DNA of 62,313 nt, filler included, from Hausera hauseri (taxonomy: Eukaryota), in assembly GCA_046269625.1 (NCBI GenBank). It is 12 parts of 12 records of this genome, joined end to end, with 100 filler letters (N's around TTAATTAATTAA, not from the genome) between each part and the next. Parts side by side here need not be neighbours in the genome. Positions count along the whole stretch, not along the records: positions 57,637 to 62,313 come from JBJURY010479243.1; 11 more parts are not named here. One strand, written 5' to 3'. The position numbers were made by a program, and so were the translations under genes. Position 1 is the stretch's first letter. Every line of letters starts with the position of its first letter. Of the stretch, positions 1 to 62,313 are shown one piece after another. A model generated the notes under the pieces. The model did not search any database and was not told the DNA's origin. It saw only the letters and a list, made by a program, of their open reading frames with translations.

Positions 1-59
1 TAGTGTCCATTATGTAGGTCATATTCTATATTTAGCACTTGTTTATACACATCAACATT

Positions 60-330
60 TGTTTTAATGCATCAAATACACGAACTTGTCATTTTCTTGG
101 TTTTGTTTTAATGCATCAAATGATTTTAAATATCGCGCGCGCCATTTTCGAATAGGTTTTCGACAATGACGAATCGATTGGCAACATCAGATTCTTCGAA
201 TAATGCACACATCATCAAATATTCGAGTTCGAATAGCCAAGTATTCGAGTTCCAATATTCTTTTCGATCATCTAACTTCACATTCCGATTTTACATGTGT
301 GCTTTCCTATCTATGTACGCTATTAGATTT
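60..330 (-). repeat. Non-coding upstream arm of pPolB family A (isolated copy)
   Basis: ttttaatgcatcaaat...cagattcttcgaataatgcac matches the reverse complement of 43260-43370 and shares blocks with 30985-31140 and 55520-55570. Confidence 0.6.
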
Positions 331-1099
331 ATTGATTTCGGCTTCATTGCACTTTAAATTCACATTTAAATGTATTGCAGTGATTTTGTGAAATGGATCA
401 TTTCTTTTAATTCTAAAATGAATACTATCGAATTTTTGCATTTACTCCACAGAAAAACACAATTAACAAATTAAAGTGAAAGAAAGTCAATTTGATATAT
501 TTTCAGAAATTCGTGAATCATGGAGATTTTTTCTTTACAAAAATATATTACATTTTCATTCGACTTGTTTGTATATTTTGTCTTCTACAGGATGATTATA
601 AATTCAAAGTGCAATTGTTCATATTTTAAAATTGTTACTGGGTATCGATTTTATAACCACCCTGTATTGATTGTTCTATTTTTAAATCGTATGTTAAAAT
701 TCTTAATTTTTTTGTTATTCGTTAAACTGATGATTTTCAAATTCAATTTCAAACATAAGCTAACTGATGCCGTGATTAATTCACCACTACAAACGGACCA
801 ACCACATAAAGGCGCAACTGTATTTTTATAAACAAAAATCAAAAATAATTTGAAATCTGGTTTCGAAATTTGAAAAATAATTGCATGATAATCTGAACAT
901 GAAGAACAAATTGTAATTCTTTAAAACATTACTCATAGTTTGTTGAGTAATGAACATTTAACTCATCCTTATGTGTACATGCAATTTTTCTCAACTAAAT
1001 TATCTGTCATAAATAAGCTCAACTTAACCAGAAATATTTAATAAATAAGTTCAATTTGTACAAATTATTGATTTATTCATTTAATGTGATGTTCAACGT

Positions 1100-2291
1100 C
1101 CTTTATTATCTAAACGTTCCAAAAGACGTGATTGCATTGATTTAAACACGTTTTCTGGTCAATCATTGTCAATCATATTCCATGTTCATAAAATAACTGA
1201 ATTTTTTTTTCACTTCATATTGCCTTCTATCTTTGTCAATGTCATGTTACATAATAGAAGAAATATTTTCAACCATGTTAAGGTCTCATGGCTGTCGACC
1301 ATGTCAAAAATGCTTAATATTACGGTCTTCAAACCAGCTTTGATCCATTTAGGCTGTGTCATGGAAGATTAGCATTTGATTTCAAAGTTGAAAACATATG
1401 TAAATGATCCTGTAAGGACAATAGGTCAAATTGAACAAAATAGCATTCTTCAGAAGGAAGAATTATGGTTTGGAGTGTTATTCGAGCAATGCAAAGACAA
1501 AATTATTCATTACGATTTGTTGAATGTTTAGACAATAAAGGGAATTTAACATCATTTGGATAAATTTAACTCATCTACTAAATGTTTTTCGTTGAGTTAC
1601 GCTAATTTATGGCTGATTATTTAGTTGAGAAAAACGGGATATATACATAATAATGAGTTGAATTGTTATTATGTAACAAATTATAAATAATTTTTTAATT
1701 AATTGCAACTTGTACTTCTTGTTTAGTTTATCATAAAATTATTTATCAAATTATGAAGAGGTATTTCATATTTTTTATGATTTTAGTTTATACAAATGCA
1801 GTTGCACATTTTTAATTTCATCGAATTTTTTGCCCTTTTGTAAATTGATAATCAAATTAATTCACCATTCGATAAATTAATATTTTAATTACTTCACACA
1901 CTAATAAATAAATTTGGGAAAACTCAAAGTTTTCATAGTAAAATGAGAAATTTGGTAAAAGTAAAAACTTTATCGTACTTTATTGATAGAATATGAATGG
2001 TGGCTTAATTCACTATCGCATAATTTAAATTTTATTTGTAATGTGAATAATGTGGTTTCGTATGTACTGCGGTATATTTGTTAGTGCTCCTGTGAAATAA
2101 TTACTTACAAAATCATGTAGTAAATTTGTAACCGCATTTTGTTGGTGCACGGAATTGTCGTTTGTTGAATTCCAATGCACCAACAATGTCCCAACATAAT
2201 TTGATAAATCTGTCCTCGTACAATATGTTAAACACAATGAAGTAATATTTTCGCCATTATCTCGATAGGAATACGCAGAAGAAAAATTCAT
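1100..2291 (-). pseudogene. Possible carboxylesterase/cholinesterase-family gene fragments (degenerate)
   Basis: Exon-like pieces LLHDFVSNYFTG...QYIRNH and, after an acceptor near 1411, SFTYVFNF..*..QPKWIKA loosely resemble the C-terminal half of carboxylesterases. Stops are present. Confidence 0.25.
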
Positions 2292-2981
2292 TTATAACGT
2301 AGAAAAATATCTATATTTCAATCAATAAACTTTAACTTTTTATTTTGTATTATCGTGCATTTTAAACAAAATACGCAGCAACAATAAAAATGCGAGATCA
2401 GGCTACTGTCCATGAAACCCCCGGCGGCCGCTCGGTGTCACAATTTATATATATGAATATCAAGTAAAAATGATTTCAGCTGAAATATTTAAAGCAATAA
2501 AAACGGGTGTGCTGAAATTAAAATGTAAAATTAAATGTGCTGAATTATTAAATGTAGTAAAACGGGTATGAGTTAACGGGCTGTTCGAAAGATCTAGCAG
2601 TCACAGTATTATTTAATTCAGATTATAAAATAGGAGTCGCTGTAAATAAAATATTTGATCGAATCCACAAGCGTTAAAACTAAACTATGATTGGAAAAAA
2701 TCCCAAAATCAAAAGGAAAATCAATTAGAGTCGAATTTTCTTTGAATGATCTTAACAAATGAATTGAATGACAATAGTAATAATAATAGGATTTCGAGGA
2801 ACCAAAATATTCAGAGGCAGTGGACGGAACAGAGGGCGTAGAAATAGGCCGGTGGGAAATTTTGACAATTTCATAATCAGGTTTATCGAAACAAAAGAGA
2901 ACGTAAATGTGGAGTAATGAATGTGGAGATTATGACATCAGAGTATACGACAATAATAAATGGAAAAGGTGACGGCACTAC

Positions 2982-4438
2982 AATACCCCCCGTGGCTGAG
3001 TTGGGAACTGGGAAGAAAAGATTGAAACAGAGTTATGAGTACAAACAAAATTGCCTAGTAAGTTTTTGTGCATACGAGTCGTTGTACTCCTTTGTTGTTT
3101 AATTCTTTGCTATAGTTACTGAAATTAATGGATTTGAAACGTACCTTCACTGTAGTTTCTGGACACTGGTAGGGTTTATCAACAGAAAATTTAGTTTTAG
3201 TCTAATTGGGTATTGTTGCTGAAGAGAGTAATACAGAAGGTGGACAGAAAACGACTGTAGGTAGAATATACCTGTTTTCGGCGGTTGTTTTTAGCAGTTG
3301 TAGGATTGAGAATCGGTGTAGAAAAATGTGAAGGTGTAAAAGTCGAGTGTGGATCAGAAATAATGGTAGAAGTAGGGGTAGGTGGCACGGTTAAGATAAA
3401 AGCAGGAATGAAATTGGTAGGGGACAATGTGTGTACAGGGGCAATAGTCTTGGGGAAATGTGTGGTGGCATGGGGAATTGGAGTCGACATGTTGATAGAT
3501 GTGGAGCATGTGGTTGATGTTTCCGTTAGAGAGGTATCGTCGACGTAAAAGGCAGGTTTCACGTTAGTAATATGTACTACGACTTCTTTTTCGTCTTTGA
3601 GGATAACAGCATTATGTGAATGTAATTGCATTAATTTATACGGTCCTAAGTAATGTGGCTGGAAACCGCAAGGTGTTTGGTTTTTAGTCATACAAACTTT
3701 GCTGAGTACAAATCTTCGGGTATATATGATTTGTCATTATGTAAAAGTCTGCAAAATGAGTCTTTCCTGATGGTAATAAAATAATCCTGTGCTGTTTGTA
3801 TCCTCTCGTCTGTAGGGGTCTCCTCTATAGCGGTTAATTCGAGCAAAGAGCGAACAGGTGTTCCAAATAAGGCTTCGGTAGGCGAGCATCCTGTGGAAGT
3901 GGACGGAGTGTTTCGCCAAACGAGCAGGACAAACGGTAAAGTGTTGTCCAATTGGTGTTTGACTGCGCAATGATCCGAAGTGATGTTTTTAAGGTTTGGT
4001 GGAAACGTTCAAATAGGCTATTTGATTGAGGATGATAGGGTGTAGTATGAATATGATTTATGCCTAATCGGTTCACTAGAGCTTTAAACAGGTTGGATTC
4101 GAATTGAGAAACTTGATCCGAGATGATGTAATGAGGGGATCCGAATCTACTAATCCACGTACGAATAAAAGTATCAGCTATCGTGTCAGTATTTGTGTTC
4201 CGTAGTGGAATGGCTTCTGGCCATCGTGAGGCGCGGTCCATCATAGTCAGAATAAATTGGTGGTCGTTATCTATTGGAAGAGGACCGACGATATCAATAT
4301 GTACAGTTTCAAAGCGCGATGTGCATAAAAAATGGTATAATGGAGGTTTGAGGTGTTTTATTGTTTTATATTTCTGACAAGGCACGCACTCTTTAACCCA
4401 TGCTTGCACATCTGAACGCATGGTTGGCCACACTACTT
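2982..4438 (-). mobile_element. Ty3/Gypsy (CsRn1-like) LTR retrotransposon 3' part: integrase, S/T/P-rich tail, PPT and start of 3' LTR; frameshifted
   Basis: WPTMRSDVQAWVKECVPCQ (zinc-binding CxxC), HIDIVGPLP, IISDQ, ERFHQTLK (DDE core), GPYK. PPT GGGGGGTAT is followed by TGTAGTGCC starting at 2982. Confidence 0.93.
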
Positions 4439-4538
4439 NNNNNNNNNNNNNNNNNNNNNNNNNNNNNNNNNNNNNNNNNNNNTTAATTAATTAANNNNNN
4501 NNNNNNNNNNNNNNNNNNNNNNNNNNNNNNNNNNNNNN
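4439..4538. other. Artificial contig linker (44 N + TTAATTAATTAA + 44 N). Identical linkers at 10888, 16129, 20273, 25979, 31733, 37982, 42046, 47340, 52531 and 57537
   Basis: The same 100-bp spacer, which puts stops in all six frames, occurs 11 times. Sequence on either side is unrelated. Confidence 0.99.
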
Positions 4539-6706
4539 GAGGAAGCATCGTGTCGACCTGTAAACGGAACGCGTCTGTCCCTGGGTCTCCGGTGTGAGCA
4601 TGAAGCTGTTTGAAGAAGAAGGGAAATCAGAGAGACCTTTATGCCCGGTGGGGTGGGGACACAACACAAACACGTCCGGAACTTCCTCGTTCATATTTGT
4701 CTTCACATCCACTCAGCTGCACAAATAAAAAGGATTAAGTTTAAAGTAACTCTGGTCAAAAATATATGAATTTTCCTGTTTGGTAGCTAAATCTGCTGCT
4801 TCTGGTGTTATAATGAAATCTACAAACAAATTCCGGAAACTGACATTGGACCTGTCGAATCATAGATTCCATGTCGGATCAAAGTTAATGCTTTCCGAAC
4901 TTCGATTTCTTGTTTACTGATTTATGTTTGTCGGAAATAAGTGTACGGCTCAATTTCTGCGATATGATTAGTTAAACTGATCCTGAATCTGTTTGACCTA
5001 ATTAACTCATATGAGAGGTAGAATTACGAAACTTAAATTATACTTCATCGGGACACAGAATATTGAATAACTTTTAATTTAACTTTAGAATACCTTCTTT
5101 ACTTTTGTGCTATGCTCTATGTTACAACTTATTGAGATGAAAAAACATTAAGACTCTTTTTGAGCAACATTTGGAGTTAAAACGATATCTGTGGATATTT
5201 TAATTTCTGTCTTAAAATTCGAAATAGTTTTATTCAAAAATTAGTGAACGCAAGATTAATGTGTTTAACGGACAGCAAAATAAATATACTACAAATATAT
5301 AGTATATTTTATTTTTTCATAACTTTAGTATGAAAGAATAATCCGTTTTCAATAATATTTATTCATGTAATATTATGGATAAAATGTAATAAATTCAAAG
5401 TGCGAAATGTTTTAGAATTCATGGATTATCATATTGACACGTATATTACAAAATCAACAATACTATATGTTTGTAGTATATTTATTTAGCTATTCGTGAC
5501 ACACATTAATCCTGTGTTCATTAATTATTGAATAAGACAGTAATAATCAGATGATCAAATGTTTTATGAAATGTGTCTTTCTTGTTAACTTTATTATTGA
5601 ATCAATGAGTAGTTCAGTTCCTGCAATTTATGGACTTACCGTAAATCTTCGTTCAGTCAGCTTTGTTAACGACATAGTTCAGCTTCCTGTTTTACAAAAA
5701 GTNNNNNNNNNNCTTGCATTCACTAATTTTTGAATAAGACTGTATCAAATTTAAAATAATTTAAATTTTAAAACATACCAATCTACATATATTACATGAA
5801 ATAAAATGATTAAGAATCGATATCGATAATTTCGTATAAGGTAATTTAACAAATTTTAAAATAGGTTTATATTTGACATTACCTAATTGCTGGCCATGAT
5901 CTATTTTATGAAAGTGAGTCACGCAAGTATAAAAGTTTATGCAAAATAATGAAGTAAAGCTAAGATTATAATCAGAGCTTTCAGATGTTTCGTCATTTTG
6001 CACTTCTTTAATTGTAATTAGCATGCAAGAGGATTTTGAGATATTACAAAATGTTTGCTCTATATTTGATTAATATTTGATTAATTGTTTTTTTTTCATG
6101 TTTTCTCGACCTAGTAGGTATCCGTCTAATATTCGACTTAAAATATGTCGTTATTCATGTGAAAAGTCTAAATTTTTACACAGTCCAAGAAATATCAGAA
6201 ACGAATACATTTACTTTGACAGAATTTGAACGATGCAATAGAAACTGAACGCTAGTCGAATATTGGCTGGAAAAAGAAAATATGAGAATTTGTCTGTCTG
6301 TTAATGGAAATCGAAGAAGCGCGAAATGAAGTAACGTTTCCGACACCCACTAATTTTATTCTGATAGTGCGTTTATTTATTTGCGTGGAAGCAATAAAAT
6401 TAGCAGGGAACAAATTATCTTTAGTTTTGGACGGACAGCCAATTTACTTCGAACTGAGAATTTAAATTTTTTATGTAAACACGAAAATAAGCCTGTGGCG
6501 TTTGTATTGAAGTGATGATGTACATATATGATCATATATAGTGCCTTTTTATTGAAGGAGAGTACCAATATTTTGTTTACAACTGTGAGACTATTGATAA
6601 TGTTTAATTTTTGTTTAAATACGTGAAGTGACACGTGTGCCGAATTTTTCGAAAAAAAGAGTTTCTTGTGTAAATTGTTACTTCCTTACAAGCTATCACG
6701 GCCATT

Positions 6707-9700
6707 GTGTCCTTTAAGTTGTCGGACTCGATTTCTCAATATGTCGGATCTACTGATTTTTCCCAGTGGATTCACAAAGTGGAAATGGTATGCCAATTGC
6801 AGGGAATTGCCTACCGACACAGTTTTATTCCGCTGTTTCTTAGTGGCGGGGCATTCTCAGTCTATCAGATGCTGGCGAAGGCAGCTAAGAACAATTATGA
6901 AAAATTGAAAATGGAAATGATGGGGCGTTTACGCTATCTCCAACCCAGTCCTATTGACAACTTATTCAAAGGAGATTGTATCCGAGGAAATTTGGTTATC
7001 TACTTGTCGGACCTCTGCCATTTATCAGCAATCATAACCGGTAATTCGAGCAATGAAGAGCTCGTCAAGGCCGCTTTTATTTACGGACTTCCGAAAAACC
7101 TGGAAATTGTCTTAAATTCGGACTGTCTTTCGGATAAGAATATCAATGATTTGTTGGAGTTAACTAGATCTATTTTAGAGACCAATAGCGAAACATGTTC
7201 AGTGGCGCAGAATGTGCGAAGTCCAAAACTGTAGAAGGAAGACCTTGAGAAGAATAGAAAAGGCTAATGTTTTCAGTGTGGAAAAAATGGCCATTGGCGA
7301 AGAAACTGCCCGGAACGGAATCAGGAAAACGACATCGGGAAATATCACTTAGTAGCATCGTTAGCGAGTGTTTCCCGCCCAATAATTCGTTTCAACTGCC
7401 AATACTTTATTGTATAATTAATTCTTTAAGAATCCGAGCTCTGAATGACACGGGTAGCTCGTGTACATTTGTTGTCGAAAAATTTATCGGAAACCGAAAT
7501 TGTTACATTGACCCGAAAAACGTGATTATTATGAGTGAGGAAATACTGTACTGCACCAGAGCATGTAATTGCGAAATCACTGTAGGAGATGTGAAGTTAG
7601 AGTTCCCTCGTCAGTAGTTAAATCTTTTCCTGGAGTGGGTGCAGTGTTATGAATGAATTTTGCCACTGCTGTTGGTGGCCTGAATATCAGTCCGAGAGGA
7701 GAAGTATCGTTGGGTAAAGTTTCCGTTGAAATGGCTTTCGCTATTGACATGACTGATGGAATTGTTATAAAAGATGTAGATTTTACAGCCACGTTTAGGT
7801 CTGGCTCGTGGATCGTTAAATGAAATTGGAATACGAAAGACGAACTATATATGCACAGAACCGTAGACAATTACACTATCCATGAGAAGGCCTTACTTGA
7901 TTTTGAAAAAGAAGTCCAAGGGTGGATTGATAAAGGTTTGTTACTTCCTTATAGCGGGGAATGTACAGCATTTTTACCGTTAACGGCGGTGATGCAAGAA
8001 AATAAAGACAAAGTCCGGCTGGTGTTGGATTATCGGAAATTAAATGAGTTTATTTGGCCGCATACGGGGAAAGTATAGCCTGCAATGAAACTTTACGTAA
8101 ATGGAGAAAGATGGGCAATAACGTTCAGATGTTAGATCTTAGAGATGCTTATCTACAAATTCATGTGGACAGTTCGGTGTGGAAACATCAAGTTGTCCAG
8201 TACAAGAGACAGGGTACTGCACAATGCGTTTGGGGTTCTGACTTAACGTTGCACCGGAAATCATGGGAAAAATTGTTAACAGAATTTAACGGACTCACTG
8301 ACTAAGCGAGATGTATTTTATATTTGTTGAAAATTGATTGGCCATTACCCTGTATGTGCATAAGGAAGATTCCGTTTGTGGAAGATGGAAAGATGATGTA
8401 TCAGAGATCTGTAAAGTTTGGTGCGACGCAAGCAGTCTCGCAATCGGCATGTGTATTGAAGTTGGAAACGAAATTGAAGAGGATGCAAGCTGGCTACGAA
8501 AGGAAACAGACGTCGTCATATAAATGTAGCTGAGCTGGAAGCCGTCATAAAAGGAGTTAATGCCGCTGTGAGCTGGGGTTCCAAAACCATTGAAATATGT
8601 TCAGACTCATCGTCAATACGCGCTAGAATCAATTCACTGTTATTGAAAGATAAACGAATTAAAGTAAGAGGGTTATCCGAGACATTGATTAAACGCAGGT
8701 TGGGTTCGTTAATGGAAATAATCGAATCTTACTCGTTATCAATATCGCTACGCTGGACAGCGTCTAGCTTGAATAAATCCAACGTTTTAACGAGTGTTCC
8801 AAATCGCTGGCCCCATAAGCGCGGAAATGAATATGTAGCTCAGGCATATGAAGCAACAGCCCTAAGACTAGATGTTGCTGACGCAAATAGGAAAACGCAT
8901 AACAGGTTTCACAGTGGAACCATAAAAACAAAGTACGTCTTGGACGAGACGCAGCCAAATTTAGATGAAACGATTGACGAGATTCGCCGGGAAATTAAAA
9001 ATTGTCAGAAGTGTCTATCAATCTGATCCGAATCCTATCGTGTGGGAAAAGAGGTGGTTAAACAGTCTACACACGTGAAGTAGATTAGATGTTGACATGA
9101 CGCAATACCGATAAAATCAGTTCCTAACGGTGATAGATTGTGGGCCAAGCAGATTCACTATATGGAAAGATTTGGGCAATGAAGGAGTAAATCTTCTGAT
9201 ATGTCAGCTTGGTAGCATTTTCGGGAAATTCGGTTCTCCAGAGGAGCTATTAGTTGATAATTATTCGAGCTTCAGAACGGATAGATTGTCGGCGATATGT
9301 AATGAATGGAATATCAAGATACACTTCCGCTGCACCATGAAGCTCTCCGGTAATGGGATTGTTGAACGTTGAAATAGGACAGTCAAGCGTATGGCAGCGA
9401 GGGCCGGTAATAGTGTTCTAGACATGGTATTGTGGTACCATGTGACGCCAACAAAAATGGGGATCCACCCTCAACGGTACTTTTCAAGAGAAAATCGAGC
9501 ATCCCAGGAAACAATGGGTCGAATCTGAATCAGAGTGACGTATCCCATAATGACGGTTTCATAATTGGAGATGAAGTTTATGTGAAAGCGGTGCTCATTA
9601 GATGCACAGATATTTGGCCACAAGGGCAGATTACGAGATTAACAAATGAAAGTGACGATTAACGTAGATGGATTCCCCAGATAAGTAAGTCACATCAGAT

Positions 9701-9760
9701 CGACAAGTATTACTCAAAACGATCAGCATCGAATAAATCCAATTGAAGAAAAATAACATG
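6707..9760 (+). mobile_element. Degenerate Ty3/Gypsy LTR retrotransposon (gag-PR-RT-RNaseH-IN), RT internally deleted
   Basis: Gag DFSQWIHKVEMVCQL..PLFLSGGAF; protease ALNDTGSS; RT VRLVLDYRKLN and LDLRDAYLQIHV; RNase H WCDASSLAIG, INVAELEAV, CSDS; integrase IDCGPSRF, LVDN, GNGIVER. Many frameshifts and stops. Confidence 0.92.
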
Positions 9761-10695
9761 GATAGTTTTGTTTACAAGAATTCATCAAATAACCACGTTT
9801 GCAACTACAGAATAATAAATTTAGTCATGAACTATATTAACCAGAGGAACCAGAAAAAAATAAAACAGAACACAGTTTTGGAATTCCGTTAGAATTCCGA
9901 TTTCCCAATTATATTGTGGGAATGAGTATTGGAAAATTTATATAACGTGCACGTGGTATGGTTATCAATACATTAATTTTATCTATATGATTCTTAAGGT
10001 TACCCGGCAACCTTTTATTATTTTCATAAAGTGTACTTGGCCCGACTTAGGTTATGATCCCTCTGGTGTTAAATTTTGTCTCCTTTGTTCTTTCCCTCAA
10101 CATAAATCTCAGAACTTCTAATTTATAGTTTCTCCCACCCTTTACCATTCTCCTGAATCCCATAAGATATGATTCATAAATTCTCTTAAATCCCCCAAAA
10201 CCTTTTACAAATATGAAATTATAAGAAAATACATTTAATTTAATTTTTCAATCATTCTTAACCATTGTTGACGCGGTGCTCCTCCGCGGGGAAATACTTC
10301 CACCATTAAATATTGGTATCCAAACATGCACACTGAATTTGTCACGCATTCCAGCAACATAACCCCGGTTGACACCCAGCATCCCAAGAGAGTGAAAATA
10401 ATCTCAACAATGATATTCAAATAACATCTTAATACCTTTGTCAGAAATCGTAGCAGTTCAGATAAAGATAAGTTCCGGTGGAATTAGATTTTAGTCGTCC
10501 ATTGAATTCTCCGCCGCACGACAACCCCTTCATTTTCGGTAATCTCCGACCTTCTCAAAAAACATAAGAAATGTTGATAATTTAATAGGAGCTTTCGCAG
10601 TGAACGACTAATAACTTTATGGTTGATATTGTTAGTAATGGAGCAGCAAAAATAAATAATAAGTAAATTTTTATTTATTTTAATTTGTTTAAATA

Positions 10696-10887
10696 TTGGA
10701 TGAGGCCAAACGATGGCTGGAAGACATGATCTATGCTAACAAATTTTTTCCACGGCCGTTTGTGGAACTATGTGAATTCCTGTTAACGGAACAAGTCAGA
10801 GTTCTGTGGACGGATTTCAAGGAAAAGAAGGGAAACCAACCGTCGGACGAAGAAGCCATAACATGGTTTAAAGCGACGTTCATGAGG
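10696..10887 (+). mobile_element. Probable retrotransposon Gag (capsid) fragment, cut by the contig end
   Basis: EAKRWLEDM...VELCEFLLTEQVRVLW...ITWFKATF fits the spacing of retrotransposon Gag capsid motifs. Confidence 0.4.
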
Positions 10888-10987
10888 NNNNNNNNNNNNN
10901 NNNNNNNNNNNNNNNNNNNNNNNNNNNNNNNTTAATTAATTAANNNNNNNNNNNNNNNNNNNNNNNNNNNNNNNNNNNNNNNNNNNN

Positions 10988-12790
10988 CTCTAGGAAATTA
11001 ACACGAACCGACAGCCGTTATTCCACATTTGATCGTGAGTTACTCGCCATAGTTTTGCCAGTAAAACACTTCAAACACTTACTTCTTTATCGTTCATTCG
11101 TCATTCAAACTGACCACAAGCCTCTGCTGCACATCATGTCGTTAAAAGAGCCATCACCAAGGCAAGAGTGACATATCATACCTGTCTACGTTCAGTTTTA
11201 CTTTGAAATATATCTCAGGCACGGATAACTTGGTAGCTGACTTTCTATCGAGGTCAGTTGGATCCATTACAGTTGAGCCGATTTTCTCATCTGAAGTCTT
11301 AAAGGCCAATCAACCATTTGCTGATTTCCTCAGTCCTTTCAAATCCTACGAGATCATTGATGGAATAGCTTTTTATACGTCTAATACAGGCAATACAAAG
11401 GTCATCCTAACACCATCTTTACAAAAGCCAGCTTTTGTTCATATGCATTCATTCCATCGTCCAGGTTCAAAAGCAACTTTTCGCCTGCTTCAGCGTCATG
11501 TAGTATGGCCATCAATGCGCAAAGATGTACAGGACTGGGTCAAAGAATGCATAGCCTGTCAGAAATACAAAACCAACAAACGTCTTAAACCACCACTTTA
11601 CCACTTTCTTTGTACATCACGCTTTCATATAGTTCATCTTGATTTAGTTGGTCTTTTACCTGCCGACAACGGATATTAACATATACTTGCTATGATGGAT
11701 CGTGCTTCTCGTTGGCCAGAAGCCGTCCCTCTTCGTTCAACAAACACTGATTCATTAGACGACGCTTTTATTAAAATCTGGATCAGTCGCTTTGATTCCC
11801 CAAGTTATATAATAACGGATAAAGGTCCACTATTTGAGTCTGAGCTTTTCAAATCACTTGCCAAACGCTTGGGGATATCCAATTTTTATACTACTCCATA
11901 TCATCCTCAAGCAAACAGCCTTCTTGAACGGTTCCATCGTACAATGAAAGTATCTTTAAAAATCTTGGGTGACGCTCATCGCAATTGGACGTCCATTTTA
12001 GCTTTTGTTTTATTAGGGTGGCGCAAACACCATCAACCACTACCGGCTGTGCTCCAGCCGAAGCACTGTTCGGGACTCCAATTCGGGCCTTATTTGAGCT
12101 TTCTGATCTCGACGACAAACCTACAGATGAAAACATTCGTACAGCACAATCTCATTTCATCGACGTCGGCTCATATTCATTTTGTCGCCTTTTCAACAAC
12201 AACAAATCCTATATTCCGAAGGATTTATACTCCGCCAAGTTTATCTGGCTAAAGGATCAATTTCCTTCAGGTTTTAGACCTCAATATGGTGGCACGTACA
12301 AACTGCTGAATCTTTCATATTACACAGCTATTGTTTTATGCCAAGATAAACCGTACAACGTCCACATTTTGAATCTCAAGCCTGCTTTCTTCATTGAAGA
12401 CATTGCAGATACCAATTTCACATCTAATTCAAACTCAACTAGCACTTTTACCGACTTTCTAAATGATTTTACATTACCTTATATTACATCATTTCCTTTG
12501 CCTGACATTATCTCCTCACCATCTTCACTATATAACGTCGAACTACCACCAAGCACAAACCAATCATGCAAGGCTCGCAGAGTAACATTCAATACGTACA
12601 GCAGAGAAAAGTCCTTTGATGGAACACAACGCTTGACACGTACTAAAACTAAATAGGAACCACACTTTATTCCTTGTTGCGATTCGCTGTTGTCATTCGT
12701 ATTATCTTCATCATTCTTTTTCCATTACATAGCTTCTCTTTTGCCACGGATGGGTGATGTGGTACCGCGGCCGTGGGGGCGCTCGAGCTT
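10988..12790 (+). mobile_element. Ty3/Gypsy (CsRn1-like) RNaseH-integrase region with PPT and 3' LTR start; degenerate
   Basis: YSTFDRELLA, TDHKPL, GTDNLVADFLSR, HMHSFHRPG..CIACQ, HLDLVGLLP, IITDKG, ERFHRTMK. Purine tract then TGTGGTACC at 12758. Confidence 0.94.
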
Positions 12791-13396
12791 ATCGCCGAAG
12801 TTGCTAATCTTCGATCATTAAATTTCTTTCATTCGTCTCTCAATTCGTATATCAAATCATCATTCAAGTCAAACGTTGCGAACACAATTCGTTCGATTGG
12901 ATATAACATTTGTTTCCTTTTCGTCAATATCCGGCAATTGAAAAGTTTACGTCATCTCACACCTTTTCAATATTCCCTCCTAGCAGTCAGAAGAATACTA
13001 TCATGTAAATGAATTTTGTACATAAATGTTGTTCTACTTTAAGCGAAAATTGCGATTTATCAAATCTACTATATTCTCAGGACAAAATTGCTGATGTCAT
13101 ATTATATTGGAAGGACCAAGTAACAACTGACAACATTGATAAACTGTGAAAGAAGATCAATTAATGGTTAATTACTTCGTATTAAATAGTTTTCATTCAA
13201 TTCAATGTACTCTAGTTTTGATATAACTAAATCAATTGACTGTTTAACTGAATTTTTAATACGTTTTTTTGAATTTTGAAAATACATTAAGAATTTGTTA
13301 TCTTGACTTTGGATTTTTCATTTTACCTGTTCATCTATGTTATATTGAATGGAACTAAGCTGGTGTCAGAATTCTCACAGAATACATAGAGAATGA

Positions 13397-16128
13397 ATGC
13401 ATGTAAATATTCATAGAGATGAACATTCATTGCATTTTCTTTGCCTTGATGCAGAGTCAGAGGATGAATTTCTAATCTGGATGGAACAAATTGATCATTG
13501 CTCAATTGGTTCAATTCCTTTAGACGTAATAGTATTTAGCAATCTCAGTGATATTTGGAGAGATAATTCCAACGAATTCGACGCACTTACACATTTTTCT
13601 TCTGGAAATGACTGCAGTTTAATTGATGACGGTAATAAAATCGCCGAAAATGTACATTTAAGACGACAGCCAAGTGACGTTTTGAACATTATCAATAAGT
13701 CATCAGTAACAAGTCCGATATTCCTTACAGCGGATTTAAAGTTTAATCGAAGTAGGTCAAGTTACTGTTTCAAAAATCCGCCGCTGAACAATAATCAAGC
13801 CCCCAGTTGCAGATCTGGGTGGATCGAAAGGTAGAGCCAACTGAAACCGAAGCTCCTAGAATGTTTCTTTTTACAGACTAATAAATCACTGATACGAATT
13901 TTTTGCCAGTGTGGATAACATGGTAAATTACAAATCTATTGAGTACAATCCTGGGACAACGGTACAAATTGTTATTGAGAAAATGGTCAAAGTGTTACGT
14001 CTGTAGAATACCATTGATGAATTGCTCTTGTGTGAAGTTGTCGGACGATGTATGGAAGTCGACGTTAACGGCGGAATGACAAAGAAAATTGCCAAACGAG
14101 GAAAACCTAGTATTTTTTTCGAACAAAACCGACGATCTTTGATGAAAACCGATTATGTTTTGACTGTACTCAATTACTGGAAACCCATGTATGGATTGTC
14201 TCGTCGTTTGGAACTCTGTTTGAATGACAAACAGAATCATATGACGTCGTGCGATGGATATTCGGACGAAATGCTCAATGGCGATGATGAGTCGTACCAG
14301 GATTTTTTACGGAAGGGCAGTACCACATCGAGATATTTATTAACGGATAGATATAACGTTGATATGGATGATAAACAAGTACAAACGGATCCGATTGTTG
14401 GTCCGCTGGTTGTACCTAGCCGGAAACCTTCGGGTAAAGTGCCTTTTAATCCTCATATTATCGTTTTGAAAGGTGATATTGGCGATTCACCGTTGGTTAT
14501 CAATCTCACAGACAGTGTATCATTCGGTACGCTGGGTTCCAATTCTACAGTTACTCTGAAATTGAATAATCTATCTAATCAGATCGTATGTTCTATTTAC
14601 AAAGGATCTATTGATCATTCAAATTCCTATTGTTTTTTCTTAAAGATGTATTCAATAATAAAGATTTGTCCATCTCCTTTAATGGAATTAAAGCATTCGA
14701 TAAAGTTTCGTTAGCATGTGGTGACATCATTGAAGTCGGTTATGACTATGCCTTCTTTTTCAAAAATGCTTTCAAAGAAACTCATGACAGGACGAAATTG
14801 AATCATTATGTCAATTCGGCAAACGACATGAAACAAATTCCGTCGTCATTCGGTCAATCGGAACATGTTCTCGACACGAGCAGTATAAGTAGTTTCAATG
14901 ATTCTCGGACGAGATCTGGTAGCAATTATGGTGTACCGAAGAAGAAAGTTTCGATTGACCTTAGTGGAATTACACTTAAATGTTTCTTTTTACAAGACTA
15001 ATAACAGTATGAAAAAACCCGTTCTTAATTTTGCACTTTGTCTCGAAAATCTCACTCTAGGACTGTCCAATGATAAGAAACATAGGTCCGCATTACGTCT
15101 TTCGTGTTATTCCGTGAAAGAAGACCTATTTTCTGAAGTGCTAGACAAAGTGTTAATGGGCGATTGGATAAAAACCTTTATTGAGGCCCTTGGTATTACT
15201 AATCCTAAGTCGACAAAATGCTCTGAAACAATCGATTTGCTTAAAGATGAAAATAATGAATGTGAAGATGACATTATGCAACGTTCTTTGACTACGATAC
15301 AAAGTATGGGTTCTGAATCAATTTATGATGAAGTATGTCTATCGGATCCAAGAGAACTTGAATCGAGTTTCGAACAAAATTATCAAAATAATTTTTAATA
15401 ATCAGTATCAGAGGCATTGGAGTAGTTATATCATAGAAGTACCAAATTCCCGATTAACAAATGCCCAACCAATTCAACCTCCAAGTGCTCCTTATGCCGG
15501 TAGAAGAAGTCTCAGAGATCGTCCATTGCCATCGTTACCTACATCATCACCAGACTCAGAGAACAACTCAGATACAAAAGTCAATACACCAACAGTTTCC
15601 AACTGTAGCCAGGAACATTCGTCGTCAGCAACGATGAGTAGCAAAGCGGACTCTACTTGCACTCCAACCTTTCAGAATTCTTCAGAAGACAACATCAATT
15701 CAATATCAAATTCATTCATATCGATACAGTCTTTCGATCAAACTGCTAACGTTTATGCACGAAAAGTTTGTAGGTTGGATTCTGCTGACACACATTTGTC
15801 TCGAATCTCTCGACAGAAAATTCTGTTTTTACAGCTTATTATGACGGAATTGTATTTCGATAAACTCGATAATGTTATGTTGATTTTGGAAATATTGAAT
15901 GATAAGATCGTAAATAACTCAACTATACGCAAAACTCTAAAATTTGAAATATTTAACAGACACTTTCTCTTTTGACACAAACATATGATTGGAAAGGTGA
16001 AGCTCCATCAAAAACCGAATATGAAACATTCAAAACTATTCATGAATATTGATCAACGGTGTGTGGAGAATTACAGTTGCTTCTTGAGAATATTTGCTAC
16101 TCCACAAATGGTATTAATTTTACCGATA
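13397..16128 (+). pseudogene. RADIL/RASIP1-like gene (Ras-association + FHA-like domains, possible upstream PH fragment), disrupted
   Basis: LLCEVVGR...YWKPMYGLSRRLEL matches the RADIL RA-domain end (WKPREGLSRRFEL). SFNG...LACGDIIEVGYDYAFFFKN fits FHA. LCLDAESEDEFLIWMEQI resembles a PH C-terminal helix. Several stops and frameshifts. Confidence 0.6.
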
Positions 16129-16244
16129 NNNNNNNNNNNNNNNNNNNNNNNNNNNNNNNNNNNNNNNNNNNNTTAATTAATTAANNNNNNNNNNNNNNNN
16201 NNNNNNNNNNNNNNNNNNNNNNNNNNNNATTTTTCTTGTAACTA

Positions 16245-17382
16245 TACTTCCTTGCGATTAATGAGTATATAAAAAAAGAAATGTTTCGGATGTACACGTT
16301 CACTAGAAAGCAGCTTAGGCATAATAGTAAAACAGTTTACAGAGATTTTCTGCAAGTTTGAAGAGATAAGCGTCTGGAGCTTCAAACATTAGATGTTAGT
16401 TAGCCGATTTCGACACTGGTCACAAGTCATCGTTTTCCGATGCAGAACATACGGATCATCCAAGAATGATGAGAATCGATGATAATATAGAAGCAGTGAA
16501 ACAGCTGTTAGAGAATAACACGAATGTGTCTACCAGAGACATCACCAACGTTCTCAGTATCAATAAACAAACAGCACTCAAAATTTTAAAAGATGACCTT
16601 CAACTACGAAAAGTATGCATAATTTGGATACCGTATCAACTTAATACTGTAACCAATAGCTGCGTGTAAATTCAGCCAAACATCTACTGCAAAAGATTTC
16701 AGAAATGGGTGATAATGTAATTCGATTGTACGTTGTTGAAGATAAAAGCTGGACAGAGCATCATTCAGTGGCAACAAAATAGGAAACAGAGTGTGGATTA
16801 GGTCACTTTCAAAACAACCTCAGGTTTTTCGTCCTCATCTTACACCACACAAATCTCTTCTGATCATTTGTTTTACCTGCAATAAAAAGGTCAGTGTAAA
16901 AGGTTTACCCTACCCACAGACAATCAATTCTGATATCTACATTCAACTTCTAAAATCAACAGGCGATCACTGGATAACTCTTTACAGTGATCCAACGAAA
17001 TTGTCCGAGCTTCAATATCAACATGACAACGCAATATTAACAAAGGAGTTCCTACAAAAATGTAGGGTTTCAATGCTTTTTTCAATCTCCTTACTCACCT
17101 GACTCCAACTTCTGCGACCGGTGGCTCTTCCTTTTCATGAAAAAGCAACTACGAAAACAAACCTTCAATTCTGCATGAGATTAAAAAGGTTGCGTTGCAC
17201 ATGTTCAACAGCATACCGTCTGATCTATTTCTCCACAAACTTGAAGCATTACTTGAAAAATTTACGCGCAGTTATGCGCATTGGAGGACATTATGTTACA
17301 GAATAACGCTCTACGTTTTATTCAATTATATTTGTTTTTCTGGTATCACAATTTGATCAATATTTAATTGGCACCCGAAGTA
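16245..17382 (+). mobile_element. mariner-type (Tc1/mariner) DNA transposon, degenerate transposase
   Basis: HTH STRDITNVLSINKQTALKILKDDLQLRKV, WIPYQL (WVPHEL motif), QHDNA, SPYSPDSNFCD (YSPDLAPxD motif). Degenerate TIRs tacttc.. / ..gaagta. Confidence 0.88.
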
Positions 17383-17929
17383 TGAGGATGATTTTGTACA
17401 CCTATTAGGTTCATAAATTATTCATAAAACAGCTACAATTTGTTGTTGACAAAGGAGATTTGGACTTACAATGTGAACCACTACCTTCAATAACGTAAGG
17501 CCTCATCATAGCAATATCACCCCAACACCATTATCCAAACACAGCAATTTTGAACATTTATTCGAGTTGTTTCTTGTTATATGATCACTGAGCATTGATC
17601 AGTTAAAAAGCATAGTCACAAATTTTGGTAAAACTTAAACAAATGTGAAACTGCGTACTTTATTGTTGTCTTCATTTGCACGAGCTTTGGATGGTTCATT
17701 CACCTTTCATGTCGTGTTTACTTGTCACCATATACATGTCCCCAGAGAGAGAATTATGTTGTGACACAGAAGTATCAAACTTTATAAGGTATGCAGAAGT
17801 AGCAAGCCAGTATATCGAGTAATAAAAGTGAAACAGATACGAAAAACGTATCGTAGAACTAAACATTTGTCAAATTTCACATGCCAAAAAGAGTATCAAC
17901 ACTACAAAAGACCGGAACGAACCAGCTTG

Positions 17930-19870
17930 CTACGGGCGGATTAACGAGCACAACGAAAATCTTATTAGACACAGGAGCCTAAGTGAACGCTATCAGCAAA
18001 GACATGCTGAAAAGTTGAAAGGCTCAGATAACACGTTGAAAACCCGACAATCATCCATAAAAATCAAGTGCGCTGATGGATTTACAGTGCCCGTACGAGC
18101 TGAAGTGCCCCTGATGGTTGAATTAGGTGCTAAGCTGAAAACTCTTAACTTCTTAGTTGTGGATGGTCTGAGCCCTGGCATAATTCTTAGGATACGAAGT
18201 ATGAAGAGTCTTGGGCTTAATATCGATCTAGATAATAATGGTGTTAATAGTGGAGCAATATTTGTTCATTTGTTTCTAAGGTAAATGCAGACACAACAGT
18301 TCCAGCAAATCAGTTAAACTAAAAGGGCACTGCTTTGAAGAGTCGAAAACAGTACGTCTCCTGTGAGATTCAAACTGTAGCAGCTGCAGTTACACACGAA
18401 GCGACCAAAATTGAATGTATTTTATTCTAATTTCAATGTGTAGATGGTAGCAATAGTGATAATATTATACTAGCTTAGTGAAAGAATTCAGAGATGTATT
18501 TACTTTGATTAAATATGATATAGGATTGGCGGGAAACGCTGAGCATAAAATAGGTCTTAAAGATGATAGCCTAATACGGGAGCAGGCAAGGAGAATCCCT
18601 ATTGCACTCCAAGAAAAAGTCGATGATTTTGTTGAACAGTTGTTACAGAAAATATTATTCAACCAAGTGTATCAGAGTGAACGCTCTTATAGTTATGGTT
18701 CCGAAGAAGGACGGAGACATTCGACTTACAGTGGATTACCGGAGATTAAATCAAAAGACAAAAGTGCCTTAATTTCCTGTTCCGGATACGCAGCAACTTT
18801 TTGATGCTTTCGGAGGATCGAAGTACTTTAGTAAAATTGATCTGGCTACGGGGTACTATAACATACGTCTTGCAGATTGTGACAGAGAGCAAACAGCTTT
18901 TCGTGTGAGAAAAGGATATTTGGAGTTTTTGAGATTGTCAATGTGCTTGGCAGCTGCGTCAACAACTTTTCAGAGAGTTATGAAAACAATATTGAAGGAT
19001 GAAGACAGAAAGGAATGTTTTATATATTTTGATGATATCTTAGTTTTTGGAAAAGCACAGAAGAAACATCTTGACAGACTGAGAAATGTGCTAACCAAAA
19101 TCAAAGAAACTGGTTGAAGAATTGCACCAGCAAAGTGCCATTTCTTTGCAAATGATGTAAGGTATCTAGGCCATAGAGTGTCAGCCAGTGGAACTTCAAC
19201 GGATGAGAATAAAATCAAGTGCATCCAAGATTGGCCACAGCCAGGGTCTAAGGAAGATATGAGGAGATTTCTTGGACTTTGCAGATAATACCGAAATTAT
19301 ATTAAAGATTGCGCCAAAATTGTTGCGCCATTGTAAGACCCATGTAAAGACATTTGGAATAAAACAAAGACTAGAAAAATGCATCCGTTGCAATGGTCAG
19401 ATTATATGCTCAACGCCTTCCTTCATTTAAAACGATGTTTAACAACAGTTCCAACTTTGTTAGTTCGAAATAGCCATGACCATTTTATATTGGATATGGA
19501 TGCATACGATAATACCAATGGATTCATCCTTTCTCAAGTTCAAAATGGAGATGAAAGAGTAATAGCCTACTCTTTACATAAATTGTCTAGAGCAGAACAG
19601 CATTATTGTGTGGCAAGAAAAGAGTTGCTAAGTGTCTATAAATAAACAAAAAGTTTAGAAGACTTGTCATAAAAACATCACAAGTCCCTATGCTGGATGA
19701 TGAAGAGGAAAACACAAAGTACAAGCCAATTTAGTTCATGGCTCAATGAGTTAACTGTTTTCCATATGGGTATCCAATACAGGAAAGGCGAAGAACATAA
19801 GAATGCAGATACTCTATCCCGAGCCCTTGAAAAATGTCAAAGATGCGCCATTCCAACTTTAGACAACACA
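17930..19870 (+). mobile_element. Degenerate Ty3/Gypsy pol (protease-RT-RNase H)
   Basis: LLDTGA, SKIDLATGYY, FQRVMK..IYFDDILVF, YLGHRVS, DMDAYD..GFILSQ..ERVIAYS, RKELL, HKNADTLSR. Confidence 0.93.
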
Positions 19871-20372
19871 ATCACAAAGAATATATTGAAAGGAAAACTA
19901 TGTGAATTCGATTTGGAATTTGCCACATTGATTAATTTATCAAATCAAAATACTGAAAATATCGGTAGTTTGCAAGAATGTATTAATGTCGAAATTCTCA
20001 ATCTATCAAAGAGCAGTATTTTTTCGTTGAACTTATTTCTGTCCTTTTCAAATGTTCCAATTTTATATCTATCGCGAATAAGATAACAACTTTCGCAATG
20101 CAGTTTTTATACGTCCAATGGAATCCACAACTTCCTTCGAGAACCTTACGAGATCATTCATGAAATATGTGCACTTCTCGAAATAAGAAAATCTCTGAGA
20201 CAGACAAAGGTCTAAAAAGTCGTCAAACAGGGCGAGTGTTGAATATTCAATCTGTTTAAATATTCCTATTTGNNNNNNNNNNNNNNNNNNNNNNNNNNNN
20301 NNNNNNNNNNNNNNNNTTAATTAATTAANNNNNNNNNNNNNNNNNNNNNNNNNNNNNNNNNNNNNNNNNNNN

Positions 20373-21269
20373 AATACTAATGCTGATACGTTATTCTCCA
20401 TGATTTTCTTTGACAGAAATTGATCCATTCCCGGTAAACTAATGAGATGGGCCTTCAACAATTCATAAAATGCTTCGGCATTCCTTTTCCCAGGACTATT
20501 TTGTCTGATAGCCTTTGGTTCATCCGTATTTGAAATCTTTGGTTTACGTCCTTCGACTTTAATTTCATCGACTCGCTTATACAGATTGATCATGACATGT
20601 TTCAAAGTTTGACGACAGTGCCAAGTGTTATGATTCGGGTTTAATTTCACCACAGCCCAGATAACATCCATTTCCTCTGGAGTTAGATTACATTTTTGGT
20701 TGTTACGTAATTCGAATAATGTATGTTTCTTCAACATATAACTTCCAAAGGATTTAAATTGCTTATCTGCAATTCATTTTGAGGAACATATTTTGAACCT
20801 TTTGACGCTTCCTTTAAACGTGACGGAAAGCTGTTAAAATCCTTGTGTAGGATTGTACCTGATTCTTGTTCAACTTCTTCGGCTGTCATTGTTCGAAGAC
20901 TTTTAATTTCAGACGACGGGGTTGAGCGATAATTATACGTTGAATGAGACGACTAACAAAAGACCCTGATTCTCTATTTTGAAATGATCTTAGCATATCC
21001 TTGTAATTCATACGAGAATGCATGTCAATGAAACCTTTGCCGGTTAAAAATTTCGATAAATTTGACATTTCCAATCTGAATCCGTATTCATTCAGAAATT
21101 TCAAACCAGTTCCCACTGGGACAAAACCAGTATCATTGTGGCCATAATGTTTAAAAACAATGAGCATAACAAATCCCGATGTGTCATCATGAGATTGCAT
21201 ATCATCATATGAAAAGTTCAAAGTCTGTAAGTCCATATCGAGATCATGATATCCCACTTCTGACACCAT
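20373..21269 (-). pseudogene. Degenerate host gene fragment, possibly a multi-EF-hand (EFCAB6-like) protein
   Basis: Reading frame continues across stops. FKHYGHNDTGFVP..LKFLNEYGFRL and GFIDMHSRMNYKDML resemble EF-hand pairs. Confidence 0.3.
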
Positions 21270-22729
21270 TGTAAGGTTACGAGAAATAATCCAAGAAATT
21301 ATTCTTTATTCAAACGTTTTTTAAATAACAAATCTTTATTGTTTAATCCATAATATCATAATTCTTCAAAACTCAAATCATATTTACAGAAGTAGTAAAA
21401 GAACAACAATCAATAGAGACTACACGATCAATCGGTCAGTTGCTGATTGTCCATAATATGGGCAAAAATTGGAGTTTTTCACAAAACTCATATTATTGGT
21501 TGTGCAATTAGTTACATATTGACTGGTGGGGGATTCGGGGGGTTTAACGTAATTTCACTGTATCTGTATCAGATTTTCAACAAGTTGGAGAATATAATGA
21601 GAGTCCAATGACGGCTGATTTGCGAGTTGGTAGCCGATTGATAGTGAGATATATTCCAACAAACCGGCACATTGCGATGACTAATGATGGGATGAGAATA
21701 TAAAGAAAGAAGAAACTGCTTCGGACTTCTTGAACGACATCTTCAGTAACATTGACAAAGAACGTTTTATGTTTGAAGTTAATGTTAGTTGAAACAACGA
21801 TACAAACATACTGGCCCGATCACTGGTAGAACGCTCTCTTGCAAATTAGAGTACTGGATATTTTGTTATCAGATTCTCGATTTTCAACAATTTTTTTCAT
21901 TTTATATCAATTTTTAATCCTCGTCTTTCCATTTTTATTGTTTGACTTAGGTCTGACATAGCGATTTTATTAATTACTTTCTGTCCCCATTGTAGGCCAT
22001 AAATTCGTTCCTGGTATATTGTTTCCGCTGTACATTTTAACTTTATTTCCGAATTAAGTGCTGCTTAAATGTTCACAACGTCTGGTCCATGAATGACGAT
22101 AATCTTGTTGTCATGACCACGACATGAGATAATACATCATCCAATTGAGAATTTCGATTATAGTGCAATTCAGGCGTTCTGATATGGCCGACTTTAGGTT
22201 TTGAACTGAGTTCCATTGTTTCCGGTCAACGATAAACGATGGATGTTGTTAGTCGATACATTTCACAAACGGAGTTCTTTCAAATAGACTGAGAATTTCA
22301 TTCGTCAAAAGAAATGTCAAAATTCGGGAATTAATTCTACATTGTCCGAATATTGAAATACAGCACATATACGTAACCCCTAAATGATGAAACTTATTCT
22401 TTTCTACATTCGAATTGTTGAAAAGCTTTAAAGTTTCAAAGTGCAGCTGCATCAAAATTTTATTTTTTTAATATTTGGTATTTCAGTTTCGTTCATCGGA
22501 ATTTCTGCTGTTAGTTCGCCAAACCAATTGACATTAACACTCGCTGAAACGCCACAAATATTTTCCCATCGTTTTCTGTTGAATTAACGATAACGAATTT
22601 CGGATAAGGCAGGTAGCTAGAGTGAACTCGAAAGGGTGCCATATTGGATTTGAATAGACCAAATTCAACTGGTTAGTCGGTTGGTCTTAGAAGTCAATTT
22701 CTGACTGCAGAACTCAGTGCAGTTGGACT

Positions 22730-24204
22730 GTGGTGGTGCCCGAGTACCCGGCACCACATTAACCCCGTTATAAAAAAGATACTTTCGGAGCATTAATGTA
22801 ACAAAAACATTAAGGCAAAACAGAAAGTTGTATGCGAACTATTGAGTCCTTGTGTGGACAAGACGTTGAACATTATCGATATTTTGTTCTCTGCTATATT
22901 TGCTAAATGCAAGTGTCTTGCTTTGTTTAACGTGTTGTTTGGTTGTCTGTTGAGGTGATTGGGATACAGTTAAATTTTGGTTTGAAATGTCAGCGGGTTG
23001 AGAACTGGTCGGTATGTCGTTCAGTGTAGCTTTTTGAGTTAATGAGGGTTTTAGAGTAGCAGGTTGTCGTGTAAATAGAATGGAAGAAGAATTGAAGGAG
23101 TCAAGAAAGGTTTGTGTGGACTCAGCTGAGGCATCAGGTGTATCGTTAATGAAGAATGCTGGTTTCAAGTTAGCTAAGTGCACGTTTTGTTCTTTATCGT
23201 TTTTGAGTATCGTAACTGTGTGTGAGGTAATAATGAGGACTTTATATGGTTCTAAATAGTTTGGTTGGGATCCGGAAGATGAATGGTTTTAACCACACAA
23301 ACTTTGCATTAAATAGTGAATCAGGTAAGTATGTTCTGTCACCATGTATTATTTTGCAGAAAGAGTCCTGGATTAATTGTACGAAATGATTTTGTACCAA
23401 CCTAATGGTTTCGTCAGTTGGTGTGTTGTCCAAACCGGTGGTAGTAGACGATGTGTTACGCTACCCGAGTAGAACGAAAGGAAGGATAGTAGTCCAGTTC
23501 ATGTGAGTTTCGGCTAGGATTTTTAACAACATCTTAAGAGTGCGATGAAAACATTCCAATAAGGCGTCCGACTGGTGTTGATATGGAGTTGTGTGTATGT
23601 GATTTATGCCCAGTCGATTAACTAAAGACTTGAATAGATTAGATTCAAATTGAGGACCTTGGTCCGTAATTATATAGCGCGGTGAACCGAATTGGCTAAT
23701 CCAAATTCTTATGAATGCATCGACTGTTGAATCTATATTGATGGAGCGCAATGGAACAGCTTCAGGCCAACGAGATACGCGGTCCATCATTGTCAAAACG
23801 AATTGGTGACCGTTATCACACGGTAATGGGTCGATGATATCTAAGTGAACTGATTCAAAACGGGAAGTGCAGGGAAATTGAATTAATGGTGGTTTAAGAT
23901 GCTTGGCTACCTTAAATTTTTGGCAAGATACGCATTGTTTAACCCAGCTCTGCACGTCAGATCTCATCGATGGCCATGTTAGATGACGTTTGAGGAGGCG
24001 CAATGTAGCCTTTGAACCTAGATGATGCAATGAATGAACGTGTTGAAATGCAGTTTGTTGGAGAGAAGGTGCCAAAATTGGCAAATGTTGCCCAGGTGTC
24101 GACGTGTTTATGGCTATTCCATCGATGATTTGTACGGATTTGTCATGTTTCAGAGTTTCAGAGGAAGGGGAATTTTGGATTAATTGTTCCTTAGAGAATA
24201 TTGG
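22730..24204 (-). mobile_element. Ty3/Gypsy (CsRn1-like) integrase region with PPT and 3' LTR start; 5' truncated
   Basis: HVHSLHHLG..WPSMRSDVQSWVKQCVSCQ, HLDIIDPLP, IITDQGPQFES, ECFHRTLK. GGGGTTAA then TGTGGTGCC at 22758, which forms a short hairpin. Confidence 0.93.
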
Positions 24205-24308
24205 TGTGGTGCCCACAGCGGCCGGTGCTCTTTGGCTCATTTGGTCGGGCACGGTCCGGCGTCCATTGCCGCCGAGTCGGGCCCATAGTCAGGCCCGATC
24301 TTCCGCCT
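24205..24308 (+). repeat. About 104-bp GC-rich two-hairpin repeat (probable LTR 5' segment of the CsRn1-like family). Copies at 37674-37775 (+) and 54622-54725 (-)
   Basis: Three alignable copies; two start TGTGGTGCC and all end near TTCC(G/C)xCT. Confidence 0.8.
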
Positions 24309-24338
24309 CGAAAATTTCTCCATCCAAAAGTTTTATCA

Positions 24339-24830
24339 GTAAAACGAACTCTTCCAGAAGACGTAATATGCAATCTCTTAACTCATTTAGCGTCAGCACT
24401 TGACGTTATGAACGTTCAAGAAATAACGCGCAGGGATCTAAAACTAGGTAACATTCTCTTATGCTTTCCCACAGAAGCGAAGTTCCGGCGACCGAATTTC
24501 GATGCCATCAAATCGAAAATTCGTCATAAACTCGCTGATCTTGGTTTTGACAGATTTCTTCAGAAAGGTATTATGGCTGTGACACTGTGCGGATCTCCAA
24601 TGTATATGGCGCCTGAAGTTTTACTGTGTAAAAACTATACAATAACTGTTGATATTTGGAGTATGGGTGTCATAATTTATCAGTGCCTAATCGGGGTCGC
24701 TCCGTTCCAAGCTAATGATTCGGAAGCTCTTAAAGCAATTTACCAAAAACCATTGGATCAAATAACATTTCCAGCCCATGCGTCAACATATTTACGTGAT
24801 GTAATAAAGAAAATATTACTATCTAATTAT
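24339..24830 (+). pseudogene. ULK1: ULK1/Atg1 Ser/Thr kinase fragment, catalytically degenerate
   Basis: KRTLPED, RRDLKLGNILL (HRDLKPQN), KLADLGFDRFL (DFG), MAVTLCGSPMYMAPEV, DIWSMG, QCLIGVAPFQA. Preceded by an acceptor ttttatcag and truncated at the 3' side. Confidence 0.85.
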
Positions 24831-24963
24831 TTCAATTACTCACTGAGGTGCAACCGCTACTGCAACCGCTAGTTAACACTTATTAACAAAAAGAGCTATA
24901 GCAACAGGCGGTCTACTTACAACTTAAATTGAGTTAAAAAGTTTTTTTTCACTAAACACATAA

Positions 24964-25970
24964 ATGGTTGAAAGAGGAGCCGATTCAACGTTAATAATTT
25001 TATTAGCAAATGAACTTCAGAAACTCATAGGAATTTTACCAATCGTCAAAATTGATGCTTATATTCTATCAAACGAAAGTGGAATTATTTATCGAATTCT
25101 ACAAGTTAAGCAGTCATCAATGTCAGATTTGCTGGCAGGAGAAGATTATGTAAAAATATGTCGGTGTCTCATTTCAATGAACGTTGATGAAATTAAGAAA
25201 CATGTCAAAAATATAACATCCAAATAATCATCCGAAGAATCGTTCCGAGCGTTCCTGAGCCAATCGATTACTATGTCAAAACTTGATATAAATTTGTGGC
25301 AAAAAGCTGATAATATTAAAACGATTTTCAATGAATTAGATGAAGAATTTGTCGGTGCAATGTCAACAGGCAAAGGGGATAAAGTAGAAGCAACAAAAGG
25401 GTTTAACAATTGCGTGGAAACATTGTTCAGTGAGTTATTCGACGAATTCGGTGGAATTTTTTTTAAATATGCACAGTTAATTCATGATAATGTGTTCAAT
25501 CAAATAATTACGTGTATGTTGAAATTCATCATTCTCATTGAAATTCGCAATTCCGAACCGATGCTCTTGACAATGGCAAAGTTTGCTCAAAATCTATTGG
25601 AAATGTACGACGAATGTTATCATTTCCAATTGGTTATTATTACATTTATTCTTCATATTAATCATTGCTTGGTGAATTATTTGGCTGTAATGTCGGGTGT
25701 TACCTTTTCCAAAGGTCTTACTGAAGTCATTTATATATGCAAAACGATCAAAAAATATTATCAGTCTTGTCTATACAGAACCAGAAAATATATCCTAAGC
25801 ATTGATTGTTTTAGAACAACGATCTCGGTTTTCCGGAATGACTGCCGATGCGATTCCGGAAAATAAAAATCATGGTGATCACATAGTCCTTGATCCGATG
25901 AATACTCCATTGGAAGATGATGATGTTGTTGTAGATTATGAAAAATTCCTAGCCAATCTATCGAATTGAT
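24964..25970 (+). pseudogene. Unidentified degenerate host coding fragment
   Basis: Two long same-frame ORFs separated by one stop. Helical composition, no recognised motif. Confidence 0.3.
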
Positions 25971-26292
25971 TTTTTGTTNNNNNNNNNNNNNNNNNNNNNN
26001 NNNNNNNNNNNNNNNNNNNNNNTTAATTAATTAANNNNNNNNNNNNNNNNNNNNNNNNNNNNNNNNNNNNNNNNNNNNAAATCCATTTTCTGCAGCAATA
26101 GCAGCTGGGCAAGGATAGTTCGGATCAAGTTTGATCCCCGTATGACGTATGTATTAAAATAGTTCCCGATTATCATTAGATAATTACTTAGAACAAACAA
26201 GTTAATCATAGGCACTTATTTTTATAAAACAATTACTATTTTAAAATGTCGACCGACTTTTCTTAGAATAGTATGAGTCATAGACTGGCAAT

Positions 26293-27029
26293 CAAGAAAA
26301 AGCGCCAATTATTCCAGCTACAACAAAAACTGTACTTGTCTGAGCATAAAGAAAATCAGCATCGACACCGCCTGTTTGGATATTCTTCAACAATGATGCA
26401 TTGGCGTTCGTTGAACTTGTGTTATAAGCATCTTTACACGGAACATCAAGAATCGTTTGATTTAGGAAACATTTTACACGCTGAAAAGAAATAGAATCTG
26501 AGTAATTTACAGTTTTAAACGTTTTACGAAATTAAATTATAAAAGAAGAAATAGTAACATATTTGAGTTTAGAACTTAGAAAAATCAAATAAACAATACT
26601 TCAAAATGATCATTTACAGTAGACTATTGATTCTGCAATTTGAAAATTATCTAACAACTGATTACGGCTGAGTCATCATTGCATTTAAGCGATATTTAAA
26701 AGCAATCGATTCTAACAGCTTTGCTGAGATAAATGTGAAAACGTATAATAATGACTTTAGATTGCACTATTCAATACTACTTGCAAGTAAATTAACCATG
26801 AAAGTAATATTGGTAATGAGTAAAAAGGATTTTTTTTATTTATTATAATGACTTTTAAACATAATGTGAAGATAAAATTAAGAAAATATTTTACGTCTGC
26901 TGGTAAATTCAAAACAGCCATATTGTAACCATAAAGCATTGACGATCCGAAGCATGTTAAGAAAACCGTTAAGACTAATTTGAATGGTATCTTTCCGTTT
27001 TGGTTACTTTCAACTAAGACTTCATCCAT
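26293..27029 (-). pseudogene. SLC2/GLUT facilitated glucose transporter, 5' two exons only (27029-26895; 26480-~26293), truncated
   Basis: LTCFGSSMLYGYNMAVLNLPAD, a GT-AG intron, then RVKCFLNQT...FLYAQTSTVFVVAGIIGAFS (flatworm SGTP-like). Homology breaks after FS. Confidence 0.8.
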
Positions 27030-28361
27030 TGCTATAAAGATGTAGCTAATTTTATATCATGACCTCATTTTATATAAGATGAGCAAGTGTGTACAAATGT
27101 TCAAAAACAATATCTGGTCTATTGTCGCAACGCATTGTTTGTAGTCTTTACATTGTAGTCTTTACACACAAATAAACCAGCAGATGCTAAATAAATAATT
27201 TGTCGATAATTGATTTGTTATTACAGCTAAATTGAAGGCGGCTCTTAATTCCATGCTGTCCAACAATGTGCATTATTACTGTTATTGATTAAGGAAAATC
27301 TATATTTGTACTTAAGTCACCAGCATCGTTTGGAACGAGATTTGTTTTGTTATTCAAGAGTTTTAATCGGATTTCATGCCGAATTAAGATGCATGTTGAT
27401 TTAATCCCTGGGTAATGTGTGTGATTGATTCAAAAATATTAATTTAAGAAAAATGTGTTGTACTTCTCACAGTCTCATGATCAAGAACACACGCCTTACA
27501 TTGATAACATAGGTGTCACGTATTTTTTACGTACATTTACAGTATCTCACAGAAATGTGAATACAGTATCAACCAAAAAGATGTGACACTTATTCACTTT
27601 ATTTCTGATCCAAAAATGTGAGCTCAAAAATTACGACTGTGTTTATACATTTTCTTCTGTTTTTTGTTCCATGCAACTGAAACGTACTCAATCAGTAATC
27701 AATGGCAAGGTCCGTCATTTTTTTTAAATTCAAATTTATTTTGATCATGAGCGACAACAAACTGGAGTCCAAACATTGACAGAATATTGTTTGGCCTGAA
27801 GGAACAGTTACTGCACACTAGCTGCAACACAGGAGGGAGCAAAAAATTGAAAAACGTATTACGTTTATATGGGAGGTAAAGTGACTAAGTGCCATATGTT
27901 TCTGGGTGGTATTGTACATGTACGTAGAAAGTACGGGATATCTGCCAACTCTAAACCTGACAAATAAAGAAAATAATAAAACGTGAGAATGTGACGCTAC
28001 TATATTTATGCAATCGGCCTTCAGCGGCTGGACAATTATCCAGAGGATCGAAAGCTTCAAAGTGGCTGCTCAGTAGATGCAAATAGTAAATAAATTAACG
28101 CCTATTGTTTTACATAAGTAACAAGGACACGTATTCGACAAAATTGTGACGGACAATCATTAGTGTAAGTTTTACCGTTGAAAAAGTTTTGCAAACTTCG
28201 AAATAAATGATAATCAGATGGCGCTAGATCAGGACTGTATGTGGGGGTGTAACTCCAATAATTTTACACGACTTGCCAAAGAATATTAATAGGTGTTAAT
28301 AAATATTAGTAGGTGTCATTGAAAATAAACAAACCGGCATCTATTAGTGAAAACGAAAGTA

Positions 28362-29566
28362 CACCCTTGCTCATATTAATTGAAACGCACGCATAAATAA
28401 TTGGACAATATATTAAATATGAACACAAAACATAATAAAATCAATAAATAATATGTCCTTCCATGTTCTTCAAAACCATTTGGACTCGACTTTAATATGT
28501 TAACCCTTGCTCGTAATAATTGGAACAGTTGTTTAAATGAATCATTTGTGACTTGATATTTATACGAAATGGATATTACTCCCAGAAAATGTACACAGAT
28601 CATTACTTTGGTTGAACATACTCCAAAGTCACAGAGAGAAATTGCAAAAAATTGTTGGCGTTAGTGTTGCAATCGTTTACCGCTTCCTTAAGTTAAAGAA
28701 GGAAACGGGTTCGATTTCACCAAATCGTAAGAGAAAGCGCGGTCGTAGGAGAAAAACTACACCAAGAGATGACGCATATTTATTGCGCGAGAGTAAGAAA
28801 GACCCGCGGAAAACAAATAATGCTTTGAATCTTGATTTGAAAGCCAGATTAATTGAAATCAGTTGTCAAGCTGTCCGAAGGCGACGTGCAAGATGACCGC
28901 TTAAAAAGCAACTTCTCACCAAAGCAATGAAGGAGAAACGTTACAAATGGGCACAAAAATATAAGAGATGAACTTAGGATAACTGGAGGAAAGTCATATT
29001 TAGCGATGAGAGCCATTTTTTCGTGCAAGGGCAGCGCAGTCAACATGTATGGATCTCCACTGATGAAAGTCCGTGAGAAAGTCATATGAATCAGAGCGTC
29101 AAACACCCTGACAAGAAGGTGTTTTGGGGGTGCTTTTCCTACTATGGTGTGGGTTCTTTGAATCCGGTAGACGGAATGATGTACAACATAATCTGGCACC
29201 ATGTCACACTTCCAAGATGGTCAAAACTTTCATAGCTCAAAATAATATAAACGCACTAGAATGGCCCGGAAACTCACCAGATTTAAATCCGATTGAGAAT
29301 CTGTGGTCAATTTGTAAGAGCTGATTGTACGAGAAAGGAAAAACTTATTCAGTCTTTGATTCAAGTTTGGTATAGAGATCAACGAGTCGCCACTGACTGA
29401 AAAATTAATCGATTCTGTGCCAAATCGAATCCGAATGCTTTCGAAGAAAAGGAAAGACATATTATGTATTGATTTAATTATTTTTTGTGATCATATTTAA
29501 TATGTTGTCCGATTATAAGAATTCAGGCTATTTATGCGTGTGTTTCAGTTAATATGATCAAGGGTG
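28362..29566 (+). mobile_element. Tc1-family DNA transposon, internally deleted
   Basis: About 40-bp TIRs (cacccttgctcatattaattgaaacgcacgcataaata / tatttatgcgtgtgtttcagttaatatgatcaagggtg) flanked by TA. GRRRKTTPRDD, WRKVIFSDES, WGCFSYYG, WPGNSPDLNPIENLW. Confidence 0.95.
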
Positions 29567-30983
29567 TACTTCCCAATAGGTACAACAATTTGCACGAATT
29601 AAACAAATATGTCAGTGTAAAGTAATAATAATACTTCGCTTAAATAGTATTATATATTATATTAAATAGTATTATATAAATCCCTTTATTTCCTTGAATT
29701 TTTTTGTTTTTGAGCGTAAAATTTGAACAAAAATATTCAATACATTTGACACTATTTCATTATAGTCAACTTTAATGTTGAAATAAAGTTTTCCACTGGA
29801 CGGTAATTTTCATATATAAACTCTAAATGGGTTTATCACTGTCTATTCTTTTTAATTTACATACTGTTATATTTTGGGATGGGCACTAATCGTCTCCCCT
29901 ATATAACAATAGTTTACACAATTTAGTTTGCAGCAGATTCGGTTTACCGTTCTAGGTAAATCAGGATGTACCTTATATTCTTGTAACGTTAACGAATGAA
30001 GGCACTGCGTGCAATATTCGTGCAAAAATTTACTATGACTCTTTCCTATCTATATAATTTACGTCAGAATTTAGTGGCTTAGTGTAGTCAAATCGATCTT
30101 AAGGATCGATGAAAAACTATATAAGAAATTAAGACTATTTAACAAAGAAAATATAATTAGTACCAATAACAATAATGCTGATTGATCCTTGTGATCACTG
30201 ACGAATAGCTTCGGAAAACCTTTTCCAAAATTCAATATCTCCTTCGGTTCTATCCTCAATTGTCGAATTCGTATGCTTCAATTCGTTCGTATCGTCTTCA
30301 CACTGGAGACTGACTCCGAAATGTTCTGTGAAAGTTCTGATCTATTCTAAATTTTGTTTGCTATATATACTGGTAGTTTCCGATGATTACACAATTTTCA
30401 TTGATTATTTACGGATTAAATTTCATTATTTCGATTATCTAATATTGTAATCGATTACTGTGCATTCCTCCAGATTTTCCTAATTCCAGGTATGCCGAAA
30501 ATTTCACATAAATCATTAAGATTTCGAATTAAATAATAAATAACATTCACATTAATATTCCGAACTAATTTATTACAGTACACCTAATAATTACTATCGT
30601 AATATACTTCTATTATGTACATTCCGTAACATATGTGAAATATTTCAATATTTTTGTGGTTATATGTCAAAATAGAATTATGCGAATGTTGAAAAATTCG
30701 GACATATTTTTAATATTTTTCAACGGAAATGTTTAAATTTTCATGCTGAATTAGTTTTGGACGGGTCTTGAAAATTTTGAATAAATATGAATTTTAATTT
30801 AATAGAATTTCAATGTGAATATGTTTGCGTACATAAAATATATATATATGATTTCAACCGTGATCACCTTAAAATTCGCATTTTTCTAAGTTAATTAAAA
30901 CAAACAAATACTGCCAATGCATAATGTTAATTTAATAGACAACCATGTATAGCGCGGCACCCATTATCCTGCCAGCAATTTTT

Positions 30984-31320
30984 CCTATATGGAGAATCCA
31001 GTGGAATGGTCAGATTCTTCGAATAACATACGGTTCACCGAGTTTTCGAGTTCGAATAGGTAAATTCGACTTGTAAACTTGTTTTCGAATATCAGACACC
31101 GGATTCCGACTACGCATATATGGGTTCCTATCTTTTCCACGCTTAACGATTTTCCGTTTTTTGATTCATTGTGGCAGGGAAAACCATGCTCCTTCGATAT
31201 CACCAAATTTCAAATCGATATTATTCGATAACCAATTAACCGATTTAAAAACGCTTTGCATAGTTATACAGATCATCATTTTCTTGACCGATATGACTTG
31301 TTTTCAAGCTCGAATCATCC
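30984..31320 (-). repeat. Non-coding arm of pPolB family A (isolated copy)
   Basis: Co-linear similarity with 55731-56060 (cctatatgg.gaatccagt.gaatg.tcag...caccgagttttcgagtt...gatatgacttg). Confidence 0.75.
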
Positions 31321-31832
31321 ACACTGGAGTTACCGGGAAACCAACATTATTGATTTTCACCCATTTCACCCATTCTGTATCTGTTCTTTTATTCTTGGTA
31401 GCAATTTATTTTTTTCCGCAACCTCGTAGATATTATCTCTTTCGGTAATCTGTACTTCTGAACTTTCAGTTCGTAGGTGCAGCTCTTCTTGTTTTGATGT
31501 GAACGCTGCTGCTTCATTAGATAATTCATTTTTGATAGAATTGTGCGTATTCAATATCCCAGTTAGAGGTGGATGCTTTAGTAGTTTCTTCCTGTATCTT
31601 TTTCGGCATCCAATTGCCTGATAATTTAGTTTTTTCGCTAGGTAAAGCCGCCTTCTCTTTGTCACTATCCTTTTTAGTCCTTGTGCATACTGAAACTTGT
31701 GGATTTACTGGAAAACACTCGAGCATAAATTCNNNNNNNNNNNNNNNNNNNNNNNNNNNNNNNNNNNNNNNNNNNNTTAATTAATTAANNNNNNNNNNNN
31801 NNNNNNNNNNNNNNNNNNNNNNNNNNNNNNNN

Positions 31833-32386
31833 TTAGCTATGATCCGTGGGGCATTGATTTAAAACTTAGTCTGACTATTGTTTCTGGTTTGGATACATTC
31901 CACAGTAAGACTGGTAGGAGATCTGTTCAACCTTCAGTTTTTTTTATCAGTACAAAGTTCACTCGTTATATTAGCTTCGTTAATTCGACTAAGGGCAAAA
32001 GTGAATACCACGATTCGTTGAGCGGAAGTTTCGCAGCGGCAATTAAGTGTTTCAAATATAAGTTTAACATTTTGTTTCAGAGGTACATGATCTATCTTGA
32101 TGATGCTGGTGATTCTGCGTCGTATTTTATTAAACTACATAAAACTGAAGCAGTTTTAAAGATCACTGAAAATATTTATGAAGGTGAAAACTTGCCGGAG
32201 ATTATTTTTGTTGTCGTTAAAAAGCGTAGTAGTGTGAAGTTCTTCAAAGAGGGTGGAAATCCAATTGGTGGAACACTTGTCGATGAGAGGATAGTCAAAC
32301 CGCATTATTATGAGTTTTATTTGGTGTTTCAAAACACAACAAAGGGTACTGCATCGCCTACCAATTATAACGTTTTGATGAACACT
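31833..32386 (+). pseudogene. piwi: PIWI-domain fragment of a planarian SMEDWI-1/2-type Piwi protein, truncated
   Basis: YDPWGIDLK..GLDTFHSKTG, YLDDAGDS (YRDGVGD), VVVKKR, NPIGGTLVDERIVKPHYYEFYLVFQNTTKGTASPTNYNVL. The C-terminal catalytic His region is missing. Confidence 0.88.
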
Positions 32387-32505
32387 ATGTTAGAATTACA
32401 AAAATATTATACCAATTCCTTGCTTACCCAAAACGTCAAAGAACCAATTCTGGATATTGTGAGAAAAACATTGCATGCGGCGAACTCGGTCACCCAGAAA
32501 TTTTA

Positions 32506-35500
32506 GATTCGCTGCGGCAAGGCTGAAGTTCCGGCCAACCACCCTGCGCAATTGGGTCAGATGGCACCGTTCACTGACGCCCCACGATAAGCCCCTGGCC
32601 GTACGTCCACATCATTTTCTGTCTCCTTTTTTTTAAACAACCAACAAATCTACACAATTGCATCTACAGATGCAAACACTACAAATTTTACAACATCATC
32701 TCCACTTTTCTTTACTCATCTGACTTTTACATCACACACAGTGGATCTACCGTACCTATCACTGGAACCCTACAATCTTCCCCAACTTATATCCACCTTC
32801 ATATACACTTCCGCATCCGTGGTGGAATGAATTCATCGCCAACCATAGAAACCACGGATAAAACCACCATGAAACCGAAATCTGTTATACTACTTAAAAA
32901 ACCCACTCCTACTTCTGCTAATAACCCTTCACCTACTACGTCTTCCGCTCCTTTGCCTCACTGCACTGAATTCTTTATTGACAAACAAGATTCTAGTAAA
33001 ACTTGGTTTCAATTCCACCAACTGTGGCTACAAGCCAATAACGTTATCAATCCTTTAACTAAAGCACACAACCTCCTCTTCTTACTCCCTATTAATATCA
33101 AAACACGAATTCATAACACTATTGAAAATTTTCAACTTCCTGACCCATATTCACAGCTCTCCAACGCTGTTCTTAAAATCACACAACTCTCAATGGACAC
33201 CATCATACAACGTTTCTTTCACGACAATGCTATAGGCACACTACGACCATCAGAAATTTTAGGCACCTCTTTAGCACATCTAAAAACCCTCGGCGTCACT
33301 AAATAACAATCCAGAACTACTGCGCCTCAATTACTTCAACGCGTTACCCATCCAAATTCGGGCTCTACGTACCGTGGTGGAGTACTCCACGGCTCTTGAG
33401 AAATTGGCCGAATTATCCAATAAAACACACGACGTTCTACAGTTAAATTCACCATCAATCGTTTCGGTGGCGGTTTCCACTACCGGTATCCAAAACAATA
33501 ATACATCAATAGAGCAACAACTAAATAAGTTACGTGCCAAAAATACAGCACTACAAGTAACAATCAACAATATAAACAACAAATTAGACGAACTTTCCCT
33601 GTACAGGAGAAGGGATTTTGTTGCTGACCGCGCCCATTCTGCATCTGCCCGCGCGGTCACCTATTTAATACTATCACAGCAGATTCAATAAGATTGTCAA
33701 GAAATGCTGCCTAAGGAGCAAATTTTACAACAATTGTTTTTCTTCAGACACCGTTGTTTGTATCTACCATGCAAGGTTTAAAAACCAAGCTCGTAAATGC
33801 ATTCTAGGCTGCACTTTTAAACCGGGTACGAACGACGGACGTGATGCCTTTTCTTCTAATAGTCGTCCTAGTTCACCTTTTCAAAAAAACTACATTTGTT
33901 ACCGCAAGTCACGGCAAACTCTGGCAAAGGCATTACTTCACTTTGTGAATGCTGACACGCCTCTTTTGCTGTCTTTACTCTAAAGGCTGCAATCACCGGT
34001 CCTACAACGCAATCTGTTGATTTCCTCATTGATACAGATGCAGCGATTTCTTTATTACCACAAATCTTTCCTGTCCAGAATACACAATTAAAAATTAAGC
34101 CCTTATACACCGCCTAAGATCAACCGCTGAACATTTCTGGCATGGCTAAGCTCTCTTTTATTTTATAAAAATTTCCTTCACCTTTGCACTGGACGTTCAC
34201 AGTTGTTAACGTCCAGACGGGAATTCTAGGGCCCGATTTTCTATCACATTATAATTTATTAGCTGACTGAAGTCAACGATATCTGAGGAGAGGCATCACT
34301 GACAGCATTACTGAGCATATAAGCAGAATTTCGACTACCGCGCAGTCGATCGAGATGCAGAGATCAATTTTGAGAAAACCAAAAATTACTTTCAATTTTC
34401 TCAATACTTCACACCGTAAATTTTTAAATAATAATATTGAAACCCAGTCGAAGTTCGTTGTCGCCAACTGTGGTACTGTCAACAACCTTAATTCATTCTA
34501 CGAAATCACTTCATCAAATACCATTTTCAATTCGACCATCTTACACCAAATACCACTTGACTGCACATCATCAAACAATTCACAAATTGCATCATCGCCG
34601 AATCTCTCACAGTTGCCTACAACTTTACAGCAATTCGTCAACACATCATGTCCACGAGTACTCAAAAAAGATAGAACATTTACTCCTGCAAACAGCACTG
34701 TTCATCACATAATTACACAGCATCAACGACCAATAGGCCAAAATGTACGACCACTGTCACCTCGTCGTATACAGGCCGTAGAAGCCGAATTTCTTGAAAT
34801 AGAACGCTCCGGCATCATACGCCTTCCAAATCTCCTTGGTCTTCGCTTCTACATGTCGTACAAAAAAGGACGGTACTTTTAGACCATGCCGTGACTACCG
34901 ACAATTGAACAACTTACCATCATGGATGCGTATCCTCTGCTATTCATCAAGGACATCTTGCATCGCCTTAATTCAACTACCATTTATTCGACCATCGATT
35001 TAGCCAAAGCATATCACCAAATACCGGTGGCACCCGAAGACAGAAAAAACACCACTGTCACTACTCCTTTTGGCATCTGCGAGTACCTGTTTATGCCATT
35101 GGGTTTACGAAGTGCCGCACAGACCTTTCAGCGATATAGTGATTCGATTCTCTCAGATTTTCCGTTTGCGCACCCTTACATTCATGATATTCTGATCGTT
35201 TCCTCTTCGGCCAAACAACATCAGGAACACCTTCGCGCAATATTCCAACGCTTTAACCGCCATAATCTCCAAGTCAATTATGACAAATGCCATTTTTTCA
35301 CAAAATGCATCAACTTTTTAGGCCACGTTATTTGACCAGACGCCCACCCTCAACCAGACCGAGTTGAAGCACTTAAAAATATCCAGTAACCACGTACGAC
35401 CACCTAAATTCGCAGCTTCCTCGGTACACTACATTTTGTACATAAATATGTACCATATTGATCTGAATTGGCAGCACCATTTGCACACTTAAACGGTGGC

Positions 35501-37775
35501 AAAAAAGTCAGCCAATCCAGTGGACACCTGAGGTGGTTGAAAAGTTTGATAATCTACGCGAAGGAATTAAGACCGTCAACATTCTCGCCTTCCCCAAAAC
35601 TGGTGCTGAACTCATCTATACCACAGATGCTTCAACCACTGCAGTAGGTGCTGTACTCCACGAAATCCACAAAGGAGAATATTAAGCACTAGAATTTTTC
35701 TCTCGTGAGCTAACTTCCCCTGAAACCATATATATTCCACGTTTGATCGAGAATTATTGGTCATCGTTCCTGCGTTAAAGCATTTCTCCCACCTACTTGT
35801 CGCTCGCCATTTTAATATACAAACCGATCACAAGCCCTTACTTAACATCATGGCTATGAAAAATCCCTCCACATGCCAAGAACGACAGATATCATACTTA
35901 TCAACATTTAACTTCGACATAAAACATATTAACTGGGTTAATATTTTGGTTGGCGATTTTTTATGTAGGTAGGTTAGATTCATTCTTCACTGATTTTTAC
36001 GCAAGCTCAACTTCAACAGAACCAGCCACCTCAGGACATGCTTAATTCTTTTAAGCCTTGCACCATTGTTAACGGCGTGGCTTTATACACGTCCAAACCA
36101 GGCCATTCCTTAATAATCCTTGCACCACCGTTGCAAAGGCAAGCATTTAATAGTGAATATTCACTACTTCACTCTGGTGCTAAAGCCACTTTTTGTTTAC
36201 TCCATAGACAAATAGTTTGACCGTCAATGCTTTCTGATGTGCAGGCATGGATTAAGGAGTGTGTGGCTTGCCAAAAGTAAAAAACAACTAAGCATTTAAA
36301 GCCACCATTGTTCCACTTTCCCTGCACATCGCGTTTCGAGTCCGTGCATGTCAACAGCGTTGGACCTCTTCTTCCAGATAACGGCCATCAATTCATTCTC
36401 ACCATGAAGGACCGTTTCTCGCGATGGTCAGAAGCCATCCCTCTGCGGAGCACAAATACCAACAGTATAGCTGATGTTTTCATTCGTACATGAATTAGCA
36501 GATTTGGATCACCTCGTTTCATCATCACGGACCAGATTCCACAGTTTAAATCCAACCTGTTCATATCCCTTGTTAAACAATTTGGGATCCATCATATACA
36601 TACTACGCCTTATCACCCCAAATCGAATGGCCTTTTATAACGTTTCCACCGAACATTGAAAACGTCACTAAAAATTCTGGCAGAGTCCAACACTAGTTGG
36701 ACGAATCTCCTTTCGTTTGTTCTGCTTGGCTGACGGAACATTTCGTCTTCTTCTACGGGATGCTCACCTACTGAAGCCTTATTCGGAGCTCCTGTGCGAT
36801 CATTATTCGAACTAACTGCCCTAGATGACATTCCTACAGATAAAACGATACGGGCGTCACAAAATCTCTTCGTTACAGTCAGCAAAGATTCGTTCCGGCA
36901 AAATTTGTATGGCTAAAAAGTCAAACGTCGTGCGGTTTTTAGCCGCGGTATCTGGGGCCCTATAAACTGATACAGCTGCATTCACATAACGCTATTATTT
37001 CTAAAGATGGCAAAGAACTTACAGTGCATATCACCAACTTAAAGCCCGGCTTCTTTGTCGACGACATTTCACCAATCGACACGTCAACCTCTTTTCTCAC
37101 TCCTACACCTCCTGCTATTCCTATATCTATTGCTACACCTGTCCCACTTCCTCTTTCTGCTCATAGTTCTGCTTCATCATTTTTTACACCTTCTACTTCT
37201 ATTCCTATCTCTCTTCCTATCTATACCACTCCCTCTGTTTCATTTTCTACTTCTACTGTTTCGGCTAACACATTCCAATTTCTACTCAAATTTTCGTCTC
37301 TCCTCCTTCATCCGCCACTACACCTTTTGTCTGTCCTTCGTCTTCTAACACTCTCTTAAATACCTTTAACCATCCGTTTGCACCAATCTCTTTTCCACCT
37401 TCACCTTCTTTTTCTCTTCATTCTGACTTGTCTTTGCACGACACAACACTCACATCAAAATCTGACAATTTTTTCCCCAACTTCAAATTCTGCAAACAAA
37501 TACATCGTATACAGACAAAACACGCAGAGTCACATTTAGCATGTATAGTAGGGAAAAATCAGTAGAAGGCATCCAGCGGCTTGTTCACACTAAGACCAAT
37601 TAACACAGACACTCTTTCGTTTGGCGATTTTTTCTTTCCGTCTATTTTACCCCTTATAGTTTTTATTTTGAAACGGTGCTCACCGCGGCCGGTGCCCTTT
37701 GACCCATTTGGTTGGGCGCGGCCGGGCGTCCGCTCTCGCCGCGTCAGTTCAATAGTCGGGCTTGATCTTCCGACT
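32506..37775 (+). mobile_element. Near full-length degenerate Ty3/Gypsy retrotransposon, CsRn1/Boudicca-like clade
   Basis: Gag KTWF..DPYSQL..GTLRPSEIL; CHCC knuckle CIYHARFKNQARKCILGC (~33757-33815); protease FLIDTDAAIS; RT STIDLAKAYHQIP, YIHD; RNase H TTDASTTAVG; integrase; GC-rich LTR-like unit at the 3' end. Confidence 0.95.
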
Positions 37776-38081
37776 CTTTGCCTTAATAATTTAATGTTTT
37801 GCATTTTTTCAGGATAAAAATTCATTTATTTCAATTTTGCTTATGTCCATTTACGTTGCTGGAAACGAGATAAAAGTTTATAAGATTCTAGACAGTGAAG
37901 GAGTACCCCTTTGCGTTAGACGGTTAAATTCGATTTCATCAGTTGCTTGCTCATCAAATACTATGGAAACAGTAGAGCTGTNNNNNNNNNNNNNNNNNNN
38001 NNNNNNNNNNNNNNNNNNNNNNNNNTTAATTAATTAANNNNNNNNNNNNNNNNNNNNNNNNNNNNNNNNNNNNNNNNNNNN

Positions 38082-41000
38082 TCAGGCGTAGCGGCTCCAT
38101 CAAAGAGTCAAAGACAGCGGCCAGTTGATGCTGCAGCATTAAAGAGGAAATGCCGCAACTATGCCATTGATGCAACTGCTCAAACAACCATCAAGGAGTT
38201 TCTGGAGTACACAGAGGACGAAACAGAGAGGATTCTTCAGGACAACATATCTGAGCTCAAGGCCATTAAGGCTAATATGAAACTTGAGGCCACATACGTC
38301 AATTTTGATAGTGAAGAGTCGAAAAGGGCCTTCAAGACCAAAAATAGACCAATTTTTGAAGCCACGAATATAGTAGAATGACTGCATGAAGAGCATGCGA
38401 AGCTGATCCGTGAAGCTGATGAGAGCCAGAGTAAGAAGAGCGGATGGACTCTGGCAACCATCAGGAGATTGCTTGAGTTTGTTCACAAGTACTCTCCCAT
38501 GCAGGGCGGTTCACATATACAGCTTCCGGAATGGATCGCTAATAAAAAGCATGTGTCAATGTCCATAATAATGACAACATGTGTTTCACGTGTGCCATTC
38601 TATCAAAACTCGTACGGGATCAAAAACATGCAGCAGATCGAATTTGGCTATATAATGATCTGAAGCACAACTATGGCTTCCAATGTATCACATTCCCTCC
38701 ATCCTTAGATGAAATTAAGAAGCTCAGCCGAATCAACAACATATCTATCAACATCATTGGATCGGATGAGGCGGATAAATTTTATCCCCTGCAGATATAT
38801 GATATTGAAGTGGAAGATCACAGGGATCTGCTTCTACTAGACGATGGAGAAAAGAAACATTATGTTTGGATCAAGAATTTTGAGCGTCTAGTCAGATCCC
38901 AAAGTACGAATCATCATGGACAACTAGAAATATGTAAATTATGTCTGTCTCATTTCAATGGTGATACAGCAGTGGACAAGCTTTCAGAGCACAAGATGTA
39001 CTGCAACAACAATTACTGTATCAGGTTAGAATTTCCCAAGGAGGATTACATTGCATTCAAGGAGTTAGAGAAGAAGCTCAAGGTCCCAATAGTTACCTAT
39101 TGCAACTGTGAAACTAATCTTCAACCAATTTACAGCTGCACTCCCAGTCCTCAACATAGCAGCACAAGGGCATACCAATATCATGAACTCTCATCGTATT
39201 GCATGTATGCCAAAGGACTGTACAGTGAACCATTTCTATTCAGGGATCCAGATGCAGCAGCACATTTCATGAAACGACTTGAAGATATGGCTCATAATCT
39301 TGAAAACATGCTTCAGCAGCATAAGGATACAATGAGCATGTCGTGAAAACAAGATCAAGAATGGCGCAAGGCAACAACATGTTATTTGTGTGACAAGTCA
39401 TTCACCAAGAAAAATCATAAAGTCAAGGATCATTGCCATTTTACAAGTACATATCGGGGTGCAGCATGTAACAACTGCAATCTTCGATGCAAAACATGTA
39501 CGTGTGTGCCTGTAGTGTTTTATAATCTCAGTGGCTATGATTCTCATTTCATAGTCCGAGAATTAAACAACATTGATGGGAACATTGATGTCATTCCCAA
39601 TACTGAGGAGAAGTGAATCAAATTTGCGTAGCATGTGAGCCGCATCAGACTTCGATTCATAGACAGCTTTCGCTTCATGAGCTCGTCAGTAAACAGTTTT
39701 GTGAAGAACCGTCCTGCAGAATAACTCAAGGAGACGAATCGGTTCTTTCCCACTGCATTTGACCTCATCAAGAGGAAAGACGTGTTTCCTTATGAATACA
39801 TAACCTCATGGGAAACACTGGATGAGACGTTATTGCCGAACAAGAAGGACTTTTACAGTATCCTCTCTGATTGCGATATCAGTGATGCTGACTACTAGCA
39901 TGCCCAGAACGTCTGGCATGGATTCCAATGTCGAACATTAGGAGAATACAGCGACATATACCACAAAACGGACGTGCTGCTGCTGACAGATGTCTTTGAG
40001 ATATTCAGGGATTTTACAATGAAGAGTCATGCTTTGGATCCAGCTCATTTCTTTACGGCTCCAGGGATGAGTTTGGCAGCAATACTGAGATATACCGACA
40101 TAAAGCTGCAGATCATTAAGGATTAGGACATGATCCTAATGATCGACAGAGGCATTAGAGGCAGAATATGCCAGGTCATTCACAGGTTTAGCGAGGCCAA
40201 AAACAAGTATATGGCCCAGTATGATCCATCCAAGGAATCCTCATATATATATCATACCTGGATGCCAACAACTTGTATGGATATTCTATAAGCGCCCTAT
40301 TCCGTATGATAACTTCAAATGGGTCGAGAATCCTGAAGACATCCCTATATGGGACCTGGATCCCAGTGGAGATACGGGATACATACTGGAGATGGATATG
40401 CAATATCCTGCTTCCATCTACGGAAGGCATCAACAGCTACCTTTCCTCCCTAAGAGCAGGCCTTTGCCCCATGGAAAGCAGAGAAAGCTGCTCTGCCATC
40501 TGGGTAATAGGGACAGGTATGTAGTTCACTACATCAATCTCCAGCAGGCAGTTAGACATGGAATTCGTATTACTAAGATCCATAGAGCTCTGCAGTTCCG
40601 CCAGGCCAACTGGCTGCAGCCATATATAGATCTCAATACGAAGTTGCGGACAAATGCCAAGAATGACTTTGAGAAGGACCAGTTCAAGCTGTACAACAAC
40701 AGCATTTTCGGCAGGAAGATGGAAAATATCTGCAACAGGATCAACATCGAACTGGTCTCTGAGTGGAAGCGGACAAAGAAGCTCATTGCCAAACCCAATT
40801 TCCACAACAGCATCATATATGAGGAGAAATTGGTCAGCATCCATATGCTGAAAACATTCTTGCAATTCAACAAGCCCATATATGTGTGTATAGCAATACT
40901 GGACCTGCCAAAGACCTTGATGTACAAATTCCACTATGACATCATGGTCCGTAAGTTCGATTCCATGCAGCTGATGTATATGGATACGGATAATTTCATC

Positions 41001-41450
41001 TATTATATCCGTACAGATGATATTTATAAGGACTTTGCCCAATTGGCACATTACATAAATACCTCGGATTATCCGAAGGAACATCCGAAATATTCAATTA
41101 CCAACAAAAATGTCCTTGGGAACTTTAAAGACGAGGTGAATGGGGCAATCATCTCGAGATTTGTAGCTCTTAGGTCAAAGTGTATGCCATTGATATATGA
41201 AGTCAAGTAAAGATGCTAGTTAAAGGGGTTCAAAGGGCGACCTTAGCCAAGAAGATTGGCTTTAGTGACTATGTTAGAGTTCTACATGATCAGACTCATA
41301 TCATATCAAAGATGCAAAAGGATCCAATCTAGGGCTCATAACATTGAGACAGTAACAATACAAAAGAAAAGCCTAGATTGGATGGATGACAAGAGGCAGA
41401 TCCTGGGTGATGGAATTCATACACTAAATCACGGACATGTGGCATTGTAA
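38082..41450 (+). mobile_element. Protein-primed family B DNA polymerase (Maverick/Polinton-type, family A), pseudogenised
   Basis: SGWTL..KYSPMQGGS, NMCF..HYVWI (OTU-like Cys/His), ICKLCLSHF, EndoVII-like CYLC..KDHCHFT..RGAACNNCNL, YNLSGYDSHF, YLDANNLYG, KLYNNSIFG, YMDTD, DDKR..GH. AATAAA near 41478. Confidence 0.93.
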
Positions 41451-41648
41451 ATATATACATATTGTTATTATTTGTTTAATAAATCCTGTACAGAAGTATC
41501 GTGTTGTCTTCTTGATCAAGTAATGTGGGTTATAGGATAAAGCCAAGTAAAAGTAAGTAACTATTATGTAGGATAAGGCCAACTAATTTCATAACACATT
41601 TATTTCATCACAATAAAACATTTGTATAACGCTAAACACTTTTATAGA

Positions 41649-41965
41649 GTGTGCGCATGTGTTTGTGTGGTAAAATGAAGTAACTTGGGAAATGAATTCG
41701 CTCAAATATATGTCGTGTGCATGTTTGTGTGCGGGGCGGGGGTTAAATGCGAGTAACTTGAGAAATGAATGATTAAGATATATGATGTGCATGTGCATGT
41801 CTGTGATTGTAAAATGTAAGTAACCTGGGAAAAGGTATAGCTCAGATATGTCTGTGTGTTTGCCTGTGTAGATATATTTAGAATGCAAGAACGTTGAGAA
41901 AATGTGTAACTCAGCTATATGTCTGTGTCGGCATGTGTGTAAAATACAAGTTATATTTAGCAAAT
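41649..41965 (+). repeat. About 5 degenerate tandem copies of a 65-70-bp TG-rich unit downstream of pPolB
   Basis: Recurrent gtgtgcatgt..aaaatg.agtaac.tg.gaaa..ctca.atat.tgtc. Confidence 0.65.
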
Positions 41966-42145
41966 ATGAGTAGATAGAAGTGAGGACTTGACACCAACCC
42001 CCCCCCACGGGAAGGAAGGAAGCCAATGGGAGGAGAACAGGTCATNNNNNNNNNNNNNNNNNNNNNNNNNNNNNNNNNNNNNNNNNNNNTTAATTAATTA
42101 ANNNNNNNNNNNNNNNNNNNNNNNNNNNNNNNNNNNNNNNNNNNN

Positions 42146-43440
42146 AGTAATGAATAAATTAATTTTACACATGTGCCAATCGATAGTTCACACTGTACAC
42201 TATCGATCGGTAGTGTGCTAGACAACGGTGCCGTTAGGCACCGTTGCTATTCACAATTTTGCACATTTCACAAATCGATAGTTCACACTGTACAAATGAT
42301 CGAATCGATCGGGACTAAGTGCTGATCGATAATGCACATTAGTGCACATCGACTGGTGCATTGTGCAGGTGCGCAGTACATGTGCAAGTGTGCAAAAATC
42401 AATAAAATCGGATTTCCGATATTCCCAATATTGATGATTGGCACCCGGCACCGAATGCAATCGATTGGAAATATTATGCACTATATGAATGCCTAATTAG
42501 AATTTAAATCGATCGAGTGGATTTTGAATGATATCAATCCAAAGTGCAATGAAACAGATTTCCCATAGGATTTTTAGGTCCCAAGGAGTCAAAATTCGAC
42601 AAATGTTTAAGCGGGAACAGATAGGAAGTGCCACATTTTAACCCGGGTCTTCCATCTCAGATTTCCGAACTTCGGTGCACAACTCGAAGAAATATCGATT
42701 TTCGCCGAATAGTATCGATTATCTTGACACCCATAAATTTTTTGAGAAATCTGAGAGAGCCAGTCGATTCCCCATGTCTTAATGCATCTATATAGCGTTT
42801 TGTAGATGTGTCGCACATGTGCAAGTATGCTTTAATCAATAATAACGGTTTTCCGATAAAACCTATAAAGTTGAATTTAGCACACAAGCAAGTGGAAATC
42901 GAAAAATGTAAAAGCATACACACTTAGAAACTAACATGTGCTGTATTCGATTATGGCATCAGATATTAGAAAACTCGAACACAAGTCGACCTTTTTGAAG
43001 AATTGATTTTCTAATCGAAGAGATGCAAAAATCGAAAAATCTAAAAGCGTAGAGGGCTAGAAACCCATATATGGAGAATCCGAATATGATGTCAGATATT
43101 CTAAAAGAAGCTTAAATAGAAAAACCCATTTTCCGATCGAATTCAAATATTCGAATAGTACCATCGGATTTCCCGTGTCCGAAAACCTTTGCAGACCAAA
43201 AATTTGGTGTGAAAATTATTTACAAGTGTCTCGAAATGAATAAAACATTGAAAAATTCAATAATATTAAGTCAAGCATGCATTATTCGAAGAATCTAATG
43301 GCTTTAATCGATTGTATGAAAACCTGTTTGGCGCCCAAGTGCATTTAATTTATTTGATGCATTAAAACAAAGTGTTTTACAATGTTCAAAAATTTAAAAA
43401 TCCATAAATGAGGCAGTATGAGTTGATATGGCTATATGTT
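42146..43440 (+). repeat. Non-coding upstream arm of pPolB family A with hairpins and about 133-bp internal repeats
   Basis: Hairpin caacggtgcc-gtta-ggcaccgttg (42223-42246); palindrome 42197-42216; direct repeat aatcgatagttcacactgtaca x2; aaatcgaaaaat.taaaagc..tagaaac x2. Confidence 0.7.
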
Positions 43441-43467
43441 TCATTATTTTCAAAATCACTTCCACGA

Positions 43468-46400
43468 ATGGTGAGATTTTTATTTGTGCTATTTAAGTAA
43501 TTGGTTGACTTTTAGATGCACAATCTATAAAAACAGTGCTTGGCTCAAATCCACGATCCTGGAAATTGCCACAACGTTGTGCAGAAATACTTCAGCCATC
43601 TATACAACAGGGCTGAGTATTGTATATGTCCTACATGTGAGGTAGGGTGCCAGACCAAATATGAAGACTTTTACAATGCTGGTAAACAACACCTGATTCC
43701 CTTCATCAAGTCAAAAGAACAAATATTCAATATCACTATGCAGTTCATACGTATATTAAACATGTGCAATATACAACCCTCAGAACTGTCATAATGCCAT
43801 AAGGAGCTATTATGGATACAAATTCAATAGGATACTCTATTATATATGCCCAGAATGTGAGAGTGTATGCAGGACAGATTACATACAGTTCTATTATGAT
43901 CAAAAACATTATTTGAGTCACTTCGCATCAAAGTCAAAGAAGGCCATCTTTAATGAGCAACGTAATTTTGATGCATCTGCTTCGCAATATGATGCTTCGC
44001 AGTATTCTGCCTCCAATTATGCTGCTGCATCTGGTGCAACAGTTACGAAGCATATTACAGATTGAAAAGTGTAACCGCGTCATGCGCAGCAGCATCAGGC
44101 ACGGCCACATCAGACGCACTGGCTGCATCAAAAAGCCAAAGACAGCGGCCAGTTGATGCGGAAGCATTGAAGAGAAAATGCTGCAGATATGATATTGTGG
44201 CAACTGGTCAAACAACCTTCCAAGATTTCCTCTTATACACAAGGGCCCAGACGGAGAGGATTATTCAGGACAACCTGGCTGAGTGCAAAGCCCTTAAGGT
44301 GAATATGAAACTGGACACATACATCAATGTTGATGACGAAGAATCTAACAGGTTCTTCAAGACCAAAAATAGACCTATATTGGAAAACACAAATATAGAA
44401 AAATGGATGAAAGAGGCGCACAAGAAGGTGATCCGTGAAGCCGGGGAGAGCCAGGATAAGTTTTGCAACCATCAAGAGATTTCTTGTGTATGTTCACAAG
44501 TACTTTCCCATGTGGGGTAGCCTATATATTCAGCTCCCTGATTGCATTGCTAATAACAAAGCATGTGACAATGTCAATAATAATGAAAATATGTGTTTCA
44601 TGTATGCTATTCTATCAAAACTCGTAACGAATCAACATAATGCTTCACGAGTTTGGCTATATAAGGATTTGCAGCACAACTATGACTTTTAATGTATCAA
44701 GTTCCCTCCATCTATAGATGAAGTTAAAAAATTTGGAAAAGTCAACAAAATGGCCATCAATATCTTAGGATTGGACGAGGATGATAAATTCTATCCCCTG
44801 CTGCTACTAGATAATGGTGAAAAGAGGCACTTCTAGTCAGATCACAAATTACAAAACATCATGGACAAATAGAAATATGTGAACGATGCTTGTCCCATTT
44901 CAGCGGCGATGTAGCTGTATTAAAGCTGAAAGAGCACAAGATGTACTGCAACAAAAATTATTGTATCAGGACAGATTTCCCCAAATAGCACTACATTGAA
45001 TTCAAGGAGTTCGAGAAGAAGCTCAAGATTCCAATAGTTATCTGTTACTCCTTTGAGGTTATCCTGCGCCCAGTTCAGAGTTGAAGTCCTAATCCCCAAC
45101 ATAGCAGCAAAACGGCACACCAATATCATGAACTGTCATCATATTGCATGTATGTCAAATGACTAAACAGTGACCATTTCTATGCAGAGATTCAGGCGCA
45201 GCAGCTTATTTCATGAAACGATTTGAAGATATGGCTCATAAAATTGGCGATATGCTGCAGCAGCATAAAAATACAATGAGCATGTCAAAGCAGCAAGAAG
45301 AATGGCGCAAGGCAACAGCATGTTATTTGTGCTCCGAATCATTCAATAAGTAGAATCATAAAATCATGGATCAGTGTAATTTCACGGGCACATATCGGAG
45401 CGCGACATGCAACAACTGCAATCTACGTTGCACAACATGTACATATGTGCCTGTAGTATTCCATAATCTCAGTGGCTATGATTCCTATTTTATTGTTCTG
45501 GAACTGGGCAGCATTGAAGGGACCATTGATGTTATCCCTTATAGTGAAGAAAAATACATCACATTTACCAAGCAGGTTGGGAAAATCGGGCGTCGCTTCA
45601 AAGACAGTTTCCGTTTCATGCCGTCTTCACTTGACTGTTAAATGAAGAACCTCCTTGCGGAAGAATTTAAGGAGACGAAGCGGTTCTTTCTCACTTCATT
45701 TTACCTCGACAAGAGGAAAGGCGTGTTTCCCTATGACCATATAACTTTGTGGGAAACACTGGATGAGACGTCATTTCCGGCCAAGAATGACTTTTACAAT
45801 ATCCTTTCTGATTGCGATATCAATAATGAGGACTACCAGCATACTCAGAATATCTGGCATGAATTCCAATGCTGAACATTAAGAGAATACAGCGAAATGT
45901 ACCTTAAGACGGATATGCTGCTTCTGACGGATGACTTTGAGAGTTTCAGAGATGTTACGATAAAGGGTATGCATTGGATCCCGCTCATTTCTTTACGGCT
46001 CCAAGGATAAGTTGGGCAGCTGTGCTTACATATACAAGTGTCTGGCTATAGTTTATATAGGATTATGACATGATCCTCATGATTGAGATAGGTATTAGAG
46101 GCAAAATGTGGCAGGCTATTCACCAGTTTAGCGCGGACAATAACAAATATATTGCCGAATACGCCTCAACAAAGTAATTCTCATATATGTCATACCTGGA
46201 TGCCAACAACTTGTATGGATGGGCAATGAGCGCCCCATTGTTACACGATAACTTCGAGTGGATCAAGTATCCTGAAAACATCCCTATACTGGACACGGAT
46301 CCCACTGGAAATACTGACTATATACTGGAGGTCGATGTAGAATATCCGGCTTCTATCGACACAACGTATCAACAGCTGATTTTCCTCCCTGAGAGTAAGC

Positions 46401-47339
46401 CTCCGTCTCATGGAAAGCATAGAAAGCTGCTCTGCCATCTGGATAGTAAGGAGGGGTATATACTCCACTACATAAATCTCCAGCAGGCGGTCAGGAACAG
46501 ACTCCACATTACTATGATCCATCGGGCCCTGCAGTTCAACCAGTCCACGTGGTTGCAGCCATACATGGATCTCAATACCAAGCTGCAGACCAATGCCAAG
46601 AAAGACTTTGAGATAGACCAATTCAAACTGTATAACAACAGCGTTTTGGCAAGACCATGGAGAATATCCGCAAGAGGACCAAACATCGAACTAGTCTCTG
46701 AGTGGAAGAGGGCAAAGAAGCTCATTGCCAAGCACAACTTCCACAGCAGCACCATGTATGCTGGGACCTTGGTCAGCATCCATATGCTGAAAACATCCTT
46801 GCAATTCAACAAATCTATATATGTGGGTATGGCAATACTGGACCTGTCAAAGGTCCTGATGAACAAATTCCACTATGACATCATGGTCCCAGTATTAAAG
46901 TCCATACAGCTTATGTATGTGGATACTGATAATTTATTCTATCAGGCCCATACTGAGGACATTTATGAGGACTTTGCGAAGTTGACACAGCATATGGGTA
47001 CGTCTGACTATGCGAAGGAGCATCCCAACTATTCAATTACCAACAAAAAAGTCCTTGGGAAATTCAGAAACGAGGTGAATGGAGCAACAATATAGAGATT
47101 TGTAGCTCATAGGTACAAAATGTATGCCATTGATATGTGTGGCCAAGTAAAGAAGCGGGCTAAAGGGGTTTAAAAAGCGATCTTAACCAAGAAGATTGTC
47201 TTCAATGAGTATGTTAGAGTTCTGCATGAGCAGATTCATATCATATCATAGATGCGAAGGATCCAGTCTAGGACTCATAACATTAACATTACAGACCAAA
47301 AACCTATACTGTATGTATGACAAGAAGCAGATCCTGGGT
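43468..47339 (+). mobile_element. Second family A pPolB gene, pseudogenised; spliced ATG, two N-terminal Cys/His repeats
   Basis: ATG|gtgaga..ttttag (intron 43471-43515); two NCHN..YNR..ICPxCE repeats; then the same domain order as 38082-41450, including YLDANNLYGWAMS and YVDTD. Confidence 0.92.
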
Positions 47340-47439
47340 NNNNNNNNNNNNNNNNNNNNNNNNNNNNNNNNNNNNNNNNNNNNTTAATTAATTAANNNNN
47401 NNNNNNNNNNNNNNNNNNNNNNNNNNNNNNNNNNNNNNN

Positions 47440-50154
47440 ATAACAGGTAAGGGTGTGGATTATTTTGAATATCTGGTAACCTTCGTTCCGCTTGGTCCAA
47501 GTAATTTTTTGTTATGAAGGGTTTTTCTAAGATAGAAGTATTAGACAATGACGTTTGTATAGCCTAATGGTGTCCTACTATTGATTATGCCATCAATAAA
47601 CCCGTAAAGGCGGATTTAGCTTGTTCATTGAAAGTTACTGTACGACGGGGTGAAACATTCTTTTCTTCGCTATTACTTTTCCCATTATCCTAGGAGTTTC
47701 CTTTTTCTCTTGTAGAACTATTATAAGATGGTGTTGTTGAATCTAGCTTTCTTTCTGATGTCATATTTTTATCATATCTTAATGGAGAAGCATTTCTATC
47801 TGATGATGATTCATTTCGTCTGAAACTATAATCCGATGATCGAGTATATCTATCATTATTGTTATTTAATCTGGGAGAAATCGTTCAATTTCGATCTCTT
47901 TGAGGATATGGGCTAGGATTTCCGTTATATCTATCTGATTCTCGTCAAGGTGGAGCATAGTCACGTCTTCTCTCGTAATTCCTGAATCTCGAATCGTTAT
48001 ACCTGTTTCTGTTATCCTTTTCGGGACTATACCTATCTCTGCTGTCACCTCGTCGGTTATTCCTTTCTCTTCTATCATTTCTGTTAAGGTTACTATATTG
48101 TTCTCGACTGTCATCTCTTCTAAACCTCCCACGACTTTCACTTCGTCTATCATTAGAATAGTTTGGTCTTGATCGTTCTGAACGATTATTTGGATACCGC
48201 GTTCGGCTATCGTCTTGTTTATAATATGTTTATTTGATTGTTTCTATTCTCATAGCGGCTGGAATTCCAATCGTTACTGTATCTTTCTCTACTAGGAAAT
48301 CGATTTCTATTGTCATTTCTATCCTTTGAGTAATCTCTATCGTATCTTGATCCATTTCGTTGTCGATAGTCATAGTATCCTCTATTTCTTTGATATTGTG
48401 TATCCCTTTGGTTACTGTTATAGTTTCTAGGTGACTGACTATAACTTCCTCTTTCCGGGGTGTTAATTCGCAGTGGCGAACTGTTAGTTTGTCGATTAGG
48501 ACTTGGGTTTCTCGAGGGATCTCTCCAAATGTGCTACGATTTGGCACATCGGGTCTTACCAGTAATGGTGTCGTGGCTACTGCCTCAATTTGCGTTTGAT
48601 GAGTCCATAAAGGTGTTTCATCTATCTGTGTTGCCATCTTTCGAGTATATTTTATCAGCTCGTTAATATTGTTAGCGGTATGGAATTTAACTCCTTCTCG
48701 TAAAGGTGATAAAAGTCCAAATACTAACAGTTTCATGATCATGGCACCAAAAGCGTTTGCGTTATGGCCAAAATATCTAGTCATTGCTGTTTTAAACCTG
48801 TTAATATAGGTCAAAACTTCTTCACTTGCTTTCTGTTCACAATTTTGGAATTTTAGATATCGGTTTTCTTGTATGTTAACCTGCTGATTTTGTAAGATCC
48901 TTTCTTTATGTTGTATCCAGGTTTCATCTATTCGTGCAGGTAGGCGGGTTACTGCCATTCTCAAATAGTTACTCACATGCAAGGCTAAGAGCGGTATTAT
49001 TTTAGCATTATCCCAATGCATTGCTGTAGCCAACAAATCATATTCATCCAAAAATCTTCTAAGTCTGATACCCGTCCTTCATATGGTTGGAGACGGAGAA
49101 GCGCTTGGTATTTCTCTTCTCTTCGCCTTTCATTGTAATTTGGTAAACCATAGGCGGCGTTATTACTAGGGTCACAGTTGTACTCATTTTAGTGAGCCAA
49201 CAGCCCTCGAATATTCCTTTGCGGATCCATGTTGCTGCTATTAATATGAGAATTTTCACTAGATAGAGAAATAATTTCCACTGAGAATTCTGGTGACTGT
49301 ACTTCTTCTAATCGACGAGTCATCATCTCATCTATCCTTACTTGTTCGAGACGTTCGTTTAATTGGCTTATGCATCGGAATAACGTTTCTATTTGATTTC
49401 TGGCGTGATCATTTTCCACTTGTATTTGTTCTTGCTCGCATACTATAATTGCAACTTGATTTTACATTTCGTTTATTTTTTGTCCTGCTTGTCTTTCATT
49501 AGTATCTATCTGTTCTCTATATCTATGTATTGAAGCTATATGATCAATAGTCTGTTGTCGTATATTACATATTTGTCTGGAATGGATATTGACCTCTTGT
49601 GCAAGTTGGCCAGTCCTCTCTTCTAATTCGCTTAAGCCTATATTATTATCATTCAGCTTTTGCTCTATTTGGGTGGTTCTTTTTTCAACTCTGTCCAATC
49701 TTATATCATTATTCATAACGTCTGTTTCTGTTATATCTCCTCCTCTTTGTCAATGTATATCTTGTATCTTTTCAATTAATTGTCGTATGCTATCGTCCGT
49801 TCGGTTTTGTCTTATTCTTAAATCATTCACGTTTACCTGATATACTTTATAACGCGTTCGACATTCTGATTCCTGGTTAACTATTCTCTGTACCAATTGT
49901 CGTGAATTAGATGCACTACGATATTGCCCCCGAAGTGGCCTTTGTTACCCATTAACTCCTCTTACTCACTGGTGCTGCACTGGGGCGGGAGACAGCTGTA
50001 AAAAATCGATATCAACTAATGATTTTGGAGCTGATGCAGTATTGTTAGCAGAACTAATATTTCCTTCAATTGAATCAGTTTCGCTAATTGCCGTTAATTG
50101 ATTCTGTGTTAATCGTGCTCGGGATCGGGTATTGTATTGATGTCCCTGCGCCAT
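47440..50154 (-). mobile_element. Large Ty3/Gypsy Gag (coiled coil, capsid, R/D/S/N-rich tail), frameshifted
   Basis: RRFLDEYDLLATAMHWD..TWIQHKERIL..CEQKASEEVLTYINRF..LVFGLLSPLRE (capsid MHR-like). N-terminal YNTRSRAR. Confidence 0.75.
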
Positions 50155-51426
50155 TGTTATTAAAAGAAACGAACTTATTATCCATTTTATTATATGTATA
50201 TGGTACAAGTTTCTTCTATGGGTGATTCACACACGGTACACTTCGATAGCATAGAGTCTTTAGGAACACAGCTTTTACAATGAATAATTTGTCAGCATAG
50301 TAGTTAAATTGTGTTTGATTGATTTTTCCACAAATTAAACAGGTCCAAATTATACGGCCAATATCTATACATCTTCCCTGTACTTCCTCCCCTTTTCCCT
50401 TTAATGTCGATGTAAAGATATAATTGAGAACGGAAATTCTGAATTTAAATTAGAAACATTTTTAAAGTTTAATTAAAAATTTAATTTTAAAATGTAATAT
50501 TAAAAATCTGATTTGAATTTGGAAAATTTGTTCCAAAATAAATAATTTGGATTTTAATAAAAATTTTCAACAACTGTTGTTACTTTTCGATGAGCAATTA
50601 CAAACGATCAAATTCTGATTCAGTGGACAGACCAGGGGACGGGGATTTTCCAACCTTACCCAAACTGGGCGATGACGTGGACGGCGTGGATGCGCACGCT
50701 GCCAACAGTACCTATGAAAGGAAAGAAGCTAAACACGTGCAATCTGTAATGATAGGTAAAAATTCCACGACGAATTAATATTTATTGCAAGTTCATTTAT
50801 CGAAGAGTGGAAAAGTAGGAAAACGTCTGTACATTTGGTGTAAATAACCAAATAGTATATTTGGCTCATAAGTGATAACCGAAGTGATTGTAAACAACAT
50901 GGTTGTAGTTGATGTATCAATATCCGAAAAGTTGAAATTGCTCGCGAAAATCCGTTCAGTAGTCATATACAATAGTTTCAAAATGTGTGTACGGTATATC
51001 TTGATTCTATGATTCAGGTCATGTGAACGTTTTGCTGCGTGTTACCTAGTCGATGCCCCTTGGAGTAACTCGAGTATGTTTATAGTATTGTTCACAAATG
51101 ATGCAATTGTAACTATATTCTTACATTCTATGTAGTGTTTTTCAGCCTTTTCGGTAAAGTGGAAACTTGTACAAATGGTTACCTTGCTCGCGAAACCCTT
51201 TGCAATTGTTCTATGTCACGTAATAAACCTCATCGGTGAAAATGTAGCTTTCACGTTTAATCGTACTATTTCTAAAATTTATGTCAGATTTTCATTATTC
51301 ATTATAAGCGTCACCAACAACAATTTATTAAAAGTTGCATAAAATTTGCATAAAAATCCACAAATATCAAGGAACTTAAAATGACGCAGTCATTATAGTT
51401 ACAATTACATAGCATTAGTCAACAAT

Positions 51427-52530
51427 TCAGTGTGAAATTTGTGCTTGATGATTTCTGCAGATAAGTTGAATTCTGGGCCGCGTTTTAGACAGACACACCC
51501 GAAGTTCCTCTTCGACTGACAATAATCGTTCTCGCTTCTTGTATTTAATTGTGGTCAAGCACGAAAATCCGAACTCACACAAGTAAGAAGTTGAAAATTG
51601 CACCAACAGTCGCAGGGCTTTTTGAGCAATTGATGGATACTCCTTTCCAACCAGAATCCAGAATTCATCCAGGTTTAACTCTGGGTGCTTTAGTCTCAAT
51701 GTTCTGTCACTTGCAACATTAGCGAGCTGTTCCTCTTCTGACAAGGTGAACTGTTTAAAGGATGGTTCAAATTTTACGAATGGGCTTTGAACCCAGTCAT
51801 ACCGGTTTATGGATATGGACGGAAAATATTTGTTGAGACCTGCCAAAAGTGTGTCCAAGTGATTCAAGATCAATGGCAGAATGTCCTGATAGTTTCTACC
51901 AACGATACTGGGAAAAATTTCCACATTCCCTGTAGTTGCGCGTTTCTTCCATATTGTTAATTTCTTCTGAAAAGCACTTATTTTGTCTGCTGACGTTAAT
52001 ATGTTTTCGTTCCTACCTTGCATGCTACTGTTCAATAAGTTCAATTCGTGAAAGATGTCAACTAGGTATGCTAACCTGGATCACCATGAGTCATCACTCA
52101 GAGCTTCTACAAAGTCCATCATGTGCCCTTGAGAACAGAAGATTAGCATCTCTTCTCTTAGTTCGTAGAAACGACGCAAAACCTTCCCCCAAGACAACCA
52201 TCGTACGTCTGTATGCTGTATGAGAGTGACATGATCAGCTTCCATAGTTTCACATAATTTCGCAAGCTGACGACATTTCAATGGTCTCGTCTTCATGTAA
52301 TTAACTATTTTCACCACCATATCCAATACTGACTTCAGCTCGGGTCCAATTGTTTTAGCAACCAGTGCTTCTCTATGAAGAAAACAATGAGTGACTATAA
52401 TATTGGGATTTTGTCGTTGCGCCAGCGAGACAAAGCCTTTGACATTTCCTGTCACCGCAGGCGCACCGTCCGTACAAATGCCTACACAATTTTTTCAAGT
52501 CAACTGGCAAGATTGCAAATACGAATTCAA
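51427..52530 (-). mobile_element. hAT transposase, Buster/Charlie (ZBED8/FAM200-like) group; one in-frame stop, cut by the contig end
   Basis: CTDGAPA, THCFLHREAL, HTDVRWLSWG, LAYLVDIF, FSTSYLCEFGFS, QAQISH. Confidence 0.95.
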
Positions 52531-52779
52531 NNNNNNNNNNNNNNNNNNNNNNNNNNNNNNNNNNNNNNNNNNNNTTAATTAATTAANNNNNNNNNNNNNN
52601 NNNNNNNNNNNNNNNNNNNNNNNNNNNNNNCAAAAACTAACAATTCAGAATTAACGCAATTCACGTAGACGCTTCAAAATGTTACAAAAAAAACAAAATG
52701 AATAATCACATCAATGAAATAAAATGTACAAAAGTCATTGCTGTAATGTTCCTAATGTGTGTGCCGAATAGAAAAAGTT

Positions 52780-54600
52780 GTTAAATACCAGAATATGTAG
52801 CCGATATCTTGATGAGGATAAACTGATCGTCCTGTATGAGCAAATTTCGCACCGTTCCCGAAATTTCTGTAATGGATTGGTTTGAATCAGTTCTGGCTGC
52901 AAGAATCTATACAAATAATGAAAATTCTAGTTTTGCATCAAAATTTCTCAAACACCAGAAAAACAAAGCGACTGAGAATAAAAAAATATTTCAGTTCACA
53001 ATGTTCACGTAGAATCAACGATCAAATGCTTCAAAATTGACTCAATATCTTACAAAATGTAAATGAGAACTGAACATTTTAATAAACAAACAACAGACCT
53101 GACTGCAAAATGCTAATAATGCTACGCAGAATAAATTTGAATTGCACGCGCGATCTCAACGTCGAGGAATTCGGTAAGCTGCACTAACTTTGACCTGGAT
53201 GAAGTACCAATAGGGTTTTGATCGAGATATTCGCAAGATTGTGATCTGTAAAATGTCGGATTGGCTTTTCTTTTTTGAAACCGAAACTGTTTTTTTTTTT
53301 ATTAAAACAAACACTAATTACCAACAATTCAAAGAAACATGGAATAATGGACAATCCGGTACTGTTCGTATGATTCAAACCATCTTTTGTACCATCTTTT
53401 AAGGCATGAAATATTTTTAACTAATATTGCTTAGAATCATTCCATTCCAAATGACTAGTGATCCATCTAAATGAAATCAACCATTGTTCTTGGAAAGTTC
53501 GATATTCGAGAGTACCAGAATTCAGTTGTGAAGCGTCTGAACATTTAATCGTTAACAAACAATCGAATTTAATTAGTAAACCGCCCAATAATATCATCTG
53601 GTGAGGAGTAAATAAAATTGCTGTATTGGAATACTTCAGTATTTCATTTGTGCAACAAACAGTCATAGTTTTTGTTTGAACATCAGAAATTCGAATGCAC
53701 GTACCTATGATATTATAAAAGGTGTCATTTGTGAAACTCAATGAAACGAGGGTCGGAATCTGGTGAAACAGAACATTGCAGAACACACTTAGAATTTGAT
53801 CCGCAGTTAATTTAGACTCTACTTTCAATAATTTTCAATGCATATATGTGTGCGATAACTGGTTTTGCGGATTCTGTACATATTTGACCATTTCAAGGTT
53901 AAAAGTACCATCGACCGAATACGATAAAAGTAAATCATGAAATGTGCTCAAAATTTCATCAGTAAATAAACGGTAAACTGACGAGTAATGCAAAATACAT
54001 TCACGAAAAATGGCAGAAATCAATGATGGAACATCAGTTAACTTCAATTTGGATTTTAAAATGAGACCATTCAAAATAAGATGAATGCAACTTTGAGATA
54101 ACTTTCTTTGACATATAAATTTCCTTAGAAAACAAATCTTTGTGAACAATAACATTTTTTTAAAAAAATATTCACGCAAGCTTCCAACATCTCATTGCTG
54201 ATCGATTTTTCGGGGACATCTGTTTGAGAATTTTCATCCTTTGCATACGGATTGAGATGGGAGATAATGCAAGCAACAGTTTTCGATGGAGTTTCTTTCA
54301 TTACAAGACAAACGGATGGGTGCAGACGAGCCACATTTGAAAGACAAGATTTGAGATTTCGAGTACACTGACCAATATCCAATGAAATCTGATGGTTAAG
54401 TGATATCAGAGCGACTTACTCATCTTTGGAAACTTTAACATCATTCTTCAATGTATCATACTGTCCTTGTAATGGGCGAATTTCTTGTTGACTTTTTGAC
54501 AGGCTCGAAGCCGTAGATATTCGTAGATCATTATAAATATTCGTAAGTTGATGGTACGATTCGGCATTTATTCGATTGTCCAATTCTTTCTATAATGTGT
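52780..54600 (-). pseudogene. Unidentified disrupted host gene fragment
   Basis: Consecutive minus-strand ORFs (54382-53421) in shifting frames with exon-like ends. No motif recognised. Confidence 0.3.
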
Positions 54601-54829
54601 GTTTTTGTTAACAGACCTACTAGGCGGGAAACCGGACCCGACTATGGACCCGACGCGGCGGTGGCGGACGCCCGGCCGAGTCCAACCAAATAGGCCAGAG
54701 GGCGCCAGCCTCCGCAGGCACCACAATCATTCTCTGCACCTGACTTGGATGGAATATTTGAAGTATCTGCTACCCGTTTTTATCGTGTGTTATAAACTGG
54801 CTGCACTGAGGTTGTAGCAGGATGAATAC

Positions 54830-56063
54830 ATTTCGAGCCATATCAATTGCATCTTTCTGTTCATTGAATATCACCTTCTTCGACTTGGTTTTGAAGTCAC
54901 ACAGATGACTTTTATGATTTTCGTAAAACTCTGTACTCTGCTCCGCTCACAATCTCACATGTTGGACAAATAAAAAATTCGAGTCGGTTATACATGTGCC
55001 CATAATAACGCTTCATTATTTCATGGCAGTTCTGCGAATAATGTTCACTCAATGTACCGTTTGCGAAGAAATCACACTTTAAAATCGTTTGTGGAGCATA
55101 AGACATACTCGGGTTATTCTTAATAAATATTCCTTTTTAAACGTGCTAAATGAACTGAGATTATTCTTATGGATACCATAGAATTCTTAATAGCTGGTTC
55201 TGCTATTTGTCTCACATGTCAGACATAAAATATTCACATCTGTTGAAATTGTGACTGTGATATTGCTTCATTTTATTATGGTAATTCTGTCCATCATGAA
55301 TGCCCTCCAAACATTTTTTATAGAAATTAAAACTCTAAAATAGGTGCAGTTAATGTAGGAGAGCATAATTAAAAACTCACTATTTGTCGTAAGGATTTCT
55401 GAAATAATGACATTTATACAAACTTGAATCTACAAAATCTATATATGTCAATTTAAATTTCCAACTTTTTATCGATGTTCGAATATTCCACTTTTCCAAT
55501 ACTCGACTCGTGAACTTTTTTCGAATATCTAACGTCATATTCTGATTTCTCATATATACTTTCCTATCTGCTCCCTCTTAAAGATTTTACGATTTCAGCG
55601 TGCTTCACCTTAAAATTCACGTATGTATTTTCAGTAAATTAAAACAAATAAGTACAGCTGAATTTTATAATGTTAATTTAATGGGCATCGATGTATTGTG
55701 CAACGCTCATTATGTTGCCCGTGAAGTTGACCTATATGGGGAATCCAGTAGAATGATCAGGTGCTCCGAATGACACGCGATTCACCGAGTTTTCGAGTTT
55801 GACTCGATCATTACTCGACTTGTGAATATGTTTTTGAACATCTAATCCCGTATTCTGACTACTCAAATATAGATTTCTATATACTGCGTATAAATATTCT
55901 CCAATTTCTGCTTTCTTGGAGCAGAAAAAATATTTAGGTTCGGCCTCATCAACTATAATTCGCTATTATTTGAATACCAATCTACCAATTTAAAAATGGT
56001 TTGTACAGTTAAAAAGAAGACACTTTGTTCGATCAATATGACTTGTATTTAAATTATAATCTT
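54830..56063 (-). mobile_element. 5' remnant of pPolB family A (arm, Inr, 46-nt intron, two Cys/His repeats)
   Basis: tcattatttc; ATA|gtgagt..ttttag (55380-55335); SFNFYKKCLEGIHDGQNYHN; QNCHEIMKRYYGHMYNRLEFFICPTCE; TKSKKVIFNEQ. All match 43440-43960. Confidence 0.8.
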
Positions 56064-56581
56064 AGTAGTAGGAAGGGAGCGCACCAGATCAACCCCCACC
56101 CCAGGGAAAGAGAAAAGAAGTGCTTCATATATGGGTCATGGGGTAGAAAAAATGATACACACATACACGGTTAATAGGGCGAAGATAGAATACACAGTTA
56201 TGAAAGTGATACACACAATCACACGTACTGTATGCATTCAGAGTGGTTCAAAAAACTTGAATTTTGCACGAAAAAAATTGTTTTAATTTTCGTGTAATGT
56301 GATTTTTTGTTTTAATTTTGGTTTTGGTGTAATGTGATTGGTCAGTTTGTTTAAATTTTATCAGTGAACAAAGCATTTTTTGATCTAATCGTGTTTTCAC
56401 TATTCCCACCCCACTTTGTTTAAATTTCTAGAAATACCGCTGTGTAAGTGTCACTTATGAAAATGTTTCAACCAGATATCTTGGCATCATTCAAGGCTTT
56501 TTCTGGTGTAGAATATTTTAATATAGTTGAAAAGTTGTGTACATTTCAAGAACATACAAAAGAAAAGAATGAAGTCCAAGT

Positions 56582-56725
56582 TCATATGTTTGCTATGTAA
56601 ACAGTAGCGTAGATACGGTATTCCTAATGTGTGATCATCTGGCTGTGTGTAACAAATGTTCTAACGTAGCGCTACGTCCGGAGTGTAAAAGCGCTATGAC
56701 TGAAAGTGTACATATTTACTATTAA
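56582..56725 (+). pseudogene. IAP-type RING finger, degenerate
   Basis: SYVCYVNSSVDTVFLMCDHLAVCNKCSNVALRPECKSAMTESVHIYY*. AATAAA overlaps the stop. Two Cys ligands are mutated. Confidence 0.65.
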
Positions 56726-56773
56726 TAAAAAGAAATAAGAAAAAGCTTTTATTTTTATAACAAATATTTACAA

Positions 56774-57536
56774 TCAAATAGAATAATGTCCGTATGCGAC
56801 ACTTTTATTTTCCTGGATTCACTGGCGTTTGTCGTCGAACGGGTCCAACGCCTTTTCTCTCGATTGGATTGTCAGTATTTGGTGGTTTTTGGTCCAAATT
56901 TGCTCCTGATCCACCATGGCGCTACAACCGGTTTCTTATGTTTGTACGTAGTTGCTAAACTGTAAGTCAGTCTATCTGAGGTTGATCCCTTTGCATTTGA
57001 GGACTGATTTGCTTTGGATTTAAAGTGCATATGATTTCGGCCGTAGGAAAATGCCCTCTTGATAATCGACACAGCCTTTCTCTCATTCTTAAATTTCCCT
57101 ATTACAGAAACAAAACGAGTTGAGTACAGCGGATCACTTTTATCATAGTTCGACGTGTCCAACTGTTTATTAGCTATCATAGCCGGCAAGAGCTGTGTTC
57201 GCAAGTTAACACCATGACATGTGATGAAGAAACTGTCTCTGTCACCGGCAATAATATTAAGGTCACAAATAAACTGTTGCCTATAAGTCTCCAACTCGAT
57301 ATAATTCAGCTCATACATCCGTAACTTGGAAAGATGAAGTACAGCCTGACCAATGTATGCGGGCCCACCTAATGTAACCGTGTTTTTATTAAGAAGAACA
57401 GCAACCAGATCATCGACTATAATAATACTTTCTTTAAACTGTGCCTTGCTAGCATAAGTAATATGCTTTTAATATTATTACAGTATCATGTTTGACCTAT
57501 TTAGCAAATTTTCAAATGTTTTGCCGTATAAGCTGT
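56774..57536 (-). pseudogene. pPolB C-terminal part (family B)
   Basis: SLYGKTFEN, PAYIGQAVLHLSKLRMYE, GDRDSF, LDTSNY..IGKFKNE, FLRPKSY, FDDKR..AYGHYSI*. Confidence 0.88.
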
Positions 57537-58388
57537 NNNNNNNNNNNNNNNNNNNNNNNNNNNNNNNNNNNNNNNNNNNNTTAATTAATTAANNNNNNNN
57601 NNNNNNNNNNNNNNNNNNNNNNNNNNNNNNNNNNNNAGGGGCCGCTCCTGCCGCTCCAGGGGGATGAGAGTGAGAGACTGCATCCAGCTGGGGCTGCCCT
57701 GGGGGTCTCAGCAGCCCCTCTCCAGCCGTTTTGCAGCGGGAGAGGATTATTGCCAAAAAGGTCTTTAAATCAGCCAGGGGCGGGCTCTGCTGTTTCAGGC
57801 TGATACCTCTATTTGAGAGCAAGGGATCCATGCAGCTGGAGCTGCCCTGAGCACATCAGCAGGCTTTCTGCAGCCGTTTTAAAGCTGCAAGTTTTTGGGT
57901 GTTTTTTTGCTAAAAATGCATGGAAATAGAACCAGAGCGGGTTCTGCCACTGCAGGGGGCAGACAGGGAGCCCCCCCAAGCAGCACAGCCGAAAAAAGCA
58001 CTCAAAAAGCTGTTCTGGGGGCTTTAAAACACATTTATAAAAACACCTGTCAGCCACAGCAAAGGCGGACCACACCATCGGCGGATGAGAGTCATCTTAA
58101 TGGCGAGAGCATCCTTCCGGGTGCACCTGCCGCTCCAGCATCTCTTCCTGCAGCAGCGGGAAAGAGAATCTTGCTCTGCGGCCTTGTTAGGCTCCTAGCT
58201 CCGGCTCTAATAGCCTGATGCATGCATGCTTGGTACCGTTGGAAAGCTCTTGAGCTCCCCTACAATCTGATAGGGGTCTGGGGCCCATGAGGCTTCGGCC
58301 GCGGGAGATATGAGCAAAAAACCGGCCGGGCGGGAGTTATTTTGCTGAAAATGGAAATAAACACAACACATAACTTAATTTAACCTTT

Positions 58389-60126
58389 TTATTGATCTGG
58401 CTGTGGCCTGTTGGCCGTCTCAAGCATGTCACGCACATCTCTAGCCTGATCTGCCGTCATGTGTAGGGCGTAGAACCGGTCCGCCGTGGAAGTGTCATGG
58501 CACATGAATCTGGCCAGTTTATGCCGGGTGTCCGGACAGTGGTGGTTCCTGGTATGGGTTGCGACCGCAGTGCGGAAGTCAGTAAATGTGGGGCTGCCAG
58601 ACAGGCCCATTTCAAACCAAGCCACCTGGAGAAACCGTAGCAGCAGCGTGCCGTTAGTCGGGCTCCCGGTTGTGAAGAACCGGTCGTCTTTGGGTTCCAG
58701 CGCCGACCTCAGGTGCATCCACCGCTCGAACCATGCAAATTCATCTCTTGTTAGGTAGATCTGTGCCATCCCGAAGGCACGTCTGGTCTTGTGGTTCTTG
58801 ATCTGCTGGAGGAAACGAGCAGGGTCAGGAAAGGTATTGGTGGAGTAACAGCCATGGTGGAGTAACAGCCATGGTGTGTGGGTGTACTCACGTTGATGAC
58901 GAAGCCGGTAGAGCTGTCCTGAACAGCAGCAGTCCGCTTGGCCTTCTCGACCTCACCCACGGTCATGTTGGCCAGCACGCCGGTTCTGTGGCCGTAGATT
59001 GATGACAAGAAGGCGGCCAAGTAACCGTAGAACCGGTATCTCAGATCCGGATCCTCGCCCTGGTCTTCATCATCATCGTCGTTGTCCTCTTCCCCGTTCT
59101 CCATCAGGTCTGTGGGGGGAAGAGAGCACAGGTGAAGCATAGAGTCAGATGAGTGCAGTGGAGCTCTGCTGCGGATCTCTTACCCAGTAGCTCGGGGATC
59201 TTGCTGCGGGCCTTCTCCCTGCAGGTGGTGAGGTCCTCCACCGTGAGGGCCCGGTCGACCTTGGCCTCCTTCACCCGGATCTGGTGCATGATGACATCCG
59301 AGCCCAGGTCCCGGAGGCAGCTCTTAAGTGCCCTGGCAGCGCCGGTCTGCTGGGCCTTGGTGAGGCGACACCCGGGCGGTGGTGTCTCCCTTAGGTAAAG
59401 CAAGAACTGATGCACGTTTTTCAGGTACATATTTACTGTTGTGATGGCAATATTATCCTCAGTCAGCTGTGTGGGCCACCTCTGTATCTGGTCCACGTTA
59501 TCCAGGAAGAGCCAGGTTCCCAGCTCTCCCTGTCCTTCGGCCATGAACTGAAGAAAGGCCCTTATCCGGTTGGTCTTGGACCGCGTGTTTTCCCTCAGCT
59601 TACGGTTCGGCCGAGCGCCCGTGTGAAACCTGTGGAACCCGTCCAAGAACGAGAGCACCGAGTCCGGCAGAGGTGGACCGGGCCCGTCTCGGCGTCTGAT
59701 CATGTCCCGGGGCTCTCTGCAGCTCCCTGGGCCCGCATCTACTTCATTTTCCCCCTCGGCCGCCGGGTCCGCGGTTGGCCCGCCGGCCGCCTCTTTGAGG
59801 TTCGAGACGACCGGCGCACCGCCTGCGGTCTCCCCGATGGCCCTTATCATTTCAGCAGTCACATTTATCCTCACCCGCTGGAGCTCCGCCGCTCTCTCGG
59901 TCTCCGAAAGCTCCACATGTCCTTGAAGCAGGTGTTTGTCCAGCCGGCCCCGGTTGTAGTCGCATCCCTGGATGTGGCATGGACGTTTACGCACATTGAC
60001 TCTACCGCTGGCCAGGCCGAGAAGAAGCCTCCTCTCCTCCAGATTTTCAACCGCATGAGTACGCTTTAAATGGCTCGACATTGCAGCAAACAGCCGGTGA
60101 CAGAGCGGGCATACATCTTTATCCAT
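58389..60126 (-). CDS. Tyrosine recombinase with two N-terminal C2H2-like zinc fingers; coding exons 60126-59184, 59109-58892, 58802-58389 (524 aa)
   Basis: GT-AG introns join three ORFs in frame (943+218+414 = 1575 nt). CPLC..HLKRTH and CHIQGC..HLLQGH; catalytic GHR, HKT, TDFR, MCHD, RFY. AATAAA overlaps the stop and a GT-rich tract follows. Confidence 0.88.
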
Positions 60127-60310
60127 CTGCCCACAAACACACACACATAATATGGATTGCAATTTAACAAAATATCTCACTTAGAACCACAAAACAAGGA
60201 GCAACTTACCTTCTCACAACACGATGATCAAAATGTTTGTTAGGGCTGGGCCAGAGTCGCACTTATATAGGTCATGTCCGGGGTGTGGCCGGAAATATGA
60301 GCCAATGCAG
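60127..60310 (-). promoter_or_regulatory. Pol II promoter, non-coding first exon and 83-nt 5'UTR intron (60209-60127) of the YR gene
   Basis: TATATAA near 60263-60269, GGGTGTGG (KLF/Sp) box, CCGGAA (ETS) and CCAAT at 60302; donor AAG|gtaagt; acceptor ggcag|ATG. Confidence 0.7.
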
Positions 60311-60488
60311 GCAAAGCCCTAACTCCAGCCCGAGCCATGGGCCGATGCAGGCAGGAGCCTAACTCCAGCCCGAGCCATGGGCCGATGCAGGCAAAGCCCT
60401 AACTCCAGCCCGAGCCATGGGCCGATGCAGGCAAAAAACCTAACTCCAGCCAATGTGATAGGCCAATGCAGGCAGAAACCCTAACCCC
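60301..60488. repeat. 40-bp tandem repeat, about 4.7 copies
   Basis: gcc(a/g)atgcaggcaaagccctaactccagcccgagccatgg at 60301, 60341, 60381, 60421 and 60462. Confidence 0.95.
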
Positions 60489-60726
60489 TAGTAGAACCAA
60501 GTGGTTTTTTACCTGTTTTGGCCAGGTAAATCTACCAGAATTGGCCCTTGTAAAAAAATAAAAATAAATAATAAATAATTGTTTTAGACCCAGGTCTTAA
60601 ATGGGGCCTGAGTCTGAGTCCAGTCCGGATCAGGTGCACCTCAGCCGGGGCTGCATAACCAGTACCTGGGGCCCCCGGGTCTAACTTAGACTCAGAACCA
60701 CTGCTGGGCTTGTGGAACCCCATACC

Positions 60727-61190
60727 GGGTCTCTGGGACCAGTCTCTGCACCCCCCAGGGAGCCGGACCTGCTCCCGGGCCTCTGGGACCAGTCTCTAGA
60801 CCCCCCAGGTCTGGGCTAGACCCAGAACCGCTCCCGGGCCTGTAGAAGCAGTCTCTAGACCCACCAGGTCTGACCTAGACCCAGAACCGCTCCCGGGCCT
60901 CTAGGACACAGTCTCTAGACCCACCAGGTCTGGGCTAGACCCAGAACCACTCCCGAGCCTGTAGAAGCAGTCTCTAGACCCACCAGGTCTGACCTAGACC
61001 CAGAACCACTCCCGAGCCTGTAGAAGCAGTCTCTAGACCCACCAGGTCTGACCTAGACCCAGAACCGCTCCCGGGCCTGTAGGACACAGTCTCTAGACCC
61101 ACCAGGTCTGGGCTAGACCCAGAACCGCTCCCGGGCCTGTAGAAGCAGTCTCTAGACCCACCAGGTCTAGCCTGGACCCAGAACCAGCTG
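60727..61190. repeat. 59/60-bp minisatellite, about 8 copies
   Basis: gtctctagacccaccaggtctg..ctagacccagaacc.ctccc..gcct at 60792, 60851, 60911, 60970, 61029, 61089 and 61148, plus a degenerate first copy. Confidence 0.95.
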
Positions 61191-61794
61191 TTTCTCACAG
61201 CTGGAGCTGCATTAACTGGCTCTGGGCTGGACTCAGAGCCAAATCCCGGTCCGGACCACGGCCCTGCTGGTCCAGGGGAGTCTGGACTAGCCCCCCAGGG
61301 CTGGACCAGGTCCAAAACCCGGTCTGGCTAGCCCTCAGGATCGCGGAGCCGCAACAGACAGGAGCCGCTCCTTTTTTACTTTCTCTCTTTTCCGGCCCGT
61401 TTCGCGATCCAGATTTAAACTTCAAACGCTAATAGCTCCGGCTGTGAGCGGCACATCCGGGCAAGTGAGACAAGCCTGGAAAGCTACGGGCCTCCTCTAC
61501 AAGCTGGAAGTGGTTGGGGGCTCCTGGGGCCTTCCCCCGGGGAGCTACGGACCGAAATCGCCCGCCAAACCGGCCTTCGGCGGGCGATAGGCAGCCGAAA
61601 AGGTCCGGGACCTCCTGCGCGGGCTACGAGCGGCCTAGCCGGGCCTGGGTGGGCTCGTTGGAAAGCTGCGGGCCTACCCTACAATCTGGGAGTGGTTCCG
61701 TGCTCCGGAGGCTTCGACCGCGCGAGATATAAGCGGAAAACCGGCCCGGTGTGGCTCTGGGAGGCGGGGGGCGGGCGGCAGGGGGACCGGGGTG

Positions 61795-62220
61795 GCCTGG
61801 GCCTCTTCAGGGGCCAGAGATAGCAGGATCCTGGGTGTTGAATCCCCCCCCAGGGGCTCAGCACCGACCTTTATAGAGCCGTGCAGCCGGCTGCGGAGGG
61901 GGGCCCGAATTTTGCCCTAAACGGAGGAATTTCGGCACGGGCCTTGGTGGGCCTCCTCAGGGGCCTCAGGGGGCCAGATCCTGTCGGTTGAATCCCCCCC
62001 CAGGGGGCCGGAACATGCTCTCCATCCGAGGTGTCGGGTCCTGCTGGGGGGGGTGTGATTTTGCCCTAAACGGAGGAATTTCGGCTCGGGCCTCGCTGGG
62101 CCTCCTCAGGGGCCAGAGATAGCAGGATCCTGGGTGTTGAATCCCCCCCCAGGGGCTCAGCACCGACTGTCCCACCGCCATGTAGCTGGCTGCAGTGGGG
62201 GGGCCGAATTTTGCCAAAAA
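61795..62220. repeat. About 150-bp degenerate repeat x3
   Basis: gggcctc.tcaggggcc..gatcctg..gttgaatccccccc.agggg recurs at about 61799, 61949 and 62098. ttttgccctaaacggaggaatttcggc occurs twice. Confidence 0.85.
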
Positions 62221-62313
62221 TGAATAAAATTCAGCCAGGGGCCGCTCCTGCCGCTCCAGGGGGATGAGAGTGAGAGACTGCATCCAGCTGGGGCTGCCCT
62301 GGGGGTCTCAGCA

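Follow-up and report, generated by a model that had tools for sequence, protein, structure and literature searches.

The last contig of the window (the whole 62,313-nt stretch analysed, 12 contigs joined through N-linkers) was read, with a probability of about 0.55, as a chromosomal array collapsed to a single unit, in which copies of a Crypton-class DNA transposon of a bony fish lie head to tail, the array being grown and seeded by its own recombinase via circles. According to this reading, the single gene would encode a spliced zinc-finger tyrosine recombinase, predicted to be active, which would excise units as circles; the circles would re-insert at the matching site in existing copies, and in this way arrays would grow and new arrays would be seeded. 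A 26-nt motif would serve as the recombination site, and gene-less units would be non-autonomous partners building satellite DNA. The chromosomal arrangement as tandem or clustered copies is likely in its own right; array growth driven by the recombinase is the weaker step, and the circular intermediate and a fixed 4.6-kb period of the array are putative.

The element is restricted to the last contig (57637..62313), with which the other 11 contigs of the window share no sequence (GC 33–41% versus 58% for the last contig). The 77 nt at the contig end are an exact copy of its start at 57637 and the match ends at 77, in agreement with the preliminary description, which had reported this terminal repeat and attributed it to a loop left by the assembler; removal of the overlap gives a unit of 4,600 bp. 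The end-to-start junction is not an element end, because it lies within a sub-repeat of ~149 bp, which continues in register across it. The 4,600-bp unit showed neither element ends nor short direct repeats at its termini, and its inverted pairs were only imperfect (16–21 nt); the absence of terminal inverted repeats is in accordance with Cryptons in the broad sense. The features of the contig are as follows.

57637..57713, no strand: copy of the last 77 nt of the contig (assembler overlap), within the ~149-bp sub-repeat, no element terminus
57637..58370, no strand: degenerate ~148-bp sub-repeats, continued from the contig end
58240..58265, plus strand: 26-nt motif, copy 1, TGGAAAGCT-N9-CYCTACAA, inside a ~107-bp direct repeat
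58388..58393, minus strand: AATAAA, a poly(A)-like signal that overlaps the stop codon
58389..58802, minus strand: last coding exon, aa 388–524, with K392, T461-x-x-R464, H489 and Y498
58803..58891, minus strand: intron 3, GT-AG, 89 nt, phase 0
58892..59109, minus strand: middle coding exon, with the acidic insert and catalytic R356
59110..59183, minus strand: intron 2, GT-AG, 74 nt, phase 1
59184..60126, minus strand: first coding exon, with two C2H2-like motifs (aa 6–24 and 50–70), a linker and a helical core-binding (SAM-like) domain
60127..60209, minus strand: 5′-UTR intron, 83 nt, predicted from GT/AG only
60262..60269, minus strand: TATA-like box
60297..60488, no strand: 40-bp tandem repeat of 4.7 copies that contains three CCAAT boxes and lies upstream of the TATA-like box
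60760..61189, no strand: 59-bp tandem repeat of 7 copies that are ~90% similar to one another; of very high depth in sequencing runs X1–X5 and bypassed by a joint in run X13
61477..61502, plus strand: 26-nt motif, copy 2
61659..61684, plus strand: 26-nt motif, copy 3
61797..62236, no strand: 149-bp sub-repeats, 3 copies, continuing over the end-to-start junction
62237..62313, no strand: second copy of the 77-nt overlap

The minus-strand exons 60126-59184, 59109-58892 and 58802-58389 were joined into one open frame of 524 amino acids by removal of two GT-AG introns, 74 nt and 89 nt long; an alternative acceptor 3 nt off gives a protein of 525 aa. The spliced gene with three introns described previously was borne out for the two coding introns and the open frame, the third intron standing as a GT/AG prediction, to which three non-triplet indels of relatives map. 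Homologues align over both exon joins with no extra residues, and the unspliced gene calls of relatives leave the frame where these introns lie, at intron 2 in P0001 and P0002 and at intron 3 in P0002. Among the 12 of 52 indel rows viewed, both coding indels were of 6 nt, and the non-triplet indels (10/10) were in introns or other non-coding DNA. Synonymous changes amounted to 6/17 and 3/12 in the few substitution rows viewed, versus 24% expected, and therefore no clear purifying selection on the gene is indicated. The gene's own promoter and polyadenylation signal, also proposed previously, are represented by the TATA-like box and the AATAAA listed above.

Catalytic-type residues of the protein are R356, K392, R464, H489 and Y498, whose roles were assumed from the motif order of tyrosine recombinases. 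K392 is kept in 14/14 homologues, R464, H489 and Y498 in the 13 of 13 covering them, and R356 in 10/12. The first His of the catalytic R-K-H-x-x-R-H/W-Y set is a Thr, as in 11 of 14 homologues, none of which has His; at this position the representatives matching the pattern (39/144) have Thr in 32 cases and His in none. The eight Cys/His of both finger motifs are invariant in the seven aligned sequences, and the finger region was modelled confidently (pLDDT 82); fold searches with this region gave no significant match, the best E being 2.3, for a C2H2 protein, and the best Z 4.9. The intact spliced zinc-finger tyrosine recombinase of the preliminary description was upheld, and the protein is predicted to be catalytically active. 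Fold comparison was performed on the model (pLDDT 69) of homologue P0006, 47% identical to the window protein over 454 columns. Foldseek gave a XerA/Cre-like fold (XerA at E 5e-5, Cre, and also lambda Int), and VIA-align matched XerH (Z 13.6, rmsd 5.7, 293 aligned). From this homologue the window protein is predicted to adopt the tyrosine-recombinase fold, with core-binding and catalytic domains. Pfam Phage_integrase was matched below threshold only, in 7 of 12 homologues, and a PDB sequence search gave no match. The tree of 15 recombinase domains was mostly without resolution and placed the window protein in no supported group.

The recombinase is the only enzyme coded in the unit, with no reverse transcriptase or DDE transposase in the ORF list and Pfam scan, and the gag, RT-RNase H and split or inverted terminal repeats of DIRS/Ngaro are absent from the 4.6-kb unit. 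With the recombinase as sole enzyme and no terminal inverted repeats, the Crypton-like character suggested earlier was upheld.

The 26-nt motif has three exact matches in the unit and none across 100 shuffles, and its dyad symmetry is weak (7–8 of 13 pairs). It is a candidate binding or recombination site of the recombinase. In X1, one contig of low depth connects 58259 with 61679, the gene being cut out between motif copies. Motif matches at nine IMG/VR loci were taken as chance; they showed no BLAST similarity to the unit.

A contig spanning the unit end and start was present in all eight runs examined (24 runs listed), and the joint occurs in several organisms. The joint lay within 3 nt of that of the window in 7/8 runs and was displaced in X18; X11, X13 and X18 contained diverged copies, the end-to-start joint included. 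In each of X1–X5, contigs over 61146–61836 had 3.5–4.8 times, and contigs over the joint 5.6–8.0 times, the depth of the gene contigs, contig depth here not being equivalent to copy number. The stretch 57945–58330 was among the deepest parts in all eight runs examined. In X11 a gene-less joint (58353->57639) reached a depth of 2,721, versus 10–66 for the listed gene contigs of that run, and the stretch 57639–58353 looped on itself as a gene-less unit of ~730 bp; gene-less head-to-tail units of the non-coding part do exist. Several subfamilies and deleted copies were found together in one run, and the deeper non-coding contigs allow more than one assembly path. Between the circle and the array left as options by the preliminary description, the tandem array is favoured and the free episome disfavoured, because depth is uneven within runs, gene-less loops occur, and relatives are multi-copy and neighbouring.

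The same depth data bear on an unlikely alternative, in which a target-specific Crypton is inserted in a pre-existing satellite, the flanking satellite closing the assembly loop and gene copies being irregularly spaced in satellite fields. Non-coding parts far deeper than the gene, a joint in the ~149-bp repeat and the gene contigs of X2 and X3, which end at 58331 where the deep repeat starts, are consistent with it, as are some CryptonV families that target microsatellites (PMC8869645); however, all 30 bins of the unit were covered and the joint was kept in X11, X13 and X18, the deepest modules differed among these runs, and relatives have near-identical consecutive copies.

At the level of sequence profiles the element is no isolated oddity, because the family profile has matches in 1,756 clusters at E ≤ 0.001; the nearest clusters in the Atlas are from Chordata, Cnidaria and Mollusca. 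Relatives occur in teleost assemblies, and the fish-like host proposed previously is upheld as likely. Side-by-side copies of relatives were deduced from gene-model numbering and the sizes of the carrying contigs. In platyfish, four consecutive models (LOC111607919-922), each on a 46,000-bp contig, are 98–100% identical, with a further copy on a 35.3-Mb contig; in Pseudoliparis, two consecutive models on a 19.6-Mb contig are 97% identical. The piranha models SRHO_G00269950/60, adjacent on a 34.1-Mb contig, contain 6–7 and 12 repeats (~18) of one 83-aa stretch, 90–100% alike; the identity of this stretch to the corresponding part of the query is only ~20%, and it may represent an exon that has been repeated. 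In eight of the 144 representatives the match returns to an earlier part of the profile; two of these run from the recombinase half into the next finger region. Dispersal is indicated in Nematolebias by copies that are 99% identical and lie on contigs of 47.0 and 57.1 Mb. Related loci were not confirmed in IMG/VR, JGI metagenomes or GTDB; tblastn against phages and plasmids gave no match, PHROG scattered weak matches only, and Rfam nothing near a gathering score. Foldseek against viral structures retrieved generic integrases (7–15% identity) and no special viral relative.

A single-copy domesticated gene was rejected, given the multiple variant copies per run and the multi-copy relatives. Rather improbable is a passive macrosatellite, in which an old Crypton-derived gene kept in tandem is homogenised by unequal crossing-over of the host, its product acting on DNA or for the host as a binding protein or factor that takes no part in amplification today. 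Near-identical neighbours are an outcome of concerted evolution, 13 RefSeq isoforms come from a single locus in one relative, another residue (Thr) stands in place of the catalytic His, and Crypton recombinases were repeatedly domesticated (PMC3212892). Nevertheless, domesticated DUF3504 genes are described there as without most catalytic residues, five of which are kept here, and the 99%-identical copies on different large contigs, as well as the subfamilies and deleted copies within one run, argue against passivity.

It is very improbable that the unit is a free 4.6-kb episome that maintains itself, as a vertebrate counterpart of the yeast 2-micron circle that might move from one fish species to another: the loop closes exactly, identical-gene contigs occur in X1–X5, coded as five organisms, and 10 of the 24 listed runs contain at least half of the sampled words, but the same uneven depth ratios across X1–X5 cannot come from a single circle species and can come from carry-over of one library, the unit has no replication, partition or capsid gene, and relatives lie in chromosome-scale contigs. 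Near the joint ~9/221 bases differ between the window and X1–X5. Since the depth of X2–X5 is 0.5–1% of that of X1 and the gene is identical, these four runs may be carry-over and not independent; for the same depths and the shared ratios, the identical copies across organisms were rejected as a sign of an infectious circle. Transient circles are possible as intermediates of the array preferred here.

The element resembles Cryptons, known as groups A, F, I and S (Goodwin 2003, via PMC3212892), in its recombinase as sole gene and in having no terminal inverted repeats, and can be likened to them in the proposed circular intermediate and in non-autonomous derivatives outnumbering coding copies (PMC3212892). 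An active algal Crypton is described with clean excision and with insertion at a site matching its end (PMC9977147). Unlike Cryptons, the window element has an N-terminal C2H2-like pair and Thr for the first His, the 4–6-bp terminal direct repeats of Cryptons were not located in the unit, and its probable head-to-tail arrays set it apart from Cryptons as described in the sections of PMC3212892. DUF3504, the domain type of CryptonA, CryptonI and the domesticated genes, gave no match at E ≤ 1 in the window exons and 12 homologues. A GCR1_C-type Pfam domain, the C-terminal DNA-binding domain of CryptonF, was likewise absent from the window protein, which ends 26 aa beyond Y498, and from the 12 homologues.

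The most likely existing home of the element is CryptonH/LRS, beside which it was set by names and lengths. Repbase/Dfam entries are CryptonH-1_DR (9,383 bp), LRS_DR (9,916 bp), LRS-3_DR (2,527 bp) and CryptonH-1 to -13_HM (4,062–8,223 bp). The suffix HM presumably denotes Hydra, a cnidarian, and LRS_DR we take to be the entry for a large tandem repeat. The likeness lies in size range and in teleost (zebrafish) and presumed cnidarian presence, to which the phyla of the nearest Atlas clusters correspond, compared by names, lengths and copy numbers only. The element may already be catalogued there, and its novelty is lowered because Repbase lists CryptonH/LRS families of 2.5–9.9 kb, from zebrafish and with suffix HM. 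The zebrafish Crypton-H families, three in all, are each H3K9me3-enriched (PMC10942377), as arrays would be.

CryptonV elements, compared by description and not by sequence, are also recombinase-encoding DNA transposons of fish, cnidarians and insects, some of which target repeats, the reported targets being microsatellites (PMC8869645); their zebrafish families differ in having thousands of copies and, for the three not labelled N, 18–23 kb. Starship captains (DUF3435) are eukaryotic tyrosine recombinases as well (Atlas feature scores 0.90–0.91, one cluster named C2H2-type); Starships, however, are fungal giant cargo elements with target duplications at their bounds (PMC9156397), whereas the window unit has no cargo and no DUF3435 match in the Pfam scans. 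KolobokP, a eukaryotic DNA transposon, builds tandem multimers, one suggested route to which is the re-integration of circles, but has a DDE transposase, a homing nuclease and long terminal direct repeats and no tyrosine recombinase (PMC9587614). In the literature covered, which lies outside Repbase Reports and most subscription journals, no description of tandem arrays of recombinase elements in fish was found.

The origin of new satellite DNAs and their jumps between chromosomes are an open question. An intact, compact recombinase gene sits here in repeats whose amplification differs from one related fish to another, so that an enzyme-driven route can be put to the test, and the element may seed fish satellite DNA. 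If the family is CryptonH/LRS of Repbase, it is a new member of a catalogued group, with an array structure for which no description was found. In practical terms, a eukaryotic contig that looks "circular" and carries one recombinase gene can represent an array of the host that the assembler collapsed. A broader proposal, held tentatively and at well under even odds, is that widespread bony-fish recombinase transposons are self-propagating macrosatellites whose enzyme re-inserts circles into its own arrays, gene-less circles with the same site giving rise to major satellite DNAs. If true, a vertebrate site-specific recombinase would be the engine of satellite birth and turnover. A tyrosine recombinase native to vertebrates, if active and provided with its own site, would also be a candidate tool for genome engineering.

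The last contig (57637-62313), which forms the finding in its whole length, had a GC content of 58% and CpG-depleted non-coding parts (observed/expected 0.45-0.49). The window consists of 12 contigs with N-linkers between them. The GC content of the other 11 contigs was 33-41%, and no sequence shared between them and the last contig was found; therefore the last contig probably derives from another organism than its neighbours. The eleven AT-rich contigs (1-57536), most of them without CpG depletion, are likely from an organism different from the fish-like source of the last one; by eye, frames in them resemble decayed pieces of a Gypsy-type retrotransposon, hAT and a Polinton-type polymerase. 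Most simply, the last contig would probably be a high-copy repeat of a fish that came along with the other DNA. Its final 77 nt were an exact copy of its start, the match stopping at 77 nt as described previously.

Four GT-AG splice combinations were found near the breakpoints of the recombinase gene, and two of them gave long open frames (524 and 525 aa), the homologues favouring the 524-aa version. In relatives of about 50% identity, unspliced gene calls went out of frame at these intron positions, and among diverged copies all 10 non-triplet indels were non-coding, the two coding ones being of 6 nt (12 of 52 rows shown). The intron positions are thus independently supported, and the intact 524-aa gene of the preliminary description, with its predicted splicing, was confirmed. 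From the substitutions shown among the diverged copies no selection on the gene was demonstrated. A perfect 17-bp duplication (2.3 copies, 58838-58876) lies within intron 3. The features read in the unit (gene on the minus strand) were:
TATA-like box, part of the recombinase gene
40-bp repeats, CCAAT-bearing
5'-UTR intron, predicted
AATAAA, spanning the stop codon

Two C2H2-like motifs were unchanged across all seven aligned sequences, and the first pattern was present in 33 of 144 representatives, many of which are fragments. R356, K392, R464, H489 and Y498 were conserved among homologues, with Thr replacing the usual first catalytic His family-wide. The model of P0006, a homologue 47% identical to the window protein, folded with a 9-row alignment, matched XerA, Cre, lambda integrase and XerH, in agreement with the tyrosine recombinase fold predicted earlier. 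Pfam integrase matches were all sub-threshold, and Pfam scans of the window exons and homologues gave no DUF3504 match. The family is large: its profile matched 1,756 clusters at a limit of E ≤ 0.001, and still 354 when the limit was 1e-30. The named members examined were all bony-fish proteins, and their sole functional label was one "core-binding domain". Atlas look-alikes were unnamed clusters in Chordata, Cnidaria and Mollusca; likeness to DUF3435 was weaker.

The acidic insert of exon 3 (58954-59128 region) is missing in the named homologues, and contigs of sequencing runs X11, X13 and X18 jump over 59044-59128, so this stretch is specific to the subfamily of the window protein. The gene calls of the relatives P0003, P0004 and P0005 contain both finger motifs, then a Cys pair and a long helix, but lack the recombinase part; there may be longer versions with multiple exons, or a finger gene that stands by itself. 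For the cluster P0040 (Xyrauchen texanus LOC127644880) 13 isoforms are annotated at a single locus, a hint that this relative is transcribed and alternatively spliced, RefSeq isoforms being usually based on RNA.

Part of the unit was present in 24 runs, and in all eight runs examined by contig a contig crossed from the unit end to its start; the joint is therefore real DNA. It falls inside sub-repeats of about 149 bp running on in register. Because contig depths are not copy numbers, only within-run ratios were used: in X1-X5 single contigs reached 3.5-4.8 times the gene-contig depth over 61146-61836 and 5.6-8.0 times over the joint, and the summed depth of 57945-58330 and of the 59-bp array was tens to hundreds of times higher. 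On 57637-62236, the five runs X1-X5, which have different organism codes, share a gene that is essentially identical, with X2-X5 at 0.5-1% of the X1 depth and the same ratios among parts; since this signal may be carry-over between libraries from one source and not natural sharing, X2-X5 were counted as one observation. X11, X13 and X18 contained diverged copies of several subfamilies covering all 30 bins, the deepest modules differing by run. X11 showed a joint without the gene (58353->57639, depth 2,721), and X13 a joint leaping over the 59-bp array. In X1 a shallow joint ran from one copy of a repeat of about 107 bp to another, so that the gene was lost. Inside this repeat lies a weakly symmetrical 26-nt motif, the candidate recombinase site (3 occurrences versus 0 in 100 shuffles).

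The arrangement of relatives was taken from assembly metadata and protein sequences. In platyfish four consecutively numbered models (98-100% identical) were each on a 46,000-bp contig, with an additional copy on a 35.3-Mb contig; in Pseudoliparis two models with consecutive numbers shared a 19.6-Mb contig, and the two Nematolebias copies (99% identical) were on separate large contigs. In the two adjacent piranha models (34.1-Mb contig) most of the sequence was a single 83-aa stretch beginning at the intron-3 boundary of the query, repeated 12 times in one model and 6-7 times in the other; in this distant relative the repeat could be smaller than the whole unit. Eight of 144 representatives stepped backwards in the profile, a pattern expected if models were stitched together from neighbours on the same strand.

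The gene is real and intact and stands in a real head-to-tail repeat. Of the circle or array left open by the preliminary description, this repeat is probably the array, in agreement with the gene-less joints, uneven depth and clustered relatives. The element is most likely of the Crypton class, in chromosomal head-to-tail arrays, and would work as Cryptons do. By analogy with their excision-and-reinsertion model (outlined in PMC3212892) and with what an active algal Crypton was observed to do (PMC9977147), the recombinase would cut the unit out as a circle. A preferred target resembling its own junction would lead to re-insertion beside an existing copy and a longer array, rarer insertions elsewhere would found new arrays, and gene-less units bearing the site would be carried along as satellites. 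Satellite-targeted insertion is unlikely, and a passive or domesticated macrosatellite somewhat more so. A free episome, although it would account for the end-to-start contigs, is very improbable, given the uneven depth along the unit and the joint inside continuing sub-repeats.

CryptonA/I (no DUF3504), CryptonF and DIRS/Ngaro were rejected by membership tests. CryptonV families are listed in Repbase tables (within PMC4455052 and PMC5753468), some having microsatellite targets (a passage of PMC8869645). Judged from table entries, CryptonH/LRS is the most probable catalogued home, with about even odds: zebrafish CryptonH and LRS families measure 2.5-9.9 kb (PMC9341512, supplement files 2 and 3) and 13 CryptonH_HM families 4.1-8.2 kb (same tables), and in zebrafish each of the three Crypton-H families carries heterochromatin marks (PMC10942377). 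Tandem multimers are described for KolobokP, but its enzyme class differs (an extract of PMC9587614); no description of recombinase-element arrays in fish was found in the literature searched. The lineage is teleost-wide and Crypton-like, and its array life-style and link to satellites are apparently new to that literature.
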